Source: Escherichia coli (GTDB lineage: Bacteria; Pseudomonadota; Gammaproteobacteria; Enterobacterales; Enterobacteriaceae). From it: a DNA stretch of 64,000 nt. The stretch lies in assembly GCF_003334385.1 (NCBI RefSeq), contig NZ_QOWN01000017.1. One strand, written 5' to 3'. A program made the translations under genes and the position numbers. The notes under the pieces were generated by a model that ran no database searches, was not told where the DNA came from, and saw nothing but the letters and a program-made list of their open reading frames with translations. Shown one piece after another: positions 1-64,000 of this stretch (positions within the stretch are counted from its first letter, which is position 1; every line of letters begins with the position of its first letter).

Positions 1-47
1 GTTTTCCCGCTGCCGAGAAAACCGGTGATGAGGTTGGTCCTGGTCAC
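1..47 (-). CDS. yeiR: YeiR 5' end (COG0523/CobW-type zinc-binding GTPase); partial, runs off window start
   Basis: Reverse-complement translation from GTG at 47 gives (M)TRTNLITGFLGSGK, a P-loop; GGAG 5 nt upstream; lies downstream of yeiQ as in K-12. Confidence 0.6.
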   Translation of the reverse strand, partial: MTRTNLITGFLGSGK

Positions 48-164
48 AACGGCTCCGCAATACTCTGGTAAGTTAACTGAGCGTTAATCCTGGCTAAAAA
101 AGGCAGAAAAGAGAAGGGGAGAGCGGACGAAGGTGAGCTTCATCCGCTTTAACCGCAGAAATCG

Positions 165-1631
165 TTAAATTTTGAGGGTGTTTAATAGCGCCTGATGTGC
201 GCCGAATTGTACGATTTGTTGCCAGGCTTGTTCGATGGCCTGCACAAAATGCGGGTTATCTGGCAGATCATCACCGAAAACTTCACGCAGGGAAAGCAGG
301 GCGGTTACGCGTTGTTCACTGCTGCTGCCCGCAACAAGTTCGCGAATTTTATCGCTAAGCGGATCGCGAACATCAATGGCATTTCCGGCATCATCAACGC
401 CGCTGACGTAACGCATCCAGCCTGCAACGCCTAATGCCAGCAACGACCAGTCCGTTTCGCGCCCCTGATGTATGCGAATACCTGCCAGCATGCGTTGCGG
501 TAATTTCTGGCTGCCATCCATCGCGATTTGCCAGGTCTTATGTTTCAGCGCCGGATTAGCAAAACGTGCAATTAACTTATCCGCATATTGTGTTAAATCG
601 ACATCTTTAATTTGCAGTGTCGGCGCTTGCTCATCCAGCATTAATGTTCTGGCGGCATGGCGAAATGCGCGATCCTGCATGCAATCACTGATATGGGCGA
701 ATCCTGAGAGGTAACCCAGATAAGCGAGAAAAGAGTGGCTGCCATTAAGCATCCGCAGTTTCATCTCTTCCCATGGCAGGACATCATTCACCATTTGTAC
801 ACCTGCGACTTCCCAGGCAGGACGCCCAGCGACGAAGTTATCTTCCACCACCCACTGGATAAACGGTTCGCAGCTAATCGCGCAGGGATCATTCACCCCC
901 AGATGCTGGCTGATTTCCACCAGTGATTCGTCGGTTGCAGCCGGAACAATGCGGTCGACCATGGTTCCCGGAAAACTGACGTGCTCTTTTATCCACCCGG
1001 CGAGTTCTGGCGAACGTTTTTCTGCCATTCCCAGCACCGCGTTTTTCACCACATGACCATTGTCGGGAATATTGTCGCAGGAGAGCACGGTAAACGGTGT
1101 AAGGCCGCGCTCACGGCGGCGTTTCAGTGCTTCGACGAGAATACCCGGTGCGGAGTGAGGTTCTTCAGGGGTTTGTAGATCGTGAATAATCCGCGGATTA
1201 CTGGTGTCGAGTGCACCGGTGGCCGGGTCAATACAATAGCCTTTTTCGGTAATCGTCAGGGAAACAATTGCCACCTGTGGCTCGCAAAATTTCTCAATAA
1301 TTGCCGCTAAGGAATCCAGTTTTGCATTAAGGCATTCGTGAACGGCACCGACAATTATCACCTGATTGCCGTCCGCACCTTTCTCCAGCACGGTATATAA
1401 ATGGTTCTGTGCGCGGAGCTGGCTCATCAGTTGATCACCGCTGAACAAGCTGATTTCACAGATCCCCCAGTCGCCGCCCTGGGCATTCAGCACACGATCG
1501 GTCAGTAACGCCTGATGAGCGCGGTGAAAGGCTCCAAAGCCAAAATGAACGATACGTGATTGCAACTGCTGGCGATCATAGCGTGGAGCGTGTACATGAT
1601 GCGGGAGCGTAACGGAGGCGATTGTATTCAT
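165..1631 (-). CDS. yeiQ: YeiQ, mannitol-dehydrogenase-family oxidoreductase (488 aa)
   Basis: Track ORF 165..1640; GFGAFHRAH Rossmann motif; start placed at ATG 1631 (MNTIASV...) instead of upstream GTG. Confidence 0.9.
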   Translation of the reverse strand: MNTIASVTLPHHVHAPRYDRQQLQSRIVHFGFGAFHRAHQALLTDRVLNAQGGDWGICEISLFSGDQLMSQLRAQNHLYTVLEKGADGNQVIIVGAVHECLNAKLDSLAAIIEKFCEPQVAIVSLTITEKGYCIDPATGALDTSNPRIIHDLQTPEEPHSAPGILVEALKRRRERGLTPFTVLSCDNIPDNGHVVKNAVLGMAEKRSPELAGWIKEHVSFPGTMVDRIVPAATDESLVEISQHLGVNDPCAISCEPFIQWVVEDNFVAGRPAWEVAGVQMVNDVLPWEEMKLRMLNGSHSFLAYLGYLSGFAHISDCMQDRAFRHAARTLMLDEQAPTLQIKDVDLTQYADKLIARFANPALKHKTWQIAMDGSQKLPQRMLAGIRIHQGRETDWSLLALGVAGWMRYVSGVDDAGNAIDVRDPLSDKIRELVAGSSSEQRVTALLSLREVFGDDLPDNPHFVQAIEQAWQQIVQFGAHQALLNTLKI

Positions 1632-1853
1632 AGGAGTCACGTCTTAGTAACGATTAATTAACAACGACAGTGTAAAGTTATATGACAGCAATTGAAATTG
1701 GTCTGGATTGTTAATGCGATGAAGTGTGAGGGCGATCAATCAACGAGTGAAAATTGAGGGCGTAAGGTGTTCAGGAAGCGCAAAATAGAAGATTGGTATA
1801 ATAAATTAAAAAAGGGACAGCCTGAGCTATCCCTTTTCTGCATGCGGCTGAAG

Positions 1854-2426
1854 TTAGTCAGCACGCCCCATATAACGGCGTTCTTCGATATGGATACGAA
1901 TTTTTTCGCCCGGGCTTAAGTATTCTGGTACCTGAATCACCAGACCAGTGCTCAATGTCGCCGGTTTGTTACGGGCGCTGGCAGATGCCCCTTTGATGCC
2001 TGGTGCGGTTTCAACGATTTCCAGATCAACGGTCTGCGGCAGCTCAAGCGCCAGCAGTTGACCGTCCCAGGTCAGCACCTGCATGTCCGGCATGCCGCCC
2101 TCTGGCATAAACAGCAACTCTTCTTCAATCTGATCTTTGGTGAAGGTATACGGGGTATAGTCTTCTTTATCCATAAAGACATATTCGTTGCCATCGACAT
2201 AGGAGAAGTCAACGTAACGGCGGGTCAGCGTCACGGTGTCAACGATATCATCACCTTTGAAACGCTCTTCTACTTTCAGCCCGGTACGGACATCAGAAAA
2301 ACGCATTTTGTACAGCGTAGCGGCACCGCGGGCAGTGGGCGACTGAATATCAATATCCTTAACCAGCAGCAGTTTGCCGTTGTAATTCAGTACCATACCT
2401 TTTTTAATTTCGTTCGCTCTTGGCAT
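1854..2426 (-). CDS. yeiP: Elongation factor P-like protein YeiP/EfpL (190 aa)
   Basis: Track ORF 1854..2681 is over-extended; conserved protein begins at internal ATG ([10 protein letters not shown]...). Confidence 0.9.
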
Positions 2427-2580
2427 CGAAAAATTCCTGTAGTCGAAAATGTCAAAAATATCGCGACAAAGTACTCGCGACGGGCCTTTCGGGCAAGTGG
2501 TATTCGCACTTTTGCTGGTGCAAAAAAGGTGGTACTGTGCGCGCTCATCAATCCGGTGGTTAACCTTAAGAGAACAACGT

Positions 2581-2835
2581 ATGGAATGCCGTCCGGGTTG
2601 CGGGGCGTGTTGCACTGCCCCTTCAATTTCCAGCCCTATTCCCGGTATGCCAGATGGCAAGCCCGCCAATACGCCCTGCATTCAGCTTGATGAACAGCAA
2701 CGCTGTAAAATTTTCACCTCGCCACTGCGACCGAAAGTCTGTGCAGGCTTACAAGCCAGCGCTGAAATGTGCGGTAACTCGCGTCAGCAGGCCATGACCT
2801 GGCTTATCGATCTGGAAATGCTGACCGCGCCTTAA
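2581..2835 (+). CDS. yeiW: YeiW, UPF0153 cysteine-cluster protein (84 aa)
   Basis: Internal ATG of track ORF 2449..2835 ([11 protein letters not shown]...); 3' end overlaps setB 3' end by 4 nt (convergent). Confidence 0.85.
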
Positions 2836-4013
2836 ACATCTTTAATCCGCAGTAAGCAAAACAGAGTGGCGATAATCATCACCATCGCAAACCAGAACAC
2901 AGCGTGATAATTCCAGATCTCGGCGACGATGCCCGCCACTGATCCTGCGATGATCCAGCCCACGCGCGAAGTGTTGGTATAGAGCGTGGTGGCTGAACCC
3001 GCCTGACCGGGCATCAGATCCTGAAAATAGAGCATCCCGATGCCGCCCAGAATGCCAATAAAAATAGCATTTAGCAGCTGCAAGCCCAACAGAATGACAG
3101 GTGAATGCGCCATCAGCATTCCTGCGTAAAAACAGACGCCACCCACGGCAGCAACGCGCATTAAGAAACGCTTACCCAGACGTTTGGCGAAATATCCGGC
3201 AATCAACATCGTCGGGATTTCCAGCCCGGCGGCGGTCCCCATCATCACACCGGCCAGTTTCTCGGGAAGATGCAGTTCGTTGATAATAAATAGCGGCATG
3301 TTGATGATGTACAGGCTGTTCGAGCCCCACATCAATGTACAAATGACAAACAGCAGCAGCGTATCGCGACGGTTACGGCGCGGCGCTTCGATCGTGCCGG
3401 TCGCCAGCGGAAGCTCTTTTTGCATCGACGGTAAAAACAGCCACACCATCACACCGCAAACAATAAACGCTACCGCTGCGCTCAGATACATTACCGTAAA
3501 GCTGAAACCCATCGCTAAGGCATAAGCCAGCGGTGGGCCAATGACCCATGCCAGTGAAACCTGAGCGCGTAAAAAAGAGCTGAACATCACCGCCTCACGT
3601 CCGGTTTTGTCGGCATGTTCACGGGCAAGGGCAAACATTTGCGGGTTAGCGGTCGAGCCAAAGCTGCTAAGAAAGACGCCAACGAATAGCAAAACAAAGT
3701 AGTTGCGATTCCAGGCAAAAAGGGTGCAGGCCAGCACGCCTAACAGGCAGCAAAAGACAATCAGCGATTTGCGATCGCCGCGCTTATCAGAGCGCCCGGC
3801 GAGAAACTGACTTACCAGAATCCCAATGACAGCGCTGCCGGTAAAGAAGAATCCCACCATCGCCGGACGGGCATGTACTTCATCGGTAAGAAAAATACTG
3901 AGTGTCGGGGTTTGCAGAGCGCCCGCAATACCGGTGAGAAAGGCAACGATTAAAAACGCCGTCGAGGTCAGGTCAAACGATTTCGCGCTGGAGACTGCGG
4001 GGGAGTTATGCAT
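2832..4013 (-). CDS. setB: Sugar efflux transporter SetB (MFS)
   Basis: 393-aa ORF, multi-TM, matches SetB from start [11 protein letters not shown]. Confidence 0.93.
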
Positions 4014-4278
4014 GCTGGTCGATCACTGGAAGAGGAAGACGCGGAGTTTACGCTGCTTGTCAGAAAATAAACAGACAGCGAAATCAAAAGCGCCACGAAT
4101 AGTCAAAATGCCATTTCACTGTTGCTGATTGGCTGCTGACGCTGCTGAAATGAAATTGCTGATAACGGATTTTCCCATCAGCAATTAGGAAAAATGGCAA
4201 AAAATTGTGCAGCACATCAAACTTTTGCTCATAACTTTACGGCTTTCCTTGCGTGCTGAAACAGAAGTATTATGCTTT

Positions 4279-4294
4279 CTTGAAACGTTTCAGC
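4279..4294 (+). promoter_or_regulatory. Cra (FruR) operator in fruBKA promoter, palindrome TGAAACGTTTCA
   Basis: Perfect 12-bp palindrome cttGAAACGTTTCAgc about 90 bp upstream of fruB; a half-site GCTGAAAC lies at 4255..4262. Confidence 0.75.
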
Positions 4295-4345
4295 GCGATC
4301 TTGTCTTTAACCCTAAGCCAGGTTGGCGCTTTTTTTCTCATAGAG

Positions 4346-4366
4346 GCTGAATCGTTTCAATTCAGC
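4346..4366 (+). promoter_or_regulatory. Second Cra operator (GCTGAATCGTTTCAATTCAGC) in fruB leader
   Basis: Near-consensus Cra site GCTGAATCGTTTCA with extended dyad, 15 bp upstream of the fruB ATG. Confidence 0.75.
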
Positions 4367-4380
4367 AAGAGAGGAGAACT

Positions 4381-5511
4381 ATGTTCCAGTTATCCGTACA
4401 GGACATCCATCCGGGCGAAAAGGCCGGAGACAAAGAAGAGGCGATTCGCCAGGTCGCTGCGGCGCTGGTGCAGGCCGGTAATGTAGCAGAAGGCTACGTC
4501 AATGGCATGCTGGCGCGCGAACAGCAAACCTCAACGTTCCTCGGCAATGGTATTGCTATTCCACACGGCACTACCGACACCCGCGATCAGGTGCTGAAAA
4601 CCGGCGTTCAGGTATTTCAGTTCCCGGAAGGCGTCACCTGGGGTGACGGTCAGGTAGCGTACGTGGCAATCGGTATTGCTGCCAGCTCGGATGAACATCT
4701 GGGCCTGCTACGCCAGCTGACCCACGTACTGAGCGATGATTCCGTTGCTGAACAACTGAAGTCAGCAACAACAGCAGAAGAACTTCGCGCATTACTGATG
4801 GGCGAAAAGCAGAGTGAGCAGCTGAAGCTCGACAACGAAATGCTGACACTGGATATCGTCGCCAGCGATCTGCTGACTCTTCAGGCGCTGAACGCTGCGC
4901 GTCTGAAAGAGGCGGGGGCAGTTGACGCCACTTTCGTCACCAAAGCCATCAATGAACAACCGCTGAATCTCGGACAGGGTATCTGGCTGAGCGATAGCGC
5001 CGAAGGCAATCTGCGTAGCGCGATTGCGGTAAGCCGTGCGGCAAATGCTTTTGATGTGGACGGCGAAACGGCAGCCATGCTGGTGAGTGTGGCGATGAAT
5101 GACGATCAGCCCATCGCGGTTCTTAAGCGTCTCGCTGATTTATTGCTCGACAATAAAGCTGACCGCTTGCTGAAAGCGGATGCGGCAACGTTGCTGGCGC
5201 TGCTGACCAGCGATGATGCGCCGACCGACGACGTGTTAAGCGCGGAGTTTGTGGTGCGCAATGAACACGGCCTGCATGCTCGTCCAGGTACCATGCTGGT
5301 CAATACCATTAAACAATTTAACAGTGATATTACCGTGACAAACCTTGATGGTACCGGCAAACCGGCAAACGGACGTAGTCTGATGAAAGTTGTGGCACTT
5401 GGCGTTAAGAAAGGTCATCGCCTACGCTTTACCGCCCAGGGTGCAGATGCTGAACAGGCGCTGAAAGCAATCGGCGACGCTATCGCTGCTGGTCTTGGGG
5501 AGGGCGCATAA
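4381..5511 (+). CDS. fruB: Fructose PTS multiphosphoryl transfer protein FruB (EIIA-Fru / FPr)
   Basis: 376-aa ORF; strong SD GAGAGGAG; HPr-like C-terminal domain (HARPG); stop overlaps fruK start. Confidence 0.95.
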
Positions 5512-6449
5512 TGAGCAGACGTGTTGCTACTATCACCCTTAATCCGGCTTATGACCTTGTTGGTTTCTGCCCGGAAATTGAACGCGGCGAAGTGAACCTG
5601 GTGAAAACCACCGGTCTGCATGCGGCGGGTAAAGGCATCAACGTGGCCAAAGTATTAAAAGACCTGGGAATTGATGTCACCGTTGGCGGCTTCCTGGGTA
5701 AAGACAATCAGGATGGTTTTCAGCAACTGTTCAGCGAGCTGGGCATTGCCAACCGTTTCCAGGTTGTACAGGGGCGCACCCGAATTAACGTTAAGCTGAC
5801 GGAAAAAGACGGCGAAGTGACCGACTTCAACTTCTCGGGTTTTGAAGTCACCCCCGCCGACTGGGAACGCTTTGTGACTGATTCTCTGAGCTGGCTCGGT
5901 CAGTTCGATATGGTCTGTGTCAGCGGAAGCTTACCGTCAGGCGTCAGCCCGGAAGCGTTCACCGACTGGATGACTCGCCTGCGTAGTCAGTGTCCTTGCA
6001 TTATCTTTGATAGTAGCCGTGAAGCGTTAGTAGCAGGTTTGAAAGCGGCACCGTGGCTGGTGAAACCTAACCGCCGCGAGCTGGAAATCTGGGCAGGCCG
6101 TAAACTGCCTGAAATGAAAGATGTGATTGAAGCTGCACATGCGCTACGTGAACAAGGCATCGCGCATGTTGTTATTTCACTGGGTGCCGAAGGCGCGCTT
6201 TGGGTTAATGCCTCCGGCGAATGGATCGCCAAACCACCGTCAGTCGATGTCGTAAGCACCGTTGGCGCAGGGGATTCTATGGTTGGTGGCCTGATTTATG
6301 GCTTGCTGATGCGTGAATCCAGTGAACACACACTGCGTCTGGCGACAGCTGTTGCAGCCCTGGCGGTAAGTCAAAGCAATGTGGGTATTACCGATCGTCC
6401 GCAGTTGGCCGCAATGATGGCGCGCGTCGACTTACAACCTTTTAACTGA
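5511..6449 (+). CDS. fruK: 1-phosphofructokinase (PfkB family)
   Basis: 312-aa ORF; PfkB motifs GAGDSMVGG; operon position. Confidence 0.95.
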   Translation: MSRRVATITLNPAYDLVGFCPEIERGEVNLVKTTGLHAAGKGINVAKVLKDLGIDVTVGGFLGKDNQDGFQQLFSELGIANRFQVVQGRTRINVKLTEKDGEVTDFNFSGFEVTPADWERFVTDSLSWLGQFDMVCVSGSLPSGVSPEAFTDWMTRLRSQCPCIIFDSSREALVAGLKAAPWLVKPNRRELEIWAGRKLPEMKDVIEAAHALREQGIAHVVISLGAEGALWVNASGEWIAKPPSVDVVSTVGAGDSMVGGLIYGLLMRESSEHTLRLATAVAALAVSQSNVGITDRPQLAAMMARVDLQPFN

Positions 6450-6465
6450 CAGCAGGAGAGGCATA

Positions 6466-8157
6466 ATGAAAACGCTGCTGATTATTGACGCTAATCTCGG
6501 TCAGGCACGCGCCTATATGGCGAAGACCCTGCTGGGCGCGGCGGCGCGAAAAGCAAAACTGGAAATCATCGACAATCCGAACGACGCTGAAATGGCGATT
6601 GTTCTCGGTGATTCCATCCCGAACGACAGCGCGCTGAACGGTAAAAATGTCTGGCTGGGCGATATTTCCCGGGCAGTTGCGCACCCTGAGCTGTTCCTGA
6701 GTGAAGCCAAAGGCCATGCGAAACCTTACACTGCGCCGGTCGCTGCGACAGCACCAGTTGCCGCCAGCGGTCCGAAACGCGTAGTTGCGGTGACTGCTTG
6801 CCCGACTGGCGTAGCACACACCTTTATGGCGGCTGAAGCCATTGAAACCGAAGCGAAAAAACGTGGCTGGTGGGTGAAAGTTGAAACCCGTGGTTCTGTT
6901 GGCGCGGGTAATGCAATCACTCCCGAAGAAGTCGCAGCAGCGGATCTGGTGATTGTGGCGGCAGATATCGAAGTGGATCTGGCGAAATTTGCTGGTAAAC
7001 CGATGTATCGTACCTCTACCGGTCTGGCGCTGAAGAAAACCGCGCAGGAACTGGATAAAGCGGTTGCTGAAGCAACGCCGTATGAACCGGCGGGCAAAGC
7101 TCAAACGGCGACCACTGAAAGTAAGAAAGAGAGTGCAGGCGCATACCGTCACTTGCTGACGGGCGTTTCTTACATGCTGCCGATGGTCGTTGCAGGTGGT
7201 CTGTGTATCGCGCTTTCTTTTGCTTTTGGTATCGAAGCGTTTAAAGAGCCGGGTACGTTGGCTGCGGCGCTGATGCAGATTGGTGGTGGTTCAGCCTTTG
7301 CGCTGATGGTGCCGGTACTGGCAGGTTATATTGCCTTTTCCATTGCCGATCGTCCGGGCCTCACTCCGGGTCTGATTGGCGGTATGCTGGCGGTCAGCAC
7401 CGGTTCTGGCTTCATTGGTGGTATTATTGCGGGCTTCCTGGCTGGTTACATTGCGAAGTTAATCAGTACGCAATTGAAACTGCCACAGAGTATGGAGGCG
7501 CTGAAACCGATCCTGATCATTCCGCTAATTTCCAGTCTGGTGGTCGGTCTGGCGATGATCTACCTGATCGGTAAACCAGTTGCTGGCATTCTCGAAGGGC
7601 TGACTCACTGGCTGCAGACCATGGGGACTGCGAATGCGGTTCTGCTGGGGGCGATCCTCGGTGGCATGATGTGTACTGACATGGGCGGTCCGGTAAACAA
7701 AGCAGCGTACGCATTCGGTGTGGGTCTGCTGAGTACTCAAACCTATGGCCCGATGGCGGCGATTATGGCGGCAGGTATGGTGCCACCGCTGGCAATGGGT
7801 CTGGCAACAATGGTGGCGCGTCGCAAATTCGACAAAGCGCAGCAGGAAGGTGGCAAAGCCGCTCTGGTATTGGGACTGTGCTTCATTTCGGAAGGTGCAA
7901 TTCCGTTTGCTGCTCGTGATCCGATGCGTGTGCTGCCGTGCTGTATCGTGGGTGGGGCGCTGACTGGCGCAATCTCAATGGCGATTGGTGCGAAACTGAT
8001 GGCACCGCACGGTGGTCTGTTTGTTCTGCTGATCCCTGGCGCTATTACGCCGGTATTGGGTTACCTGGTAGCAATTATTGCCGGTACGCTGGTGGCGGGT
8101 TTGGCCTATGCCTTCCTGAAACGTCCGGAAGTGGACGCAGTAGCGAAAGCAGCGTAA
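6466..8157 (+). CDS. fruA: PTS fructose-specific EIIB'BC component
   Basis: 563-aa ORF, duplicated IIB domains plus polytopic IIC. Confidence 0.95.
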   Translation: MKTLLIIDANLGQARAYMAKTLLGAAARKAKLEIIDNPNDAEMAIVLGDSIPNDSALNGKNVWLGDISRAVAHPELFLSEAKGHAKPYTAPVAATAPVAASGPKRVVAVTACPTGVAHTFMAAEAIETEAKKRGWWVKVETRGSVGAGNAITPEEVAAADLVIVAADIEVDLAKFAGKPMYRTSTGLALKKTAQELDKAVAEATPYEPAGKAQTATTESKKESAGAYRHLLTGVSYMLPMVVAGGLCIALSFAFGIEAFKEPGTLAAALMQIGGGSAFALMVPVLAGYIAFSIADRPGLTPGLIGGMLAVSTGSGFIGGIIAGFLAGYIAKLISTQLKLPQSMEALKPILIIPLISSLVVGLAMIYLIGKPVAGILEGLTHWLQTMGTANAVLLGAILGGMMCTDMGGPVNKAAYAFGVGLLSTQTYGPMAAIMAAGMVPPLAMGLATMVARRKFDKAQQEGGKAALVLGLCFISEGAIPFAARDPMRVLPCCIVGGALTGAISMAIGAKLMAPHGGLFVLLIPGAITPVLGYLVAIIAGTLVAGLAYAFLKRPEVDAVAKAA

Positions 8158-8314
8158 TAAAAGGTGTGTTACAGGGCAGAAATTTCCTGTCCTGTAACAT
8201 TTGATGAGCGCAAAGAGAATGACCGGTTTGTGAATGTAATTTTATGAATTTAAATGGTTTTATCTTTCAGTAGAAACTTCAAACGTTCATCAAACACTCA
8301 GGTTATTTCCTCAA

Positions 8315-8341
8315 GGGCAGATTATTTTCTGCCCTTTTTTA
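8315..8341 (+). terminator. Rho-independent terminator downstream of fruA
   Basis: GGGCAGA-loop-TCTGCCC followed by TTTTTT; an imperfect 13-bp inverted repeat at 8167..8199 precedes it. Confidence 0.6.
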
Positions 8342-8579
8342 TTGTTCTGTTCTGTGCATCCCGTCACAAATTCCTCGCTTTTGTAATTCAGGCATTTAAT
8401 CGCATTTTGTGAGCCTGCTCAAATCTGCCCATTTTGCCTCTCTGGCGGTAATTTACTTTACGTAAAACATGCATACTATGAGCACATGTTTAAATATGAA
8501 CACATGTTTAAACCGTCTTTGCAGTATCTATATTCTTGTGGATTGACAGGGTTGGTAATTTTTTACCAGAGGACGTGCT

Positions 8580-9521
8580 ATGCGCGAAAAGGATTATGTC
8601 GTAATTATAGGTTCGGCGAATATTGATGTCGCCGGATATTCACATGAATCATTAAATTATGCGGATTCAAATCCAGGTAAAATAAAATTTACGCCTGGTG
8701 GAGTAGGGCGCAATATTGCACAAAACCTGGCGTTGCTGGGTAACAAAGCCTGGCTACTGAGCGCCGTAGGCAGTGATTTTTATGGTCAATCGCTGCTAAC
8801 GCAAACCAATCAATCTGGCGTTTATGTCGATAAATGCCTGATTGTGCCGGGAGAAAATACGTCGAGTTATTTATCATTACTCGATAATACCGGTGAAATG
8901 CTGGTTGCTATAAATGACATGAATATTAGCAACGCTATTACAGCTGAATATCTCGCACAGCACGGTGAATTTATTCAGAGGGCAAAGGTCATTGTCGCGG
9001 ACTGTAATATCAGTGAAGAGGCACTGGCATGGATTCTGGATAATGCCGCCAACGTACCCGTATTTGTCGATCCGGTTTCGGCATGGAAATGTGTCAAAGT
9101 GCGCGACCGTCTAAATCAGATCCACACTCTCAAGCCAAACCGCCTTGAAGCGGAAACCCTGAGTGGGATTGCGCTGTCAGGGCGTGAAGATGTGGCAAAA
9201 GTTGCTGCCTGGTTCCATCAACATGGCCTGAACCGACTGGTATTGAGCATGGGCGGCGACGGCGTTTATTACAGCGATATCAGCGGTGAAAGTGGCTGGT
9301 CTGCGCCGATCAAAACCAATGTTATTAATGTTACCGGAGCGGGCGATGCCATGATGGCGGGACTTGCTTCGTGTTGGGTAGACGGAATGCCGTTTGCCGA
9401 ATCTGTTCGTTTCGCACAGGGATGTTCGTCAATGGCGCTCTCCTGTGAATACACCAATAACCCCGATTTATCGATTGCCAACGTTATATCGTTAGTGGAG
9501 AACGCAGAATGTCTGAATTAA
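8580..9521 (+). CDS. psuK: Pseudouridine kinase (PfkB family)
   Basis: 313-aa ORF; PfkB motifs (GGVGRN, TGAGDAM). Confidence 0.9.
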   Translation: MREKDYVVIIGSANIDVAGYSHESLNYADSNPGKIKFTPGGVGRNIAQNLALLGNKAWLLSAVGSDFYGQSLLTQTNQSGVYVDKCLIVPGENTSSYLSLLDNTGEMLVAINDMNISNAITAEYLAQHGEFIQRAKVIVADCNISEEALAWILDNAANVPVFVDPVSAWKCVKVRDRLNQIHTLKPNRLEAETLSGIALSGREDVAKVAAWFHQHGLNRLVLSMGGDGVYYSDISGESGWSAPIKTNVINVTGAGDAMMAGLASCWVDGMPFAESVRFAQGCSSMALSCEYTNNPDLSIANVISLVENAECLN

Positions 9522-10453
9522 AAATTTCCCCTGAATTATTACAAATTTCCCCGGAAGTGCAGGACGCTTTAAAAAACAAAAAACCGGTTGTGGCGCTGGA
9601 ATCGACCATTATTTCTCACGGGATGCCGTTCCCACAAAATGCCCAGACCGCAATTGAAGTTGAAGAAACTATTCGTAAACAGGGCGCTGTACCTGCCACG
9701 ATCGCCATTATTGGCGGCGTGATGAAAGTGGGGTTAAGCAAAGAAGAAATTGAATTACTGGGTCGTGAAGGGCATAACGTGACCAAAGTTAGTCGTCGCG
9801 ATTTACCTTTTGTTGTTGCCGCCGGAAAAAATGGCGCAACCACTGTGGCTTCAACGATGATTATTGCGGCGCTTGCCGGAATTAAAGTATTTGCCACCGG
9901 GGGAATTGGTGGTGTGCATCGCGGGGCGGAACATACCTTCGATATTTCTGCCGATTTGCAAGAACTGGCAAATACTAATGTCACCGTTGTTTGTGCCGGG
10001 GCGAAATCTATTCTCGATTTAGGATTAACCACTGAGTATTTAGAAACCTTCGGTGTGCCGTTAATTGGCTATCAGACTAAAGCGCTGCCTGCGTTTTTCT
10101 GCCGCACCAGCCCGTTTGACGTCAGCATTCGTCTCGACAGCGCCAGCGAAATTGCCCGTGCAATGGCGGTGAAATGGCAAAGCGGTCTGAACGGTGGCCT
10201 CGTGGTAGCGAACCCGATCCCGGAACAGTTTGCTATGCCGGAACACACTATCAATGCGGCGATCGATCAGGCGGTAGCTGAAGCTGAAGCTGAAGCTCAG
10301 GGAGTCATTGGTAAAGAAAGTACGCCATTCCTGCTGGCGCGCGTTGCTGAACTGACCGGCGGTGACAGCCTGAAATCCAACATCCAGCTGGTGTTCAACA
10401 ACGCCATTCTGGCGAGCGAAATTGCCAAAGAATATCAGCGTCTCGCGGGTTAA
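9509..10453 (+). CDS. psuG: Pseudouridine-5'-phosphate glycosidase
   Basis: 314-aa ORF; overlaps psuK by 13 nt; contains (GCTGAA)3 repeat encoding AEAEAEAQ. Confidence 0.9.
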   Translation: MSELKISPELLQISPEVQDALKNKKPVVALESTIISHGMPFPQNAQTAIEVEETIRKQGAVPATIAIIGGVMKVGLSKEEIELLGREGHNVTKVSRRDLPFVVAAGKNGATTVASTMIIAALAGIKVFATGGIGGVHRGAEHTFDISADLQELANTNVTVVCAGAKSILDLGLTTEYLETFGVPLIGYQTKALPAFFCRTSPFDVSIRLDSASEIARAMAVKWQSGLNGGLVVANPIPEQFAMPEHTINAAIDQAVAEAEAEAQGVIGKESTPFLLARVAELTGGDSLKSNIQLVFNNAILASEIAKEYQRLAG

Positions 10454-10546
10454 TTTCTGACGGGCAGAAAGCCGTCGCCCGTACTCATCAAGCATACCAA
10501 AACCTGGCGCTGACGCCGGGTTTACCGGCATGAAGGGAAAATCATT

Positions 10547-11797
10547 ATGGATATAATGAGAAGTGTTGTGGGGATGGTGGTGTTACTGGCAATAGCATTT
10601 CTGTTGTCAGTGAATAAAAAGAGCATCAGTTTGCGCACGGTTGGAGCCGCACTGCTGCTGCAAATCGCTATTGGTGGCATCATGCTCTACTTCCCACCGG
10701 GAAAATGGGCAGTAGAACAGGCGGCATTAGGCGTTCATAAAGTGATGTCTTACAGTGATGCCGGTAGCGCCTTCATTTTTGGTTCGCTGGTTGGGCCGAA
10801 AATGGATGTCCTGTTTGACGGTGCGGGTTTTATCTTCGCCTTTCGCGTACTTCCGGCGATTATTTTCGTTACTGCGCTCATCAGTCTGCTGTACTACATT
10901 GGCGTGATGGGGCTGCTGATTCGCATCCTTGGCAGCATTTTCCAGAAAGCCCTCAACATCAGCAAAATCGAATCTTTTGTTGCGGTTACTACTATTTTCC
11001 TCGGGCAAAATGAGATCCCGGCGATCGTTAAACCGTTTATCGATCGCATGAATCGCAACGAGTTGTTTACCGCAATTTGTCGCGGGATGGCGTCCATTGC
11101 TGGTTCGATGATGATTGGTTATGCCGGAATGGGCGTACCAATTGACTACCTGTTAGCGGCATCGCTGATGGCGATCCCTGGCGGGATTTTGTTTGCACGT
11201 ATTTTTAGCCCGGCAACCGAGCCTTCGCAGGTCACATTTGAAAATCTGTCGTTCAGCGAAACGCCGCCAAAAAGCTTTATCGAAGCGGCGGCGAGCGGTG
11301 CGATGACCGGGCTAAAAATCGCCGCTGGTGTGGCGACGGTGGTAATGGCGTTTGTCGCAATTATTGCGCTGATCAACGGCATTATCGGCGGAATTGGCGG
11401 CTGGTTTGGTTTCGCCAATGCCTCTCTGGAAAGTATTTTTGGCTATGTGCTGGCACCGCTGGCGTGGATCATGGGTGTGGACTGGAGTGATGCCAATCTT
11501 GCGGGTAGCCTGATTGGGCAGAAACTGGCGATTAACGAATTCGTCGCTTACCTGAGTTTCTCCCCATACCTGCAAACGGGCGGCACGCTGGAAGTGAAAA
11601 CCATTGCGATTATCTCCTTTGCGCTTTGTGGTTTTGCTAACTTTGGTTCTATCGGTGTTGTCGTTGGCGCATTTTCGGCTATTTCGCCAAAACGCGCGCC
11701 GGAAATCGCCCAGCTTGGTTTACGGGCGCTGGCAGCAGCAACGCTTTCCAACCTGATGAGTGCGACTATTGCCGGGTTCTTTATTGGTCTGGCGTAA
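10547..11797 (+). CDS. psuT: Concentrative nucleoside transporter (CNT family), putative pseudouridine transporter
   Basis: 416-aa polytopic ORF; paralogue of nupX in the same window. Confidence 0.9.
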   Translation: MDIMRSVVGMVVLLAIAFLLSVNKKSISLRTVGAALLLQIAIGGIMLYFPPGKWAVEQAALGVHKVMSYSDAGSAFIFGSLVGPKMDVLFDGAGFIFAFRVLPAIIFVTALISLLYYIGVMGLLIRILGSIFQKALNISKIESFVAVTTIFLGQNEIPAIVKPFIDRMNRNELFTAICRGMASIAGSMMIGYAGMGVPIDYLLAASLMAIPGGILFARIFSPATEPSQVTFENLSFSETPPKSFIEAAASGAMTGLKIAAGVATVVMAFVAIIALINGIIGGIGGWFGFANASLESIFGYVLAPLAWIMGVDWSDANLAGSLIGQKLAINEFVAYLSFSPYLQTGGTLEVKTIAIISFALCGFANFGSIGVVVGAFSAISPKRAPEIAQLGLRALAAATLSNLMSATIAGFFIGLA

Positions 11798-11806
11798 TGC
11801 TCGATT

Positions 11807-11846
11807 TGTAGACCGGATAAAACGTATTAAGCGTTGCATCCGGCAA
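11807..11846. repeat. REP-like palindromic element
   Basis: tgtagaccggataaaacg...gcgttgcatccggca dyad between convergent psuT and yeiL. Confidence 0.6.
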
Positions 11847-11867
11847 TCGCGCTATTGAAAATAATTT

Positions 11868-12527
11868 TTACTGCATCATCCCGGAGAATTTATTCTCCGG
11901 GTCCATCTCCAGCGCCAGTCCTGACAACTGCTTTCTGTTTTTAATGAGATACCCTTTCTTGCTTTTAATTAATAAACCGTCGTGAATGAACTGCGCGAGA
12001 ACATATAAAAGATGTCGATAAGAAACGCCTAAATACTCTGCCGCTTGCGTATGCTTTTCGTGATAAAGATCACCTTCCTGCGAGAGTAATATAAATGCTG
12101 CCAGGCGATTCACTAACGGAAATGATTGATTCTGAGTTAAAGAAACAATATTACGATAATTTTTATGACTTAAGGTGACGCAGAGTTTTCGTAAAAATAG
12201 CGTGTCGTTTAATAACAGCGGACGGTAATGTTTCATAGGGAGCGCAAGGCACCAACACTCTTCAATAGCCTGCACCGCACGCGGTTCATGGTCTTTATCG
12301 ATTAACTCAATCTCGCCAATAAAACAGGGGGCGGCAAAGAAATCGATCAGCGACACGCGACCATTAGCTAGCGTGGCGTAAAGCCTGGCGCGGCCTCGCG
12401 TCAGGTAAAACAGCCAGGACGGCTGTTGCCCTTCCTGCACAATGTAGTCACGCGCTAAAAAATGAAACAGCCGCGTATCGGCTGAAACATCCGTTAAAAA
12501 GCAATCCTTAAACGCGGATTCACTCAT
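11868..12527 (-). CDS. yeiL: CRP/FNR-family regulator YeiL (219 aa)
   Basis: Track ORF 11868..12566; start trimmed to ATG (MSESAFKDC...); cNMP-binding fold plus C-terminal HTH. Confidence 0.85.
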
Positions 12528-12695
12528 CAATTGCTGCTTAAGATCATTATTGTGGATTTCTTTCACGATGTTTATCCGCTATGAGATTTCTCATATTTAG
12601 CATACGTACGCTGTTGTTAAGATTCAATCATCGGCCCGGTCGAATTTTCTTTGCTGTAGAAAAAATAACGCAACTGGAAACAGAGGAAATAAACA

Positions 12696-13637
12696 ATGGA
12701 AAAGAGAAAAATTATTCTGGATTGTGAGCCGGGTCATGATGATGCTATTGCTATAATGATGGCGGCGAAACATCCGGCAATAGATTTATTAGGCATCACT
12801 ATTGTAGCGGGTAATCAGACGCTTGATAAAACATTAATTAATGGCCTGAATGTTTGCCAGAAACTGGAGATTAATGTTCCGGTTTATGCGGGGATGCCGC
12901 AGCCCATTATGCGTCAACAAATCGTTGCCGATAATATTCACGGTGAAACCGGACTGGATGGCCCGGTATTCGAGCCGCTGACCCGCCAGGCAGAAAGCAC
13001 TCATGCGGTGAAATATATCATTGATACCCTGATGGCAAGCGATGGCGATATCACTCTGGTGCCGGTTGGTCCGCTTTCAAATATCGCGGTGGCAATGCGT
13101 ATGCAACCCGCGATCCTGCCCAAAATCCGTGAAATTGTGCTAATGGGCGGCGCTTACGGTACAGGCAACTTCACGCCATCTGCCGAGTTCAACATCTTTG
13201 CCGACCCGGAAGCCGCACGCGTAGTGTTCACCTCCGGCGTTCCATTAGTGATGATGGGCCTCGATCTCACCAACCAGACCGTTTGCACCCCGGACGTGAT
13301 TGCTCGGATGGAAAGGGCAGGCGGCCCCGCCGGAGAGCTGTTCAGCGACATCATGAACTTCACTCTCAAAACGCAGTTCGAAAACTACGGCCTTGCTGGC
13401 GGCCCGGTGCACGACGCCACCTGCATCGGTTATCTGATTAACCCTGATGGCATTAAAACCCAGGAGATGTACGTCGAAGTGGACGTCAACAGTGGCCCTT
13501 GCTATGGGCGTACCGTCTGCGACGAGCTGGGCGTTCTTGGCAAGCCCGCCAATACCAAAGTCGGCATCACTATTGATACAGACTGGTTCTGGGGATTAGT
13601 CGAAGAGTGCGTGCGCGGCTACATCAAAACCCATTAA
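12696..13637 (+). CDS. rihB: Pyrimidine-specific ribonucleoside hydrolase RihB
   Basis: 313-aa ORF; IU-nucleoside hydrolase N-terminal DCEPGHDDA motif. Confidence 0.93.
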
Positions 13638-13736
13638 GTGTTGATAACAAGCCGGGCCGGTATCGCAAGATGCAGGCCTGGCTATTTCTGATGGGCAGAA
13701 AGCCGTCGCCCAATATGACATGAAGAGATAATCACT

Positions 13737-14987
13737 ATGGATGTCATGAGAAGTGTTCTGGGAATGGTGGTATTGCTGACGATTGCGTTTTTACTGTCAG
13801 TAAACAAGAAGAAGATCAGCCTGCGTACCGTTGGCGCGGCGTTAGTGTTACAGGTCGTGATTGGCGGCATTATGCTTTGGTTACCGCTAGGGCGTTGGGT
13901 CGCTGAAAAAGTCGCTTTTGGCGTGCATAAAGTGATGGCGTACAGCGACGCGGGTAGCGCATTTATCTTCGGTTCTCTGGTCGGACCGAAAATGGATACC
14001 TTATTTGATGGTGCAGGATTTATCTTTGGTTTCAGGGTGTTACCGGCAATTATCTTCGTCACCGCGCTGGTGAGTATTCTCTACTACATCGGTGTGATGG
14101 GGATTTTAATTCGAATTCTCGGCGGTATCTTCCAGAAAGCATTAAATATCAGCAAGATCGAGTCATTCGTCGCGGTCACCACCATTTTCCTCGGGCAAAA
14201 CGAAATTCCGGCAATCGTCAAACCCTTTATCGATCGTCTGAATCGCAATGAATTATTTACAGCGATTTGTAGTGGCATGGCCTCGATTGCTGGTTCGACA
14301 ATGATTGGTTACGCCGCACTGGGCGTGCCTGTGGAATATCTGCTGGCGGCATCATTAATGGCGATCCCTGGCGGGATCTTGTTTGCCCGCCTGTTAAGCC
14401 CGGCAACGGAATCTTCGCAGGTTTCCTTTAATAACCTCTCTTTCACCGAAACACCGCCAAAAAGCATTATTGAAGCCGCTGCGACAGGGGCAATGACCGG
14501 GCTGAAAATCGCCGCAGGTGTGGCAACAGTGGTGATGGCATTTGTTGCAATAATTGCGTTGATTAACGGTATTATCGGCGGCGTTGGTGGCTGGTTTGGT
14601 TTTGAACATGCCTCGCTGGAGTCCATTTTAGGTTACCTGCTGGCTCCACTGGCGTGGGTGATGGGTGTGGACTGGAGTGATGCGAATCTTGCCGGGAGTT
14701 TGATTGGACAGAAACTGGCAATAAATGAATTTGTCGCTTATCTCAATTTCTCACCCTATCTGCAAACGGCTGGCACTCTCGATGCTAAAACTGTGGCGAT
14801 TATTTCCTTCGCGTTGTGCGGTTTCGCTAACTTTGGTTCTATCGGGGTGGTGGTGGGGGCGTTTTCTGCGGTTGCGCCACACCGTGCGCCGGAAATCGCC
14901 CAGCTTGGTTTACGGGCGCTGGCGGCGGCGACGCTTTCCAACTTGATGAGTGCGACCATTGCCGGGTTCTTTATTGGTTTAGCTTGA
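13737..14987 (+). CDS. nupX: Nucleoside permease NupX (CNT family)
   Basis: 416-aa ORF, paralogous to psuT over its full length. Confidence 0.93.
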   Translation: MDVMRSVLGMVVLLTIAFLLSVNKKKISLRTVGAALVLQVVIGGIMLWLPLGRWVAEKVAFGVHKVMAYSDAGSAFIFGSLVGPKMDTLFDGAGFIFGFRVLPAIIFVTALVSILYYIGVMGILIRILGGIFQKALNISKIESFVAVTTIFLGQNEIPAIVKPFIDRLNRNELFTAICSGMASIAGSTMIGYAALGVPVEYLLAASLMAIPGGILFARLLSPATESSQVSFNNLSFTETPPKSIIEAAATGAMTGLKIAAGVATVVMAFVAIIALINGIIGGVGGWFGFEHASLESILGYLLAPLAWVMGVDWSDANLAGSLIGQKLAINEFVAYLNFSPYLQTAGTLDAKTVAIISFALCGFANFGSIGVVVGAFSAVAPHRAPEIAQLGLRALAAATLSNLMSATIAGFFIGLA

Positions 14988-14991
14988 GTGT

Positions 14992-15088
14992 CATTGCCTG
15001 ATGCGCAAGCTTATCAGGCCTACATTTACTTGCTGAAATTGCCTGATTTGTAGGCCGGATAAGACGCGTTAAGCGTCGCATCCGGCAA
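14992..15088. repeat. BIME (two REP units)
   Basis: gcctgatgcgcaagcttatcaggcctaca and tgtaggccggataagacgcgttaagcgtcgcatccggca between convergent nupX and yeiI. Confidence 0.8.
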
Positions 15089-15093
15089 CATTG

Positions 15094-16182
15094 TTACACC
15101 ATTGGCACTAATGAAAGCGCGTTATCGGCAGACAGGGTAGGGTTGTTTAAGCTGCCGCTGGCGCGCGAAATTGCCGCGCAGGCTACCGCAAAACGGGCGC
15201 TGTCGCGGAAACTGTATCCTTCAAGAAAGCTATATACCAGGCCCGCCATAAAACCATCGTCAGCACCAAAACTGTCTACTGTCGTATGCGCTGGCGCGGT
15301 CAGCAAAAATTGTTCTCCATCCTTTTCGCTGCAATAAACTGACTCATCGGGCAAATAAACAAACAGTTGCTGAACACCTTGCTGATGCAATGCATTCACT
15401 GCGGTATTACGGTCAGCATCGCTGGTGATCGCCTGTCCCCATAAAATTTCCAGCTCCGGTAAAGTGGGTTTCAGGGTGTGAATATGCGCCAGCCAGTGTT
15501 TGATTTTGCCCGCTTTGAATTCTGAAACGGTATCGACAAACACCGGGATTTCATCAGCGAGGGTAAAGACCCATTCCAGCGCCTCGGCTGTCAGGTTGCA
15601 ATCAGCCAGTACCACGCCCGCATGACGAAGTAAATCGCGCGACCCGTTCAGTAGTTGCGGTGTCAACTGTTCCAGCAGATGGGTATCGTTAATCGCCAGC
15701 ACGGTTTGATCGTCTCGATTGGCAATTGCCAGATACGTCGATGTGCTTTGACCATGCAAACGAACGCAGCCGGAGACATTCACGCCGGCACGGCGCGTTT
15801 CTTCCAGGAGCATTTCGCCATAAAAGTCATCGCCAATCACTGAAAGCAAATGGACGTCACGGCCTAACAGCGCCAGATTGTGGGCGATGTTGCGTCCCAC
15901 GCCGCCCGCTGAGCAATGAATTGTACCGGGATGAGAAGCCGATTGCGGGTAACGGATATCCGCCATCCCGCGAATATCCATATTGATTGTCCCCACCACT
16001 ACGCAGTATTCCTGCTCGGTGAGAATGTAACCTTTGCCTTTAATCCGGCCTTTGCGCATTAAATCCATAATATGCGCCGCAACGCGCGAACGGCTGATTT
16101 GCAGCATGTCCGCAATTTCGTTCTGCTGAATCAGCGGGTTACGCCGTAAAATTGCAAGGATCTCCTTTTCCCGGTTATTCAT
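15094..16182 (-). CDS. yeiI: YeiI, N-terminal HTH fused to PfkB-family kinase
   Basis: 362-aa ORF; kinase domain paralogous to psuK. Confidence 0.9.
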   Translation of the reverse strand: MNNREKEILAILRRNPLIQQNEIADMLQISRSRVAAHIMDLMRKGRIKGKGYILTEQEYCVVVGTINMDIRGMADIRYPQSASHPGTIHCSAGGVGRNIAHNLALLGRDVHLLSVIGDDFYGEMLLEETRRAGVNVSGCVRLHGQSTSTYLAIANRDDQTVLAINDTHLLEQLTPQLLNGSRDLLRHAGVVLADCNLTAEALEWVFTLADEIPVFVDTVSEFKAGKIKHWLAHIHTLKPTLPELEILWGQAITSDADRNTAVNALHQQGVQQLFVYLPDESVYCSEKDGEQFLLTAPAHTTVDSFGADDGFMAGLVYSFLEGYSFRDSARFAVACAAISRASGSLNNPTLSADNALSLVPMV

Positions 16183-16184
16183 CT

Positions 16185-17042
16185 TCAGGCTACCGCTTTT
16201 TCAGTTTGTTGCGCTTTCAGCCAGGCGATCTCTTCTGCCCAGATATCCGGGTTGATGGTTTCGAGGATCAGCGGAATGCCGTCGAAACGGTCGTCCTGCA
16301 TGATCCAGCGGAACGCATCATGACCGATATTGCCTTCACCGAGGCTATGATGGCGGTCAACGCGGCTGCCAAAGGTGCTTTTCGCATCGTTAAGGTGCAT
16401 CCCGCGCAGATACTTAAAGCCGACAGTACGGGCAAAATCCGCGAATGTTTTCTCGCATTCGGCTGGAGTACGCAAATCATACCCGGCAGCGAAAGCATGG
16501 CAGGTATCAATGCAGACGCCGACGCGGGATTTATCTTCCACGCCGTCGATAATCGCCGCGAGATGTTCGAATTTAAACCCTAAGTTACTGCCCTGACCGG
16601 CGGTGTTTTCTATCACCGCTGTCACACCTTGAGTTTTATCCAGCGCAATGTTGATGGATTCGGCAATACGCGCAAGGCAATCCTCTTCTGAAATCTGCAT
16701 CAGATGGCTGCCAGGGTGGAAGTTGAGCAAAGAAAGCCCCAGCTGTTCGCAACGCTGCATTTCATCTATAAAGGCATCGCGCGATTTTTCCAGAGCTTCA
16801 GTGACCGGATGTCCGAGGTTAATCAGATAACTGTCGTGGGGAAGAATTTGCGCCGATGTGTAGTGATATTTTTCACAGGCGGCTTTGAATTCATCGATGG
16901 TTTGCGTCGTGAGCGGTGCGGCACGCCACTGACGTTGGTTTTTGGTGAACAAGGCAAACGCGGTTGCGTCGATTTCGGCGGCGCGAATTGCGGCATTTGC
17001 CAGACCGCCAGCAGCACTAACGTGCGCTCCAATGTATTTCAT
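16185..17042 (-). CDS. nfo: Endonuclease IV (AP endonuclease)
   Basis: 285-aa ORF matching Nfo from start [13 protein letters not shown]. Confidence 0.95.
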
Positions 17043-17115
17043 GCGAGGACTCCTGTTAAACCCGCTGGAGGAAAACGGTAATGATAGCGGGTTAACAGGA
17101 GCAAGATGTAGTGGT

Positions 17116-18165
17116 TTATGCGATGACGCTTTGAATCACATAGTTAATCGCACCACCACCAACAATCAGCCAGGCAAACAGTACCAGTGCCATCAGCAGA
17201 GGTTTCGCCCCAGCTTTTTTCAGCGCGCTGACGTGAGTGGTCAGACCCAGCGCCGCCATCGCCATTGCCAGCAGGAAGGTATCCAGCGTTACCAGCATGT
17301 TCACCACGCTCTGCGGTAACAGGTGGAACGAGTTAAAGATGGCAACTACGATGAACAAGATGGCAAACCACGGAATAGTGATTTTGCTTTTCTCGCCGCT
17401 GTTCGCCCCAGACAGCTGTTTAACACGCGCCGCCAGCAGGATGAGGAACGGAGCCAGCATCATCACGCGCAGCATTTTGGAAATAACTGCTGCGTTTTCC
17501 GCATCCGGGCTGATGGCATGACCTGCCGCCACCACCTGCGCCACTTCGTGCACAGTAGAACCAATGTAGATACCGAAAGTTTCCGGACTAAACCATTGAG
17601 ACATCAGCGGATATATCGCCGGGTAGAGGAAAATCGCGACGGTCCCGAAGATAACAACGGTTGCAACAGCCACGGTTACTTTACTGGCTTCCGCTTTCAC
17701 TACCGGCTCAGTCGCCAGTACCGCGGCAGCACCACAGATACTGCTACCGGCACCGATCAACCAGCTGGTGTGCTTATCCAGACCAAACACTTTCTGCCCC
17801 AGGAAGCAAGCCAGCAGGAAGGTACTGGACAGCGTCAACACGTCAATGATGATCCCACTGATACCGACATCGGCAATTTGCGAGAACGTCAGACGGAAGC
17901 CATAAAGAATGATACCCAGACGTAATAAATATTGCTTGGCAAACAGCACACCACCGTCACAGCTTTTCCAGATGTGCGGATAGATGGTGTTGCCTAAAAC
18001 CATCCCCAACAAGATTGCGAGGGTGAGGGCACTAAACCCGGCACCCGCAACCGCGGGAATGGAACCACCCCACAGGGCGACCCCGGTGATAACTGCACTC
18101 AGGGCTAACCCCGGAATAAAATGCCACAGTGTACGATGTTGTTTCTGTAAGGTGATATTCGTCAT
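17116..18165 (-). CDS. yeiH: UPF0324 inner membrane protein YeiH
   Basis: 349-aa polytopic ORF; divergent from yeiE. Confidence 0.9.
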
Positions 18166-18263
18166 AACCCTCTCCTTTAACCGGGCATAAGGTTACGACT
18201 AACTGGTTTAAAAATAAAATTGATTATATATTTATAATTAATCTTTATAAGTGGTAAGCGACT

Positions 18264-19145
18264 ATGCACATCACCCTCCGGCAGTTGGAAGTTTTTGCAG
18301 AAGTATTGAAAAGTGGATCAACCACCCAGGCGTCGGTGATGCTGGCGTTGTCGCAATCAGCAGTGAGCGCAGCCTTGACCGACCTGGAAGGGCAGCTTGG
18401 CGTGCAACTGTTTGATCGCGTGGGGAAAAGACTGGTTGTTAATGAACACGGGCGGCTGCTCTATCCGCGTGCGTTGGCATTGCTTGAACAGGCGGTTGAA
18501 ATCGAACAACTGTTTCGCGAAGACAACGGCGCGATTCGTATCTATGCCAGTAGTACCATCGGTAACTACATTCTGCCTGCAGTTATCGCCCGTTATCGCC
18601 ATGATTATCCGCAGTTGCCGATTGAACTTAGCGTTGGGAATAGCCAGGACGTGATGCAAGCGGTGCTGGATTTCCGCGTTGATATTGGCTTTATTGAAGG
18701 ACCGTGCCACAGCACTGAAATCATTTCTGAACCGTGGCTGGAAGACGAGCTGGTGGTTTTCGCCGCGCCGACTTCGCCGTTGGCCCGTGGTCCGGTCACC
18801 TTAGAACAGCTGGCCGCTGCGCCGTGGATCCTGCGTGAACGCGGTTCCGGCACGCGGGAGATTGTCGATTATCTGTTGCTGTCACATTTACCGAAGTTTG
18901 AGATGGCGATGGAATTAGGTAACTCCGAGGCAATCAAACATGCGGTGCGTCATGGGTTGGGAATTAGTTGCCTGTCGCGACGTGTGATTGAAGATCAATT
19001 GCAGGCAGGCACATTAAGTGAAGTTGCGGTCCCTCTGCCGCGCCTGATGCGTACGTTGTGGCGTATACATCATCGGCAAAAACACCTTTCCAACGCGCTA
19101 CGGCGCTTTCTGGACTATTGCGATCCCGCAAATGTGCCGCGTTAA
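18264..19145 (+). CDS. yeiE: LysR-family transcriptional regulator YeiE
   Basis: 293-aa ORF; N-terminal LysR HTH ([10 protein letters not shown]). Confidence 0.93.
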
Positions 19146-19349
19146 GTTGCTGTACAAGAACATGCTGGTGCTGTGTCGATTTCGTGACGCAGCGCCTTCA
19201 GCATGCATTCGCCAGAAAAGAGATTGGCTGCTTTACTTATAATCCCTGGGCGATCATGAAGGTGTCTTATAACCGTGTATTTCTGCCGGAAGGATTGCCA
19301 ATCGTCTGCTACAATCGCGCCTCATTTTTAAGATGGATAGCATTTTTGT

Positions 19350-20819
19350 ATGGTTTCCGAAACTAAAACCACAGAAGCGCCGGGCTTACGCCGTGAATTA
19401 AAGGCGCGTCACCTGACGATGATTGCCATTGGCGGTTCCATCGGTACAGGTCTTTTTGTTGCCTCTGGCGCAACGATTTCTCAGGCAGGTCCGGGCGGGG
19501 CATTGCTCTCGTATATGCTGATTGGCCTGATGGTTTACTTCCTGATGACCAGTCTCGGTGAACTGGCTGCATATATGCCGGTTTCCGGTTCGTTTGCCAC
19601 TTACGGTCAGAACTATGTTGAAGAAGGCTTTGGCTTCGCGCTGGGCTGGAACTACTGGTACAACTGGGCGGTGACTATCGCCGTTGACCTGGTTGCAGCT
19701 CAGCTGGTCATGAGCTGGTGGTTCCCGGATACACCGGGCTGGATCTGGAGTGCGTTGTTCCTCGGCGTTATCTTCCTGCTGAACTACATCTCAGTTCGTG
19801 GCTTTGGTGAAGCGGAATACTGGTTCTCACTGATCAAAGTCACGACAGTTATTGTCTTTATCATCGTTGGCGTGCTGATGATTATCGGTATCTTCAAAGG
19901 CGCGCAGCCTGCGGGCTGGAGCAACTGGACAATCGGCGAAGCGCCGTTTGCTGGTGGTTTTGCGGCGATGATCGGCGTAGCTATGATTGTCGGCTTCTCT
20001 TTCCAGGGAACCGAGCTGATCGGTATTGCTGCAGGCGAGTCCGAAGATCCGGCGAAAAACATTCCACGCGCGGTACGTCAGGTGTTCTGGCGAATCCTGT
20101 TGTTCTATGTGTTCGCGATCCTGATTATCAGCCTGATTATTCCGTACACCGATCCGAGCCTGCTGCGTAACGATGTTAAAGACATCAGCGTTAGTCCGTT
20201 CACCCTGGTGTTCCAGCACGCGGGTCTGCTCTCTGCGGCGGCGGTGATGAACGCAGTTATTCTGACGGCGGTGCTGTCAGCGGGTAACTCCGGTATGTAT
20301 GCGTCTACTCGTATGCTGTACACCCTGGCGTGTGACGGTAAAGCGCCGCGCATTTTCGCTAAACTGTCGCGTGGTGGCGTGCCGCGTAATGCGCTGTATG
20401 CGACGACGGTGATTGCCGGTCTGTGCTTCCTGACCTCCATGTTTGGCAACCAGACGGTATACCTGTGGCTGCTGAACACCTCCGGGATGACGGGTTTTAT
20501 CGCCTGGCTGGGGATTGCCATTAGCCACTATCGCTTCCGTCGCGGTTACGTATTGCAGGGACACGACATTAACGATCTGCCGTACCGTTCAGGTTTCTTC
20601 CCACTGGGGCCGATCTTCGCATTCATTCTGTGTCTGATTATCACTTTGGGCCAGAACTACGAAGCGTTCCTGAAAGATACTATTGACTGGGGCGGCGTAG
20701 CGGCAACGTATATTGGTATCCCGCTGTTCCTGATTATTTGGTTCGGCTACAAGCTGATTAAAGGAACTCACTTCGTACGCTACAGCGAAATGAAGTTCCC
20801 GCAGAACGATAAGAAATAA
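19350..20819 (+). CDS. lysP: Lysine-specific permease LysP (APC family)
   Basis: 489-aa ORF, 12-TM amino-acid permease. Confidence 0.95.
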   Translation: MVSETKTTEAPGLRRELKARHLTMIAIGGSIGTGLFVASGATISQAGPGGALLSYMLIGLMVYFLMTSLGELAAYMPVSGSFATYGQNYVEEGFGFALGWNYWYNWAVTIAVDLVAAQLVMSWWFPDTPGWIWSALFLGVIFLLNYISVRGFGEAEYWFSLIKVTTVIVFIIVGVLMIIGIFKGAQPAGWSNWTIGEAPFAGGFAAMIGVAMIVGFSFQGTELIGIAAGESEDPAKNIPRAVRQVFWRILLFYVFAILIISLIIPYTDPSLLRNDVKDISVSPFTLVFQHAGLLSAAAVMNAVILTAVLSAGNSGMYASTRMLYTLACDGKAPRIFAKLSRGGVPRNALYATTVIAGLCFLTSMFGNQTVYLWLLNTSGMTGFIAWLGIAISHYRFRRGYVLQGHDINDLPYRSGFFPLGPIFAFILCLIITLGQNYEAFLKDTIDWGGVAATYIGIPLFLIIWFGYKLIKGTHFVRYSEMKFPQNDKK

Positions 20820-20838
20820 GTTTCCTCCCTTCCTTGCT

Positions 20839-20866
20839 AAGCCCTCTCAACCGAGAGGGCTTTTTC
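20839..20866 (+). terminator. lysP Rho-independent terminator
   Basis: AAGCCCTCTC-AACC-GAGAGGGCTT followed by TTTTT. Confidence 0.85.
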
Positions 20867-20916
20867 AATTCCATTTCCCTGACAAATCATGCGGATATAA
20901 AATTTAACATTTGGAT

Positions 20917-20946
20917 TGATAATTGTTATCGTTTGCATTATCGTTA
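20917..20946 (+). promoter_or_regulatory. Fur box in cirA promoter
   Basis: TGATAATTGTTATCGTTTGCATTATCG contains overlapping GATAAT/ATTATC hexamers typical of Fur operators. Confidence 0.8.
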
Positions 20947-21112
20947 CACCGCAATCAAAAAAGGCTGACAAATCAGAGGCTGTTCCGGCTTTCTGGGATG
21001 ATCACCTGCATAAAAAATAAGTCCACCGCGATGCTGCCGTACGCAAGGGGACGTGAAGAAGATGTGAGCGATAACCCATTTTATTTTCGTAGTTACCTCA
21101 TGGAGATATGGA

Positions 21113-23105
21113 ATGTTTAGGTTGAACCCTTTCGTACGGGTCGGGCTGTGTTTGTCCGCTATTTCTTGTGCATGGCCTGTGTTAGCGGTCGATGATGATG
21201 GCGAAACGATGGTTGTCACTGCATCTTCCGTGGAACAAAATCTTAAAGATGCACCTGCCAGTATCAGCGTCATTACCCAGGAAGACCTGCAGCGAAAACC
21301 GGTACAGAATCTGAAGGATGTCCTCAAAGAAGTGCCTGGCGTACAACTGACGAACGAAGGGGATAACCGTAAGGGCGTTAGTATTCGTGGTCTGGACAGC
21401 AGCTATACCCTGATTCTCGTCGACGGTAAACGCGTGAACTCCCGCAATGCCGTCTTCCGCCACAATGATTTCGATCTGAACTGGATCCCGGTCGATTCCA
21501 TCGAACGTATTGAAGTGGTCCGTGGCCCGATGTCGTCGCTGTACGGTTCCGATGCGCTCGGCGGTGTAGTGAATATCATCACCAAAAAAATCGGTCAGAA
21601 ATGGTCGGGTACCGTTACCGTCGATACCACCATTCAGGAACATCGCGATCGCGGTGACACCTATAACGGTCAGTTCTTTACCAGTGGACCATTAATTGAT
21701 GGTGTGCTGGGAATGAAAGCTTACGGCAGCCTGGCAAAACGTGAAAAGGATGACCCGCAAAACTCAACGACCACCGATACCGGAGAAACGCCGCGTATTG
21801 AAGGATTCTCCAGCCGCGACGGCAATGTCGAATTTGCCTGGACACCGAATCAAAATCACGATTTTACTGCCGGATACGGTTTCGACCGTCAGGATCGTGA
21901 TTCCGACTCGCTGGACAAAAACCGCCTGGAACGCCAGAACTACTCCGTCAGCCATAATGGGCGTTGGGATTACGGCACCAGCGAACTGAAATACTACGGT
22001 GAGAAAGTCGAGAACAAAAACCCTGGCAACAGCAGCCCGATAACTTCCGAAAGCAATACGGTCGACGGCAAATACACGTTGCCGCTGACGGCGATTAATC
22101 AGTTTCTCACGGTTGGCGGTGAATGGCGTCACGACAAACTTAGCGATGCGGTGAACCTGACCGGGGGAACCAGCTCCAAAACGTCTGCCAGCCAGTACGC
22201 GCTGTTTGTGGAAGATGAATGGCGGATCTTCGAGCCGCTGGCGCTGACGACCGGCGTGCGTATGGACGATCACGAAACCTACGGTGAACACTGGAGTCCG
22301 CGTGCCTACCTGGTTTTATAACGCCACCGACACCGTAACGGTGAAAGGGGGCTGGGCGACGGCATTTAAAGCACCTTCTCTGTTGCAACTTAGCCCTGAC
22401 TGGACGAGCAATTCCTGCCGTGGCGCATGTAAGATTGTGGGTAGCCCGGATCTGAAACCAGAAACCAGCGAAAGTTGGGAGCTGGGGCTTTACTACATGG
22501 GTGAAGAAGGCTGGCTGGAAGGGGTTGAATCCAGCGTTACCGTTTTCCGTAACGATGTGAAAGATCGTATCAGCATCAGCCGTACGTCTGACGTCAACGC
22601 TGCACCGGGCTACCAAAACTTTGTTGGTTTTGAGACGGGCGCTAACGGACGGCGCATACCGGTATTTAGCTACTACAACGTTAACAAAGCTCGTATTCAG
22701 GGCGTGGAAACCGAACTGAAAATTCCGTTCAACGATGAATGGAAACTGTCGATCAACTACACCTACAACGATGGTCGTGATGTCAGCAACGGCGAAAACA
22801 AACCGCTATCCGATCTGCCGTTCCATACTGCTAACGGTACGCTGGACTGGAAACCGCTGGCGCTGGAAGACTGGTCATTCTATGTTTCTGGGCACTATAC
22901 CGGGCAGAAACGCGCCGACAGCGCGACGGCTAAAACACCGGGCGGTTATACCATCTGGAATACCGGCGCGGCCTGGCAGGTGACTAAAGACGTCAAACTG
23001 CGCGCAGGCGTGCTGAACCTTGGCGACAAGGATCTCAGTCGTGACGACTACAGCTATAACGAAGACGGACGTCGTTACTTTATGGCAGTGGATTATCGCT
23101 TCTGA
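21113..23105 (+). pseudogene. cirA: cirA (catecholate siderophore / colicin I receptor) interrupted by +1 frameshift in a T-run
   Basis: Two track ORFs (21113..22321 and 22284..23105) in different frames together cover full-length CirA; span is 1993 nt (1992 + 1); ctggTTTTataac at 22311..22321 creates in-frame TAA. Confidence 0.8.
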
Positions 23106-23136
23106 TGAGAAGATGCCCGGCGAACCGGGCGGACTT

Positions 23137-24006
<870 letters not shown>

Positions 24007-24230
24007 TCATCATACCGTTTATTCAATGTGCTGTGAGTAACTTTCACTTCCGTATTTGCATAACGATGTTTTAACATCTGCTGATGAAAGGCAGCGGCAA
24101 TTACAATAATTATCGCTGTGAATACTGGATTATGTGCGCCGCCTCACGCACAATAATCAGGCTGTAAATCAGCTTAATAACTTTGCCCCCACGCAGGGCG
24201 GAGGCGTCACACCTGCAGGAGAAATCATAA

Positions 24231-24899
24231 ATGCCATCACTCAGTAAAGAAGCGGCCCTGGTTCATGAAGCGTTAGTTGCGCGAGGACTGGAAACACCGC
24301 TGCGCCCGCCCGTGCATGAAATGGATAACGAAACGCGCAAAAGCCTTATTGCTGGTCATATGACCGAAATCATGCAGCTGCTGAATCTCGACTTGGCTGA
24401 TGACAGTTTGATGGAAACGCCGCATCGCATCGCTAAAATGTATGTCGATGAAATTTTCTCCGGTCTGGATTACGCCAATTTCCCGAAAATCACCCTCATT
24501 GAAAACAAAATGAAGGTCGATGAAATGGTCACCGTGCGCGATATCACTCTGACCAGCACCTGTGAACACCATTTTGTTACCATCGATGGCAAAGCGACGG
24601 TGGCCTATATCCCGAAAGATTCGGTGATCGGTCTGTCAAAAATTAACCGCATTGTGCAGTTCTTTGCCCAGCGTCCGCAGGTGCAGGAACGTCTGACGCA
24701 GCAAATTCTTATTGCGCTACAAACGCTGCTGGGCACCAATAACGTGGCTGTCTCGATCGACGCGGTGCATTACTGCGTGAAGGCGCGTGGCATCCGCGAT
24801 GCAACCAGTGCCACGACAACGACCTCTCTTGGTGGATTGTTCAAATCCAGTCAGAATACGCGCCACGAGTTTCTGCGCGCTGTGCGTCATCACAACTGA
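24231..24899 (+). CDS. folE: GTP cyclohydrolase I
   Basis: 222-aa ORF matching FolE. Confidence 0.95.
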
Positions 24900-24915
24900 T
24901 TAAAAGGCAGGAACC

Positions 24916-26073
24916 ATGGAGCGCAACGTCACGCTCGATTTTGTTCGCGGCGTCGCCATTCTGGGGATCCTGCTATTAAACATCAGCGCCTTTGGGCTAC
25001 CAAAGGCGGCTTATCTCAATCCCGCCTGGTACGGTGCTATTACGCCGCGGGATGCATGGACTTGGGCATTTCTTGATCTCATCGGCCAGGTGAAATTCCT
25101 CACGCTTTTTGCGCTACTGTTTGGTGCGGGCCTGCAAATGTTGCTGCCCCGTGGCAGACGCTGGATCCAGTCGCGGTTAACGCTGTTAGTCTTGTTGGGC
25201 TTTATTCACGGTTTATTGTTCTGGGACGGCGATATTTTGCTGGCTTACGGGCTGGTGGGCTTAATCTGCTGGCGGCTGGTGCGCGATGCGCCATCGGTAA
25301 AAAGCCTGTTTAATACAGGCGTCATGCTTTATCTGGTGGGGCTTGGCGTTTTGCTGTTATTGGGGCTGATTTCCGACAGCCAGACCAGCCGCGCCTGGAC
25401 GCCGGATGCATCGGCTATTTTGTATGAAAAATACTGGAAGCTTCACGGCGGCGTTGAAGCGATCAGTAATCGTGCCGATGGTGTTGGCAACAGTTTACTG
25501 GCACTGGGCGCACAGTATGGCTGGCAACTGGCAGGGATGATGCTCATTGGTGCGGCGCTGATGCGCAGCGGCTGGCTGAAAGGGCAGTTCAGCTTACGTC
25601 ACTATCGTCGTACTGGTTTTGTGCTGGTGGCGATTGGGGTGACCATTAACCTTCCTGCCATCGCCCTGCAATGGCAGCTGGACTGGGCGTATCGCTGGTG
25701 TGCCTTCTTACTTCAAATGCCGCGGGAACTGAGTGCGCCGTTTCAGGCGATTGGCTATGCGTCGCTGTTTTATGGCTTCTGGCCGCAATTGAGCCGCTTT
25801 AAGCTGGTGCTTGCGATCGCCTGCGTCGGACGGATGGCGCTGACCAACTATCTATTGCAAACGCTGATTTGTACCACGCTTTTTTACCACCTCGGTTTGT
25901 TTATGCATTTTGACCGCCTGGAGCTGCTGGCGTTTGTTATTCCGGTATGGCTGGCGAATATCCTCTTCTCTGTTATCTGGCTGCGTTACTTCCGCCAGGG
26001 GCCGGTGGAATGGCTCTGGCGTCAGTTAACTTTGCGTGCTGCCGGACCGGCAATATCTAAAACATCAAGATAA
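24916..26073 (+). CDS. yeiB: Inner membrane protein YeiB (DUF418)
   Basis: 385-aa polytopic ORF, 16 nt after folE. Confidence 0.9.
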   Translation: MERNVTLDFVRGVAILGILLLNISAFGLPKAAYLNPAWYGAITPRDAWTWAFLDLIGQVKFLTLFALLFGAGLQMLLPRGRRWIQSRLTLLVLLGFIHGLLFWDGDILLAYGLVGLICWRLVRDAPSVKSLFNTGVMLYLVGLGVLLLLGLISDSQTSRAWTPDASAILYEKYWKLHGGVEAISNRADGVGNSLLALGAQYGWQLAGMMLIGAALMRSGWLKGQFSLRHYRRTGFVLVAIGVTINLPAIALQWQLDWAYRWCAFLLQMPRELSAPFQAIGYASLFYGFWPQLSRFKLVLAIACVGRMALTNYLLQTLICTTLFYHLGLFMHFDRLELLAFVIPVWLANILFSVIWLRYFRQGPVEWLWRQLTLRAAGPAISKTSR

Positions 26074-26103
26074 CGATCTGGATCACATTCGTTAACAAAA
26101 CGG

Positions 26104-26139
26104 CTGTAACCGTTTCCATTGCTGTGACTCGATTCACGA
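26104..26139 (+). promoter_or_regulatory. galS promoter: gal operator plus CRP site
   Basis: cTGTAACCGTTTCCAt fits the GalR/GalS operator consensus GTGKAANCGNTTNCAC; TGTGActcgatTCACg is a CRP-type site. Confidence 0.65.
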
Positions 26140-26214
26140 AGTCCAGTATTCAGTGCTGACAAAATAGCCGCCAGCAAGCAGTCATTTACTGCAATCTCAT
26201 AACAGGTAGTGAAT

Positions 26215-27255
26215 ATGATCACCATTCGTGATGTAGCGCGTCAGGCTGGCGTCTCTGTGGCAACGGTTTCCCGGGTGCTCAATAACAGCACGCTGGTCAG
26301 TGCCGACACGCGTGAAGCAGTAATGAAAGCCGTGAGTGAGCTGGATTATCGGCCAAACGCCAATGCCCAGGCGCTGGCAACTCAGGTTAGCGACACCATT
26401 GGCGTGGTGGTGATGGACGTTTCTGATGCGTTTTTCGGCGCGCTGGTAAAAGCGGTGGATCTGGTCGCTCAGCAGCATCAGAAATACGTGCTAATCGGCA
26501 ATAGCTATCATGAAGCGGAAAAAGAGCGTCACGCCATTGAGGTGTTAATTCGCCAGCGTTGTAATGCGTTGATTGTTCACTCAAAAGCATTGAGTGACGA
26601 TGAACTGGCGCAATTTATGGATAACATTCCCGGTATGGTGTTAATCAACCGCGTTGTGCCGGGGTACGCCCATCGTTGCGTTTGCCTGGATAATCTCAGC
26701 GGTGCCCGAATGGCGACGCGCATGTTGCTGAATAACGGTCATCAACGTATTGGTTATCTTTCTTCCAGCCACGGCATTGAAGATGACGCCATGCGTAAAG
26801 CAGGCTGGATGAGTGCGTTGAAAGAGCAGGATATTATTCCGCCGGAAAGCTGGATTGGCGCTGGTACGCCGGACATGCCGGGCGGTGAGGCGGCGATGGT
26901 TGAACTGCTGGGGCGCAATCTACAACTTACCGCTGTATTTGCTTATAACGACAATATGGCCGCTGGCGCACTGACAGCATTAAAAGATAATGGCATTGCG
27001 ATTCCGTTACATCTCTCAATCATCGGTTTCGATGATATTCCCATCGCCCGTTACACCGACCCGCAATTAACGACCGTGCGTTATCCCATTGCTTCAATGG
27101 CGAAATTAGCCACCGAACTGGCCTTGCAGGGGGCAGCAGGCAATATTGATCCTCGTGCCAGCCACTGTTTTATGCCGACGTTAGTGCGTCGCCATTCTGT
27201 CGCAACACGCCAGAATGCGGCGGCGATCACTAACTCAACAAATCAGGCGATGTAA
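26215..27255 (+). CDS. galS: GalS, LacI-family mgl/gal isorepressor (346 aa)
   Basis: Start at ATG 26215 ([24 protein letters not shown]), 6 nt inside the track ORF. Confidence 0.93.
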
Positions 27256-27283
27256 CCGCTTTCAATCTGTGAGTGATTTCACA
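27250..27283 (+). promoter_or_regulatory. mglBAC promoter: gal operator plus CRP site
   Basis: aTGTAACCGCTTTCAa operator-like dyad overlapping the galS stop, then TGTGAGTGATTTCACA (perfect CRP half-sites). Confidence 0.7.
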
Positions 27284-27534
27284 GTATCTTAACAATGTGA
27301 TAGCTATGATTGCACCGTTTTAACGTTGTAACCCGTATGTAACAGTGAATAATCACTTTTGCCGAGGTAACAGCGTCATAACAACAATTAAAGCCGTTTT
27401 CTGGAGCGTTACCGGGCATGGAAGAACGAATTTTAAAAAGTGAGCTTCGGCGTTCAGTAACACTTCATTAACTCTACTGCCCCGCCGAGCATTTATCTCA
27501 AGCACTACCCTGCATAAGAAAAACCGGAGATACC

Positions 27535-28533
27535 ATGAATAAGAAGGTGTTAACCCTGTCTGCTGTGATGGCCAGCATGTTATTCGGTGCCGCTGCACAC
27601 GCTGCTGATACTCGCATTGGTGTAACAATCTATAAGTACGACGATAACTTTATGTCTGTAGTGCGCAAGGCTATTGAGCAAGATGCGAAAGCCGCGCCAG
27701 ATGTTCAGCTGCTGATGAATGATTCTCAGAATGACCAGTCCAAGCAGAACGATCAGATCGACGTATTGCTGGCGAAAGGGGTGAAGGCACTGGCAATCAA
27801 CCTGGTTGACCCGGCAGCTGCGGGTACGGTGATTGAGAAAGCGCGTGGGCAAAACGTGCCGGTGGTTTTCTTCAACAAAGAACCGTCTCGTAAGGCGCTG
27901 GATAGCTACGACAAAGCCTACTACGTTGGCACTGACTCCAAAGAGTCCGGCATTATTCAAGGCGATTTGATTGCTAAACACTGGGCGGCGAATCAGGGTT
28001 GGGATCTGAACAAAGACGGTCAGATTCAGTTCGTACTGCTGAAAGGTGAACCGGGCCATCCGGATGCAGAAGCACGTACCACTTACGTGATTAAAGAATT
28101 GAACGATAAAGGCATCAAAACTGAACAGTTACAGTTAGATACCGCAATGTGGGACACCGCTCAGGCGAAAGATAAGATGGACGCCTGGCTGTCTGGCCCG
28201 AACGCCAACAAAATCGAAGTGGTTATCGCCAACAACGATGCGATGGCAATGGGCGCGGTTGAAGCGCTGAAAGCACACAACAAGTCCAGCATTCCGGTGT
28301 TTGGCGTCGATGCGCTGCCAGAAGCGCTGGCGCTGGTGAAATCCGGTGCACTGGCGGGCACCGTACTGAACGATGCTAACAACCAGGCGAAAGCGACCTT
28401 TGATCTGGCGAAAAACCTGGCCGATGGTAAAGGTGCGGCTGATGGCACCAACTGGAAAATCGACAACAAAGTGGTCCGCGTACCTTATGTTGGCGTAGAT
28501 AAAGACAACCTGGCTGAATTCAGCAAGAAATAA
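27535..28533 (+). CDS. mglB: Galactose/methyl-galactoside ABC transporter periplasmic binding protein
   Basis: 332-aa ORF with signal peptide. Confidence 0.95.
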
Positions 28534-28593
28534 GACTGATTGGGCGCAGTCTATTACTGCGCCCTTATTGTATGGCCAACAAGGTAAAATTAT

Positions 28594-30114
28594 ATGGTCA
28601 GCTCAACGACTCCGTCCTCCGGGGAATACTTGTTGGAAATGAGCGGTATCAACAAGTCCTTTCCTGGTGTTAAGGCACTTGATAACGTTAATTTAAAAGT
28701 CCGGCCACATTCTATCCATGCATTAATGGGGGAAAACGGTGCAGGAAAATCGACATTATTAAAATGCCTGTTTGGTATTTATCAAAAAGACTCCGGCACC
28801 ATTTTATTCCAGGGTAAAGAGATCGATTTCCATTCTGCAAAAGAAGCCCTGGAAAATGGTATTTCGATGGTACACCAGGAGTTAAACCTGGTATTACAAC
28901 GTTCGGTGATGGATAACATGTGGCTGGGGCGATATCCCACCAAAGGCATGTTTGTCGATCAGGACAAAATGTACCGCGAAACCAAAGCGATTTTTGACGA
29001 ACTGGATATTGATATCGATCCGCGTGCGCGCGTCGGCACATTATCCGTTTCGCAAATGCAGATGATCGAAATCGCCAAAGCGTTTTCCTATAACGCGAAA
29101 ATTGTGATTATGGATGAACCGACTTCTTCGTTAACCGAAAAAGAGGTCAATCATCTGTTCACTATTATTCGTAAATTAAAAGAGCGCGGCTGCGGTATTG
29201 TTTATATCTCGCATAAAATGGAAGAAATCTTCCAGTTATGTGATGAAGTTACCGTATTGCGCGACGGTCAGTGGATCGCCACCGAACCGCTGGCAGGACT
29301 GACGATGGACAAGATCATCGCCATGATGGTTGGGCGTTCTCTTAACCAGCGTTTCCCTGACAAAGAAAACAAACCGGGCGAAGTCATCCTCGAGGTACGT
29401 AACCTGACGTCTCTGCGCCAGCCGTCGATTCGCGATGTCTCGTTTGATCTGCATAAAGGGGAGATCCTCGGTATTGCCGGTCTGGTGGGGGCGAAACGTA
29501 CCGATATTGTTGAGACGTTATTTGGTATTCGCGAGAAATCGGCTGGCACCATAACGTTGCACGGCAAACAGATCAATAACCATAATGCCAACGAAGCCAT
29601 AAACCATGGATTTGCACTGGTAACTGAGGAGCGCCGCTCAACGGGAATTTATGCCTATCTGGATATTGGTTTTAACTCGTTAATTTCCAATATTCGCAAC
29701 TACAAAAATAAAGTTGGTTTACTGGATAACTCGCGGATGAAAAGCGATACCCAGTGGGTGATTGATTCGATGCGGGTAAAAACGCCGGGTCATCGGACGC
29801 AAATTGGTTCGCTCTCCGGTGGTAATCAGCAAAAGGTGATTATTGGTCGCTGGCTACTAACGCAACCAGAAATATTAATGCTCGATGAACCGACGCGCGG
29901 TATTGATGTCGGGGCGAAGTTTGAAATTTATCAGTTAATTGCCGAACTGGCGAAGAAAGGCAAGGGGATTATTATTATCTCCTCTGAAATGCCTGAGTTG
30001 TTAGGGATAACAGACCGTATTCTGGTCATGAGCAATGGTCTCGTTTCCGGAATTGTCGATACAAAAACAACAACGCAAAACGAAATTCTGCGTCTTGCGT
30101 CTTTGCACCTTTAA
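28594..30114 (+). CDS. mglA: Galactose ABC transporter ATP-binding protein (duplicated ABC domains)
   Basis: 506-aa ORF; two Walker A sites (GENGAGKST; second degenerate). Confidence 0.95.
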
Positions 30115-30129
30115 GATTAGGGGCTTCCC

Positions 30130-31140
30130 ATGAGTGCGTTAAATAAGAAAAGTTTTCTTACTTACCTGAAAGAGGGCGGTATTTACGTCGTTCTTTTAGT
30201 TTTGCTGGCGATTATTATTTTCCAGGACCCAACATTTTTAAGTCTGTTGAACTTAAGTAATATTCTCACCCAGTCATCGGTGCGTATTATTATCGCGCTC
30301 GGTGTGGCAGGGTTAATTGTCACCCAGGGGACCGATCTTTCTGCTGGTCGTCAGGTAGGGCTGGCGGCAGTGGTGGCTGCGACATTATTGCAGTCCATGG
30401 ATAACGCCAACAAAGTGTTCCCGGAAATGGCGACGATGCCGATTGCGCTGGTTATTCTGATTGTCTGTGCCATTGGTGCGGTGATCGGTTTGATCAACGG
30501 TCTGATTATCGCTTATCTCAACGTGACGCCGTTCATTACCACGCTCGGCACGATGATCATCGTCTATGGCATCAACTCGCTCTATTACGACTTTGTCGGG
30601 GCGTCGCCAATTTCTGGTTTTGACAGTGGCTTCTCTACCTTTGCTCAGGGCTTTGTCGCGCTGGGGAGTTTCCGTCTCTCTTACATCACCTTCTACGCGT
30701 TGATTGCGGTGGCGTTCGTCTGGGTGTTGTGGAACAAAACCCGCTTCGGTAAGAACATTTTTGCCATTGGCGGTAACCCGGAAGCGGCAAAAGTATCTGG
30801 TGTCAACGTCGGCCTGAACCTGCTGATGATCTACGCGTTGTCTGGCGTGTTCTATGCCTTTGGCGGGATGTTAGAAGCCGGACGTATCGGCTCTGCCACC
30901 AACAACCTCGGCTTTATGTATGAGCTGGATGCTATCGCGGCGTGCGTGGTAGGCGGTGTATCGTTCAGCGGCGGTGTGGGGACGGTGATTGGCGTGGTGA
31001 CCGGGGTAATTATTTTTACCGTCATCAACTATGGCCTGACGTATATCGGCGTAAACCCATACTGGCAGTACATCATCAAAGGGGCGATTATTATCTTCGC
31101 CGTAGCGCTGGATTCACTGAAATACGCGCGTAAGAAATGA
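30130..31140 (+). CDS. mglC: Galactose ABC transporter permease
   Basis: 336-aa polytopic ORF. Confidence 0.95.
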   Translation: MSALNKKSFLTYLKEGGIYVVLLVLLAIIIFQDPTFLSLLNLSNILTQSSVRIIIALGVAGLIVTQGTDLSAGRQVGLAAVVAATLLQSMDNANKVFPEMATMPIALVILIVCAIGAVIGLINGLIIAYLNVTPFITTLGTMIIVYGINSLYYDFVGASPISGFDSGFSTFAQGFVALGSFRLSYITFYALIAVAFVWVLWNKTRFGKNIFAIGGNPEAAKVSGVNVGLNLLMIYALSGVFYAFGGMLEAGRIGSATNNLGFMYELDAIAACVVGGVSFSGGVGTVIGVVTGVIIFTVINYGLTYIGVNPYWQYIIKGAIIIFAVALDSLKYARKK

Positions 31141-31189
31141 TGTGAATGTGGTCCGCATTCGGTCATAAACGCACATAACATCATGATCT

Positions 31190-31378
31190 GTGTGGTTTTG
31201 TAGGCCGGATAAGGCGTTCACGCCGCATCCGGCAACAGGAGCCAAATGCCGGATGCAACGCTGGCGCGTTTTATCCGGCCTACAATAAGCTCAACATACT
31301 GATTTGTATGGTTTTGTAGGCCGGATAAGGCGTTCAAGCCGCATCCGGCGACAGGAACCAAATGCCGGATGCGTCTCT
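31190..31378. repeat. BIME cluster (multiple REP units)
   Basis: Two near-identical ~90-bp units each containing tgtaggccggataaggcgttca(c/a)gccgcatccggc, between convergent mglC and preA. Confidence 0.9.
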
Positions 31379-31382
31379 GGTT

Positions 31383-32618
31383 TTACAACGTTACCGGGTG
31401 TTCTTTCTCGCCTTTCTTAAACTTCACTTCCCCGAGCTCAATACAACCCACCGGGCAGACGTGACCACAAAGCAGACAACCCACACATTTCTCGGTATTA
31501 CAATGCGGTGTGCGGGTTTTCTCGCTCCATTCCATCGCCTGGTGACCGCCGTCGTAACAGGAAATATAACAGCGTCCACAGCCAACACATTTATCAAGAT
31601 TGATACGGGGATAGACAATATAACTGCGGTCTAAATCTTCCGCCGGGACAATATTGTTATTCGCCAGACCTACCATCTCCTGCAGCGAATCAAATCCCTG
31701 ATCGGCGAGATAATGCGACAACCCGCTTGCCATATCTTCCACTATCCGATACCCGTACTGCATGATGCCGGTGGTCACCTGTAACGTTGCTGCGCCGAGC
31801 AATAAAAACTCAGCCGCATCCTCCCAGGTTTCAATGCCGCCGATACCGCTGATTGGGAAATCGCGCAGTTCTGGATGGGTGCGCATTTGCTGAATGAAGC
31901 GCAGGGCGATCGGTTTTACCGCTTTACCGGAATATCCGGAAATACTCGATTTTCCGTTAACGATCGGCATACCGATTTTCTGATTAAGATCGATATTGGT
32001 GATGGATTTAACGGTGTTAATCGCCGCAATGCCATCTGCGCCGCCGCGCTTCGCCGCCAGCGCCACTTCGCACATATCACCGATATTCGGCGTCATCTTC
32101 GCCAGCATTGGCAGCGTGGAACCCCGTTTCACTGCCCGACAATATTTTTCTACCAGCTCCGGGCTTTGCCCGACATCGCTACCCATCGCATGAGAAGTCA
32201 TTTGCGGACAGGAGAAGTTACACTCGATCATATCCGCGCCAGCTTCTTGCACCAGGCGCGCCAGCTCCTCCCATTGCTGCTCATTTTCCCCCATGATCGA
32301 AGCGATCAATACTTTGTCCGGGTAATCTTCCTTCAGCCGACGCAGGGCGGCCAGATTCTCTTCCAACGGATGTTCAGCAATCTGCTCCATATTTTTGAAG
32401 CCGATAAAACCGGTATCTTCTTTCACCAGATGATCAAAACGCGGCGAGACTTCGTTGGCGATAAAAAAGCCGATCGTTTTAAACACCACACCGCCCCAAC
32501 CTGTGTCGTAGGCTTTGGCACACATCTCATAGCAGTTGCCTACCGGCGAAGAAGAGAGGCAGAACGGGTTGGGAAACTTCACGCCGCAAAAAGTAATCGA
32601 AAGATCTTTCGTTAACAT
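31383..32618 (-). CDS. preA: NAD-dependent dihydropyrimidine dehydrogenase subunit PreA (411 aa)
   Basis: Start trimmed to ATG ([10 protein letters not shown]...); C-terminal 4Fe-4S ferredoxin Cys clusters; overlaps preT stop. Confidence 0.93.
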
Positions 32619-33850
32619 GAGCAAGCTCCCTCTAAATAGTGATGAATCGCCTCGGCGGCTTCTTTCCCGGTTTTCACGGCATAGACCACGGTTTTGTCAC
32701 CCTCAACAATATCGCCAGCAGCAAAGACTTGCGGGTCGCGGGTCTGGTAATTTTGTGTTTTGATGGTGTTACGCTGCGGCTCTAACTCCGCAAAGGCATC
32801 TAGTCTGGCATGCTGACCGACGGCGAGAATAATTTTATCTGCCGCCATCGTCAGTTCGCCCGATAACCGTACATGCTTAAACGTGACTTTATTGCCTTCC
32901 ACGGCTACTGGCGTGAATCCATCGATGATCGAAACGCCCAGCTCCCGGGCGCTGGTAAACTCTTTTTCGCTTGCCGGAAACTCATCTAACTCTTCACGCG
33001 CTACGCAAGTTACCGCCTGACAGCCGAGAACTTTCAGCGTGCTGGCTACGTCCATCGCGACATCACCGCCGCCGATAATTAATGCGCTTTGTGGAATGCT
33101 GATATCGCCTTGCGCCTGTCGTGCACGTTGCAAGAAGTCGACGGCAATCTCAACGTCACTATGCTCAAACAGCGGTAGCCCGGAACCGCTTGATAACCCC
33201 ACGGTGACCAGTACCGCGCGGTTTTCTGCTTTCAGCTGCTCAAGGGTGAGTGTGTTACCGACTTCGTTGTTGCACTTAATGGTCACGCCCATTTTTTCAA
33301 TACGGGCGATCTCTGCATCCAGCACTGATTGCGGTAACCGGAATTGCGGAATACCGTTACGCAACCAGCCACCGGGGTGCGCTTCTTTCTCATAAATCGT
33401 GACGTCATAACCCTGGTTTGTCAGTGTCACACTGGCCTGCAATCCGGCAGGACCTGCGCCAATAATCGCGACTTTGCCGAGCGTTTTAGTACCGGGCTGA
33501 TAAATTTCCATTCCGGTTTGTTGTTCAAAATCAGTAACAAAACGCTGTAAGCGGCCGATATCAATGGGAGCATCAACACCGGCACGGGTACAACCGCTTT
33601 GGCATAATTTCTCCGTCGGGCACACTCTGGCACAAACGGCACCGAGGGCATTATTTTCGCGAATTGTCTCGGCAGCGCCTTTAAAATTACGAAAGTAGAT
33701 TGAGCGAATAAATTTCCCCGGATCGGTCTGTGCCGGGCAAGCCTGACTACAGGGAGCGTCGTGACATAATAAACAGCGAGAGGCTTCTTTAATCGCCAGT
33801 AAAGACGTAAAAGCCGGAGTGAGTTCATCCAGATAATTTTGTTGCGGCAT
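32612..33850 (-). CDS. preT: NAD-dependent dihydropyrimidine dehydrogenase subunit PreT
   Basis: 412-aa ORF; FAD/NAD Rossmann GAGPAG. Confidence 0.93.
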
Positions 33851-34043
33851 GTGATCTTCCTTAATGCTATAGGTAATTAAGGCGAGCGTTTAGTAAATAA
33901 TAATGTACTGATATTAAGGCTAAGCGTGCGGGGGAATTTAAACTGTGAAAAGATTCACAAATAGCTGCGGTTAGGAATGTGATATCCGCAGCTTATCAGG
34001 TGAAGTAATAATTATTCTCAATAATTAACTGGAGAGGGGAATA

Positions 34044-36039
<1,996 letters not shown>

Positions 36040-36168
36040 GGCGTTGCCTCATAATCATGTAATGGGATAACAGTTTACGAACCCGTTGTGGCTTTATATG
36101 TGATCTGAATCTCATTAATTATGCAACGCGTGAAACATACATCAAAAATGCGCGACGCATCGCAAATT

Positions 36169-37295
<1,127 letters not shown>

Positions 37296-37497
37296 TTAAT
37301 TCGTAAAACGTGCTACCGATCACATTAAGAAATCAGCGCTTATTTTTTCGCTCCCCGGCATTACGCAATGCGCAGCGAACTCAGGCATACATCAAGCATA
37401 GAGAGGGATTGCAGTTTGCAGCAATCCCTCTTTGCAGACCTTTAATCCGCTGACCATAGGCGCTAACATAGCGCCTCATTTTTTTGCGGGTGATGAT

Positions 37498-38445
37498 ATG
37501 CGTGTGTTACTGGCACCGATGGAGGGAGTGCTTGACTCTCTGGTGCGTGAATTGCTGACCGAAGTTAACGACTACGATCTGTGCATCACCGAGTTTGTCC
37601 GCGTGGTGGATCAACTGCTGCCGGTAAAAGTCTTTCATCGCATTTGCCCTGAGCTACAAAACGCCAGCCGGACACCATCTGGTACGCTGGTGCGCGTGCA
37701 GTTGTTAGGTCAGTTCCCACAATGGCTGGCAGAGAACGCCGCCCGTGCGGTGGAGTTAGGTTCCTGGGGCGTGGATCTCAATTGCGGCTGCCCGTCGAAA
37801 ACGGTTAACGGTAGCGGCGGCGGGGCGACGTTACTCAAAGATCCTGAACTCATCTACCAGGGTGCAAAAGCGATGCGTGAAGCTGTACCGGCGCATTTGC
37901 CCGTCAGCGTGAAAGTGCGTCTGGGCTGGGACAGCGGTGAGAAGAAATTTGAAATCGCCGATGCGGTTCAACAGGCTGGCGCTACGGAGCTGGTGGTGCA
38001 TGGGCGGACGAAAGAGCAGGGTTACCGCGCGGAGCATATTGACTGGCAGGCGATTGGCGATATTCGCCAGCGGCTGAATATTCCGGTGATTGCCAACGGT
38101 GAAATCTGGGACTGGCAGAGCGCGCAACAATGCATGGCGATCAGCGGTTGCGACGCAGTGATGATTGGTCGCGGGGCGCTCAATATTCCCAACCTGAGCC
38201 GGGTGGTAAAATATAACGAACCGCGAATGCCGTGGCCGGAGGTGGTTGCTTTGCTGCAAAAATATACCCGTCTGGAAAAGCAGGGCGATACCGGGTTATA
38301 TCACGTTGCGCGGATTAAACAGTGGTTGAGTTATTTGCGTAAAGAATACGATGAAGCAACGGAATTATTTCAGCATGTTCGGGTGTTGAATAATTCCCCT
38401 GATATTGCAAGGGCTATTCAGGCAATTGATATCGAGAAACTCTAA
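37498..38445 (+). CDS. dusC: tRNA-dihydrouridine(16) synthase DusC (315 aa)
   Basis: Start trimmed to ATG ([10 protein letters not shown]...); Dus TIM-barrel motifs. Confidence 0.93.
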
Positions 38446-38817
38446 AAAACCATAGTGATGTTTTTTGACAATGTGTTAGCTCTTTATCAATAGGCCGCAC
38501 GGTTGTTTGGTGGCGTCAAAATTGCCGAGGCGTTCCCTGAAGGCCGGGGCAGCCCACATGGATGTGGGCTGAGGGCGCGTTTTACAGGGATGTTACCTCG
38601 CGCCCGACCCGGTAGCCGTAAGGGATAAGTCGAGGGCACCGCGCAGCGGCGATTTTGTTCGCCAGAGCCCGGGGGTGCAGGGGGCGGCGGCGATTGGCCG
38701 CCCCCTGCGCGCTCCTTGCGCCAGTGATTATATGAAGCAATGCACATGACAGGAGCGCAACAGGATGAGAGACTGAAATATTCTCGTTATTTTCGGACCT
38801 GATGACATTAATTAATT

Positions 38818-38901
38818 TTAAAATATCATCTTAAATACGCCAGTCACCACCAGTAGCCCAATCAGGAAAATAATCAATACAGCCCAGAGTATAATTTTCA
38901 T
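38818..38901 (-). CDS. yohP: Small membrane protein YohP (27 aa)
   Basis: Not in ORF track; direct translation gives MKIILWAVLIIFLIGLLVVTGVFKMIF, matching YohP from memory. Confidence 0.8.
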   Translation of the reverse strand: MKIILWAVLIIFLIGLLVVTGVFKMIF

Positions 38902-39124
38902 TGGCGTTCCTTTATTTGTGAGTGCTGAATAAGTATAGGAAAAAACGAAGCCCTTTGCCGTTATCCATAAACGATTAAGATAAATCGGAAGATATCATTC
39001 ACTTAGTGTATATTTTTCTGGATATGTCGTTTTATTGCCACTGATGTATTGCCACGCGAAACTAAAAAATATATCGCAACACACGGTAATCTCCGCGCAC
39101 CTTTTCTTACCTGATTATTCCCCC

Positions 39125-40561
39125 ATGAATCGTGATTCCTTTTATCCAGCCATCGCCTGTTTTCCGCTGTTACTGATGCTGGCCGGGTGTGCGCCTATGC
39201 ATGAAACCCGCCAGGCGTTAAGCCAGCAAACGCCCGCTGCACAAGTTGACACCGCATTACCCACGGCGCTGAAAAATGGTTGGCCAGACAGCCAATGGTG
39301 GCTGGAGTATCACGATAATCAACTCACTTCCTTAATTAACAATGCACTACAGAACGCACCGGATATGCAGGTGGCTGAACAGCGCATTCAGCTAGCTGAA
39401 GCCCAGGCGAAGGCAGTTGCCACTCAGGATGGTCCGCAGATCGACTTTTCGGCGGATATGGAGCGGCAAAAAATGTCGGCAGAAGGCTTAATGGGGCCGT
39501 TTGCTCTGAACGATCCGGCCGCAGGTACGACCGGCCCGTGGTACACCAACGGTACTTTTGGCTTAACGGCGGGCTGGCATCTCGATATCTGGGGAAAGAA
39601 TCGGGCGGAGGTTACTGCCCGCCTGGGTACGGTTAAAGCACGGGCGGCGGAACGCGAGCAAACCCGCCAATTGCTGGCTGGCAGCGTAGCCCGCCTGTAC
39701 TGGGAGTGGCAAACCCAGGCGGCGTTAAACACGGTCTTGCAGCAAATAGAAAAAGAGCAGAACACCATTATCGCGACCGATCGCCAGCTATATCAGAACG
39801 GGATTACTTCTTCAGTTGAAGGTGTGGAAACCGATATTAATGCCAGCAAAACCCGGCAGCAGCTCAACGATGTCGCGGGGAAAATGAAAATTATTGAGGC
39901 ACGGTTAAGCGCACTTACAAATAACCAGACAAAGTCATTGAAGCTTAAACCGGTCGCGTTGCCGAAAGTGGCAAGCCAGCTTCCTGATGAACTGGGGTAC
40001 TCCTTACTGGCCCGGCGGGCAGATTTGCAGGCGGCGCACTGGTACGTTGAGTCATCGCTAAGCACCATTGATGCGGCAAAAGCGGCATTTTATCCTGACA
40101 TCAACCTGATGGCCTTCCTGCAACAGGATGCGTTGCACTTAAGCGATCTGTTCCGTCATTCCGCGCAGCAAATGGGCGTTACGGCAGGCCTGACGCTACC
40201 CATTTTCGATAGTGGTCGTCTTAACGCCAATCTCGATATCGCAAAAGCCGAAAGCAACTTGTCTATCGCCAGCTACAACAAAGCGGTGGTTGAAGCGGTG
40301 AATGACGTGGCGCGGGCAGCCAGTCAGGTTCAGACACTGGCGGAGAAAAACCAGCATCAGGCGCAAATTGAGCGCGATGCCTTGCGTGTGGTAGGTCTTG
40401 CGCAGGCGCGCTTTAACGCGGGCATCATTGCTGGTTCCCGCGTCAGCGAAGCCAGAATCCCCGCGCTGCGTGAGCGGGCCAATGGCCTGTTATTGCAAGG
40501 GCAGTGGCTGGATGCCTCCATTCAACTCACTGGTGCGTTGGGCGGGGGTTACAAACGCTGA
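39125..40561 (+). CDS. mdtQ: Outer-membrane efflux lipoprotein MdtQ (OMF family), intact 478-aa reading frame
   Basis: Start at ATG (MNRDSFYPAIACFPLLLMLAGC, lipobox LAGC); single uninterrupted ORF. Confidence 0.85.
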   Translation: MNRDSFYPAIACFPLLLMLAGCAPMHETRQALSQQTPAAQVDTALPTALKNGWPDSQWWLEYHDNQLTSLINNALQNAPDMQVAEQRIQLAEAQAKAVATQDGPQIDFSADMERQKMSAEGLMGPFALNDPAAGTTGPWYTNGTFGLTAGWHLDIWGKNRAEVTARLGTVKARAAEREQTRQLLAGSVARLYWEWQTQAALNTVLQQIEKEQNTIIATDRQLYQNGITSSVEGVETDINASKTRQQLNDVAGKMKIIEARLSALTNNQTKSLKLKPVALPKVASQLPDELGYSLLARRADLQAAHWYVESSLSTIDAAKAAFYPDINLMAFLQQDALHLSDLFRHSAQQMGVTAGLTLPIFDSGRLNANLDIAKAESNLSIASYNKAVVEAVNDVARAASQVQTLAEKNQHQAQIERDALRVVGLAQARFNAGIIAGSRVSEARIPALRERANGLLLQGQWLDASIQLTGALGGGYKR

Positions 40562-40613
40562 TGATATGCGCCTTCTATACTTAACGTTTATTCAGCGTTA
40601 AGTGGAGAACTCG

Positions 40614-41375
40614 ATGGCACAGGTTGCGATTATTACCGCCTCCGATTCGGGGATCGGCAAAGAGTGCGCGTTATTACTGGCGCAGCAGGGGTTTGATATT
40701 GGTATTACCTGGCACTCAGATGAAGAAGGGGCAAAAGATACCGCGCGTGAGGTAGTTAGCCACGGCGTACGTGCGGAGATCGTGCAGCTGGATCTCGGCA
40801 ATCTACCAGAAGGGGCACTGGCTCTGGAGAAACTCATTCAACGGCTGGGGCGCATTGATGTGCTGGTGAATAATGCGGGTGCAATGACCAAAGCGCCGTT
40901 TCTTGATATGGCTTTTGATGAGTGGCGCAAGATTTTTACCGTTGATGTCGATGGTGCATTCTTATGCTCGCAAATTGCGGCTCGTCAGATGGTGAAACAA
41001 GGGCAGGGCGGTCGCATCATCAACATTACGTCGGTACATGAACATACGCCGCTGCCGGATGCCAGCGCCTACACAGCCGCTAAACATGCGCTCGGTGGGT
41101 TAACCAAAGCGATGGCGCTGGAGCTGGTCAGGCATAAGATTTTGGTGAACGCAGTCGCGCCTGGGGCGATCGCCACGCCAATGAATGGCATGGATGACAG
41201 CGACGTGAAGCCCGACGCGGAGCCTTCGATTCCCTTGCGGCGTTTTGGCGCAACGCATGAGATTGCCAGCCTGGTGGTGTGGCTTTGTTCGGAGGGCGCA
41301 AATTACACCACCGGGCAGTCGTTGATAGTGGATGGCGGCTTTATGTTGGCGAATCCACAGTTCAACCCAGAATAG
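40614..41375 (+). CDS. yohF: Short-chain dehydrogenase/reductase YohF (253 aa)
   Basis: Start at ATG (MAQVAIITASDSGIGK, Rossmann TGxxxGIG). Confidence 0.9.
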   Translation: MAQVAIITASDSGIGKECALLLAQQGFDIGITWHSDEEGAKDTAREVVSHGVRAEIVQLDLGNLPEGALALEKLIQRLGRIDVLVNNAGAMTKAPFLDMAFDEWRKIFTVDVDGAFLCSQIAARQMVKQGQGGRIINITSVHEHTPLPDASAYTAAKHALGGLTKAMALELVRHKILVNAVAPGAIATPMNGMDDSDVKPDAEPSIPLRRFGATHEIASLVVWLCSEGANYTTGQSLIVDGGFMLANPQFNPE

Positions 41376-41427
41376 CGCAGTGAGGTGCGTGGATATTTCA
41401 TTGGGTAATATTTTGGTCGGCATGAAA

Positions 41428-41497
41428 AGACGCACAAGCGTCGTATCAGGCATGGTACTCCGGATGTCGGATGCGGCGCGAACGCCTTATCCAGGGC
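41428..41497. repeat. REP-like element
   Basis: cggatgtcggatgcggcgcgaacgccttatcc between yohF and yohD. Confidence 0.6.
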
Positions 41498-41504
41498 AAT
41501 GGTT

Positions 41505-42083
41505 TTACGCCTGATGATCCGGCTTTTTCTTCCCGCGTCGTTTCAGCCACCAGCGCACGCCCACCACCAGAACCACGACCAGAATCAACCAGACCCAGTG
41601 CTTCAAATGCTGGTCGAGATTGTGCAACCACGGCGCAATCACCTGACCACCAGCGTAACCAATAGTGGTAAAAATCAACGCCCAGGCAAATGCGCCGAGA
41701 ATATTCAGCGGCAGAAAGATTTTCGGCGGCAGCTGGCTGGCACCAATCAGCGTCGGGCCAATCACCCGAAAGCCATACATAAAGCGCGTACCAATGACAA
41801 ACAGATACGGATGGCGTTGGATAAGTTTCTGCGCCCGCTCAATTTTATCCTGATGTTTCGAGAAACGGCGTAACAGCTTGCCGCCAAACCGCCGCCCGCA
41901 CAGATAGAGCACCTGGTCGCCAATCATGCCGCCAAGCGCCACAGAAAGTACCACCAGCGGGAACTTTAATAGCCCCTGATGCGCCGCAACGCCTCCCAGC
42001 AAAGTCACGGTTTCACCTTCCGCCAGGCTACCGATCACCAGCGCGGCATAACCATATTGTGAGATAAGTGTATTGAGATCCAT
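41505..42083 (-). CDS. yohD: DedA-family inner membrane protein YohD (192 aa)
   Basis: Start trimmed to ATG (MDLNTLISQYGYAALV...). Confidence 0.9.
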   Translation of the reverse strand: MDLNTLISQYGYAALVIGSLAEGETVTLLGGVAAHQGLLKFPLVVLSVALGGMIGDQVLYLCGRRFGGKLLRRFSKHQDKIERAQKLIQRHPYLFVIGTRFMYGFRVIGPTLIGASQLPPKIFLPLNILGAFAWALIFTTIGYAGGQVIAPWLHNLDQHLKHWVWLILVVVLVVGVRWWLKRRGKKKPDHQA

Positions 42084-42252
42084 AGGCCAGTCTGTCTCCC
42101 TTTGGTTGCCAGTAAGCATACACCCTGTGAATCATTCACGCTGAAAAAGGACGTTCATCAGACAGTGAAAATTACATGGGCGAACAAAAAATAATCACAA
42201 GCTGACTTATACTTGAACTGTCAGGTTCATGAACTCACAACAAGGGGGCGGT

Positions 42253-42840
42253 ATGAGCCATGTCTGGGGACTGTTTTCCCATCCCGATCGTGAAATGCAG
42301 GTGATTAATCGCGAAAACGAAACGATTTCTCACCATTACACCCACCACGTTTTGCTGATGGCGGCGATTCCGGTGATTTGCGCCTTCATTGGCACTACAC
42401 AGATTGGCTGGAATTTTGGCGATGGCACTATCCTGAAGTTATCCTGGTTTACCGGACTGGCGCTGGCTGTCTTGTTTTACGGCGTTATGCTGGCTGGGGT
42501 CGCGGTGATGGGGCGGGTCATCTGGTGGATGGCGCGTAATTATCCGCAGCGTCCGTCACTTGCGCACTGCATGGTCTTCGCGGGCTACGTTGCAACTCCG
42601 CTGTTTTTAAGCGGTCTGGTGGCGCTTTATCCACTGGTCTGGTTGTGTGCGCTGGTCGGCACGGTGGCGCTGTTTTACACCGGCTACCTGCTTTACCTTG
42701 GTATTCCGAGCTTCCTGAATATCAACAAAGAGGAAGGCCTTAGCTTCTCTAGTTCGACGCTGGCGATTGGCGTGCTGGTACTGGAAGTGCTGCTCGCCCT
42801 AACCGTTATACTATGGGGCTACGGTTATCGTTTGTTCTAG
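42253..42840 (+). CDS. yohC: Yip1-family inner membrane protein YohC (195 aa)
   Basis: Start trimmed to ATG (MSHVWGLFSHP...). Confidence 0.9.
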   Translation: MSHVWGLFSHPDREMQVINRENETISHHYTHHVLLMAAIPVICAFIGTTQIGWNFGDGTILKLSWFTGLALAVLFYGVMLAGVAVMGRVIWWMARNYPQRPSLAHCMVFAGYVATPLFLSGLVALYPLVWLCALVGTVALFYTGYLLYLGIPSFLNINKEEGLSFSSSTLAIGVLVLEVLLALTVILWGYGYRLF

Positions 42841-43013
42841 AAAGTTCTTTGACGTTGCATTGCTGGCGTAAATGTCAGCAATGCAGCATTTCCTCACGAT
42901 TCTCCTTTGACGATCGCACTTTTTGCTCGTTATGATGGCGTCGCTAGCCTCAGTAAATCCTTACTCCGGCGGTGCGCAACCCGTGCGCGTGAACCACTAT
43001 CTGAATGCTCATC

Positions 43014-43946
43014 ATGCCGAAATTTCGAGTTTCTTTATTTAGCCTGGCCCTGATGCTGGCTGTGCCTTTTGCACCGCAGGCCGTTGCGAAAACGGCAGCC
43101 GCTACCACCGCTTCACAACCGGAAATTGCCTCCGGTAGCGCGATGATTGTTGATCTGAATACCAACAAAGTGATCTATTCGAACCACCCGGATCTGGTGC
43201 GTCCGATTGCGTCTATCAGCAAATTAATGACCGCGATGGTTGTGCTGGATGCACGACTGCCGCTGGATGAAAAACTAAAAGTGGATATCAGCCAGACGCC
43301 GGAGATGAAAGGGGTCTATTCGCGCGTACGACTGAATAGCGAAATCAGCCGTAAAGATATGCTGTTGCTGGCGCTGATGTCTTCAGAAAACCGCGCGGCG
43401 GCAAGCCTTGCGCACCATTATCCCGGTGGTTACAAAGCCTTTATTAAGGCAATGAATGCGAAAGCGAAATCGCTCGGAATGAACAACACGCGCTTTGTTG
43501 AACCTACCGGATTGTCGGTGCATAACGTTTCAACTGCCCGTGACTTAACCAAACTGCTCATTGCCAGCAAACAATATCCGTTGATCGGGCAGTTAAGTAC
43601 TACCCGGGAAGATATGGCAACCTTCTCTAATCCGACGTATACGCTGCCGTTCCGCAATACTAATCATCTGGTGTATCGCGATAACTGGAATATTCAGTTA
43701 ACCAAAACCGGCTTTACCAATGCGGCGGGCCATTGTCTGGTGATGCGTACGGTTATCAATAATAAACCGGTGGCGCTGGTAGTGATGGACGCGTTTGGCA
43801 AATATACCCATTTTGCCGATGCCAGCCGCCTGCGTACCTGGATTGAAACCGGTAAAGTGATGCCTGTGCCGGCAGCAGCGTTGAGCTATAAAAAACAAAA
43901 AGCCGCCCAAATGGCGGCGGCGGGGCAGACGGCACAGAACGATTAA
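43014..43946 (+). CDS. pbpG: D-alanyl-D-alanine endopeptidase PBP7
   Basis: Start at ATG ([10 protein letters not shown]...), signal peptide, SxxK motif (SISK). Confidence 0.93.
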
Positions 43947-43953
43947 GTGAATT

Positions 43954-43986
43954 CGGATGGCGATACTCTGCCATCCGTAATTTTTA
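43954..43986. terminator. Hairpin terminator shared by convergent pbpG and dld
   Basis: CGGATGG-10 nt loop-CCATCCG followed by TAATTTTT; the dld stop lies within the T-run. Confidence 0.65.
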
Positions 43987-45699
43987 CTCCACTTCCTGCC
44001 AGTTTTTCCGTTTACTGGTTTTACCGATCCCCGGATTCATGCTGTTGGTCGGATCGTTCTCGCGATAGAACTTCTGCAACGTCTCCGGTGCTTTATACAA
44101 ATGACCGACGTTATGCTCGGCAGGGTACTGCGCGCCGCGCTGCTGTAGCAGTTCCAGCATCTGTTCTTTTAACGCATGCACATCCACGCCTTTTTTCACT
44201 ATGTAATCCTGATGGAAGACATAGCACATAAAATGGCCGTAATAGAGCTTGTGCACCAGCTGGCTGTCGATCTCCGGCGGTAAATGCTCATACCACTCGG
44301 TGTCGTTACGCCGCAGAGCGATATCCAACGCCAGAATGTCTTCGACTTCATCGGAATGCACCGCCTGATAACGAATTGCTGCGCCCGCAGCGGCGAAACG
44401 GTGTAAAAACGCTTTGCTGCCTTCCTCCGGCGTACAGACAAAGAAATCGCCTTCGGCCTGTTTGAAATAATCCACCAGCCACGATTTGGCTTCGCCCACG
44501 CCATCGCCCGCCATTTTTAACAGCAGATGATGCTCGTATTTATCGCGCCAGTTTTTCATGCGCGGCGGTAAATGGCTGGGGAACAGGTGACCGAATTTTT
44601 GCATCGCACGGTCAGTAAAATGCGGACGGAAGAATTTCACTTTCTCCAGCATCGCATCGGTGCGTCCCTTGAGATTAAAGAAGAACGGCATCTTGTCGGT
44701 GCCTAACTTATCAATCATCAGGAAGGTGTCTTTGCCGTATTTTTCCGCAATATCGTAGATATTCCGGTGCATATATTCCCCGGCAACCGGCAGATTTTCG
44801 AAGTTAGCCAGAATATGACGGCGGATTTCGGTCAGCACTTCCGGCTGGTTGGTGCCGATATAAAACACCTGCTGATTTTTTTCCGCTTCGAAGGTATCAA
44901 GACGTACTGCAAAGACCGCCAGCTTCCCGGCGCAACCAGAAGATTCAAATAACCGATCAGGATCGGCGTTATAACGTGCGGGCGTGTCGGCTTCAATATC
45001 ACGAACGCGGTGGACATAGTCATAATCGTGGGCGTGACGACCATCGTGACGCACATCGTCATCTTTGATGCGATCATCATCCAGCTTGCTAAGGATCTGC
45101 TCCGGCGTTTCGCCCAGATCAATCCCCAGATGGTTCACCAGCGTCAGTTTGCCGTCTTCATTTATACGCGCGAATAACGACATTTCGGTATACGCCGGGC
45201 CACGTTGCACCAGCGAGCCGCCGGAGTTGTTACAAATACCGCCGATGACCGATGCGCCTATACACGATGATCCAATCACTGAGTGCGGTTCGCGTCCCAG
45301 CGGTTTGAGGGCTTTTTCCAGCGAATAGAGCGTGGTGCCCGGATAGGCCAGCACCTGTTCGCCCTTGCCAAGAACGTGCAGCTTGTCGAGACGCAGGGTG
45401 CTGATGATAACGACATCGCGATCATAATCGTTACCGTTTGGCGTCGATCCTTCGGTCAGGCCTGTATTGGCGGCCTGCATCAGAATAATTTTGTCGGCGG
45501 TGACGCAGGCTTTCAGCACCCGCCACAATTCTAGTAGTGAGCCAGGGAAAACGACAGCCAGCGCGTCGCCCTGACCAGAACGGAAGCCCTTGCGATAGCG
45601 GGCCGTTTTTGCGGGATCGGTGAGCAGGTGTGAAGAACCCACCAGACGAGCAAGTTCATTCAAAAAGGCTTTATTATCAGTTGTTGTCATGGAAGACAT
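43984..45699 (-). CDS. dld: FAD-dependent D-lactate dehydrogenase (571 aa)
   Basis: Start trimmed to ATG (MSSMTTTDNKAFLNEL...). Confidence 0.93.
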   Translation of the reverse strand: MSSMTTTDNKAFLNELARLVGSSHLLTDPAKTARYRKGFRSGQGDALAVVFPGSLLELWRVLKACVTADKIILMQAANTGLTEGSTPNGNDYDRDVVIISTLRLDKLHVLGKGEQVLAYPGTTLYSLEKALKPLGREPHSVIGSSCIGASVIGGICNNSGGSLVQRGPAYTEMSLFARINEDGKLTLVNHLGIDLGETPEQILSKLDDDRIKDDDVRHDGRHAHDYDYVHRVRDIEADTPARYNADPDRLFESSGCAGKLAVFAVRLDTFEAEKNQQVFYIGTNQPEVLTEIRRHILANFENLPVAGEYMHRNIYDIAEKYGKDTFLMIDKLGTDKMPFFFNLKGRTDAMLEKVKFFRPHFTDRAMQKFGHLFPSHLPPRMKNWRDKYEHHLLLKMAGDGVGEAKSWLVDYFKQAEGDFFVCTPEEGSKAFLHRFAAAGAAIRYQAVHSDEVEDILALDIALRRNDTEWYEHLPPEIDSQLVHKLYYGHFMCYVFHQDYIVKKGVDVHALKEQMLELLQQRGAQYPAEHNVGHLYKAPETLQKFYRENDPTNSMNPGIGKTSKRKNWQEVE

Positions 45700-45894
45700 T
45701 TTCCACTCCTTGTGGTGGCGAAAAAATATCACAAACTAGAATAGCGCCTTGTATAACAATTCAGCGAGTGAATATTTTGAAAATTCAGACAATAAACTGA
45801 GCATTCTTTTTCTCTCTCCATCATGCTTATGGCAAACTACGGTTTTTGCACCATTTTCGCTGCCACGTCGGGCAACAAAGGAAGAAAAATCCAT

Positions 45895-48192
45895 ATGAAA
45901 TGGCTATGTTCAGTAGGAATCGCGGTGAGTCTGGCCCTGCAGCCAGCACTGGCGGATGATTTATTCGGCAACCATCCATTAACGCCCGAAGCGCGGGATG
46001 CGTTCGTCACCGAACTGCTTAAGAAAATGACAGTTGATGAGAAAATTGGTCAGCTGCGCTTAATCAGCGTCGGCCCGGATAACCCGAAAGAGGCGATCCG
46101 CGAGATGATCAAAGACGGTCAGGTTGGGGCGATTTTCAACACCGTAACCCGTCAGGATATCCGCGCCATGCAGGATCAGGTGATGGAATTAAGCCGCCTG
46201 AAAATTCCTCTTTTCTTTGCTTACGACGTGCTGCACGGTCAGCGCACGGTGTTCCCGATTAGCCTCGGTCTGGCCTCGTCTTTTAACCTCGATGCAGTGA
46301 AAACGGTCGGACGTGTCTCTGCTTATGAAGCGGCAGATGATGGCCTGAATATGACCTGGGCACCGATGGTCGATGTCTCGCGCGATCCGCGCTGGGGACG
46401 TGCTTCCGAAGGTTTTGGCGAAGATACGTATCTCACCTCAACAATGGGTAAAACCATGGTGGAAGCGATGCAGGGTAAAAGCCCGGCAGATCGCTACTCG
46501 GTGATGACCAGCGTCAAACACTTTGCCGCATACGGCGCGGTAGAAGGCGGTAAAGAGTACAACACCGTCGATATGAGTCCGCAGCGCCTGTTTAATGATT
46601 ATATGCCGCCGTACAAAGCGGGGCTGGACGCAGGCAGCGGCGCGGTGATGGTGGCGCTGAACTCGCTGAACGGCACGCCAGCCACCTCCGATTCCTGGCT
46701 GCTGAAAGATGTTCTGCGCGACCAGTGGGGCTTTAAAGGCATCACCGTTTCCGATCACGGTGCAATCAAAGAGCTGATTAAACATGGCACGGCGGCAGAC
46801 CCGGAAGATGCGGTGCGCGTGGCGCTGAAATCCGGAATCAACATGAGCATGAGCGACGAGTACTACTCGAAGTATCTGCCTGGGTTGATTAAATCCGGCA
46901 AAGTGACGATGGCAGAGCTGGACGATGCTGCCCGCCATGTACTGAACGTTAAATATGATATGGGGTTGTTTAACGACCCATACAGCCATTTGGGGCCGAA
47001 AGAGTCTGACCCGGTGGATACCAATGCCGAAAGCCGCCTGCACCGTAAAGAAGCGCGTGAAGTGGCGCGCGAAAGCTTGGTGTTGCTGAAAAACCGTCTC
47101 GAAACGTTACCGCTGAAAAAATCGGCCACCATTGCGGTGGTTGGGCCACTGGCGGACAGTAAACGTGACGTGATGGGCAGCTGGTCCGCAGCCGGTGTTG
47201 CCGATCAATCCGTGACCGTACTGACCGGGATTAAAAATGCCGTCGGTGAAAACGGTAAAGTGCTGTATGCCAAAGGGGCGAACGTTACCAGTGACAAAGG
47301 CATTATCGATTTCCTGAATCAGTATGAAGAAGCGGTCAAAGTCGATCCGCGTTCGCCGCAAGAGATGATTGATGAAGCGGTGCAGACGGCGAAACAATCT
47401 GATGTGGTGGTGGCTGTAGTCGGTGAAGCACAGGGGATGGCGCACGAAGCCTCCAGCCGGACCGATATCACTATTCCGCAAAGCCAACGTGACTTGATTG
47501 CGGCGCTGAAAGCCACCGGTAAACCGCTGGTGCTGGTGCTGATGAACGGGCGTCCGCTGGCGCTGGTGAAAGAAGATCAGCAGGCTGATGCGATTCTGGA
47601 AACCTGGTTTGCGGGGACTGAAGGCGGTAATGCAATTGCCGATGTATTGTTTGGCGATTACAACCCGTCCGGCAAGCTGCCAATGTCCTTCCCGCGTTCT
47701 GTCGGGCAGATCCCGGTGTACTACAGCCATCTGAATACCGGTCGCCCGTATAATGCCGACAAGCCGAACAAATACACTTCGCGTTATTTTGATGAAGCTA
47801 ACGGGGCGTTGTATCCGTTCGGCTATGGGCTGAGCTACACCACTTTCACCGTCTCTGATGTGAAACTTTCTGCGCCGACCATGAAGCGTGACGGCAAAGT
47901 GACTGCCAGCGTGCAGGTGACGAACACCGGTAAGCGCGAGGGTGCCACGGTAGTGCAGATGTACTTGCAGGATGTGACGGCTTCCATGAGTCGCCCTGTG
48001 AAACAGCTGAAAGGCTTTGAGAAAATCACCCTGAAACCGGGCGAAACTCAGACTGTCAGCTTCCCGATCGATATTGAGGCGCTGAAGTTCTGGAATCAAC
48101 AGATGAAATATGACGCCGAGCCTGGCAAGTTCAATGTCTTTATCGGCACTGATTCCGCACGCGTTAAGAAAGGCGAGTTTGAGTTGCTGTAA
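45895..48192 (+). CDS. bglX: Periplasmic beta-glucosidase BglX (GH3; 765 aa)
   Basis: Start at ATG (MKWLCSVGIAVSLALQPALA signal peptide). Confidence 0.93.
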   Translation: MKWLCSVGIAVSLALQPALADDLFGNHPLTPEARDAFVTELLKKMTVDEKIGQLRLISVGPDNPKEAIREMIKDGQVGAIFNTVTRQDIRAMQDQVMELSRLKIPLFFAYDVLHGQRTVFPISLGLASSFNLDAVKTVGRVSAYEAADDGLNMTWAPMVDVSRDPRWGRASEGFGEDTYLTSTMGKTMVEAMQGKSPADRYSVMTSVKHFAAYGAVEGGKEYNTVDMSPQRLFNDYMPPYKAGLDAGSGAVMVALNSLNGTPATSDSWLLKDVLRDQWGFKGITVSDHGAIKELIKHGTAADPEDAVRVALKSGINMSMSDEYYSKYLPGLIKSGKVTMAELDDAARHVLNVKYDMGLFNDPYSHLGPKESDPVDTNAESRLHRKEAREVARESLVLLKNRLETLPLKKSATIAVVGPLADSKRDVMGSWSAAGVADQSVTVLTGIKNAVGENGKVLYAKGANVTSDKGIIDFLNQYEEAVKVDPRSPQEMIDEAVQTAKQSDVVVAVVGEAQGMAHEASSRTDITIPQSQRDLIAALKATGKPLVLVLMNGRPLALVKEDQQADAILETWFAGTEGGNAIADVLFGDYNPSGKLPMSFPRSVGQIPVYYSHLNTGRPYNADKPNKYTSRYFDEANGALYPFGYGLSYTTFTVSDVKLSAPTMKRDGKVTASVQVTNTGKREGATVVQMYLQDVTASMSRPVKQLKGFEKITLKPGETQTVSFPIDIEALKFWNQQMKYDAEPGKFNVFIGTDSARVKKGEFELL

Positions 48193-48224
48193 TGCTTTAG
48201 TAAGGGCGCGACGTTTGCGCCCTT

Positions 48225-48260
48225 TGTAGGCCGGATAAGGCGCTCGCGCCGCATCCGGCA
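48225..48260. repeat. REP element
   Basis: tgtaggccggataaggcgctcgcgccgcatccggca, preceded by GGGCGC/GCGCCC hairpin at 48204..48222. Confidence 0.8.
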
Positions 48261-48402
48261 GGAAACGCCGGACCGAATATGCCTCTTAAGTATTTATCTG
48301 ATTCTGCAACTGAATCCTTCCGCTCAAGCTAACCCCGCCATTATCAACTATGCTTTTCTCTTAATTCGCTGAAAACAACAGTAAAAGAATGAGGAAAGCA
48401 TC

Positions 48403-49320
48403 ATGCCACTCTTAAAGCTCTGGGCAGGTTCACTGGTTATGTTGGCAGCCGTGAGCCTGCCGCTACAGGCGGCTTCCCCCGTTAAAGTCGGTTCAAAAAT
48501 CGATACCGAAGGTGCGCTACTCGGCAATATCATTTTGCAGGTGCTGGAAAGCCACGGCGTACCGACGGTGAATAAAGTGCAACTCGGAACGACTCCTGTG
48601 GTGCGCGGGGCGATTACTTCCGGTGAACTGGATATCTATCCGGAATATACCGGCAATGGCGCTTTCTTCTTTAAAGATGAAAACGATGCAGCGTGGAAAA
48701 ACGCGCAGCAAGGTTACGAGAAAGTCAAAAAGCTCGATTCGGAGCACAACAAGTTAATCTGGCTGACGCCCGCGCCTGCAAATAACACCTGGACTATCGC
48801 CGTGCGTCAGGATGTGGCAGAGAAAAATAAACTCACTTCGCTTGCCGACCTGAGTCGTTATCTGCAAGAGGGCGGCACCTTCAAACTGGCAGCCTCGGCA
48901 GAGTTTATCGAACGCGCCGATGCGTTACCCGCGTTTGAAAAAGCCTATGGCTTTAAGCTCGGTCAGGATCAGTTGCTGTCACTGGCTGGTGGCGACACGG
49001 CGGTGACGATCAAAGCCGCTGCCCAGCAAACCTCTGGCGTTAATGCTGCAATGGCTTACGGCACTGACGGCCCGGTAGCGGCGCTGGGGCTGCAAACCTT
49101 AAGCGATCCGCAAGGTGTGCAACCTATCTACGCGCCTGCACCAGTGGTGCGTGAGTCGGTGTTGAGGGAGTATCCGCAAATGGCACAGTGGCTACAGCCA
49201 GTCTTCGCCAGCCTCGATGCAAAAACATTGCAGCAACTGAATGCCAGCATTGCTGTGGAAGGACTGGATGCCAAAAAAGTGGCTGCCGACTACCTGAAAC
49301 AAAAAGGGTGGACGAAGTAA
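48403..49320 (+). CDS. osmF: Glycine betaine ABC transporter periplasmic binding protein OsmF (YehZ)
   Basis: 305-aa ORF with signal peptide; first gene of a 4-gene ABC operon. Confidence 0.93.
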   Translation: MPLLKLWAGSLVMLAAVSLPLQAASPVKVGSKIDTEGALLGNIILQVLESHGVPTVNKVQLGTTPVVRGAITSGELDIYPEYTGNGAFFFKDENDAAWKNAQQGYEKVKKLDSEHNKLIWLTPAPANNTWTIAVRQDVAEKNKLTSLADLSRYLQEGGTFKLAASAEFIERADALPAFEKAYGFKLGQDQLLSLAGGDTAVTIKAAAQQTSGVNAAMAYGTDGPVAALGLQTLSDPQGVQPIYAPAPVVRESVLREYPQMAQWLQPVFASLDAKTLQQLNASIAVEGLDAKKVAADYLKQKGWTK

Positions 49321-49326
49321 TTTCCC

Positions 49327-50484
49327 GTGACTTATTTCCGTATTAATCCTGTTCTGGCGCTGCTGCTGTTGCTGACGGCAATCGCAGCGGCGCTGCCGTT
49401 TATCAGTTACGCGCCTAATCGTTTAGTTTCGGGTGAGGGGCGTCATCTCTGGCAGCTGTGGCCGCAAACGATCTGGATGCTGGTGGGCGTTGGTTGCGCC
49501 TGGCTGACGGCCTGTTTTATTCCCGGTAAAAAAGGCAGCATTTGTGCACTCATTCTGGCGCAATTCGTCTTCGTATTGCTGGTGTGGGGAGCTGGAAAGG
49601 CGGCGACCCAACTGGCGCAAAATGGCAGTGCGCTGGCGCGTACCAGCCTCGGCAGTGGTTTCTGGCTGGCTGCGGCGCTGGCATTGCTGGCCTGTAGCGA
49701 TGCCATCCGCCGAATCTCCACGCATCCGCTGTGGCGCTGGTTGTTGCATATGCAGATTGCCATTATTCCGCTGTGGTTGCTGTACTCCGGCACGCTTAAC
49801 GATCTCTCACTAATGAAAGAATACGCCAACCGTCAGGATGTGTTTGACGACGCGCTGGCACAACATCTGACGTTGCTGTTTGGTGCGGTGCTGCCTGCGT
49901 TAGTGATTGGTGTGCCGTTGGGCATCTGGTGCTACTTTTCCACTGCTCGGCAGGGGGCAATTTTTTCTCTGCTCAATGTGATTCAGACCGTGCCTTCGGT
50001 GGCGCTCTTTGGCCTGTTGATTGCGCCGCTTGCCGCGCTGGTTACGGCCTTTCCGTGGCTGGGGACGCTCGGCATAGCAGGAACCGGAATGACACCCGCA
50101 CTGATTGCGCTGGTGCTCTATGCCTTGCTGCCGCTGGTGCGCGGCGTGGTAGTCGGTTTGAACCAGATCCCGCGCGATGTGCTGGAAAGCGCCAGAGCGA
50201 TGGGGATGAGCGGGGCGCAGCGTTTCCTGCATGTTCAGTTACCGCTGGCGTTACCGGTATTTCTGCGCAGCCTGCGGGTGGTGATGGTGCAAACTGTAGG
50301 TATGGCGGTGATTGCGGCGTTAATCGGTGCAGGCGGTTTTGGTGCGCTGGTTTTCCAGGGGCTGCTAAGCAGCGCCATTGATTTAGTGTTGCTGGGGGTG
50401 ATCCCGGTAATTGTTCTGGCGGTGCTTACCGACGCGCTGTTCGATTTGCTTATCGCACTGCTGAAGGTGAAACGTAATGATTGA
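49327..50484 (+). CDS. yehY: Glycine betaine ABC transporter permease YehY
   Basis: 385-aa polytopic ORF. Confidence 0.9.
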
Positions 50485-51403
50485 ATTTAGCCATGTCAGC
50501 AAACTGTTCGGCGCACAAAAAGCCGTTAACGATCTCAATCTCAATTTTCAGGAAGGGAGTTTTTCGGTGCTGATTGGCACATCTGGCTCCGGCAAATCCA
50601 CCACCCTGAAAATGATTAACCGCCTGGTGGAGCATGACAGCGGAGAGATCCGCTTTGCCGGAGAAGAAATTCGCTCGCTGCCAGTACTGGAGTTGCGCCG
50701 CCGGATGGGCTATGCCATTCAATCTATTGGCCTGTTCCCCCACTGGAGCGTGGCGCAAAACATCGCTACCGTGCCGCAATTACAAAAATGGTCGCGGGCG
50801 CGGATTGACGATCGTATCGACGAATTAATGGCGCTACTGGGGCTGGAGTCAAATTTGCGTGAGCGTTATCCGCATCAGCTTTCCGGTGGTCAGCAGCAAC
50901 GTGTGGGAGTGGCGCGTGCACTGGCTGCCGATCCGCAAGTCTTACTAATGGATGAACCTTTTGGCGCACTGGACCCGGTAACGCGCGGCGCGTTGCAACA
51001 AGAGATGACGCGCATTCACCGTTTGCTGGGGCGTACCATTGTGCTGGTCACTCATGATATTGATGAGGCGCTACGGCTGGCAGAACATCTGGTATTGATG
51101 GATCACGGTGAAGTAGTGCAGCAGGGCAATCCGCTGACGATGCTGACTCGTCCGGCGAATGATTTTGTCCGCCAGTTTTTTGGACGTAGTGAACTGGGTG
51201 TGCGCCTGCTTTCGTTACGTAGTGTGGCGGATTACGTGCGTCGCGAAGAACGAGCAGATGGTGAGGCACTGGCAGAAGAGATGACGCTACGCGATGCGCT
51301 CTCTCTGTTTGTTGCGCGGGGATGCGAGGTGCTGCCGGTGGTGAACATGCAGGGCCAGCCTTGCGGCACGCTGCATTTTCAGGATCTGCTGGTGGAGGCG
51401 TAA
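50477..51403 (+). CDS. yehX: Glycine betaine ABC transporter ATPase YehX
   Basis: 308-aa ORF; Walker [10 protein letters not shown], signature LSGGQQQR. Confidence 0.93.
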
Positions 51404-51407
51404 GCGT

Positions 51408-52139
51408 ATGAAGATGTTGCGCGATCCGCTGTTCTGGCTCATTGCTCTGTTTGTGGCGCTGATTTTCTGGCTGCCTTACAGCCAGCCGCTGTTTGCTGCC
51501 TTGTTCCCACAACTGCCACGACCCGTTTATCAGCAAGAAAGTTTTGCAGCTCTGGCACTGGCTCATTTCTGGCTGGTGGGAATTTCGAGTTTGTTTGCGG
51601 TGATCATTGGCACTGGTGCCGGAATTGCTGTCACTCGCCCGTGGGGCGCGGAATTTCGCCCACTGGTGGAAACTATTGCCGCCGTTGGACAGACTTTTCC
51701 GCCCGTCGCAGTGCTGGCGATCGCCGTTCCGGTGATCGGCTTTGGTCTGCAACCAGCGATTATCGCCTTGATCCTTTACGGTGTGCTGCCCGTCCTGCAG
51801 GCGACACTTGCCGGGCTGGGAGCGATTGATGCCAGCGTGACAGAAGTTGCGAAAGGTATGGGAATGAGTCGTGGTCAGCGACTGCGTAAGGTCGAGCTAC
51901 CGCTGGCGGCTCCGGTGATTCTGGCGGGCGTGCGAACTTCGGTGATTATCAACATTGGTACGGCGACGATCGCCTCAACGGTAGGGGCCAGCACGCTGGG
52001 TACGCCCATCATCATCGGGCTTAGCGGATTTAATACCGCGTATGTGATCCAGGGGGCGTTACTGGTGGCACTGGCGGCGATCATCGCAGACCGCCTGTTT
52101 GAAAGGCTGGTGCAGGCGCTTAGCCAGCACGCAAAATAA
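51408..52139 (+). CDS. yehW: Glycine betaine ABC transporter permease YehW
   Basis: 243-aa polytopic ORF. Confidence 0.9.
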
Positions 52140-52227
52140 AGGTATAACCTGCGAGCATGACGCCACCAATTCCGCCTAACGCCATAAACAGGAACAGGGC
52201 GATGACCCCAATTTTAGCTATGCGCAT
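52120..52227 (-). CDS. yohO: Small membrane protein YohO (35 aa)
   Basis: Not in ORF track; translation gives [35 protein letters not shown]; 3' end overlaps yehW by 20 nt (convergent). Confidence 0.75.
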
Positions 52228-52286
52228 AATGCACTCCTTATGTTAACGAAAGGATTGTACAGTAAAGCGCATTTGTTAACGAATCA

Positions 52287-52979
52287 TTAAATGCCGAGTG
52301 GGAAAATATCATGGCCTTGTTCTTGCCAACTGGTGAGTTGCTGCTGTTGGGCGGAGGTTCGATTTTCACCGCACCACACCAGCAATGTACGGCCTTCGAA
52401 TAGTTCAGGGCGTAGTTGATTGAGCGAGTGGGCGAGGACATCAATGCGCCATCCTTGTTGACTGGCAATCCAGCCCTCCAGCCACAGACGGGTGGTATCC
52501 TGAATATTCCAGCCAACCACCAGCGCATCTTTACCCTGTTTTTTACGTGCCGAAGCCAGACAAATGGCGATGTAGTTGATCAGTACGCCGTCGAGGATCG
52601 CCAGCAGCGCCTGGAGAGTCGGTTGTTGGCACTGAAGCCGTCGGCGCAGAGGAATAAACAGATGTGTGGTGAGTGTCTGGGCGGGGTAATCCTGACCGCG
52701 CTCTTTGATCCACGTTCGCAGGCTATGTAGATTGCCGCTTTGCAGGTAAGTCAGTAATGTTTCTTGCTGATCGCGCCAGCCGTTCTGCACATCAACATTT
52801 TCATTACTGAGCAGCATTTTAACTTTGCTGACCTGCACGCCGTTGTCGATCCAGCGTTTGATCTCGCGGATCCGGTCAATATCGGCATCGTTGAACAGCC
52901 GATGACCGCCGTCTGTCCGTTGCGGTTTCAGCAATCCGTAACGCCTCTGCCACGCGCGTAACGTGACAGGGATTAAGGG
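52287..52979 (-). pseudogene. mlrA: mlrA (yehV) MerR-family curli regulator, 5'-truncated by prophage insertion
   Basis: Translation matches MlrA from ...PVTLRAWQRRYGLLKPQRTDGG to the C-terminus; the first ~17 codons are replaced by unrelated sequence with an in-frame stop at 53004..53006 and no start codon. Confidence 0.8.
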
Positions 52980-53008
52980 TAAACTAATTGATTTTGCAAG
53001 TTTTTATT

Positions 53009-54295
53009 TTACCCAGCTTTCTTATGGGGCATACATGGGACACTTTCAGATAGTCTTTTGTTAAGGAGTTCTATCTGTTCGTGATTGTTGTCTTTCATCC
53101 ATGCTCCGTAAACATTGAATACCATTTGTGCGTTTGTGTGGCCCATCTGGCTTGCGATAAAACTAGGATTAGCTCCAGCGGCAAGTGACCAGCATGCATA
53201 AGTATGCCTGGATTGGTACGATTTTCTGTGTCTCAGACCTGCGCGTTTTAAGATACTTGTCCATGACTCCCTGATGGAGTCAACCTTATAGTGCGGTCCG
53301 GAAAACTGCCGCTGTTTTATTACCTGAGGACTAAAAACAAAAGTGCATTTATGCACAGTACTTCTCCCATATTCCCTCTGCTTTACCTCTACAGAATGTT
53401 GCTTTCCAAGCATGGTCATTTCCGCCTGACTTTTAAGAGCATCAATAGCTGGTTGAACCAGATGAATTGTCCTTCCGGTGCCAGCATCGGTTTTTGGTGG
53501 AGTGAATTCGCCAAGTTTTGTATAATTCCTACGGATGGTTATAGTCCTTGCTTTAAGATCTATATCTTCCCATGCCAGCGATACCAGCTCCCCGTGACGA
53601 ATACCCGTGTATACAGCGAGAATCCACAGGTTTTTTGTTTGTTGATGACGGCAAGCCTCAATAAAACGAATAAATTCGTCACGGGTGAGAGGATCTGGTT
53701 TTACCTTGGACTTTTTTAAGGGGGCCAGACCGTTAAATGGGTTTCCTGAGGTATAACCATTATCTGTTGCAAATTGAAACATTCCAGCTATGGTTGTCAT
53801 ATAGTAGTTTACTGTGACCACTGAGCGCCCTTTTATGGAAGAAATCTTTCCATTAGAAAGCTTTTGGTAACCGGTCAACAAATCTCTCCTTGCGAAAAGT
53901 AAATCCTCTTTTGTTATGGATGAAACCAGTTTTTTCTCACCCAACATAGGCAACATGTTTTTAATTACTGACTGGTAACGATTAAGTGCATTCGCACAAA
54001 TCTCAATTTTCTTAAGGTCCAACCATTTTTCCGAAAGTGCCTTAACGGTTATCTCTCTTTTTCCCAGACCAAAGTGTTTCAGGTTAGGGGAATTAGGGAA
54101 CTGTGTAGCGTAGTCGAAACTCCCCATTCTGATTGCAAAACAAACGGAAGTGCGAAGTTCACCTGCGATCTTCCGGTTTTTGGCGGTGTCAGGAACACCG
54201 AGGTTTTCTCTGACACGTTTGCCATTATAGTGAAACCATATACGGAGTGATCCTCCATGGTTTTCAACGCCTGTCGGGTATGATACGTTACTCAT
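53009..54295 (-). CDS. int: Phage integrase (tyrosine recombinase)
   Basis: 428-aa ORF; GGGAGG SD; C-terminal catalytic region with conserved R...HxxR...Y pattern (RHTYACW, final Y in NVYGAWM). Confidence 0.85.
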   Translation of the reverse strand: MSNVSYPTGVENHGGSLRIWFHYNGKRVRENLGVPDTAKNRKIAGELRTSVCFAIRMGSFDYATQFPNSPNLKHFGLGKREITVKALSEKWLDLKKIEICANALNRYQSVIKNMLPMLGEKKLVSSITKEDLLFARRDLLTGYQKLSNGKISSIKGRSVVTVNYYMTTIAGMFQFATDNGYTSGNPFNGLAPLKKSKVKPDPLTRDEFIRFIEACRHQQTKNLWILAVYTGIRHGELVSLAWEDIDLKARTITIRRNYTKLGEFTPPKTDAGTGRTIHLVQPAIDALKSQAEMTMLGKQHSVEVKQREYGRSTVHKCTFVFSPQVIKQRQFSGPHYKVDSIRESWTSILKRAGLRHRKSYQSRHTYACWSLAAGANPSFIASQMGHTNAQMVFNVYGAWMKDNNHEQIELLNKRLSESVPCMPHKKAG

Positions 54296-54328
54296 TAAAC
54301 CTCCCAGACGTCCAGGAGCATTAACAGG

Positions 54329-54583
54329 TTAACCGGAACTTGCATTTTTGGCACCTGGTTGTTTCTGGTTTTCGATCCATCGCATAATTTCTTCGATGTT
54401 GTACAGGCATTCACTGTAATGCCCAGGATCACCTTCTACAGCGTAATGGCGGTATTCTTTTCCCTGCATCCATGACTTTCTTCTGGCCCGCTCGATGGTG
54501 CCGGGCTTTAGCCCTGTTGATGCAATAAGGACTCTCTCCGTACACCATTTGCTGGGGGTTATCTGATAGATGATTGTCTGCAT
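54329..54583 (-). CDS. Putative excisionase / small DNA-binding protein
   Basis: 84-aa basic ORF immediately upstream of int, same strand; resembles excisionase-like phage proteins (from memory). Confidence 0.5.
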   Translation of the reverse strand: MQTIIYQITPSKWCTERVLIASTGLKPGTIERARRKSWMQGKEYRHYAVEGDPGHYSECLYNIEEIMRWIENQKQPGAKNASSG

Positions 54584-54739
54584 GCCAGCCTCATAAAACT
54601 TTCATCCACGGCAGTGGCACCACATTTCAAACATTCGCTTCACAACTTCACGACAGTAGAAGCCATCAACATCTCGCGTCAGGTCATAGTGATTGCCGTA
54701 ACGCTGGTGGACCCATCGTTCAAATGCTTTATTCATTCT

Positions 54740-54982
54740 TTACTTCCTTTTTATGGCTCGTAATTTTTTCAGGTGCTTTTCCTGCTCAGTGTCCGCGAGA
54801 ATTTTGCGGTACTCCTGGTGGTCAATATGTTCGAACAGGCAGTTTAACTCACCAATGCGTACCCGCCCGGATCGTCCGTCCACCCGTCGAAAGAACACTG
54901 AGTGCTCAGTGATGCGAGTAATCACCACGGGGTATCCGGCTCTGTCCGTGTATATCTGACCGCGTTGAATCAAAGCGAACAT
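54740..54982 (-). CDS. Hypothetical phage protein (80 aa)
   Basis: Track ORF 54740..55018; ATG at 54982 preceded by GGGGA. Confidence 0.45.
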   Translation of the reverse strand: MFALIQRGQIYTDRAGYPVVITRITEHSVFFRRVDGRSGRVRIGELNCLFEHIDHQEYRKILADTEQEKHLKKLRAIKRK

Positions 54983-55066
54983 GTGGTTATCCCCATCGAC
55001 AAATCGAGAACACAACAAACGCTGCTGCGAATACCACCCCCAGAGTTACGATTGCATCAGGCCAGC

Positions 55067-56011
55067 TCATTGATTCACCTCCTGCCTGTCGTCCGGCATT
55101 CGCTCACTACAGCTTATCCAACCATCCGGAGTTACCGGAACTTGTGGAATGGCTGTCTGCTCTCGAACGTCATTAGGCGCTATAGGTTCTGCTGCCAACT
55201 GACTGGCATATTTGTTAATGGTAACGATAAGCTCTTGCTCAGCCTCATCCAGACAATCACCGATACCTCGCCTGTCACCGTCAAAATCATCGAAATCGGC
55301 ACGAATCCTGGCAACCTTCAGGATTGCGGACAACACCTCACTAGGAATTGCCGGATAGTTGGTTGACGTTTCCGCGATTTCCCGAAAATTATTGGTTGAC
55401 GAATTCTTGTTTTCCCGAAAGTTTCCGGACTGAAGCATGGCGGCGCGGCAGGCGTTCCATATTTCGGCAGCAATATCGCGCTCGCTATCGGTTAATTTGT
55501 ACGTTGAAACATAGCCAGAGAGCATTTCTACGTTTTCCGGAGTTGCTTCTTCAGGCACTACCGGTGCTGGCTCACGTATTACAGGCTCGCCCATGCGTGA
55601 TTCTCCCTGCGCCTCTTTCACCATGTGGTCATTGATTTGCTCCAGTCGCCGAACGTGCTCATCAGCTTCAAGCGCTCGCCGTTTCCAGATGGACAGGTCT
55701 TCACGAGCGCCCTGATATGCGTCACCGTATTCGCCGTTAAATACTGGCGCTGGCGGGGCGATGCGTCCAAGCAACTTATTTACCTCTTTCGCCATCGCGT
55801 CATATTTATCTAAATAGCGATTAGCTTCTAAGCAGACTCGGTGCATCTGATCTGAGTTAACTCGTTTAACTGGATCTGCTTCCAATGATGCCAGTGCAAT
55901 TCGTGCCAGTTCTTCCGCTTCTTCTGCTGGCAGTACAACGTTGCTACCCGGTCCGTATGTTTCGCGCCACTGCTTGATTGTCAGCAGTCGCCCTTTGGTA
56001 ATAGTGATCAT
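55067..56011 (-). CDS. Hypothetical phage protein (314 aa), shares RIALASLEA(D/E)PV motif with the 56428..56877 product
   Basis: Strong SD AAGAGGA; paralogous N-terminal motif; C-terminal GWISCSERMPDD resembles DUF551-type phage proteins (from memory). Confidence 0.6.
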   Translation of the reverse strand: MITITKGRLLTIKQWRETYGPGSNVVLPAEEAEELARIALASLEADPVKRVNSDQMHRVCLEANRYLDKYDAMAKEVNKLLGRIAPPAPVFNGEYGDAYQGAREDLSIWKRRALEADEHVRRLEQINDHMVKEAQGESRMGEPVIREPAPVVPEEATPENVEMLSGYVSTYKLTDSERDIAAEIWNACRAAMLQSGNFRENKNSSTNNFREIAETSTNYPAIPSEVLSAILKVARIRADFDDFDGDRRGIGDCLDEAEQELIVTINKYASQLAAEPIAPNDVREQTAIPQVPVTPDGWISCSERMPDDRQEVNQ

Positions 56012-56014
56012 GGG

Positions 56015-56203
56015 TTATCCTCTTAGCGCCACAACGCGCACTTCTGGGTCAAAGGATGATGAATTTTCATCTGTAATATCAGCAACATGACCTACAAAGT
56101 CGTTATACTCACACTCTGATTGTTCATAGCCCTGCCAGACCACGACAGCCTCAGGAGGCATTTTTCTGAGCTTGCTGATTAATTGCCTCACCGTCAGTGA
56201 CAT
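56015..56203 (-). CDS. Hypothetical small phage protein (62 aa)
   Basis: Perfect SD AAGGAG in an AAGGAGAGTGATATG junction; acidic C-terminus. Confidence 0.55.
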   Translation of the reverse strand: MSLTVRQLISKLRKMPPEAVVVWQGYEQSECEYNDFVGHVADITDENSSSFDPEVRVVALRG

Positions 56204-56204
56204 A

Positions 56205-56351
56205 TCACTCTCCTTTACCCGCTGCTTTCGCCTGCTCTTTAGCGAGTCGCTCCGCTTCTCTGAAATCCCAATCTACTCGATGTGCTATATCAATTGCAGA
56301 ACGCACGGTCCGTTCAATTAGCGTATCCAGGTTATCAATTGTCATTGCCAT
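56205..56351 (-). CDS. Possible small phage protein (48 aa)
   Basis: ORF below track threshold; helical charged sequence; stop TGA lies in the coupling junction to the next gene; no clear SD. Confidence 0.3.
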   Translation of the reverse strand: MAMTIDNLDTLIERTVRSAIDIAHRVDWDFREAERLAKEQAKAAGKGE

Positions 56352-56427
56352 ATCTGGATTGCGAGATAAAATCTCCGCCCTCTGAATCTGCTAGTTGTTG
56401 CAGGTTTCAAGTAATGAGTTAGCCATA

Positions 56428-56877
56428 TCACTCTCCTTTGATGCCAATGTTTACAGCCTGGCAAGCCTCTTTGAGTACCCAGTCAACAGCGTCTTTCCAT
56501 GCTCCGGTTTCGACTGGCGGATTTTCACGCTTAACCTGTTCATAGAAACGCACTGCTTTAATCAATCCTTCTGATGTCAGTGGCACAGGCGGGGCAGTGA
56601 ATAACGCCTGAATTTCATAGTTCGGTCTGTCGTTGCAATCCTCTTTTGTCGGTACATATTTCCAGTCACCAACCCACGAATCCCCCTGAGAGTCCGTAAC
56701 ACCTTTTTTCACGTAGCGATATCGCCACGCGACTGGCTCTGCTTCCAACGATGCCAGTGCGATACGAAACACATTGGCAAGCAGGCTGCTTGAAGATTGG
56801 TTATCGTGCGCCGGGTCGCTCAGGAAACCAGTGATGAATGATTTAATTTCCGCGTTTTCTCTGGTAATAGTGGTCAT
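56428..56877 (-). CDS. Hypothetical phage protein (149 aa), paralogous motif with 55067..56011
   Basis: SD GAGGA; start overlaps upstream stop (ATGA). Confidence 0.6.
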   Translation of the reverse strand: MTTITRENAEIKSFITGFLSDPAHDNQSSSSLLANVFRIALASLEAEPVAWRYRYVKKGVTDSQGDSWVGDWKYVPTKEDCNDRPNYEIQALFTAPPVPLTSEGLIKAVRFYEQVKRENPPVETGAWKDAVDWVLKEACQAVNIGIKGE

Positions 56878-57083
56878 TTATTAATCCTCAAAACTTTATG
56901 CCCGGGCGCAAAAGCACGTGTTTTGTCTTTGCTTATTCGCCAGCCATCCTTGCGCGCCTCTTTTGCACAGCCAGCCCATGACGTACCGATATACTCACCG
57001 AAGTCTGGCGTTTGATATTTACCATTTGTACACTGGCAACAATCACAGTAGAGATGCATGGTGTAACTTGCGGAAATAGCCAT
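56874..57083 (-). CDS. Small Cys-rich phage protein (69 aa; CDCCQC...C, possible zinc ribbon)
   Basis: Start at internal ATG of track ORF 56874..57191 with perfect SD (AAGGAGCCTGATATG); upstream gene stop sits in the SD spacer. Confidence 0.55.
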   Translation of the reverse strand: MAISASYTMHLYCDCCQCTNGKYQTPDFGEYIGTSWAGCAKEARKDGWRISKDKTRAFAPGHKVLRINK

Positions 57084-57084
57084 A

Positions 57085-57276
57085 TCAGGCTCCTTTAGTG
57101 CGTAAGTGGTTTTTCCAGCGGTTTTGCGCCGCGCTGCGCTTATCTTTGATTCCCTCTCTGGCAATTCCAGAATATAAGTACAACACCACACGGCGATTGC
57201 TAACTCTCAACCACTGGCTGGGATAGCAACGTCTGTATACACGGGAGATAAGCATCTTTGCTTTACGGTTTTTCAT
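57085..57276 (-). CDS. Small basic phage protein (63 aa), tandem paralogue A
   Basis: N-terminus MKNRKAKMLISR...WLRVSNRRV conserved with the adjacent upstream ORF at protein level; ATGA-coupled. Confidence 0.5.
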   Translation of the reverse strand: MKNRKAKMLISRVYRRCYPSQWLRVSNRRVVLYLYSGIAREGIKDKRSAAQNRWKNHLRTKGA

Positions 57277-57455
57277 CTTACTGCGTACCCTTTCTTCCGC
57301 CTGTTCTGTGACGCGCTAGGCTTTTTGCAACAACTGTGCCCCATCACCCCGCAACACCCCGTCAACCTCACTCGTCTGTTACTAATCCTCAACCATCGCC
57401 AGACCCCAACACCGTTTCTGCGAGCTAACAGAATTTTTGCCTTACGGTTTTTCAT
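57273..57455 (-). CDS. Small basic phage protein (60 aa), tandem paralogue B
   Basis: MKNRKAKILLAR...WLRISNRRV; SD AGGAGA; start overlaps upstream stop (ATGA). Confidence 0.5.
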   Translation of the reverse strand: MKNRKAKILLARRNGVGVWRWLRISNRRVRLTGCCGVMGHSCCKKPSASQNRRKKGYAVR

Positions 57456-57628
57456 CGTTTTGTTCTCCTGCGTTTCTTTGCTGCTCGTCGTGCCGCTGCA
57501 ATACCGGTATGGCGGCGCTTTGGTGCCGGGATGATGTTGTCAGCCATCAGGACATGTGGCTTTGCAATTAGCGCAGAAGCCCAAAAACGAGTCGGGTACG
57601 GTAACAAGCCGATACATGCCACACGCAT
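57452..57628 (-). CDS. Small basic phage protein (58 aa)
   Basis: Below track threshold; SD AGGAGG 6 nt before ATG; start overlaps the Ea22-like stop (TAATG) and stop overlaps next start (ATGA). Confidence 0.5.
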   Translation of the reverse strand: MRVACIGLLPYPTRFWASALIAKPHVLMADNIIPAPKRRHTGIAAARRAAKKRRRTKR

Positions 57629-58443
57629 TACTCACCTCCTTTGATGCGAATGCCTGCGGCGCGGATTGCAGCGATGACTTCAGAAACTTTGTATGCCATT
57701 ACCGTTTGGTAATCATCGTGAAAATCTGTTCGATGAAGCATGCTGCTACGTTCCGGGAGCGATATTTCCCGAGCATCCAGTTCCTTAACGCGTTCCTCCA
57801 GTTCGTAGACCCTGCATTGTTCTCTATCATCAATCAGATATAACCCAAGACATTCGCTTTCTACCCAACCGCCAAAATCATGATCGTAACGCTCACATGA
57901 AAACTCACCGTCACCGTCCTTTGTTGGAATGGTGTAACTATCTAATGTGCCACCATATGTCGGCACATTTCCCAATGTTGGATGCTCAATCCACATGAAA
58001 AATGCACGTCCGGTTATTGGGCAAATATCTGGCCGCCATTGGTTACGAACAGCCTTGGTTTCGGATAATTCTTCAGCGTGTTGTTTTACTTCCTCAAGCT
58101 CAACTCTCAGCTTCCCTACCGTTAGCGCAATATCCTCGTTCTCCTGATCGCGGCTTTTGATGTATTGCAGGTTTCTTTCCCGTTCATCCAGCAGTGCCAG
58201 CACGGTAGCCGGGTTAGCCTCTGCTATGAATTCAGCGTTTGCATAAGCCTGAGCATCTGTTTCAACCAGGCAGTTAACGTGACATTCTGCAATTACGCCA
58301 CCGGGTTCTCCTTTCCATTTTTGACAAACAAAAACTCCTGTTAAATTGCCGTGTTGGTTAACAGATGTATGCCCTACGATGTAGCTTCCTTTAGTTGCTT
58401 TCTCTGCCTTTTCACGCAGTGCCTGATAGTCAATCTTGCTCAC
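57628..58443 (-). CDS. Ea22-like phage protein (271 aa)
   Basis: GTG start with SD AAGGAGG; contains LLDERERNLQYIKSRDQENEDIALTVGKLRVELEE and C-terminal GIRIKGGE, which I recall as characteristic of lambda Ea22. Confidence 0.65.
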   Translation of the reverse strand: MSKIDYQALREKAEKATKGSYIVGHTSVNQHGNLTGVFVCQKWKGEPGGVIAECHVNCLVETDAQAYANAEFIAEANPATVLALLDERERNLQYIKSRDQENEDIALTVGKLRVELEEVKQHAEELSETKAVRNQWRPDICPITGRAFFMWIEHPTLGNVPTYGGTLDSYTIPTKDGDGEFSCERYDHDFGGWVESECLGLYLIDDREQCRVYELEERVKELDAREISLPERSSMLHRTDFHDDYQTVMAYKVSEVIAAIRAAGIRIKGGE

Positions 58444-58744
58444 TGGCAGCCTCCTTTGCCGGGATTTCTAACTTTTGAGTGGTTGTATCAAATTCAAACA
58501 ACTTAACCACGTCATCAAACAGGACATAATCACCATCAGGATTTTCAGTCATATCTGCGCCACAATCCTGACCGCACGAGTCGCAACCATCCATATCAAG
58601 CTCGTATCGCTTCAGGTTTGCGATATTTGATAAATTCAGCGCCAGTACAGCCAGGTCATAAACCTCTTCGGCAGTGACATCGCTGTTCAGTCCCATTTCA
58701 TGGCGATATATGATTTTTTCTACTCGTTGTTTTGTGATCGTCAT
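58430..58744 (-). CDS. Hypothetical phage protein (about 104 aa)
   Basis: Track ORF 58430..58768; ATG at 58744 (MTITKQR...); alternative start at 58696 possible; acidic, Cys-containing. Confidence 0.45.
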   Translation of the reverse strand: MTITKQRVEKIIYRHEMGLNSDVTAEEVYDLAVLALNLSNIANLKRYELDMDGCDSCGQDCGADMTENPDGDYVLFDDVVKLFEFDTTTQKLEIPAKEAASEQD

Positions 58745-59015
58745 TTTTCTCTTCACTCCGATATACAAGGATTACTACACCCCCTCTGCTGATTGCGCGA
58801 GCTGGATCCCCTGGTTCCATGCCGTCAATTCCGAAGGCTTCGGAAAACGCATTCATTGCCTTCTGGCGTTCATCCTGCTTACGGCGTTTATTCCATTTTT
58901 TCAGGAACAACAGCGACAGCCACCGTCCGCTGCAGAACACGATGTAAAAATAACCAAGGAGCGCCAGGCCGACATTCAGGGCCGTTTCTATGGTTAGTTG
59001 TGAGTCAGTTGCCAT
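58698..59015 (-). CDS. Small membrane protein (105 aa; one N-terminal TM helix, then basic stretch)
   Basis: Hydrophobic segment LNVGLALLGYFYIVFCSGRWLSLLFL followed by KKWNKRRKQDERQK; 3' end overlaps next gene so true stop/start uncertain. Confidence 0.4.
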   Translation of the reverse strand: MATDSQLTIETALNVGLALLGYFYIVFCSGRWLSLLFLKKWNKRRKQDERQKAMNAFSEAFGIDGMEPGDPARAISRGGVVILVYRSEEKNDDHKTTSRKNHISP

Positions 59016-59253
59016 TTCTTACCTGTTTAAGTAACTGGTTGAACATAACACTTAGGGGATTGCTGTATCCAAACGGCAGATTGTTTACGCAGTACAGAAT
59101 CATTTTGTTTTTTTCTCCAGTTCGTACTATTAACCCATTCCACAATAACCGTGATAATTCATTACTGATAGAAGTTGCGCTTCTTCCAAGTGCGAGGGAT
59201 ATATCTTCTCTACTGCAATCTGGATTTTCCTGGATATACTCGATAACGGTCAT
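59005..59253 (-). CDS. Putative winged-helix DNA-binding protein (82 aa)
   Basis: Track ORF 59005..59295; ATG at 59253 (MTVIEYIQENPDCSREDISLALGRSATSISNELSRLLWNGLIVRTG...) resembles a wHTH. Confidence 0.45.
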   Translation of the reverse strand: MTVIEYIQENPDCSREDISLALGRSATSISNELSRLLWNGLIVRTGEKNKMILYCVNNLPFGYSNPLSVMFNQLLKQVRNGN

Positions 59254-59263
59254 GTGGTCCCTT

Positions 59264-59845
59264 TTACTTAATATCTGTTTCGGATTGCATGCCATGAGTA
59301 TTCATTTCGTTAATAATTTCATCCAGAAGGATTTCAAGCCCTTCTCGACCCATATCTGAAAGAATGAAACCTTTATCAGGGGAAGTAGTGAGCATTTTCT
59401 GATAAAGAAACAGCGCTCTTCCCATTCCTTCAGTTTCGCCGTATTTTTGAATTAAATTCCATTCAATATACTGTTGTAAGGCAAATCGAATGGGGCCGGG
59501 ATATATCGTCATAAACCCATACATCCCGTTATATACCACGGCGTGTTCAGTTGTTCCGTGTTCATTCAGGATATCAATTGTGCCGTTCTTGTCTTCTTCT
59601 TCGTTGATGAATGTCGTCACATACAACCATCGCCACTGAGCAACCTTCATCTCAACCGGAAGTTTACCCAGTAATCCTGCTTCGTCGGCTTGCGCCAGAC
59701 ACTGAAGGATACGTAAACCTCGCACATTAGGAGTATCGAATTCTCCGGCATCCAGACGACGTATGGCGTCGTGATAATCAATCGTCATACTGCCAGTTCG
59801 TATACCATTGGCTGTTGCTTCAGCCTGGAATTCATCGTATTGCAT
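59264..59845 (-). CDS. Hypothetical phage protein (193 aa)
   Basis: SD GAGGA; no recognisable motifs. Confidence 0.55.
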   Translation of the reverse strand: MQYDEFQAEATANGIRTGSMTIDYHDAIRRLDAGEFDTPNVRGLRILQCLAQADEAGLLGKLPVEMKVAQWRWLYVTTFINEEEDKNGTIDILNEHGTTEHAVVYNGMYGFMTIYPGPIRFALQQYIEWNLIQKYGETEGMGRALFLYQKMLTTSPDKGFILSDMGREGLEILLDEIINEMNTHGMQSETDIK

Positions 59846-59850
59846 GATAT

Positions 59851-60039
59851 TTATTCCTCATCTTCATCTTCATCTGCTGGTGCAATAACGTCATATCCTG
59901 CCTTTTCTGCAATAAACAGGAATGTTGAAAGAGTTCCTACAAGTTCATCGTCATGAACATGGCGAATGAATATTACTTTCCCGTTTTTGATGGTCAGCAA
60001 TATTCTGGTTTGTTCGTGTTCTGCTGTTTTCTGATGCAT
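59851..60039 (-). CDS. Small phage protein with acidic tail (62 aa; ...APADEDEDEE)
   Basis: SD GGGAGA; stop 6 nt before next start. Confidence 0.5.
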   Translation of the reverse strand: MHQKTAEHEQTRILLTIKNGKVIFIRHVHDDELVGTLSTFLFIAEKAGYDVIAPADEDEDEE

Positions 60040-60233
60040 TATTATCTCCCGTATGCTTTACGCAGAAATAAGCAGGCAATATGCATGTAATTTTCACCGT
60101 ATTGTGCAATAAGGCAGGCGGTCTTGTGTGATGCCATATTCTTTATAAAAGTCACAATAAAGCCTCCTGTGGATTAAGGTTGTAACAATCCCCGGCGATA
60201 AAACCGCAATAAACGTTCAGGGCATATTTGTTG

Positions 60234-60599
60234 TTATTGCGCTAATTCTTTTTCGGCAGCAGCTTTTGTATACTCACATGCAAAACTCAGAATTTCGCTG
60301 CCGAGTGTTTTCGTTTCGTGATTACTGGACATATGTAATACCTGTGTTGCATGCAATAAATGATAAACATTTACCGCAAATGAATCAGGCTCCAGACAAA
60401 TGCCTTCGTAATTATCTTGCTGTGAGGTTGTTTCTGTCATTGCTCCTGAAGTGCATGCGAGCCTGTTTTTGACAATTCTCTTTTCTCTAATCACTATATC
60501 GGCAACATCTATTGCCTTTACAACCTCCGGGAGAAGTTCCGGGTTTGTATAATCAAAGTCATCAACATGGAGAACAGTTATGTTTTCGAACTTTTTCAT
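60234..60599 (-). CDS. Hypothetical phage protein (121 aa); C-terminal half paralogous to the N-terminal domain of the 60728..61276 product
   Basis: SD GAGGAAG; alignment LEPDSFAVNVYHLL...KTLGSEILSFACEYTKAAA versus LELDSFALNIANLL...KELGIEVMEFIHEYALSAA. Confidence 0.55.
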   Translation of the reverse strand: MKKFENITVLHVDDFDYTNPELLPEVVKAIDVADIVIREKRIVKNRLACTSGAMTETTSQQDNYEGICLEPDSFAVNVYHLLHATQVLHMSSNHETKTLGSEILSFACEYTKAAAEKELAQ

Positions 60600-60727
60600 G
60601 GCTTCCTCAGCTGACTTATATGTTCTGCTATATAGCGAGTCTCAGAAGTGTTTTCATATTGAGACTGTTTCCACAATGATTGATAAAAATGTTCGCATGT
60701 ACCTTGAAGGGCGAAGCGGCGATTATG

Positions 60728-61276
60728 TCACCATTGGTATTGGTTCTTCCGCAGAAGAGCTTCGCGAGATAAGGGGCAAACTTGTTGAGATGCGTCATGG
60801 TGTTGCTGCTCCTCACTTTTTGGTTGCTCCGGAGGAGTAACCTCACCAGTTAACAGGCACATCGGATCGCAGCCAAGAATATTTGCCAGTGGGATAAGCA
60901 TACTGATAGTTGGTTCATACTCTCCGCTCTCCCACTGGATGATAATTTCTTCATCGAGATCGAGCAGCCTGGCGAGTTCGGCGGTTGTTAAGCCGCAGGC
61001 TTCGCGTTGGGTGCGAAGGTTAACCAGCCAGCTTTCAGGGAAGGATTGTTTTTGCTGTGCAGGAGAAGCAGCAGATAGAGCATATTCATGGATAAATTCC
61101 ATTACCTCAATGCCCAGTTCCTTTGAGCGAGCACAATCCAGAAGATGGAATGTGCGTACAGCACTTAGCAAATTTGCAATATTTAATGCAAAGGAATCAA
61201 GTTCTAAGCCCTTAAGCGTAACACAGCCGCAGTTGATAAAATTAGTTGTTTCTGGAGTTGCTTTTAGTGTCTTCAT
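60728..61276 (-). CDS. Two-domain protein: N-terminal unknown domain plus C-terminal XRE-type HTH (182 aa)
   Basis: ATG at 61276 (track ORF extends to 61306); HTH segment GLTTAELARLLDLDEEIIIQWESGEYEPT; first gene downstream of a sigma70-like promoter next to cI. Confidence 0.55.
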   Translation of the reverse strand: MKTLKATPETTNFINCGCVTLKGLELDSFALNIANLLSAVRTFHLLDCARSKELGIEVMEFIHEYALSAASPAQQKQSFPESWLVNLRTQREACGLTTAELARLLDLDEEIIIQWESGEYEPTISMLIPLANILGCDPMCLLTGEVTPPEQPKSEEQQHHDASQQVCPLSREALLRKNQYQW

Positions 61277-61329
61277 ATATCCGCCAACAATTTTAAATTG
61301 AATCAAATCAAGTTATAATTGATGGTGCG

Positions 61330-61358
61330 ATATTATGTTTTGGGAAACAGGCTGTCAA
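61330..61358 (-). promoter_or_regulatory. Sigma70-type promoter (pL-like) reading leftward, away from cI
   Basis: On minus strand: TTGACA (61358..61353), 17-bp spacer, TAATAT (61335..61330); about 45 nt upstream of the 61276 start. Confidence 0.6.
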
Positions 61359-61388
61359 GAAAAAATTGATATCGTATATTTCAGGCAG

Positions 61389-61410
61389 AAAAAAAACGGG
61401 CAAAGCCCGT
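61389..61410 (-). terminator. Rho-independent terminator just downstream of cI
   Basis: Minus strand: ACGGGC-TTT-GCCCGT followed by T8 (plus-strand A8 at 61389..61396). Confidence 0.75.
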
Positions 61411-61422
61411 TAAAATCAAAGA

Positions 61423-62112
61423 CTAACCAAATCTGTTTATGTTGAATGGTACTGATGAGATCACTTTAGACTGGATATAAAGCAGAGCTAACCCCTCTTT
61501 TTCGATGCTCCATGGTTGATAATTGGGGTTATCAGATAACACCATGATTTTGCTTCCAATTTTTTGAAGCCTTTTCACGTAGCATTCTCCATCAAAACAA
61601 AATGCATAAATACCATCGCCATCAAAATAAGTTACTGTCTTATCAAGAAAAAGAAGGTCGCCAGGTGAGATTGTGGGAGCCATACTGTCTCCTCTGGCGT
61701 TACCTATTTCTATATTTTTGAATGCCCGATTTCCAACAAGACGTCGGGCATATTCAGGATCAAGTTCTATTGAGCGCACTACATCTATCAAGTCACCACG
61801 GACATGAGTTCCATCACCGCAACTAAACTCAACATCAAGGACATTAAATACGACGCTATCTGTTCTTGTCTGGTGTTTCTCTTGCGAGGAAAAGGTTGGT
61901 GAGGAGTCTTCACCTAAGAACCAGGATTGTGGATAACCGCTAATCTCTGATAAATGCGCGAGCTTATCACTCCGTGGAAATGTTTTTCCTGTTGTCCAGT
62001 ACTGCACTGATTGCGCACTCACACCTAACTTGCGGGCCAGTTGAGCCTGAGTCCATCCTTTTGCTTTCAGCATCGCGGCTATTCGATTTTCCGTGTTTTT
62101 GACGTTCTTCAT
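61423..62112 (-). CDS. cI: CI-type prophage repressor (N-terminal HTH plus C-terminal S24 LexA-like autopeptidase), 229 aa
   Basis: ATG at 62112 (MKNVKNTENRIAAMLKAKGWTQAQLARKLGVSAQSVQYW); S24 motifs GDSMAPT (Ser) and YVKRL (Lys); divergent from Cro-like gene. Confidence 0.85.
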   Translation of the reverse strand: MKNVKNTENRIAAMLKAKGWTQAQLARKLGVSAQSVQYWTTGKTFPRSDKLAHLSEISGYPQSWFLGEDSSPTFSSQEKHQTRTDSVVFNVLDVEFSCGDGTHVRGDLIDVVRSIELDPEYARRLVGNRAFKNIEIGNARGDSMAPTISPGDLLFLDKTVTYFDGDGIYAFCFDGECYVKRLQKIGSKIMVLSDNPNYQPWSIEKEGLALLYIQSKVISSVPFNINRFG

Positions 62113-62245
62113 GACCAAATCCTGTGGGTTTCTTTACAAGGATAAATCTTTACTTGATTTTAGTGTATTCGATCCTTTTGTAACTTGCATGTTAATTTAA
62201 ACTTGATGTATTCTTGATTTATAAAGTTAATATTGGTGTTTTGTT

Positions 62246-62536
62246 ATGGAAGGAAATGATTACGACAAACTTCGTGCATTAATTGCGCAAAATGCCATAG
62301 CGCGAAATCTTGGTGTGACGCCGCAAGCGGTGAATCAGTGGTTTTCAAAAAGCACAATTCCTGCTCGTTTCGTTTTACGAGTATGTGAAGTAGTTGCATG
62401 GAAGGTTACGCCTCATGGCTTAAGGCCAGATCTTTATCCTCACCCTGAAGATGGAATTCCTAACTTGTTACGCAAAAGCCTAAATCCAAGTTCACCACAC
62501 AGAGCGGATGGAATACACGCAGGAGATAAACAATGA
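62246..62536 (+). CDS. cro: Cro-like HTH regulator (YdaS/DUF1019-like), 96 aa
   Basis: HTH NLGVTPQAVNQW; HGLRPDLYP motif; divergent to cI across a 133-bp AT-rich intergenic region. Confidence 0.7.
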   Translation: MEGNDYDKLRALIAQNAIARNLGVTPQAVNQWFSKSTIPARFVLRVCEVVAWKVTPHGLRPDLYPHPEDGIPNLLRKSLNPSSPHRADGIHAGDKQ

Positions 62537-63240
62537 ACACCGCAATTTTTAACGGCAAAGCATCCATGACCAGCGTTGAGATCGCAGAGCTGGTGGGAAG
62601 CCGACCAGATAGTGTTAAGAGAACTATTGAAACACTGGCTAAAAAGGGAATCATCCAATTTCCACAGACTGTGGAAATTGAGAATAAACAATCACTTGGG
62701 CCTCGCCGATTTTCTAGCGCGTATGTATTCGAAGGTGAACGAGGTAAGCGCGACAGCATCATTGTCGTCGCACAGCTCTGTCCTGAATTCACAGCTCGCC
62801 TGGTAGATCGCTGGCGCGAACTGGAAGAACAGATCCGTAAGCCAATGAGCGAAATCGAAATGGTTGCCGCGATGGCTCTTGAAGCCGTTCGCCAACAGAA
62901 ACGGATCACTCAGGTGGAAGAAAAAGTCAGCCACGTTGCTGAAACAGTCGAGCAAATTAAAAAGGGCACTATTCGTGAGGGCTATGCCGGATATCGCCAA
63001 CTGAAAGCAAAAACCGGTTTGTCAGATGATAAATGCCGCAATCTGGTGAACGCCTATCAAATTCCTACAGACACACATGAGTTCATGACGCCGGACGGAT
63101 TGTTGTCACGTCGCGCAATTGTTGCTGTGGAACCGTTTATGGCTGCTTTTTATCGGGTTATGGAGGAAGCAGAACCGCGAGGGACTCGCTGGTATCACCC
63201 GAAAATGGGGTTATTTCAGGTTATTGGTTGGCAGCGATGA
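62533..63240 (+). CDS. Putative phage regulatory / antirepressor-like protein (235 aa)
   Basis: Start overlaps cro stop (ATGA); N-terminus MTSVEIAELVGSRPDSVKRTIETLAKKG resembles Rha/Bro-N-type DNA-binding N-domains. Confidence 0.5.
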   Translation: MNTAIFNGKASMTSVEIAELVGSRPDSVKRTIETLAKKGIIQFPQTVEIENKQSLGPRRFSSAYVFEGERGKRDSIIVVAQLCPEFTARLVDRWRELEEQIRKPMSEIEMVAAMALEAVRQQKRITQVEEKVSHVAETVEQIKKGTIREGYAGYRQLKAKTGLSDDKCRNLVNAYQIPTDTHEFMTPDGLLSRRAIVAVEPFMAAFYRVMEEAEPRGTRWYHPKMGLFQVIGWQR

Positions 63241-63648
63241 AAAAAAGCCGGGAGTAACCCGGCTCACTCAACATCAATAACGGGGAGCTGTTTCGCATAA
63301 AACGGCTCCGAAACATCCAAGAACAGTTCTAAAGATATCAGCAGCTATATGATCATTTCAAGACCAAATATTGATTCTGCAATTCCGGGACGTTACACTG
63401 CTCAGGCACCTTATAAAGCGGGTGCCGGGGGTCGCAGCCCGGAATTGTCAACGGCGATATATGACGCGCCAGCGTCTTTTTTATCGTCCGCGCTCACGCA
63501 CGCCAGAATTATGGTGGGCTGGGCAGGGGAGCCGAAAGGCTCGCCGGTCTCCGTTGACGCCGGTACTGCGAACCCTGTTCAGTCTGCCACCAGTGAGTTT
63601 CGCAGCTCCGGTGGTGGAAGTTTTCCACAGTCAACGGAGGCTGCCATC

Positions 63649-64000
63649 ATGGCTACGATCCCAACCCTCACTCAACCTGAAATTGCCATCGTTGATGGTC
63701 AGGCTGTTACTTCATCCCTGGCTGTTGCCAACTTCTTCTCCAAACGTCATGACGATGTACTGAAAAAGATCCGCACGCTTGAATGCTCTGCATCATTCAC
63801 TTCCCGCAATTTTTCGGTGAGTGATTACACCGATTGCACAGGCCGCAAACTACCTTGCTATCAAATAACCCGCGACGGCTTTGCGTTTCTTGCTATGGGT
63901 TTCACGGGTAAACGTGCTGCCCAGTTCAAAGAGGCATACATCAATGCCTTTAACCAGATGGAGAAACAGCTTTCAAATCCCTCTGTACTGAGCGACGTTG
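63649..64000 (+). CDS. Rha-family phage regulatory protein, 5' portion (partial, runs off window)
   Basis: SD AACGGAGG; MATIPTLTQPEIAIVDGQAVTSSLAVANFFSKRHDDVLKKIRTL...RDGFAFLAMGFTGKRAAQFKEAYI matches the Rha-family pattern. Confidence 0.7.
   Translation, partial: MATIPTLTQPEIAIVDGQAVTSSLAVANFFSKRHDDVLKKIRTLECSASFTSRNFSVSDYTDCTGRKLPCYQITRDGFAFLAMGFTGKRAAQFKEAYINAFNQMEKQLSNPSVLSDV

Follow-up and report, generated by a model that had tools for sequence, protein, structure and literature searches.

Does the 105-codon open reading frame (ORF) at positions 58698..59015, on the minus strand of the 64,000-nucleotide stretch of Escherichia coli DNA analyzed here (the window), encode a genuine protein, where does that protein end, and what might it do for its phage? 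The first-pass annotation had described the product as a small single-pass membrane protein of an early-left operon, with the architecture of Kil, holin-like, or superinfection exclusion peptides. The ORF is confirmed on the minus strand: it starts with ATG, stops with TGA, and its full 105-amino-acid translation (MATDSQLTIETALNVGLALLGYFYIVFCSGRWLSLLFLKKWNKRRKQDERQKAMNAFSEAFGIDGMEPGDPARAISRGGVVILVYRSEEKNDDHKTTSRKNHISP) matches the sequence quoted in that annotation.

A genuine prophage gene of the DUF4752 family

The length of the ORF alone does not place it beyond chance, given that the ORF list also holds plus-strand ORFs of 107 and 188 amino acids at the same locus. These two ORFs are what speaks for a chance ORF or antisense artifact, with the true gene on the plus strand. 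A comparison of eight homologous loci argues against this: the minus-strand frame alone stays open in every one of them, whereas the antisense frames of the plus-strand ORFs are interrupted by stops in other phages, with one antisense frame open only in HK106. Codon alignments of seven homologues, from phages of E. coli, Klebsiella, Salmonella, and Erwinia, gave dN/dS values of 0.13 to 0.33 where dS was unsaturated, with changes concentrated at third codon positions. Taken together with the family matches, the only frame that is always open and the third-position bias with low dN/dS identify the minus-strand frame as a real gene. Both its status as a genuine prophage gene under purifying selection and its family assignment are near certain. 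A plus-strand gene is refuted by the Pfam match, the dN/dS values, and the eight-homologue frame comparison, which leaves the antisense reading with practically no probability.

The family in question is the uncharacterized Pfam family DUF4752 (PF15944), whose model is matched at positions 2 to 84 of 84 by residues 8 to 90 (E value of 8.6e-37). The corresponding PHROG family, phrog_667, is matched over positions 1 to 93 of 94 (E value of 3.2e-40), and the DUF4752 profile is also matched by all 29 aligned family members. The translation is identical to that of RefSeq entry WP_000179800.1, a “DUF4752 family protein” from E. coli SCU-105, and the copy in phage PhiR49_2 is 100% identical as well. 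The gene is thus already known, a catalogued and ordinary phage gene. When 1.84 billion representatives were scanned exhaustively with HMMER, only 38 clusters were retrieved at an E value of ≤0.001, showing a small and restricted family. By tblastn, the gene is present in 135 of 50,697 phage records, with Escherichia (including many Stx phages), Salmonella, Klebsiella, Shigella, Erwinia, and Hafnia as host genera. We conclude that it is a stand-alone accessory gene of temperate Enterobacterales phages.

Relatives within DUF4752/PHROG 667 include VT2-Sakai orf78 (NP_050577.1), ST64T gp30, HK106_031, and D6 orf94. They are homologous over residues 1 to ∼91, share the same order of helix, basic motif, and hairpin, lie in early operons of temperate Enterobacterales phages, and differ only in the 14-residue C-terminal tail, which is dictated by the downstream gene. 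Searches of NCBIfam, PDB sequences, and PADLOC gave no match to the protein (0 PADLOC families at an E value of ≤0.1), and a fold search of its AlphaFold2 (AF2) model against PDB, BFVD, and AFDB50 returned DUF4752 members or noise only. A literature search, confined to one searchable library, on the family, its accessions, and close phages (PhiR49) found no mention, and one on ea22/transmembrane and eaE found nothing relevant.

The overlap at the 3′ end is a mosaic junction

The gene overlaps both of its neighbors. At its 5′ end, 11 nucleotides (nt) (ATGGCAACTGA; 59005..59015, minus strand) place its start codon over the stop of the upstream winged-helix gene. At its 3′ end, it shares 47 nt (58698-58744) with the next gene, which encodes a 104-amino-acid protein (58430..58744, minus strand) and whose start at 58744 is backed by a full-length match to phrog_3126 (E value of 1.9e-63). 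The 3′ overlap had been noticed before and had led the first-pass annotation to call the true length of the ORF uncertain.

Several observations account for this overlap. The sequence GGAGTGAAGAGAAAAATG (58742..58759, minus strand), located inside the 3′ end of the coding sequence (CDS), carries two signals of the downstream gene, its ribosome-binding site (GGAG) and its ATG. In the window, in Stx1_14040, and in VT2-Sakai, the DUF4752 frame is not closed by a stop at this motif and continues, out of frame, into the gene that follows. As a result, residues 92 to 105 (DDHKTTSRKNHISP; 58701..58742, minus strand) form a nonconserved tail, in which the beginning of the next gene is read in the wrong frame. 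Both the Pfam and the PHROG profiles stop at residues 90 to 93. Near-identical cores bear at least four different tails, according to the gene that follows; these end in ...KNDDHKTTSRKNHISP in the window, ...KNERDQLSGTA in Stx1_14040, and ...KNEQD in VT2-Sakai. In addition, nucleotide identity to the Stx1 phages ends at ∼58738.

The same arrangement recurs among close relatives. In 74 of 81 loci (close relatives only, retrieved with a narrow alignment), the next start codon comes immediately after the GGAGTGAAGAGAAAAATG motif. The downstream partner is the 104- to 105-amino-acid gene beginning MTITKQRVE in 58 of these loci and an Ea22-like gene of 72 to 353 amino acids in 16, so that at least two unrelated gene families are joined at the motif in close relatives. 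Upstream partners belong to at least three families among the close relatives and overlap the gene by 11 nt or 4 nt. The 104-amino-acid gene is missing between the DUF4752 and Ea22-like genes of VT2-Sakai and, relative to that phage, is an extra module inserted between the two.

The profile ends, the varying tails, and the point at which identity stops together show that the ORF is truly 105 amino acids long, while its last 14 residues are a by-product of the mosaic junction. The earlier doubt about length was therefore misplaced for the ORF and justified for the protein: only residues 1 to ∼91 are conserved, and the tail results from the joining of phage modules. In the sequence, the mosaic junction coincides with a translational-coupling signal. 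We consider this explanation of the 3′ overlap to be the most useful result of the analysis.

Position in the leftward operon and in other phages

The last 11 kb of the window are a prophage integrated beside mlrA (yehV). Its minus strand carries a CI-type repressor gene, cI (61423-62118), followed by a strong terminator-like hairpin found by scanning (61395-61411) and, just downstream of this terminator, a candidate leftward early promoter, TTGACA-17-TAATAT (61330..61358), with 10 of 12 matches in a consensus scan and thus recognized by pattern only. Farther along the same strand are a helix-turn-helix (HTH) gene (60728-61306), three more genes (60234-60599, 59851-60039, and 59264-59845), and the small winged-helix (MarR-like) protein gene immediately upstream of the DUF4752 gene (59005..59295; phrog_1687, E value of 1.3e-24). 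Past the DUF4752 and 104-amino-acid genes follow several Ea22-like or unassigned genes, excisionase (54329-54583), and integrase (53009-54295), all on the minus strand. A cro-like gene (62246-62536) lies on the plus strand. The 28-nt segment at 61296-61323 forms a partial inverted repeat with one in the cI-cro interval (62142-62169; 71% complementary), and these two sites could be shared OL/OR operators. On this layout, with the gene pointing leftward between cI and xis/int, its placement in an early-left operon, as previously annotated, is a fair reading and is kept here.

Pattern scans of the gene's own strand found no promoter-like site directly upstream of its start and no promoter-like or terminator-like site flanking it, which is weak evidence. 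Given that the gene also sits tight against both neighbors, this is not the organization of a prophage-expressed “moron.”

The leftward operon (54600-61306, minus strand) consists almost entirely of Ea22-like or unassigned genes, together with genes for two small proteins of the HTH or winged-helix type; no N, exo, bet, gam, kil, or cIII was recognizable in it. The winged-helix ORF at 59005-59295 (minus strand) has been annotated in records of Stx1 phages, with Stx1_14040 listing it as MarR family, and is not a constant partner of the DUF4752 gene in relatives. Its equivalent in E. coli SCU-105, between the CDSs labeled “DUF4752” and “hypothetical protein,” was left unannotated by PGAP.

Other features of the prophage were observed along the way. 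Three minus-strand genes (55067-56011, 56428-56877, and 58430-58744) have similar N termini (M(T)ITITK... or MTITKQR...) that match the N-terminal parts of phrog_3323 and phrog_60, and these repeated 5′ modules could be recombination points among ea-region genes. Two tandem, overlapping, paralogous small basic ORFs of 63 and 60 amino acids (57085-57276 and 57273-57455, minus strand) both start with MKNRKAK and contain ...L(R/R)(V/I)SNRRV, and their 5′ ends form a direct repeat (D4). On the plus strand, just downstream of a Rha/Ant-like gene (62533-63240), Rfam models matched at gathering level an isrK Hfq-binding RNA (63406-63482; 58.7 bits) and a C4 antisense RNA (63507-63594; 78.8 bits); together with the Rha/Ant-like gene, these look like a P1/P7-type antirepressor-control module in a lambdoid prophage. 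The window is ∼99 to 100% identical to phage PhiR49_2 only over ∼58.3 to 61.2 kb, and neither the integrase side nor the immunity/replication side is related to that phage, a clear example of lambdoid mosaicism.

Across phages, the DUF4752 gene occupies different positions. It lies in the ea region in VT2-Sakai, the Stx1 phages, HK106, and a P22-like phage; in ST64T and phiEt88, it lies in the nin region, where it comes right after the replicative helicase gene. It is also carried by the P1-like plasmid prophage D6 and by a Klebsiella phage. In all contexts examined, the gene points in the same direction as early genes, and no neighbor is constant, suggesting that the protein most likely acts alone and early. 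In the P22-like Salmonella phage BIS08P22, an unannotated DUF4752 homologue (3501-3746; 44% identity) lies between the EaE and EaF CDSs. We rejected the name “EaE protein” for the P22-like match, since that label belongs to the neighboring CDS.

Predicted membrane topology and conserved architecture

The conserved part of the protein can be divided into four segments. Residues 1 to 8 (MATDSQLT; 58992..59015, minus strand) form a short acidic tail that, by its charge and the positive-inside rule, is predicted to be periplasmic; residues 1 to 13 have a net charge of −2 and contain no K or R. Residues 9 to 28 (IETALNVGLALLGYFYIVFC; 58932..58991, minus strand) are a predicted transmembrane helix, as judged from hydropathy, the AF2 model, and column conservation. 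Residues 29 to 53 (SGRWLSLLFLKKWNKRRKQDERQKA; 58857..58931, minus strand) comprise a juxtamembrane part and a polybasic W-x-K-R-R-K...R-Q-K-A stretch, helical in the AF2 model and predicted from charge and conservation to be cytoplasmic. Residues 54 to 87 (58755..58856, minus strand) contain, according to the alignment and AF2, a helix with the pattern N-x-F-Y-D-A-F-x-L-D, a P-G turn, and a β-hairpin with the pattern T-x-G-x-x-x-I-x-x-x-R. The highly basic stretch described in the first-pass annotation is thus real: residues 38 to 55 (LKKWNKRRKQDERQKAMN) have a net charge of +6, and the basic flank is conserved across the family.

That annotation had also spoken of one strongly hydrophobic helix. 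A single N-terminal helix is indeed present throughout the family, but “strongly” overstates the case, since the hydropathy values of the segment are barely above the usual transmembrane thresholds. The best 19-residue Kyte-Doolittle (KD) window covers residues 12 to 30 with a score of 1.67, and the Eisenberg mean hydrophobicity is 0.63 to 0.67 with a low hydrophobic moment. Simple summation on the Hessa scale gives positive values, a point against a transmembrane helix. The segment has ∼19 to 20 consecutive uncharged residues and is rich in aromatic ones.

We assessed the architecture of the family from the alignment of 29 members and its per-column conservation. The hydrophobic window occupies the same N-terminal place in nearly all 29, with a median KD score of 1.59 (≥1.6 in 14 members and ≥1.2 in 28). 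In most members (23 of 29), the stretch preceding the helix is free of basic residues, and the C-terminal flank has a median net charge of +3 over the next 15 residues. Within the helix, the family shares a G-x4-G-[YW]-x-[YF]-I motif, with conservation of G16 (77%), L17 (81%), G21 (85%), an aromatic residue (Y/W) at position 22 (92%), another at position 24 (96%), and I25 (92%). Position 28 is K or R in 65% of the members and therefore marks the end of the helix. Beyond it, W32 (88%), W41 (73%), R45 (77%), and A53 (92%) are conserved, as are K43-R44-R45, A60-F61-x-L63, G69, I82, and R86.

The AF2 model, built from this alignment and mediocre overall (mean pLDDT of 69 and pTM of 0.29), shows one long helix over residues 3 to 61, with a pLDDT of ∼90 over residues 11 to 30, and a β-hairpin with strands at residues 72 to 76 and 80 to 84, the latter at low confidence (pLDDT of 55 to 59). 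Weak matches to Pfam HemY_N, a membrane N terminus, occurred in six members; we took them as compositional, reflecting a transmembrane helix followed by a basic stretch, and rejected homology to HemY_N.

The positive-inside rule is an established basis for inferring topology and, given the charge asymmetry across the helix, predicts an N-out/C-in orientation. The protein is probably a single-pass inner membrane anchor, with its insertion and its topology both predicted from sequence. The borderline hydropathy leaves some room for a soluble protein, in which the helix would be buried in an oligomer (a coiled coil or helical bundle) and the basic stretch would bind nucleic acid. Such a protein would fit a KD score of 1.67 in a family of which half the members lie below 1.6, the K or R at position 28 in many members, the polar residues N14 and T15 inside the segment, and the high conservation of the basic motif. 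It would fit less well with ∼19 to 20 uncharged, aromatic-rich residues in a row, with a low hydrophobic moment, which indicates that the segment lacks an amphipathic pattern, or with the conserved charge asymmetry across the segment; the weak HemY_N matches in six members point the same way. We therefore regard a soluble protein as rather unlikely and continue with the membrane anchor.

Resemblance to YajC

Past the helix and the basic stretch, the family has the consensus L-D-x-I-x-P-G-x-x-x-x-V-T-T-K-G-G-L, which is similar to E. coli YajC (MDSIAKGDEVLTNGGLVGRV). YajC also has its elements in this order, namely, an N-out single-pass helix, a basic stretch, and a hairpin motif like L-D-x-I-x-x-G-D-x-V-x-T-x-G-G-L-V, whereas the C-terminal half of YajC is absent from DUF4752. 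This raises the idea of a phage-encoded, truncated YajC look-alike that would insert beside SecDF/YidC of the Sec translocon. The collinear layout, in which hhalign aligns exactly that motif, is all that speaks for it. The hhalign match is not significant (P values of 0.022 with a single sequence and 0.067 with a shallow alignment, whose returned sequences were ≥83% identical) and spans only 20 to 25 columns. Moreover, the deep Pfam YajC model (PF02699) matched 0 of the 29 members at an E value of ≤0.1, and YajC was absent among the fold matches. We consider a YajC look-alike very improbable; if it were true, host membrane protein insertion or secretion would be retuned early in infection.

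Comparison with Kil, holins, lysis proteins, and exclusion proteins

The labels Kil, holin, and exclusion peptide, proposed in the first-pass annotation on the basis of architecture, have no support in the sequence. λ Kil, CIII, and SieB share the general neighborhood, the leftward early operon, with the DUF4752 gene. The architecture is not that of Kil, since Kil has no hydrophobic segment (KD maximum of 0.67), and neither has CIII. SieB is 184 amino acids long as annotated, has hydrophobic stretches, and is encoded on the opposite strand. Comparison of the DUF4752 profile by hhalign gave probabilities of 0.1% for λ Kil, 0.1% for λ SieB, ≤0.2% for λ CIII, and 0.2% for YdfD of the Qin prophage. 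With all of these at or below 0.2%, kinship with any of the four proteins was rejected. As for holins, the gene lies between cI and xis/int and not in the late lysis cassette, which is outside the window, so that, from gene position alone, a holin role is unlikely.

Similarity of layout, as opposed to sequence, is seen with YdfD and with protein E of φX174, both small proteins whose N terminus forms a hydrophobic helix and whose C-terminal part is cytoplasmic. E acts on MraY, and in both E and YdfD the N-terminal helix is a membrane helix that carries a cytoplasmic tail, which in E is dispensable. YdfD, moreover, comes from a lambdoid prophage (Qin), where its gene is part of the early operon. 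By analogy, the DUF4752 protein might be a host-killing or lysis toxin whose helix inhibits an essential inner membrane enzyme or the division machinery. The shared gross architecture, the sequence-specific conservation of the helix, and a place in the early operon, typical of prophage growth inhibitors (kil and dicB/ydfD), are consistent with such a toxin. The cytoplasmic domain, however, is as conserved as the helix, in contrast to the tail of E, and sets DUF4752 apart from YdfD as well. Sequence similarity to YdfD or λ Kil is lacking, Kil is not hydrophobic, and the gene is very common in intact prophages. A toxin is therefore an unlikely explanation.

A superinfection exclusion or defense factor would instead block DNA entry at the inner membrane, which is how T4 Imm and HK97 gp15 exclude other phages. 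A small inner membrane protein of a temperate phage would suit this role, as would the patchy, mobile distribution of the gene, which resembles that of accessory or defense genes. The analogy nevertheless finds no backing in PADLOC matches or in similarity to λ SieB. The overlaps on both sides, without an adjacent promoter-like site, argue against expression from the prophage, the usual pattern for exclusion genes. Given that the gene lies behind the cI terminator and the candidate early promoter, it should be repressed in the lysogen. The gene is also found in phages of different virion types, which implies different entry routes. On balance, we find an exclusion function quite improbable.

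Proposed role

Our overall reading, which we hold to be about evenly poised, is that of an early single-pass inner membrane accessory protein acting through a conserved helix face and a cytoplasmic domain. Induction or infection would turn on transcription of the gene along with that of the other leftward early genes, and its translation would be coupled to that of both neighbors through the 11-nt and 47-nt overlaps. The N-terminal helix of ∼20 residues would insert into the inner membrane, with the short acidic N terminus outside and the rest inside. This would place ∼60 residues at the cytoplasmic face, namely, the polybasic W-x-KRRK stretch, an amphipathic helix, and the small β-hairpin. 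Since the conserved face of the helix (G16, G21, Y/W22, the aromatic residue at position 24, and I25) is specific beyond general hydrophobicity, it may pack against itself or against a host inner membrane protein, and the cytoplasmic part may modulate the target so bound. This interaction is proposed from conservation patterns, and the target and the physiological effect of the protein are speculative. The role would be a dispensable host takeover function during early lytic growth rather than lysis.

For this locus, the result mainly cleans up the annotation, in that the gene is real and its 3′ overlap is explained, which will not surprise specialists. Members of the family occur widely among temperate phages of E. 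coli, Salmonella, Klebsiella, Erwinia, and Hafnia, Shiga toxin phages among them. Given that the family is both widespread and uncharacterized, expression and topology data for one member would annotate hundreds of prophage genes.

Follow-up and report, generated by a model that had tools for sequence, protein, structure and literature searches.

Which genes stand beside the repressor of a lambdoid prophage that has no N, and why do two of them share a domain? The question is raised by a 64-kb stretch of Escherichia coli DNA (the window), in which cI, the early-left genes, the terminator and the promoter discussed below all lie on the minus strand. The repressor gene cI (61423–62112; 229 aa from ATG) encodes an XRE-type helix-turn-helix (HTH) and a LexA-like S24 domain; it is annotated as cI or as an XRE family regulator, and it sets immunity type A. 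The host prophage is of the phiP27-like lambdoid type and adjoins mlrA, and the region is 99.5–99.8% identical to phage PhiR49_2 (99.5%) and to other mlrA-adjacent prophages. Early regions of this type occur in 372 of 5,426 complete E. coli genomes (about 7%) and also in many Stx1-, Stx2a-, Stx2d- and Stx2e-converting phages, while two IMG/VR scans matched close E. coli relatives only.

The prophage, phiP27-like and lambdoid, has neither N nor a Rec module, and the stretch in question marks the left edge of its immunity region. The sequence-only reading had placed uncharacterized genes in the N position and had recognized no N, CIII, Kil, Gam, Bet or Exo homologue; the placement was correct, and the absence extends to the profile level, with no match among the early-left ORFs (55067–61276). 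All of these ORFs except one of 37 aa match a PHROG family, and the families are of unknown function apart from two HTH proteins, which fall into a transcription-regulator family. No defense, toxin-antitoxin, N, CII or Rec homology was found for the region's proteins, and an Rfam search within the region of interest retrieved no RNA family. On the other side of cI, the early-right operon continues after cro with Roi/Rha-like genes, a C4/isrK RNA cassette, an Ant-like gene and then the replication genes; no cII-like gene is present 3′ of cro. Lambdoid phages without N and Rec functions are already known as a whole class (PMC12315714), and that paper describes LLS-type phages with a comparable early-left operon, devoid of exo, bet, gam and N and filled with genes of unknown function (Genome Res 2025).

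Transcription of cI would stop at an intrinsic terminator, t_imm (61387–61411; terminator scan and sequence), which starts 11 nt 3′ of the cI stop codon. Its stem (61411–61395, AACGGGC-TTT-GCCCGTT) comprises seven pairs, five of them G-C, with a 3-nt loop and a following T8 run; one type-C phage carries an analogous hairpin and T-run in the equivalent position. Between t_imm and the first leftward gene lies the early-left promoter pL (61330–61358), with TTGACA at 61358–61353, a 17-nt spacer and TAATAT at 61335–61330, matching the consensus at 10 of 12 positions. A promoter scan of 3.7 kb returned 8 promoter-like sites against 9.1 expected from shuffles, so that the hexamer match alone is at chance level; pL is credible because of its position and the operators that flank it. 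One putative OL palindrome, TCAAGAAAAAATTGA (61355–61369), overlaps the −35 element, and another, TCAAGTTATAATTGA (61308–61322), covers about +2 to +16. Both are exact instances of TCAA-N7-TTGA, a motif with three exact matches in the whole window (TCAAGAAAAAATTGA among them), and at the second site the extended 17-mer ATCAAGTTATAATTGAT is an almost perfect palindrome. A third, weaker operator-like site, ACAATTTTAAATTGA (61287–61301), lies in the 5′ UTR with one mismatch, and the motif recurs between cI and cro (62143–62206) at 62143–62157 and 62192–62206; none of these sites is assigned to a strand. With up to one mismatch allowed, the window holds 36 occurrences. The two regulatory regions, 279 bp together, account for five of these, where 0.14 would be expected (P about 3e-7; 0 of 5,000 shuffles reach five); these regions also served to define the motif before the count.

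In immunity types B, C and D, the equivalent gap carries motifs common to the respective cI–cro region. Given the recurrence of the pL sites at cI–cro and the same pattern in four other immunity types, the downstream genes are probably CI-repressed early genes, and this is the most likely assignment, ahead of exclusion genes expressed in the lysogen. Since the putative CI operators overlap pL directly downstream of t_imm, the operon is predicted to be off in the lysogen; it would fire upon infection or after CI cleavage. The T8 terminator and the TTGACA-17-TAATAT promoter reported by the sequence-only reading are both present, but together they make up the junction of t_imm and pL/OL that is standard in lambdoid prophages, with nothing special about it.

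The likeness to the lambda junction extends to the order and orientation of the repressor gene, terminator, leftward promoter and operators recurring at cI–cro, and to a first gene whose N-terminal part travels with the immunity region. In contrast to lambda, the region has no rex genes and no Rec, kil or cIII genes downstream; no nut-like element was identified here, and the first gene encodes an XRE HTH protein, where that of lambda encodes the arginine-rich antiterminator N.

This first early-left gene (60728–61276) encodes a 182-aa regulator composed of an N-terminal domain termed X, an XRE HTH and a QYQW tail (PHROG 4836, 4739). The X domain, here of type A, spans residues 22–72 (61061–61213; translation and HMM match), and the HTH spans residues 87–138 (60863–61018; Pfam HTH_3, E 4.9e-10). 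Together with the following linker, the HTH resembles DicA (NCBIfam PRK09706, E 1.1e-8) and the N-domain of P22 C2 (PDB 1adr, E 1.4e-4). The regulator is nevertheless not a member of the DicA family, as its PRK09706 score of 34.9 bits falls far below the cutoff of 101, and it differs from DicA- and P22 C2-type repressors in that X precedes the HTH and a separate LexA-like cI gives immunity. Nor is it lambda N, being an HTH protein without an N family match in the profiles.

The second gene (60234–60599), preceded by a strong GAGGA ribosome-binding site before its ATG, encodes a 121-aa protein of the phiP27 L08 family (full-length match to PHROG 5451, E 1.7e-83). Its small beta-alpha N-domain is conserved and is joined by a linker to a C-terminal X domain (residues 62–121; 60237–60416), a helical hairpin whose helices occupy residues 71–89 and 94–120 in the AlphaFold 2 monomer model (block pLDDT 75–88). 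Homologues are conserved over the full length down to 44% identity. The C-terminal half had been proposed to be homologous to the regulator's N-domain, and BLASTP bears this out, aligning residues 69–115 with regulator residues 24–70 at 43% identity (E 1e-9). An HMM of the 121-aa protein's C-domain matches N-domain types A (1.6e-14), C (2e-14) and D (7.5e-11); types B and E have no detectable match to the X profile, and type D also matches the type-B family profile. Judged from these sequence comparisons, the paralogy between the two genes is a real, family-wide property.

X is a helical hairpin of roughly 50 aa, found at the N-terminus of the XRE regulator and at the C-terminus of the protein encoded next to it. 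This two-helix domain has not been described before. It is rare: a set of 1.84 billion proteins contains 53 clusters that carry it, either on its own, after a small beta domain or preceding one to three HTHs. HTH_3 is present in 16 of 17 long members, and beyond the standalone and beta-plus-X forms the domain is essentially confined to this regulator family. In Stx phages and in L166, a distant relative, genes for X-only proteins (60–71 aa) directly follow or overlap that of the regulator; the 71-aa X-only gene of L166 begins 3 nt past the end of the regulator gene. In Stx2_112808, the regulator and X-protein genes overlap by ATGA, and in some phages the second gene is translationally coupled to the first. 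An X protein after the regulator was undetected in two of three distant relatives, and neither the window nor the 41-kb phage contains a third X-bearing ORF.

Comparison of about 160 related loci reveals the regulator to be a mosaic of three parts. The type of its N-domain pairs one-to-one with the cI allele (A, 23 loci; B, about 45; C, 6; D, 6; E, 1), and cI is 100% identical across all loci with a type-A N-domain. The HTH is conserved (86–100% identity across types A–E and 77% to phiP27 L10), and the C-tail assorts freely; the mosaic breakpoint falls exactly at the junction of N-domain and HTH. Purifying selection acts on every segment (dN far lower than dS, which is saturated). The N-domain is the least constrained segment (dN 0.39 versus 0.036 for cI), and its dN/dS, well below 1 with dS saturated, gives no sign of positive selection. 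X types are unmatched between the two genes: one small protein (94–100% identical) accompanies N-domains of all five types, A to E, and a B-type regulator is found next to a small protein whose X domain is D-like.

This arrangement recalls the SinR/SinI pair, in which a shared two-helix surface forms an inactivating heterodimer of four helices that prevents DNA binding (PMC3163267). In both cases an XRE-type HTH regulator stands beside a small protein homologous to its two-helix domain, with an oligomerization role of X presumed here. SinR carries its hairpin at the C-terminus, the present regulator at the N-terminus, and the Pfam SinI dimerization domain gave no match with the E threshold raised to 10. 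The small gene here lies downstream in the same operon, unlike sinI, which has separate regulation; the X types are unmatched between the partners, and the setting is a Gram-negative prophage. A second related system is that of TF-smORF modules (Silpe et al., Nature 2023; PMC10432266), whose transcription factor activates an adjacent small gene and whose small product inactivates cI by an SOS-independent pathway. There too, a phage transcription factor gene adjoins a small-protein gene near the master repressor, with little sequence conservation in the family, but the small protein here is a paralogue of the transcription factor's own domain. Both genes here follow a promoter putatively repressed by CI and so could not initiate induction, unlike TF-smORF modules.

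On the reading that we favor, with a probability of roughly 45%, the locus is an N-less phiP27-like junction whose early regulator is modulated by a domain-only paralogue. The first early-left product would be an XRE-type DNA-binding regulator taking the place of lambda N, and its X hairpin would serve in oligomerization or partner binding and so enable the HTH to bind repeated sites. The X-protein may act on the regulator through the same hairpin, with mixed oligomers limiting or timing regulator activity. By analogy, such SinR/SinI-like modulation appears the likeliest mechanism, although the unmatched X types weaken it, types B and E without an X match and the two distant relatives without an X protein also speak against it, and an antagonist co-transcribed with its target needs added assumptions on stability or translation rate. 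N, CII, CIII and Rec functions are all missing from phiP27-like phages, and a conserved regulator with an immunity-linked N-domain and an adjacent paralogue is the obvious candidate for control of early transcription and of the lysis-lysogeny decision, and therefore a candidate for control of toxin-phage induction.

In a possible but less probable alternative, X would be a generic, interchangeable module for self-association. Each of the two proteins would then homodimerize without ever touching the other, and their paralogy would reflect domain shuffling. The independent assortment of X types between the two genes argues for this explanation, as does the small protein's N-half, which is better kept than its X domain (in P0062, about 80% identity for the N-half versus about 27% for X). 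A diverse N-domain ahead of a conserved HTH is also the outcome expected of an interchangeable dimerizer, and the two distant relatives without an X partner are consistent with it. Against it, the X-only proteins offer nothing besides X through which they could act, and their genes adjoin or overlap the regulator gene; X is also very rare and, beyond the standalone and beta-plus-X forms, essentially limited to this one regulator family.

We consider it doubtful that the regulator and its paralogue form an undescribed decision module replacing N, CII and CIII, in which X would be immunity-specific through engaging the cognate immunity machinery, free X would set the timing and the proteins of 37, 62 and 193 aa (p37, p62, p193) would serve as effectors. 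The N-less lambdoid phages to which such a module would apply include many Stx1- and Stx2-converting phages. It is improbable that the regulator's N-domain contacts cognate CI, Cro, or RNA or DNA near OL, as an immunity-matched anti-repressor, co-repressor or N-like factor with which free X competes. The strict one-to-one pairing of N-domain and cI, with an HTH and C-tail that recombine freely, the mosaic boundary exactly at the N-domain/HTH junction and the low constraint on the N-domain would all fit such a contact. However, a mere 150 bp or so lies between the cI stop codon and the N-domain coding sequence, and this DNA must itself match cI; physical linkage is thus enough to account for the pairing. 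The dN/dS values without positive selection, the lack of sequence similarity between the N-domain and CI or Cro, and the lack of any further X-bearing ORF in the window or the phage likewise count against it.

Even less probable is a regulator that substitutes for CII as an early activator of the repressor and integrase genes, with the small proteins tuning its stability in a CIII-like manner. The missing cII-like gene and an HTH kept across immunity types, as expected for a target in conserved flanking DNA, are compatible with this role, and PHROG 4836 is labeled "CII-like regulator". That label is the depositor's name only, though; the regulator was rejected as a CII homologue, with no CII model of Pfam or NCBIfam matching it, no candidate target site of pRE or pI type was identified, and the gene lies in the left rather than the right operon.

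Very unlikely, finally, is a lysogen-expressed exclusion, abortive-infection or toxin-antitoxin module with the XRE protein as its regulator or antitoxin, as suggested by the cI-adjacent position (occupied by rexAB and sieB in other phages), an XRE gene followed by small translationally coupled genes, and weak HTH-only matches to antitoxin and defense-regulator models, because a terminator separates the block from cI, the block has its own promoter with operator-like sites common to cI–cro and runs unbroken into the ea-type early-left genes as far as xis and int, no PADLOC model matches any non-HTH protein (0 families for those of 121, 62 and 193 aa), no toxin family matches, and the antitoxin models match through the HTH only, below their cutoffs. 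The sequence-only reading had considered rexAB/sieB-type conversion or exclusion genes, which the operator-like sites over −35 and +2 to +16 make unlikely, and a regulatory or anti-host-defense role: the gene pair may indeed be regulatory, whereas for defense the PADLOC matches were generic HTH only.

The regulator, X-protein, p37, p62 and p193 occur together in 78 of 78 loci that were recovered through the 193-aa gene and whose flanks span the block; in the distant relative L169, synteny is partial. On the favored reading, p37, p62 and p193 would be further promoter-proximal early proteins traveling with the regulator. Pfam, PADLOC and NCBIfam searches of the block proteins, and PDB sequence searches of the 182-, 121-, 62- and 193-aa proteins, gave generic HTH matches only, and an AFDB50 search retrieved uncharacterized relatives only. 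A literature search by protein accession and for phiP27 L08 and L10, with the phiP27 genome paper outside its coverage, returned nothing, including expression or binding data, and the regulator, the X domain and the 37/62/193-aa block are not described in the passages of PMC12315714 that were covered.

The 37-aa ORF (60042–60155) has a GTG start and an AGGAGG ribosome-binding site, and its stop overlaps the start of the 62-aa gene. The sequence-only reading had missed it. It is kept as a coding sequence in diverged loci, with 59–62% identity in L166 and L169; it is annotated in PhiR49_2 and not by PGAP, has no PHROG match and has not been described before. The 62-aa protein (59851–60039; PHROG 340) does end in the acidic tail attributed to it (ADEDEDEE). 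Its homologues measure 60–68 aa, with a D/E tail whose length varies by 6-nt steps, and L169 encodes a syntenic homologue of 43% identity. On testing, it proved to be a paralogue of neither the phage's own Roi/Rha protein nor the N-domain of the 121-aa protein; its weak PHROG matches to anti-repressor C-termini gained no confirmation from Pfam.

The 193-aa protein (59264–59845) lacks recognizable motifs, as originally noted, with no match in Pfam, NCBIfam, PADLOC or PDB-sequence searches. Its family, not described before, is kept widely in Enterobacterales prophages; the predicted structure is confident yet without a PDB match. The end of its gene is overlapped by that for a 96-aa winged-helix (MarR-like) protein (59005–59295; PHROG 1687), whose NCBIfam and PADLOC matches are generic winged-helix only. 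Found in part of the related loci, this protein is a variable neighbor outside the conserved block.

The genes that follow cI form a real, conserved, uncharacterized early module. The prophage that carries them begins at int (53009–54295) and xis (54329–54583) and continues, after some 7 kb of leftward early genes, with cI (61423–62112), cro (62246–62536), and Roi/Rha-like genes. Every feature listed in the sequence-only reading is present: the T8 terminator, the promoter, and ORFs for proteins of 182, 121, 62, and 193 amino acids. That list of four genes overlooked a 37-aa ORF (60042–60155). The reading had also found no recognizable N, CIII, Kil, Gam, Bet, or Exo homolog, and indeed none of the early-left ORFs of the prophage matches any of these families; absence of N and a Rec module is a recognized trait of a class of lambdoid phages (PMC12315714). 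Positions 59000–62600 are 99.5% identical to Escherichia phage PhiR49_2 and 99.8% identical to mlrA-adjoining prophages of E. coli O111:H8 8E and O55:H7 RM12579, while phiP27 and Stx1a-, Stx2a-, and Stx2d-converting phages share parts of this region, which is matched in 372 of 5,426 complete E. coli genomes. In the window, the prophage lies integrated beside mlrA (yehV) (region 52287–54583), and the first ~52 kb are host chromosome (yehW/yehX side) with naRNA4 and Peptidase-S11 RNA matches.

The first early-left gene encodes a 182-aa regulator (60728–61276) in which Pfam HTH_3 covers residues 87–138, in agreement with the XRE helix-turn-helix (HTH) assigned earlier. The paralogy reported between this protein and the 121-aa small protein was also borne out, with residues 24–70 of the former and 69–115 of the latter sharing 43% identity (E = 1e-9). 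This shared domain, here called X, is modeled by AlphaFold 2 in the small protein as a helical hairpin (helices 71–89 and 94–120, block pLDDT 75–88) that follows a small beta-alpha domain and a disordered linker. Among 1.84 billion representative proteins, a profile search recovered X in only 53 clusters, and no Pfam family covers it. Three architectures were found: X alone (60–70 aa), a beta domain followed by X (120–121 aa), and an N-terminal X ahead of one to three XRE HTH domains, with HTH_3 matched in 16 of 17 long X-bearing members. The paralogous domain is a family-wide feature. In P0129, a regulator with X and three HTH domains from the distant related locus L166 (3501–4502), VVIVDGKVVKNR lies between HTH domains and resembles ADIVIREKRIVKNR of the N-terminal domain of the 121-aa protein; the match is short and may hint at a fusion linking the regulator and small-protein genes.

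Related loci were collected from IMG/VR, 80 via the small-protein gene and 78 via the 193-aa gene, and across them the regulator is a three-part mosaic. Its N-terminal 70–90 residues fall into at least five types, each accompanying a single cI type (A, the type in the window, 23 loci; B, about 45; C, 6; D, 6; E, 1). An HMM of the small-protein C-terminal domain matches type A (E = 1.6e-14) and types C and D (2e-14 to 7.5e-11), with no match to types B or E; because type D also matches the N-terminal region of the type-B family profile, type B is probably a remote member. The HTH is 86–100% identical across the collected loci, and the C-terminal tail takes at least three forms (a QYQW tail, as in the window, a short tail, or a second HTH) that pair freely with the N-terminal types. 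Relative to phage Stx2_112808, with dS saturated, dN rose from 0.036 in cI to 0.11 in the HTH and 0.39 in the N-domain (0.19 in its core). All segments are thus constrained, the N-domain least, and the comparison gave no sign of positive selection. Proximity alone can explain the one-to-one link between N-terminal and cI types: roughly 150 bp lie between the cI stop and the beginning of the N-domain coding sequence, and the closest homologous stretch where recombination could occur is the conserved HTH sequence.

The intervening gap contains an ordinary t_imm and pL/OL. A 7-bp G+C-rich hairpin with T8 starts 11 nt past the cI stop, and TTGACA-17-TAATAT follows at 61358–61330 on the minus strand. 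The hexamer match by itself does not exceed chance (8 sites in the scan versus 9.1 in shuffles). Exact TCAA-N7-TTGA palindromes, putative operators, lie over the -35 (61355–61369) and at about +2 to +16 (61308–61322), with a weaker third site at 61287–61301; the same motif occurs between cI and cro (62143–62157 and 62192–62206). Allowing one mismatch, 5 of the 36 matches in the window fall inside the 279 bp of both regulatory regions, against 0.14 expected (P about 3e-7; 0 of 5,000 composition-matched shuffles reach 5), a count that is partly circular in that the motif was taken from the regions in which matches were counted. For the full 41-kb phage, the two regions hold 5 of 13 matches. Comparison across immunity types is the stronger argument for OL. 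In phages with different cI alleles, this gap holds other motifs, each recurring in that phage's own cI–cro region: CCAAAGTATCAA and CTTGATAC for type B, CGATAAAC and TAAACCTA for type C, and TTGCTATT/AATAGCAA for type D. Because the flanking operators change with the repressor, as OL does, we infer that this promoter is pL and is shut in the lysogen. Such predicted repression in the lysogen speaks against a lysogen-expressed module of the rexAB/sieB type, the kind of function that the map position had suggested.

The account best supported by these data has four steps. CI would keep pL shut; upon infection or induction, the XRE regulator would be made first, oligomerizing via X and binding DNA; the small protein, encoded on the same transcript and carrying X, would associate with the regulator and modulate it; and the 37-, 62-, and 193-aa proteins would supply further early functions. 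The nearest working analogy is SinR/SinI, in which SinI, homologous to the two-helix oligomerization domain of SinR, pairs with it in a heterodimer and thereby abolishes DNA binding (PMC3163267). The prophage pair does not belong to that family, as Pfam SinI gives no match; the domain order of the regulator is reversed relative to SinR, and the small gene is cotranscribed with the regulator. The pair is likewise distinct from the TF-smORF induction modules that Silpe et al. described, which act upstream of cI and independently of SOS (PMC10432266). The regulator and its paralog would represent a novel version of a known regulatory design.

In favor of a functional pair, the two genes neighbor each other in all E. 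coli loci examined; in Stx2_112808 a 66-aa X-only gene overlaps the regulator gene by ATGA, and in L166, with its three-HTH regulator, a 71-aa X-only gene begins 3 nt past the regulator gene end. A hairpin-only protein has little besides the hairpin to act with. Against pairing, X types are unmatched: the same small protein accompanies all five N-terminal types, a D-like X small protein occurs next to a B-type regulator, and no X protein was detectable after the regulator in two of three distant relatives. At 60234–60599 (minus strand), PGAP calls only a 68-aa product from M54, whereas phage records give the 121-aa ORF. A good ribosome-binding site (GAGGA or AGGAG) precedes each start, and M54, which is not kept in all long forms, aligns with the start of 66–68-aa X-only proteins of other phages; two products are possible.

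Farther left, p37 (the 37-aa ORF, minus strand) has a GTG start with an AGGAGG ribosome-binding site, and its stop and the start of the 62-aa gene overlap. It is missing from the RefSeq/PGAP annotation and has no PHROG match; its conservation among diverged phages is that of a coding sequence (59–62% identity in distant relatives). Upstream of it, TTATTGCGGTTTTATCGCCGGGGATTGTTACAACC (60160–60215, minus strand) hardly varies among phages in which the genes on either side share only about 50% identity, and may represent a conserved regulatory element or an RNA structure. The 62-aa protein, p62 (59851–60039, minus strand), falls in a narrow family (PHROG 340; homologs 60–68 aa) and ends in ADEDEDEE; the length of this acidic tail (59851–59875, minus strand) differs between phages in 6-nt steps, behaving like a D/E-repeat length polymorphism. 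Searches of PADLOC, NCBIfam, Pfam, and PDB returned no match for p62 or for the 193-aa p193 (59264–59845, minus strand). All 78 loci found via the 193-aa gene, where the flank reaches, carry the regulator, X protein, p37, p62, and p193 together, and the distant locus L169 keeps the order regulator, p37, p62 (43%), and p193 (42%) despite insertions. MarR-like and membrane proteins further left vary between loci. Tandem paralogous genes for 63- and 60-aa proteins, both starting MKNRKAK and both PHROG 1380, lie at 57085–57455 (minus strand).

In the distantly related L166 (2462–3343, minus strand) and in L167, an opposite-strand 293-aa gene is inserted between cI and the regulator; it has a weak BRCT match and may be a moron occupying the place of rex. 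In the early-right operon of the window, an isrK Hfq-binding RNA (63406–63482, plus strand; Rfam, 58.7 bits) is followed by a C4 antisense RNA (63507–63594, plus strand; 78.8 bits), both directly upstream of an Ant/Rha-like ORF, a region that looks like a P1/P7 immI-type C4 RNA/anti-repressor cassette in a lambdoid prophage with a LexA-like cI.

What the first reader, a model, noticed from the sequence alone, without database searches (positions are those of the whole stretch)
60042..60155. Unlisted 37-aa ORF with a consensus Shine-Dalgarno in the gap between two prophage genes
Minus-strand GTG at 60155 is preceded by AGGAGG with 7-nt spacing; the ORF (VTFIKNMASHKTACLIAQYGENYMHIACLFLRKAYGR) ends with TAA two nt before the start of the acidic-tail gene. 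The track missed it because of the 60-aa cut-off. On the opposite strand, track ORF 60580..60840 also occupies the gap 5' of it; neither is proven.
Basis: seen in the sequence. Interest (0 to 1): 0.3.

Follow-up and report, generated by a model that had tools for sequence, protein, structure and literature searches.

The report
Conserved 37-codon prophage early gene
The 37-codon reading frame is a genuine, strongly conserved small-protein gene found in the early operon of many temperate phages of enteric bacteria; standard pipelines often skip it, and its function is unknown.

Summary

The frame is intact at the same site in every divergent relative examined, apart from one IS-interrupted copy in the loci and four frameshifted database variants. 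The start is ATG in most; GTG is a variant of this lineage. Length differences are whole codons (32-41 aa). Only this frame of six stays open in 25/25 lineages. Synonymous sites are near saturation while amino-acid change is low (omega about 0.06-0.3; median 0.10 in an independent 80-locus sample).

The product is a basic two-helix hairpin (AlphaFold pLDDT 87) with consensus MTFIKDKxAYKTAxLFAxxG(xx)YxxIAxLYLRKAYGR. The family is small (23 clusters at 50% identity) but common (at least 504 IMG/VR contigs). It is absent from Pfam, NCBIfam, PHROGs, PADLOC and PDB, is not called by PGAP, but is deposited as "hypothetical protein" in several records. It is not lambda Kil or CIII.

Most likely it is an early-expressed peptide that binds a larger protein; the target is unknown. 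In passing: a covarying 4-bp hairpin lies in its leader (60206..60193), and ORF 60580..60840(+) also looks coding.

The parts
60042..60155 (-). Small protein gene: GTG start, 37 codons, TAA stop. It encodes a basic two-helix hairpin peptide.
   Evidence: Sequence. Annotated as a CDS in PV340570, LC567819, LR597645 and OM284015. The frame is conserved in 25/25 lineages while the other five frames are not. Omega is 0.06-0.3, with a median of 0.10 in an independent 80-locus sample. AF2 gives pLDDT 87 with helices 7-18 and 21-34.
60163..60168 (-). Shine-Dalgarno sequence AGGAGG, 7 nt upstream of the GTG start.
   Evidence: AGGAGG is depleted in the window (5 copies against 15.7 expected), and all 4 minus-strand copies precede start codons. 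An SD-like purine run sits at the same place in divergent relatives; GAGG is present in 74/80 loci of the 35-aa type.
60176..60216 (-). Conserved leader element: an A/U-rich run, a 4-bp GC stem (60206..60203 pairing with 60196..60193), the 6-nt loop TTTATC, then GGGGATT ... CAACCTT. It ends 20 nt before the start codon.
   Evidence: RNAalifold predicts the helix independently. 44/44 cells are paired and 3/4 pairs show compensatory changes. Covariance model R1 finds the element in untrained lineages. In the pooled set of 40 distinct sequences 99.4 % of cells are paired and covariation is 0.43 against 0.18 for shuffles. There is a single copy in the window and no Rfam match.
60045..60050 (-). 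GGGAGA, the last two sense codons (Gly-Arg) of the small gene, which double as the SD of the downstream gene, 5 nt before its ATG.
   Evidence: Sequence. The same stop-then-ATG junction (0-4 nt apart) is kept with two unrelated downstream gene families.
59851..60039 (-). Downstream gene: a 62-aa protein with an acidic DE-repeat tail (phrog_340, function unknown), whose start abuts the small gene's stop.
   Evidence: No Pfam, NCBIfam or PADLOC family.
60234..60599 (-). Upstream gene (phiP27 L08 type; phrog_5451 for the long form, phrog_4587 for the short form). PGAP calls only the short form starting at 60440.
   Evidence: The N-terminal extension 60441..60599 shows 0 synonymous and 8 non-synonymous differences.

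Best explanation
60042..60155 (-) is a real, translated gene of the prophage's repressor-side early-left operon, the one that runs from the immunity region towards xis/int. It encodes a 37-aa basic peptide that folds as a single helix-turn-helix hairpin, with small residues (Ala) spaced so that the two helices pack tightly and with several exposed aromatic residues. It has its own strong ribosome-binding site. Its last codons carry the ribosome-binding site of the next gene, whose ATG follows the stop by 2 nt, so the two are probably translated in sequence.

Shown: conservation of the frame, start, SD and junction; purifying selection on the amino-acid sequence; the confident hairpin model; the independence of the gene from any particular neighbour.

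Inferred, about 50 %: like the other very small proteins of lambdoid early-left operons (Kil, CIII, Ral), the peptide acts after induction or infection by binding a larger host or phage protein and modulating it. The target is unknown. It is too hydrophobic to be stable alone, and a linked-dimer model gave no support for self-association.

Inferred, about 50 %: ribosomes that terminate at its stop contribute to initiation at the next gene.

The confidence given (0.85) is for the core claim, a genuine gene for a functional small protein. The two inferred steps are each about 0.5.
For: Coordinates and SD are confirmed.

The ORF is deposited as a CDS in independent phage records and in many E. 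coli, Shigella, Salmonella, Enterobacter and Klebsiella entries.

tblastn and ORF extraction give 27 distinct versions with the same start position, ATG in most, conserved MTFIK... and ...L[YF]LRKAYGR ends, and lengths that differ by whole codons.

Nei-Gojobori analysis gives pS 0.5-1.0 against pN 0.11-0.34, with omega 0.06-0.3.

An independent 80-locus sample is 80/80 intact. Its 46 DNA versions encode 25 proteins, variable columns by codon position are 12/11/32 (p = 5e-4), pS is 0.41 against pN 0.058, median omega is 0.10, and the pattern inverts in shifted frames.

Only this frame is open in 25/25 lineages.

An exhaustive HMM search of 1.84 billion representatives finds 23 clusters, most of them standalone proteins of 32-41 aa; the rest are the frameshifted, fused, IS-split or repeat entries listed in the full report.

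The gene sits in the same operon slot in all contexts examined.

It is kept upstream of at least three unrelated gene families, and mosaic breakpoints flank it.

AF2 on the family alignment gives pLDDT 87.3 with helices 7-18 and 21-34.

All 23 members analysed are net basic, +1 to +7.

The region as RNA is no more stable than shuffled sequence, z = -0.14.
Against: There is no direct evidence of translation or of the peptide (no Ribo-seq, proteomics or tagging), and no paper holds its sequence motifs.

PGAP does not call it in RefSeq E. coli genomes.

No family database or solved structure gives a functional handle.

Part of the C-terminal conservation (Gly-Arg = GGGAGA) could reflect the overlapping SD of the next gene and not the peptide itself.

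Four frameshifted or truncated variants, one fusion and one IS-split entry exist in databases (P0073, P0078, P0083, P0084; P0071; P0076), as expected for decaying prophages or sequencing errors.

The binding-modulator mechanism is argued by analogy only. The linked-dimer AF2 test was negative (pTM 0.34) and no partner was identified.
Confidence: 0.85

Rival explanations
1. The ORF is only a translated leader (uORF). What matters is that ribosomes traverse it and deliver themselves to the start of the next gene; the peptide itself has no function.
For: The stop lies 2 nt before the next ATG and the last codons are the next gene's SD. This junction is kept in most lineages.
Against: The amino-acid sequence is under strong purifying selection along its whole length. 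The gene is kept in front of three unrelated downstream families, and in some lineages it lies 36-72 nt from the next gene, where termination-reinitiation coupling is unlikely. The family gives a confident folded model.
Confidence: 0.05
2. The peptide is a cis-acting nascent arrest or sensor peptide. At 35-40 residues it would still fill the ribosomal exit tunnel at the stop codon, and its conserved C-terminus (LYLRKAYGR-stop) would stall termination to control exposure of the next gene's start.
For: The length is about that of the exit tunnel. The strongest conservation is in the last 9 residues, next to the stop and the downstream SD.
Against: The N-terminal MTFIKDK is equally conserved although it would lie at or beyond the tunnel exit. 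The Ala/Gly periodicity and the AF2 model indicate a folded hairpin. There is no Pro or other known arrest motif, and the downstream gene differs between lineages.
Confidence: 0.03
3. The ORF is a distant member or functional equivalent of lambda Kil, the ~47-aa early-left peptide that blocks cell division through FtsZ.
For: Same operon type, similar size, and a predicted two-helix hairpin. There is a local resemblance, TFIGDEKMFREA against TFIKDKAAYKTA.
Against: hhalign probability is only 6-8 % over 12 columns, even profile against profile. No member matches Pfam PF06301 even at E <= 10. The C-terminal stretch that looked similar is absent from natural short Kil variants. The Kil family itself is very narrow, with the listed hits at or above 79 % identity.
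Confidence: 0.07
4. The region is non-coding. The conservation belongs to an RNA or DNA element, and the open frame is incidental.
For: PGAP leaves the region unannotated. A conserved RNA hairpin does exist just upstream.
Against: The third-position excess and omega of about 0.1 are specific to this frame and invert in shifted frames. All indels are whole codons and only this frame stays open. There is no stable fold over the ORF and no Rfam match. The hairpin lies outside the ORF and can be separated from it by another gene.
Confidence: 0.02

Closest known systems
Lambda Kil (Pfam PF06301, host cell division inhibitory peptide)
   Same: A very small peptide (47 aa against 37 aa) encoded in the repressor-side early-left operon of a lambdoid phage. 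Kil is described as a helix-loop-helix (from my knowledge of the literature) and this peptide is predicted to be a two-helix hairpin. There is a short local sequence resemblance.
   Different: No significant sequence or profile similarity. This family is basic and ends in a conserved LRKAYGR. It is much more diverse and spread over several genera, whereas Kil hits are all at or above 79 % identical. No evidence of toxicity or an FtsZ link.
Lambda CIII (Pfam PF02061, FtsH inhibitor) and other small early-left proteins such as Ral
   Same: The same kind of gene: short, early, accessory and host-directed, sitting among mostly uncharacterised early-left genes. PMC8022706 states that for a majority of early-left operon genes functions are not known, and that known ones include kil, ral and cIII.
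   Different: No similarity to CIII and no Pfam hit. There is no evidence for any of those specific activities.
A single tetratricopeptide (TPR)-like helix-turn-helix unit
   Same: About 34-37 residues, two antiparallel helices, with small residues at helix-packing positions (A9/A13/A17 and A27/A34), a Gly at the turn, and aromatic or aliphatic residues at TPR-like spacings. This is my reading of alignment A2. The only PDB sequence hits are designed TPR proteins.
   Different: Those hits are not significant (E = 0.25-0.41). No Pfam TPR family matches even at E <= 10, and Foldseek finds nothing significant. TPRs work as arrays, not as a lone repeat.
Small-protein genes missed by annotation pipelines (smORFs found by ribosome profiling, e.g. 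bioRxiv 10.1101/511675)
   Same: A peptide under 50 aa that conventional annotation pipelines tend to leave out; that abstract says such pipelines usually exclude small ORFs. It is detectable by conservation plus an SD.
   Different: This one lies in a prophage absent from the usual model strains. No profiling data for it were found, and the paper search for its motifs was empty.

Membership tests
Genuine protein-coding gene | The reading frame, start position and stop are conserved in divergent relatives, and indels are whole codons. | tested here: met
   open in 25/25 lineages, intact in 80/80 of an independent sample, lengths 32-41 aa.
Genuine protein-coding gene | Purifying selection on the encoded amino acids (dN/dS well below 1, third-position excess). 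| tested here: met
   omega 0.06-0.3; codon positions 12/11/32, median omega 0.10, and the pattern inverts in shifted frames.
Genuine protein-coding gene | A ribosome-binding site at the proper distance from the start. | tested here: met
   AGGAGG plus 7 nt. The motif is rare in the window and is used at gene starts. An SD-like run is present in relatives.
Genuine protein-coding gene | Ribosome occupancy or a detectable peptide. | not testable with these tools
   No expression data are available, and no paper holds the peptide motifs.
Lambda Kil (PF06301) | Sequence or profile match to the Kil family. | tested here: not met
   The Pfam scan of 11 members gives no hit at E <= 10. hhalign probability is 6.1 % and 7.6 % profile against profile.
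Lambda Kil (PF06301) | Blocks cell division through FtsZ (filamentation on expression). | not testable with these tools
   Requires an experiment.
Lambda CIII (PF02061) | Sequence match, including the central amphipathic helix. | tested here: not met
   hhalign probability 0.2 %; no Pfam hit.
TPR repeat | Match to TPR profile HMMs or to TPR structures. | tested here: not met
   No Pfam hit at E <= 10. PDB designed-TPR hits have E = 0.25-0.41. The best Foldseek PDB match has E = 6.
N-utilisation site (boxA/boxB nut), considered for the leader hairpin | A second copy (nutR) in the rightward operon, a boxA upstream, and a purine-rich GNRA-like loop. | tested here: not met
   Only one copy in the 64-kb window, which includes cro and about 1.5 kb to its right. 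No conserved boxA-like sequence in alignment A3. The loop is pyrimidine/A-rich, TTNANY. Whether an N-like protein is present was not tested.
Intrinsic terminator, considered for the leader hairpin | A GC-rich stem followed by a U-run. | tested here: not met
   The terminator scan does not report it. The stem has only 4 bp and is followed by GGGGAUU.
Any Rfam family, for the gap 60042..60233 | Covariance-model match. | tested here: not met
   The Rfam scan at E <= 1 over 57000-64000 finds only IsrK and C4 at 63406-63594 plus two chance-level hits elsewhere.

The most novel reading that the evidence does not exclude
The peptide defines a new family of lambdoid 'host-takeover' micro-proteins: a lone, basic, TPR-like helical hairpin that becomes ordered on binding a conserved enterobacterial (or phage) protein early after induction. 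It is delivered as a self-contained mosaic cassette together with its covarying leader hairpin, which would act as a context-insulating translation-initiation element or as the binding site of a regulator. A bolder version, that the basic peptide itself binds the leader hairpin RNA, is not excluded but is weakened because the two can be separated by another gene or occur apart.
Probability: 0.3. Interest if true: 0.5.

Novelty: new member of a known kind. Interest (0 to 1): 0.33.

Why it matters
Small phage proteins are a rich source of specific inhibitors of host machinery, yet they fall below the size thresholds of annotation pipelines and family databases. This gene shows the gap clearly. 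It occurs in hundreds of sequenced enterobacterial prophages, including Shiga-toxin phages and prophages of ST131-type clinical E. coli. It is under purifying selection as strong as many housekeeping genes. Yet it is missing from RefSeq annotation and from Pfam, NCBIfam and PHROGs. Adding it (with a family model built from the alignment made here) would correct many annotations, and the peptide is short enough to synthesise and test directly. The covarying leader hairpin may turn out to be a reusable translation-initiation or regulatory cassette at a mosaic joint of lambdoid genomes. By itself, however, the finding is an ordinary kind of thing, an uncharacterised small early gene, and not a new type of system.

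Tried and rejected
1. PHROGs, NCBIfam, PADLOC, Pfam, PDB sequence search and Foldseek against PDB gave no significant match for the peptide.

I used the search of protein representatives with a profile instead.

3. The 90 % cluster that groups the peptide with 119-aa 'Fels-1 prophage protein' entries is an artefact. The sequences are unrelated, and the 119-aa protein is an alternative downstream gene.

4. K-12 Rac ydaF and ydaG, which occupy a comparable slot, are unrelated.

5. Lambda Kil and CIII homology is rejected.

6. A homodimeric four-helix bundle is not supported. The linked-dimer AF2 model was poor, pTM 0.34 and pLDDT 58. This is a crude test, so weak negative evidence.

7. A structured RNA over the ORF is rejected, z = -0.14.

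8. The leader hairpin is not a nut/boxB site (single copy, no boxA), not an intrinsic terminator and not in Rfam.

9. The literature search for the peptide motifs and the FIG identifier returned nothing. A search for 'boundary/linker sequences' in lambdoid early-left operons found no description of the hairpin.

10. The first family-anchored locus search returned only near-identical E. coli copies. Re-anchoring on a 35-aa member gave the divergent sample.

11. Pfam on the downstream 62-aa protein gave nothing.

Full report
WHAT IS THERE. On the minus strand the sequence reads ...ACAGGAGGCTTTATTGTGACT...: AGGAGG at 60168..60163, a 7-nt spacer, then GTG at 60155. Thirty-seven sense codons follow (VTFIKNMASHKTACLIAQYGENYMHIACLFLRKAYGR), then TAA at 60044..60042, the two bases TA, and the ATG at 60039 of the 62-aa acidic-tail gene 59851..60039. 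A 37-codon ORF alone means little, because one search lists dozens of similar ORFs in all frames. The SD is more telling. AGGAGG occurs 5 times in the window against about 16 expected, and all four minus-strand copies lie 5-9 nt before a start codon in this operon.

CONTEXT. The window end holds the immunity region of an E. coli lambdoid, phiP27-like prophage. It contains a cI-type repressor (61423..62118, minus), cro (62246..62536, plus) and roi (62533..63240, plus). A terminator-like hairpin follows cI (61411..61395) and a good promoter-like site lies at 61358..61330. After that comes a minus-strand string of small genes running towards xis/int. The region is 99.8 % identical to Escherichia phage PhiR49_2 and about 90-93 % identical to phiP27 and to many Stx1a/Stx2a-converting phages. 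It is found in 319 of 5,426 complete E. coli genomes.

ANNOTATION STATUS. The 114-nt ORF is already a deposited CDS ('hypothetical protein') in PhiR49_2 (XSB43068.1, note FIG00644067), Stx1a phages (BCI49047.1), phage Fraca (VUF53612.1) and EKP1 (UKL15111.1). The same is true of many E. coli, Shigella, Salmonella and Enterobacter records. NCBI's PGAP does not call it in RefSeq E. coli genomes and leaves a gap of about 195 nt. It is also unannotated in phiP27, Fels-1, ENT39118 and AsXd-1.

IS IT CODING? tblastn with the peptide finds full-length, in-frame relatives down to about 50 % identity in Fels-1, Fraca, SaltyDalty, ENT39118, AsXd-1 and a Klebsiella phage. Extraction of every copy from the fetched loci gave 27 distinct versions. 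All share the same start position. The start is ATG in most lineages, so the GTG here is a lineage variant; one locus encodes the identical protein with ATG. The N-terminus MTFIK and the C-terminus L[YF]LRKAYG[RVW] are conserved, and the lengths 35/37/38 aa differ by whole codons. An SD-like purine run precedes the start, and the stop abuts the next ATG.

Variable columns by codon position are 28/18/36, with minimum changes 41/25/67. Nei-Gojobori analysis gives pS 0.5-1.0 (near saturation) against pN 0.11-0.34, with omega 0.06-0.3 wherever it can be computed. For example, window type against phiP27 type shows 17 synonymous differences on 23 sites and 12 non-synonymous on 85 sites. Of the six frames across the ORF, only this one is open in all 25 lineages; the others are open in 0, 0, 5, 1 and 0. 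The RNA of 60010..60240 folds no better than shuffles, z = -0.14, and Rfam has nothing there.

I then took an independent sample anchored on the peptide family itself and ranked towards a divergent 35-aa member. All 80 loci are intact and all start with ATG. The 46 DNA versions encode only 25 proteins. GAGG is present in 74/80, and the next ATG lies 0-3 nt after the stop in all 80. Variable columns are 12/11/32 (p = 5e-4), mean pS is 0.41 against pN 0.058, and median omega is 0.10. The pattern reverses when the same DNA is read in shifted frames.

Disrupted copies exist but are rare and secondary. One locus (L027) has a 1,331-bp insertion with a 5-bp target duplication and two transposase ORFs; I identify it as IS2 from my own knowledge of that element's size and ends. 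Four frameshifted or truncated database variants (P0073, P0078, P0083, P0084), one fusion (P0071) and the IS-split entry (P0076) also exist. I conclude, at about 0.9 or higher, that this is a real protein-coding gene. Translation itself was not observable with these tools.

THE FAMILY. A profile search that read all 1.84 billion cluster representatives found 23 clusters at 50 % identity, most of them standalone proteins of 32-41 aa. Named hosts are Escherichia, Shigella, Salmonella, Enterobacter and Klebsiella, plus a Cronobacter phage; two phage records are attributed to Aeromonas and Elizabethkingia. The consensus is MTFIKDKxAYKTAxLFAxxG(xx)YxxIAxLYLRKAYGR. All 23 members analysed are net basic, +1 to +7. 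AlphaFold2 on the family alignment gives a confident helix-turn-helix hairpin, mean pLDDT 87.3, with helices 7-18 and 21-34. There is no match in Pfam, NCBIfam, PHROGs, PADLOC, PDB sequences or Foldseek/PDB. The spacing of small and aromatic residues resembles one TPR unit, and the only PDB hits are designed TPRs, but at E = 0.25-0.41. That is a resemblance, not membership.

GENOMIC LOGIC. In every context examined the gene sits in the repressor-side operon, a few genes downstream of the repressor or HTH genes and upstream of genes leading to xis/int. Its immediate neighbours vary. The downstream gene belongs to at least three unrelated families: the acidic-tail phrog_340 type found here, a 64-78-aa phrog_8959 type, and a 116-119-aa phrog_1737 type. 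All three have unknown function. The upstream gene may be the L08 type, a stand-alone S24-peptidase-like protein, or others. In E. coli genomes, megablast breakpoints fall at window 60238, 60211 or 60199 on one side and at 60042, 60039 or 60017 on the other. One genome has the same leader and ORF followed by a different gene. The leader plus the small ORF is therefore a mosaic module in its own right.

The stop-2 nt-ATG junction, with the final Gly-Arg codons (GGGAGA) serving as the next gene's SD, is kept with two of the unrelated downstream families. That suggests sequential or coupled translation. Because the peptide sequence is itself constrained, and because some lineages have 36-72-nt gaps, a pure 'leader ORF' role is unlikely.

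MECHANISM. What is shown: a conserved, selected, SD-equipped gene for a small basic helical hairpin. What is inferred: it acts by binding a larger protein, as the other very small early-left products do. PMC8022706 lists kil, ral and cIII as known functions in an operon where most genes are uncharacterised.

I tested the most tempting specific analogy, lambda Kil (47 aa). There is a 12-residue local resemblance (TFIGDEKMFREA against TFIKDKAAYKTA). However, hhalign gives 6-8 % probability, even profile against profile, and no member hits PF06301. CIII is unrelated. Rac ydaF and ydaG are unrelated. A linked-dimer AF2 model was poor, pTM 0.34, so self-association is not supported by that crude test. 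The target remains unknown.

THE LEADER HAIRPIN (noticed in passing, partly followed). In the 78-nt spacer upstream of the ORF lies a 4-bp GC stem with a 6-nt loop, followed by GGGGATT...CAACCTT. The stem-loop is at window 60206..60193 and the whole element at 60216..60176, on the minus strand. Other lineages have different but complementary stems: CGGU/GCCG, CGGC/GCCG, UGCC/GGCA, CACC/GGUG, CGCC/GGCG, CGAC/GUCG. RNAalifold predicts exactly this helix. In that alignment 44/44 cells pair, 3 of 4 pairs show two-sided changes, and the covariation score is 0.67 against 0.30 for shuffles (0/500), with slid registers at or below 0.17.

A covariance model built from 10 sequences finds the element in untrained Klebsiella prophages at 39.6 bits. 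There a gene of 147-171 codons lies between the element and the small ORF. It also hits 52 of 73 loci of the 35-aa type, always on the sense strand at one position just upstream of the S24-peptidase-like gene that precedes the small ORF. A weak hit (18 bits) falls in the ydaE-racC spacer of K-12 Rac. Pooled, 40 distinct sequences give 99.4 % paired cells and covariation 0.43 against 0.18 (0/500); this alignment was fitted to the model, so it leans towards the structure.

The G.U pair in the window lineage favours an RNA structure on the sense strand over a DNA palindrome. The element ends 11-20 nt before a start codon in the four loci I measured (the window, L088, L095 and Rac). It has one copy in the window, no U-run, no boxA and no Rfam match. 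It is therefore not a nut site or a terminator. My best guess, which is inference only, is a self-contained translation-initiation or processing element at a mosaic joint.

ORF 60580..60840 (+) matches phrog_6104 at E = 4e-49 and corresponds to phiP27 L09. In 41 loci its substitutions fall 17/11/34 by codon position. The same changes in the overlapping tail of the minus-strand HTH ORF (60728..60840) are 5 synonymous and 39 non-synonymous, including stop codons. The plus-strand ORF therefore looks coding, and the last ~37 codons of the 192-aa HTH ORF do not look conserved as coding. Most of these differences come from one 87 %-identical locus, so this is provisional.

VERDICT. This is a correct observation and a correct interpretation. 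It is a real small gene of an undescribed but common family, of a familiar kind (a small early accessory protein of a temperate phage), with unknown function. Interest is modest, raised a little by the strength of the constraint, by its absence from RefSeq and all family databases, and by the covarying leader hairpin.

Noticed in passing
window 60176..60216 (-); stem 60206..60203 pairing with 60196..60193: A conserved leader element upstream of the small ORF: a 4-bp GC stem with a 6-nt TTNANY loop, then GGGGATT...CAACCTT. The stems differ between lineages but stay complementary. A covariance model finds the element in untrained lineages, sometimes with another gene between it and the small ORF, and it ended 11-20 nt before a start codon in the four loci measured. 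It is not in Rfam, is not a terminator and is not nut-like. E. coli mosaic breakpoints fall at it.
   Followed up: partly
window 60580..60840 (+), overlapping 60728..60840 of the minus-strand ORF 60728..61306: The plus-strand 86-aa ORF (phrog_6104, phiP27 L09 type) shows a third-position excess (17/11/34). The same substitutions are 5 synonymous and 39 non-synonymous, with stop codons, in the overlapping tail of the HTH ORF. The plus ORF therefore looks real and the HTH gene probably ends earlier in relatives. This rests mostly on one 87 %-identical locus.
   Followed up: partly
window 60441..60599 (-): The long N-terminal extension of the L08-like gene (121-aa form) shows 0 synonymous and 8 non-synonymous differences among relatives. 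PGAP calls only the 68-aa form starting at 60440. The true start is uncertain.
   Followed up: partly
window 63406..63482 (+) and 63507..63594 (+): Rfam matches above gathering score to IsrK (58.7 bits) and to C4 antisense RNA (78.8 bits), side by side to the right of cro/roi. From my own knowledge this pair is associated with phage anti-repressor control.
   Followed up: no
window 61395..61411 (-) and 61330..61358 (-): A terminator-like hairpin with a T-run lies directly after the cI-type repressor gene, followed by a 10/12 sigma-70-like promoter (TTGACA-17-TAATAT). This suggests that the operon containing the small ORF has its own promoter and is not simply read through from cI.
   Followed up: no
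window 59851..59880 (-) and relatives L002, L038, L051: The acidic tail of the downstream gene varies in length between otherwise near-identical copies (...ADEDEE...ADEDEDEE...ADEDEDEDEDEE; 60, 62 and 66 aa), which looks like slippage in a GAT/GAA repeat.
   Followed up: no
locus L027 (IMGVR_UViG_2627853868_000001): The small ORF is split by a 1,331-bp insertion with a 5-bp target duplication, ends TGGATTTGCCCC.../TAGACTGGCCCC... and two transposase ORFs (121 and 263 aa). The IS2 identification is from my own knowledge. It is the only disrupted copy among about 100 loci in the first sample.
   Followed up: yes
protein clusters (P0031 with P0032, P0034, P0035): The 90 %-identity cluster that holds the window's 37-aa protein also holds unrelated 119-aa 'Fels-1 prophage protein' sequences (phrog_1737). 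This is a clustering artefact, and the 119-aa protein is the gene that follows the small ORF in some genomes.
   Followed up: yes
locus L091 1781..1821 (-) = E. coli K-12 MG1655 Rac prophage, spacer between ydaE and racC: A weak match (18.1 bits, E about 0.005-0.04) of the leader-hairpin model, on the sense strand, ending 16 nt before the racC start: stem UGCC/GGCA, then GGUAUUCGCUCAACCUU. If real, the element could be studied in K-12.
   Followed up: no
window, whole 64 kb: The hexamer AGGAGG is strongly depleted (5 copies against 15.7 +/- 3.9 expected). Four of the five copies are minus-strand sites in the prophage early-left operon, at 55083, 57640, 58455 and 60168, each followed by a start codon.
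   Followed up: partly

What the first reader, a model, noticed from the sequence alone, without database searches (positions are those of the whole stretch)
63240..63648. Structured intergenic region between the two Rha-like genes, with a leftward-facing terminator at the 3' end of the upstream gene
Directly after the stop of the 62533..63240 gene there is a hairpin (AGCCGGG-AGTAA-CCCGGCT, 63246..63264) preceded by A6 on the plus strand, so it functions as a T-tailed terminator only for leftward transcription. This is the geometry of lambda OOP antisense RNA at the cII 3' end. A plus-strand terminator-like hairpin with T6 (63462..63481) and further GC dyads follow before the next start. No convincing leftward promoter was found, so an OOP-like sRNA is plausible but unproven.
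Basis: inference. Interest (0 to 1): 0.35.

Follow-up and report, generated by a model that had tools for sequence, protein, structure and literature searches.

The report
IsrK–C4 antirepressor switch plus leftward RNA
The gap between the two Rha-like prophage genes mostly holds a well-known pair of small RNAs (IsrK and C4) that control translation of the next gene, and beside it sits a small leftward promoter-plus-terminator unit that may make a roughly 84-base RNA not yet described.

Summary
The region consists of two separate units.

**Unit 1, 63368-63648, plus strand.** This is a known mobile RNA immunity cassette. It runs promoter, then IsrK sRNA (Rfam RF01394, 58.7 bits), then C4 antisense RNA (RF01695, 78.8 bits), then two target sites. 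One target covers the Shine-Dalgarno sequence of the downstream Rha-family gene.
The "further GC dyads" are C4.
- Across 53 distinct relatives, the two C4 loops, the two downstream targets and the two decoy sites in IsrK co-vary three ways. 97-100% of positions stay paired in four of the five interaction helices and 89% in the two-pair a2:a' extension, against 34-46% when the partners are shifted.
- At least five "a" types and nine "b" types recombine.
- This is the P1/P7 c4, P4 seqA-CI and Gifsy-1 isrK-orf45-anrP type of system.

**Unit 2, 63241-63361, minus strand.** This is a 120-bp cassette made of an extended -10 promoter (TTGAAA-18-TGaTATCTT), a conserved 5' block, a variable hairpin and the terminator. 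It predicts an RNA of about 84 nt.
- The promoter and terminator survive in variants about 30% diverged.
- Expression is untested.
- It resembles lambda OOP in position but not in geometry, because it ends at the stop codon.

The main content is already known. The leftward RNA is a modest, unproven novelty.

The parts
63240..63246 (-). T7 run on the minus strand (A7 on plus). It is the U-tail of the leftward terminator, and its last base is the A of the upstream gene's TGA stop.
   Evidence: The run is 6-8 A long in all spacer variants.
63246..63264 (-). Leftward intrinsic terminator hairpin (AGCCGGG / loop / CCCGGCT).
   Evidence: 8 pairs, 6 GC; one of three such sites in 64 kb, none in 60 shuffles. 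The stem is kept while the loop varies in variants V2 and V3. phiP27 has a different hairpin with a minus-strand T-rich tail at the same place. Two natural single-base variants keep pairing only on the minus strand, as G-U.
63284..63309 (.). Middle hairpin: GGAGCTGTTT / CGCATA / AAACGGCTCC. Its sequence is replaced in V2 and V3, but a hairpin is kept.
   Evidence: V2 has ACTTC/GAAGT and V3 has CTGC/GCAG, which is a compensatory difference. The strand is ambiguous: G-U evidence points to plus in V1 and to minus in V2.
63312..63325 (-). Conserved block AACATCCAAGAACA. On the minus strand it reads UGUUCUUGGAUGUU and would be the 5' single-stranded end of the predicted leftward RNA.
   Evidence: Identical in V1 and V2, and 10 nt (ATCCAAGAAC) kept in the commonest V3 form; four V2/V3-type variants (v22, v27, v31 and loci L212-L216) each carry one substitution. 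The flanks differ. It is unpaired in the minus-strand folds of V1 and V2 and only weakly paired in V3.
63332..63361 (-). Candidate leftward promoter: -35 TTGAAA (63361-63356), 18-nt spacer with TG, -10 TATCTT (63337-63332). Predicted start is about 63324-63326.
   Evidence: Found independently in variant V2 as TTGAAA-18-TG-TATTTT. The key elements are conserved while about half of the spacer bases differ. Not tested experimentally.
63371..63399 (+). IsrK promoter: TTGATT, 17 nt, TACACT. The start is at G63406. It is divergent from the leftward promoter, with the two -35 hexamers 9 bp apart.
   Evidence: Read. The 5' edge of the widely shared module lies at about 63366-63368. Position 1 of the Rfam isrK model falls at 63406.
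63406..63482 (+). IsrK sRNA, 77 nt: two 5' hairpins, decoy sites a1 (TCGCAG, 63432-63437) and b1 (GTCAACGG, 63447-63454), terminator 63463-63476 and T6.
   Evidence: RF01394, 58.7 bits against a gathering score of 50, E=3e-11; a1:a2 and b1:b2 are 100% paired in 53 sequences, with 4 of 6 and 7 of 8 pairs changed on both sides.
63507..63594 (+). C4 antisense RNA, 88 nt: 17-bp closing helix, GAAA hairpin, loop b2 (CTCCGTTGAC, 63549-63558) and single-stranded a2 (CTGCGAA, 63566-63572).
   Evidence: RF01695, 78.8 bits against a gathering score of 45, E=6e-15; internal helices 99.9-100% paired, with 8 pairs changed on both sides.
63599..63605 (+). Target a' (TTCGCAG), complementary to C4 a2.
   Evidence: the five-pair a2:a' helix (helix 5) is 97.4% paired with 4 of 5 pairs changed on both sides; the other two pairs (helix 6) are 88.7% paired. 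Duplex energy is -10.5 kcal/mol.
63630..63640 (+). Target b' (GTCAACGGAG, plus a following G), complementary to C4 b2. It contains the Shine-Dalgarno GGAGG (63636-63640) of the downstream gene.
   Evidence: helix 4 is 99.4% paired, with 7 of 10 pairs changed on both sides. Duplex energy is -24.7 kcal/mol.
63511..63648 (+). Leader reading frame. AUG 63511 lies in the conserved UUAUGG at the 5' end of C4, and 46 codons run in frame into the downstream ATG. It is the positional equivalent of Gifsy-1 orf45.
   Evidence: The frame is open in 53 of 53 relatives, yet diversity is flat across codon positions. The Gifsy-1 orf45 AUG is at +107 (PMC4825925); here it is at +106.
63649..64000 (+). Start of the regulated gene, a Rha-family (Bro-network) regulator annotated as antirepressor in close relatives. 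It runs off the end of the window.
   Evidence: Phage_pRha, E=9e-31. (TIGR02681). ('phage antirepressor Ant' in Stx1 phages that are 99.4% identical here).
62533..63240 (+). Upstream Roi/Rha-like DNA-binding gene, whose 3' end carries the leftward cassette.
   Evidence: HTH plus weak Phage_pRha; the cassette is found only behind this gene.

Best explanation
The 409-bp gap holds two independent cassettes, back to back.

**(A) 63368-63648, rightward: an IsrK-C4 RNA immunity switch on the downstream Rha-family (antirepressor-type) gene.**
- A sigma-70 promoter starts transcription at 63406.
- Most transcripts stop at the T6 hairpin and give the 77-nt IsrK RNA.
- Read-through transcripts carry C4, which in P1, P4, N15 and Gifsy-1 is cut out as a stable RNA of about 80 nt.
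- The two exposed C4 segments pair with a' (63599-63605) and b' (63630-63640). Site b' includes the Shine-Dalgarno sequence, so pairing blocks translation of the gene, in cis or in trans.
- IsrK carries near-copies of the two targets (a1 and b1). It therefore pairs with the same C4 segments. This either locks the read-through leader in an inactive fold or, as free sRNA, titrates C4 and releases translation, as shown in Gifsy-1.
- The a and b sequences define specificity (immunity) types.
- What is shown here: family membership, complementarity and three-way covariation. What is inferred by analogy: processing, direction of regulation and antirepressor activity.

**(B) 63241-63361, leftward: a small promoter-terminator cassette tied to the 3' end of the upstream Roi/Rha-like gene.**
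- It predicts an RNA of about 84 nt (roughly 63324 to 63241) with a conserved 5' end (GUUCUUGGAU), a variable hairpin and a strong terminator.
- Its function is unknown. The most likely roles are a trans-acting sRNA, or an antisense or interference element against rightward read-through.
- My probability that this RNA is actually made is about 0.45.
For: **For (A).**
- Rfam matches above gathering score for isrK and C4, adjacent and co-oriented.
- Across 53 distinct modules, the C4 helices and the b2:b' and a2:a' pairings are 99.0% paired, against 34-46% for slid controls. Pairs changed on both sides: 7 of 10 for b2:b' and 4 of 5 in the main a2:a' helix.
- The a1:a2 and b1:b2 pairings are 100% paired, with 4 of 6 and 7 of 8 pairs changed on both sides.
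- At least five a-types and nine b-types occur in many combinations.
- The minimum-energy fold of the read-through RNA pairs b2 with the Shine-Dalgarno region.
- The module from about 63368 onward occurs behind unrelated upstream genes in more than 200 phage records.
- Gifsy-1 experiments support the pairing. Compensatory mutations isrK G28A/G31A with orf45 C162U/C159U fall in what is here the a1:a2 pairing. The roughly 80-nt STnc1160 RNA is processed from read-through transcripts (PMC4825925).
- Barquist 2013 calls this 'the IsrK-C4 immunity system' and equates it with P4 seqA/CI (PMC3632133).

**For (B).**
- Terminator statistics.
- A promoter-like site in the window and, independently, in a variant about 30% diverged. 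Its -35, TG, T-A-T---T and 18-nt spacing are kept while about half of the spacer bases differ.
- A conserved 5' block.
- The hairpin is kept through different sequences.
- There is no leftward gene for more than 3 kb to the right in relatives.
Against: **Against (A).**
- Nothing contradicts membership.
- Whether C4 is processed here, whether regulation is translational or by termination, and whether the Rha-family protein is an antirepressor are all untested.
- The reading frame across the module is open in 53 of 53 relatives, so ribosomes probably traverse it. The RNA-only picture is therefore incomplete.

**Against (B).**
- There is no expression data.
- Only three sequence variants exist, all linked to the same gene pair, so comparative power is small.
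- The promoter is moderate (9 of 12 matches).
- phiP27 keeps a leftward terminator at this site without this promoter. The hairpin may therefore belong to the upstream gene rather than to an sRNA.
- G-U versus A-C evidence for the middle hairpin favours the plus strand in V1.
- No Rfam family matches the minus strand, and no target for the conserved 5' block was found in the window.
Confidence: 0.85

Rival explanations
1. The key feature would be an OOP-like antisense sRNA, transcribed leftward and ending at the 3' end of the upstream gene. It would down-regulate that gene by pairing with its mRNA followed by RNase III cleavage, as lambda OOP does to cII.
For: - A leftward terminator and a candidate promoter are present.
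- The position matches: right of the gene that follows cro, and left of the replication genes.
- The predicted size (about 84 nt) resembles lambda OOP (77 nt).
Against: - The predicted RNA ends at the stop codon and overlaps no coding sequence. The OOP terminator lies about 55 nt inside cII.
- There is no convincing sequence similarity to OOP.
- The cassette is absent from many phages that carry related upstream genes.
Confidence: 0.12
2. The stretch 63349-63648 would be ordinary protein-coding sequence: an N-terminal 'Ash' domain of the Rha-family protein, as PGAP and several phage annotations have it. The RNA matches would then be incidental.
For: - PGAP starts a CDS at the equivalent of 63349 in hundreds of E. 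coli genomes.
- Pfam Phage_ASH matches residues 16-111.
- The frame is open in 53 of 53 relatives, and the module lengths are 240, 243 or 246 nt, all multiples of 3.
- In Gifsy-1 the leader orf45 is translated (PMC4825925).
Against: - Diversity is the same at all three codon positions (0.233, 0.227, 0.218), so there is no selection on the amino-acid sequence.
- Variation instead follows base pairing, with 97-100% pairing in four of the five interaction helices (89% in the two-pair a2:a' extension) and many double changes.
- There is no Shine-Dalgarno sequence before 63349, and the IsrK promoter and terminator lie inside the supposed ORF.
- A second frame is also open across the region in the window.
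- Hershko-Shalev et al. report that the nucleotide sequence is conserved but the amino-acid sequence is not.
Confidence: 0.08
3. The two hairpins at 63246-63309 would act on the rightward (pR) transcript, as a 3'-end stabiliser or processing site for the upstream gene's mRNA, or as a nut/put-like antitermination signal. The T run on the other strand would be incidental.
For: - The plus strand folds at least as well as the minus strand (z = -5.5 against -3.0 in V1).
- Natural V1 variants keep the middle hairpin through G-U pairs on the plus strand only.
- A hairpin directly after this gene's stop codon is also present in phiP27, with a different sequence.
Against: - Two different hairpins at this site (V1-V3 and phiP27) both carry the T-rich tail on the minus strand and none on the plus strand.
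- Two single-base variants in the terminator stems keep pairing only on the minus strand.
- No second, nutL-like copy exists in the leftward operon.
- No N-like gene is evident next to cI.
Confidence: 0.15
4. The leftward terminator would be only an insulator. It would stop stray antisense transcription from entering the upstream gene and the immunity region, and no dedicated small RNA would be made.
For: - phiP27 has a terminator at the same place without the nearby promoter.
- Morons and mosaic joints in lambdoid phages often carry their own terminators (general knowledge).
Against: - A promoter-like site with conserved -35, TG and -10 elements sits 70-85 bp upstream of the terminator in all three variants.
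- A conserved block lies exactly at the predicted 5' end.
Confidence: 0.2

Closest known systems
Gifsy-1 (Salmonella) isrK-orf45-anrP locus, with the processed RNA STnc1160 (Hershko-Shalev et al. 2016, PMC4825925)
   Same: - The order of parts is the same: promoter, 77-nt IsrK with a Rho-independent terminator, read-through leader, antirepressor-like gene.
- The leader AUG is at about +106/107.
- The middle of IsrK pairs with the leader, and the tested mutations fall in what is here the a1:a2 pairing.
- The leader is conserved in nucleotide sequence but not in amino-acid sequence.
- The Rfam isrK model is matched.
   Different: - Here the leader frame runs in frame into the gene's ATG, with no stop. 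In Gifsy-1 the orf45 stop overlaps the anrP start (AUGA).
- The paper treats the leader mainly as an ORF and only discusses STnc1160 as CI-like. Here the leader is an explicit C4 match with covarying a'/b' targets.
- The prophage backbone is different, and no antQ link has been examined.
Phage P1/P7 immI operon: c4 antisense RNA, icd, ant1/ant2 (Citron & Schuster 1990, 1992; Heinrich et al. 1994; cited from reference lists and from general knowledge)
   Same: - C4-family RNA (RF01695) lies upstream of an antirepressor-type gene in the same transcript.
- Two exposed segments (a2, b2) pair with two downstream sites (a', b') at the ribosome binding site.
- Upstream copies of the sites exist (a1/b1, here inside IsrK).
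- Specificity types are set by the a/b sequences, as in P1 versus P7 heteroimmunity.
   Different: - Here the target is the Shine-Dalgarno sequence of the Rha-family gene itself rather than that of a separate icd gene.
- The host element is a lambdoid prophage with a CI/Cro switch, not the P1 plasmid prophage.
- Processing by RNase P and Rho-dependent polarity are untested here.
Satellite phage P4 immunity (seqA - CI RNA - seqC) and N15 CA RNA (Briani et al. 2001 and Ravin et al. 1999, as cited in PMC3632133; PMC10111431)
   Same: - IsrK and C4 are the structural homologues of seqA and CI RNA.
- The regulator RNA pairs with one site upstream and one site downstream.
- The RNA lies inside a region that annotators translate as an 'Ash' or Bro-network protein.
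   Different: - In P4 the outcome is premature transcription termination of replication genes.
- Here the b' site covers a Shine-Dalgarno sequence, so translational control of an antirepressor-type gene is the more likely outcome.
Lambda OOP antisense RNA
   Same: - Leftward orientation.
- Length of about 80 nt.
- Own promoter and a strong intrinsic terminator.
- Placed between the gene that follows cro and the replication genes.
   Different: - OOP overlaps about 55 nt of the cII coding sequence. The predicted RNA here stops at the stop codon.
- There is no convincing sequence similarity.
- Expression here is unproven.
P22 sar RNA (antisense regulator of ant)
   Same: It is a small RNA in an antirepressor control region of a temperate enterobacterial phage.
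   Different: - sar is transcribed opposite to ant and overlaps its ribosome binding site.
- Here the regulator (C4) is co-oriented with its target.
- The leftward RNA candidate lies more than 300 nt upstream of the ribosome binding site.

Membership tests
C4 antisense RNA (Rfam RF01695; P1 c4 / P4 CI type) | Match to the family covariance model above the curated gathering score, full length. | tested here: met
   78.8 bits against a gathering score of 45, E=5.7e-15, model positions 1-87 of 87, at 63507-63594 (+).
C4 antisense RNA (Rfam RF01695; P1 c4 / P4 CI type) | Secondary structure supported by compensatory changes. | tested here: met
   the three internal helices are 99.9-100% paired in 53 distinct sequences, and 8 pairs are changed on both sides.
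C4 antisense RNA (Rfam RF01695; P1 c4 / P4 CI type) | Two exposed segments complementary to two sites downstream in the same transcript, at the ribosome binding site of the controlled ORF. | tested here: met
   b2:b' is 99.4% paired with 7 of 10 pairs double-changed; the five-pair a2:a' helix is 97.4% paired with 4 of 5 double-changed, and its two-pair extension is 88.7% paired. Slid controls give 34-46%. Site b' contains GGAGG, 8 nt before the ATG.
C4 antisense RNA (Rfam RF01695; P1 c4 / P4 CI type) | Controls an antirepressor or lytic-function gene downstream. | tested here: inconclusive
   The downstream gene is Phage_pRha / TIGR02681 and is annotated 'antirepressor Ant' in near-identical phages. 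Its activity is not known, and the gene is cut by the end of the window.
C4 antisense RNA (Rfam RF01695; P1 c4 / P4 CI type) | Mature RNA released from a longer precursor by processing. | not testable with these tools
   This needs a Northern blot or end mapping. Processing is reported for the Gifsy-1 homologue STnc1160 (PMC4825925).
IsrK (Rfam RF01394; P4 seqA type) | Match to the covariance model above the gathering score, including the 3' Rho-independent terminator. | tested here: met
   58.7 bits against a gathering score of 50, E=3.3e-11, model positions 1-77 of 77, at 63406-63482 (+). The terminator is listed.
IsrK (Rfam RF01394; P4 seqA type) | Carries sequences complementary to the exposed segments of the neighbouring C4/CI RNA. 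| tested here: met
   a1:a2 (6 pairs) and b1:b2 (8 pairs) are 100% paired in 53 sequences, with 4 and 7 pairs changed on both sides.
IsrK (Rfam RF01394; P4 seqA type) | Own promoter immediately upstream, with the transcript start at model position 1. | tested here: inconclusive
   TTGATT-17-TACACT places +1 at 63406 and is conserved in all relatives. It scores 8 of 12, below the scan threshold. No transcript data are available here.
IsrK (Rfam RF01394; P4 seqA type) | Hfq binding and activation of downstream translation in trans. | not testable with these tools
   Shown only for Gifsy-1 (PMC4825925).
Lambda OOP-type antisense RNA | Leftward promoter between the upstream gene and the replication genes. 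| tested here: inconclusive
   There is a candidate at 63361..63332, conserved in a diverged variant. No expression data are available.
Lambda OOP-type antisense RNA | Intrinsic terminator ending a transcript of about 80 nt. | tested here: met
   The predicted length is about 84 nt.
Lambda OOP-type antisense RNA | Transcript overlaps the 3' coding part of the upstream gene (about 55 nt in lambda), which is what allows antisense control. | tested here: not met
   The terminator stem begins 6 nt after the stop codon, and the T run ends on the stop codon. In lambda the terminator lies inside cII.
Lambda OOP-type antisense RNA | Sequence relationship to OOP. | tested here: not met
   global alignment score of -2 against shuffles of -11.8 +/- 4.4 (maximum 4). 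The similarity is confined to the terminator and T run. Rfam holds no OOP model.
Pfam Phage_ASH (PF10554) protein domain | Match to the profile. | tested here: met
   E=1.2e-17, residues 16-111 of the frame starting at 63349, which is nt 63394-63681.
Pfam Phage_ASH (PF10554) protein domain | Evolves as a protein, with purifying selection on the amino-acid sequence. | tested here: not met
   diversity is equal at codon positions 1, 2 and 3. Variation follows RNA pairing instead. The frame is nevertheless open in 53 of 53 relatives.

The most novel reading that the evidence does not exclude
The 120-bp cassette at 63241-63361 would encode a previously undescribed leftward sRNA of about 84 nt. It would be made from an extended -10 promoter placed back to back with the IsrK promoter. 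It would have a conserved single-stranded 5' end (GUUCUUGGAU), an exchangeable hairpin and a strong terminator. It could act in trans on host or phage mRNAs. Alternatively, through its divergent promoter and antisense overlap with rightward read-through, it could couple the CI/Cro early operon to the IsrK-C4 antirepressor switch.
Probability: 0.4. Interest if true: 0.45.

Novelty: new member of a known kind. Interest (0 to 1): 0.3.

Why it matters
**For annotation.**
- Hundreds of E. coli and Stx-phage records translate this RNA switch as an "Ash family protein" or as an N-terminal extension of a Rha/Ant protein.
- Recognising it as IsrK plus C4 corrects the gene start to 63649, or to the 63511 leader AUG.
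- It also explains a Pfam domain of "unknown function" that a survey of Stx-phage regulatory regions noted.

**For biology.**
- The cassette controls an antirepressor-type gene in prophages of pathogenic E. coli, including Shiga-toxin phages.
- Its a/b specificity types should decide which co-resident prophages can cross-silence or cross-induce each other.
- The 53-variant data set gives a ready map of those types.

**For the leftward RNA.** If real, it would add one more small RNA to the early region of these phages. This is a modest addition.

Tried and rejected
1. **nut/put-like antitermination signal on the plus strand.** I searched 58000-64000 for a second (nutL-like) copy of the spacer hairpins or of CTCACTCAAC in the leftward operon. 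None was found beyond chance matches, and no N-like gene lies next to cI.
2. **Known prophage sRNAs.**
   - Rfam in E-value mode gave nothing on the minus strand of 63240-63400.
   - The EcOnc/AgvB/AsxR anti-sRNAs (PMC4104026) and the Pas sRNAs (bioRxiv 10.64898/2026.05.13.724894) lie in the late region near Q and the lysis genes, not here.
3. **Homology to lambda OOP.** Rejected.
4. **More distant variants of the leftward cassette.**
   - I ran four pattern scans of viral contigs: the conserved 14-mer, the 3' end of the upstream gene, the terminator plus linker, and the junction of the two promoters.
   - These returned only three spacer variants, always between the same two genes.
   - One scan of species-representative genomes returned nothing. 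Most 14-mer hits were chance.
5. **An in-window target for the conserved 5' block.** Only one 1-mismatch match was found, at chance level.
6. **A 31-codon minus-strand ORF (63316-63221).** It runs through the terminator and is not conserved in V2, so it was rejected by inspection.
7. **The UUUCGCA in the V1 hairpin loop.** It equals target a', and its complement equals C4 a2. It is absent from V2 and V3, and V1 occurs with several a-types, so it is treated as chance.
8. **Original P1 papers.** PMC312442 and PMC196329 are not held in the library. Statements about P1 therefore rest on general knowledge and on citing papers.
Full report
**1. The observation**

- The upstream gene (62533-63240) ends in TGA, and that final A starts an A7 run at 63240-63246.
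- The hairpin AGCCGGG-AGTAA-CCCGGCT occupies 63246-63264 and is followed by CACTCAAC, which has no T run.
- The hairpin can therefore act as an intrinsic terminator only for leftward transcription.

The consensus scan lists it on the minus strand with 8 pairs, 6 of them G-C, loop 5 and tail TTTTTCATCG.

I then applied a stricter definition: a perfect 7-bp stem, at least 5 G/C, and at least 6 T in the next 7 bases. The whole 64-kb window has only three such sites:
- 8314-8335 on the plus strand;
- 61395-61411 on the minus strand, directly after the cI-like repressor gene;
- 63246-63264 on the minus strand.

Sixty locally shuffled copies of the window gave none.

The plus-strand hairpin with T6 is at 63463-63482. 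The GC-rich dyads after it are real as well.

**2. What fills most of the region**

A search against Rfam gives two full-length matches above the curated thresholds, adjacent and both on the plus strand:
- isrK (RF01394) at 63406-63482, 58.7 bits against a threshold of 50;
- C4 antisense RNA (RF01695) at 63507-63594, 78.8 bits against a threshold of 45.

The "further GC dyads" are the 17-bp closing helix and the two hairpins of C4.

Upstream of IsrK lies TTGATT (63371-63376), a 17-nt spacer and TACACT (63394-63399). This places the transcript start at 63406, which is position 1 of the Rfam model.

Downstream of C4 there are two short sequences complementary to its two exposed segments.
- TTCGCAG (a', 63599-63605) pairs with CTGCGAA (a2, 63566-63572).
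- GTCAACGGAG (b', 63630-63639) pairs with CTCCGTTGAC (b2, 63549-63558).
- Site b' runs into the Shine-Dalgarno GGAGG (63636-63640), 8 nt before the ATG at 63649.

IsrK itself carries near-copies of the two targets: TCGCAG (a1, 63432-63437) in the loop of its second hairpin, and GTCAACGG (b1, 63447-63454) in the linker.

**3. Comparative test of the pairing model**

The stretch from about 63368 onward is a mobile module.
- It recurs in more than 200 phage records, including Stx1 and Stx2 phages, phiP27, SfV, mEp460 and a Salmonella phage.
- It sits behind unrelated upstream sequences.

From the loci fetched I collected 53 distinct versions and aligned them. I counted pairs on the structures I specified:

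| Pairing | Cells paired | Pairs changed on both sides |
|---|---|---|
| C4 internal helices | 99.9-100% | 8 pairs |
| b2:b' | 99.4% | 7 of 10 |
| a2:a' (five-pair helix) | 97.4% | 4 of 5 |
| a2:a' (two-pair extension) | 88.7% | 0 of 2 |
| a1:a2 | 100% | 4 of 6 |
| b1:b2 | 100% | 7 of 8 |

Versions with every 3' partner slid by 1-3 columns give only 34-46% pairing.

By eye there are at least five "a" types:
- CUGCGAA
- ACGCCAA
- GUUCCAA
- UUUCCAC
- GUGCAAA

There are at least nine "b" types. In every case the three copies (IsrK, C4 and the leader) change together, and a and b types occur in many combinations.

This three-way covariation is strong evidence that these RNAs pair as proposed. It also shows that the a/b sequences are specificity determinants.

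The minimum-energy fold of the whole read-through RNA already pairs b2 with the Shine-Dalgarno region. The duplex energies are:
- b2:b', -24.7 kcal/mol;
- b2 with IsrK, -19.5 kcal/mol;
- a2:a', -10.5 kcal/mol;
- a2 with IsrK, -14.8 kcal/mol.

**4. How it most likely works**

The system has been described before.
- Barquist et al. 2013 (PMC3632133) state that IsrK and C4 are the structural homologues of P4 seqA and CI RNA. They note that lambdoid prophages carry an "IsrK-C4 immunity system" and that P1, P7 and N15 use related systems.
- Mageeney et al. 2023 (PMC10111431) use the two Rfam models to find CI and seqA relatives. They note that in P4 the CI RNA lies inside a Bro-network gene.
- Hershko-Shalev et al. 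2016 (PMC4825925) dissected the Gifsy-1 locus isrK-orf45-anrP.
  - Part of the transcripts read through the IsrK terminator.
  - The long RNA is translationally silent, because the middle of IsrK pairs with about 30 nt of "orf45".
  - Free IsrK supplied in trans opens it.
  - Translation from the orf45 AUG is needed for translation of the antirepressor-like AnrP.
  - An RNA of about 80 nt (STnc1160) is processed from the leader.
  - Their compensatory mutations (IsrK G28A and G31A with C162U and C159U) fall in what is here the a1:a2 pairing.
  - Their orf45 AUG at +107 corresponds to AUG 63511, which is +106 here.

Putting this together, I propose the following sequence of events.
1. The promoter fires.
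2. Most RNA ends as IsrK.
3. Read-through RNA carries C4.
4. C4 loops b2 and a2 occlude the Shine-Dalgarno region (b') and a', in cis or, after processing, in trans. The Rha-family gene is then not translated.
5. IsrK competes for the same loops through its decoy sites.

Family membership, complementarity and covariation are shown here. Processing, the sign of regulation and the activity of the protein are inferred by analogy.

The downstream protein has a Phage_pRha domain. It is called "antirepressor Ant" in Stx1 phages that are 99.4% identical over this stretch. The gene runs off the end of the window.

**5. The leftward cassette**

The first 120 bp (63241-63361) do not belong to the mobile module. 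The homology shared with most phages starts at about 63366-63368.

This stretch occurs only behind the Roi/Rha-like gene 62533-63240 and always in front of IsrK. It exists in three sequence variants, V1 (the window), V2 and V3, which differ by about 30% in the spacer. It is present in 223 of 5426 complete E. coli genomes.

Read on the minus strand, all three variants have the same parts:
- TTGAAA, then an 18-nt spacer ending in TG, then TATCTT (V1) or TATTTT (V2 and V3);
- 7-13 nt further on, the conserved GUUCUUGGAU (a few V2/V3-type variants carry one substitution);
- a hairpin whose sequence differs between variants (GGAGCCGUUU/AAACAGCUCC in V1, ACUUC/GAAGU in V2, CUGC/GCAG in V3);
- the conserved linker UGAG(U/C)GA;
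- the GCCGGG/CCCGGC terminator with varying loops;
- six to eight U.

The scan tool finds the promoter-like site and the terminator independently in V1 and in V2.

The predicted RNA runs from about 63324 to 63241, about 84 nt. Its 5' block is largely unpaired in the minimum-energy folds: free in V1 and V2, weakly paired in V3. This is the usual layout of a trans-acting enterobacterial sRNA.

In relatives there is no leftward gene for more than 3 kb to the right. The terminator therefore has no other obvious transcript to end.

Several points argue against a real sRNA.
- There are no expression data.
- There are only three variants.
- The promoter is moderate.
- phiP27 has a different leftward terminator at the same spot without this promoter. 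This suggests the hairpin may belong to the upstream gene.
- Strand evidence is mixed. Single-base variants in the terminator stems keep pairing only on the minus strand. Variants in the V1 middle hairpin keep it only on the plus strand.

I put the probability that the RNA is made at about 0.45.

**6. Comparison with lambda OOP**

In lambda, the OOP promoter lies between cII and O, and the terminator lies inside cII. The RNA is therefore antisense to about 55 nt of coding sequence.

Here the position in the genome, the orientation and the size are similar. However, the RNA would stop at the stop codon, so the defining overlap is missing. There is also no convincing sequence similarity.

The cassette may work like an antisense or interference element against rightward read-through, but it is not an OOP homologue.

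**7. Is the region coding?**

PGAP and several phage annotations start a CDS at the equivalent of ATG 63349. They call it "ash family protein" or extend the Rha/Ant protein over the RNA module.

Pfam Phage_ASH matches residues 16-111 of that frame. This corresponds to nt 63394-63681, which is exactly IsrK, C4 and the targets.

Across the 53 variants:
- the frame is open in all of them;
- the module length is always a multiple of three (240, 243 or 246 nt);
- diversity is the same at the three codon positions (0.233, 0.227, 0.218).

A second frame is also open in the window.

The simplest reading is that ribosomes do traverse the leader from AUG 63511, as shown for orf45 in Gifsy-1. In-frame stops would then be avoided, while the amino-acid sequence is not under selection. 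On this reading the "Ash domain" is the conceptual translation of an RNA switch. Llarena et al. 2022 (PMC8951638) list this domain in Stx-phage Rha proteins as having no known function.

**8. Verdict**

- The main content is an already described kind of system, and this locus is a new member with a clear specificity type.
- The leftward promoter-terminator cassette is the only possibly new element. It remains a prediction.

Noticed in passing
window 63394-63681 (also L008 1660-1936): Pfam Phage_ASH (PF10554, 'Ash protein family') matches the conceptual translation of exactly the IsrK-C4-target module. PGAP names the ORF starting at 63349 'ash family protein' or fuses it to the Rha protein. The domain appears to be a translated RNA switch rather than a protein under amino-acid selection.
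   Followed up: yes
window 63406-63648 and 52 related modules (alignment A2): The frame of the downstream ATG is free of stop codons in 53 of 53 variants, and module lengths are 240, 243 or 246 nt. Nucleotide diversity is nevertheless flat over codon positions. This suggests that ribosome transit through the leader is selected, but its peptide sequence is not.
   Followed up: partly
window 63511-63651: The AUG inside the conserved UUAUGG at the 5' end of C4 opens 46 codons that run in frame into the Rha gene ATG. Translation from it would give an N-terminally extended protein. In Gifsy-1 the equivalent orf45 instead stops on the anrP start codon.
   Followed up: partly
L008 1672 and about 2290; L153 3376 and 4032; L172 9632 and 10288; L176 7577 and 8233: Some relatives carry two IsrK-C4-Rha cassettes in tandem. 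They are 656 bp apart in L153, L172 and L176 and about 620 bp apart in L008, and they have different a/b specificity types. The window ends at 64000, about where a second cassette would begin.
   Followed up: partly
window 63366-63405: The conserved IsrK promoter stretch (ATATTGATTCTGCAATT.CGGGACGTTACACTG) acts as a mosaic joint. The same V1 spacer is found joined to modules of several different a/b types, and the 5-6 bases just before IsrK +1 are hypervariable.
   Followed up: yes
window 63291-63297: The loop of the V1 middle hairpin reads UUUCGCA on the plus strand, identical to target a'. On the minus strand it reads UGCGAAA, like C4 a2. It is absent from variants V2 and V3 and is not tied to a-type I modules, so it is probably chance.
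   Followed up: partly
window 61395-61411 (minus): A strong intrinsic terminator lies directly after the cI-like repressor gene (61423-62118, minus). The weak Rfam hit to Burkholderia Bp1_781 at 61388-61473 is just this terminator.
   Followed up: no
window 58444-58458 (minus) versus 63632-63646: A 15-nt stretch is 93% complementary to the Shine-Dalgarno region of the Rha gene. On the minus strand it reads CAAAGGAGGCTGCCA, a near-copy of that ribosome binding site. It could be a second gene with a similar ribosome binding site, but it lacks the GTCAACGG part of b'.
   Followed up: no
window 63263-63277 and 63667-63681: CTCACTCAAC, next to the leftward terminator, recurs with 13 of 15 identity inside the first codons of the Rha gene. 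Its significance is unknown.
   Followed up: no
window 62533-62536: The cro-like ORF (62246-62536) and the Roi/Rha-like gene overlap by ATGA, which suggests translational coupling in the early rightward operon.
   Followed up: no
window 8314-8335 (plus): This is the only other strong plus-strand intrinsic terminator signature in the 64-kb window. It was not examined.
   Followed up: no
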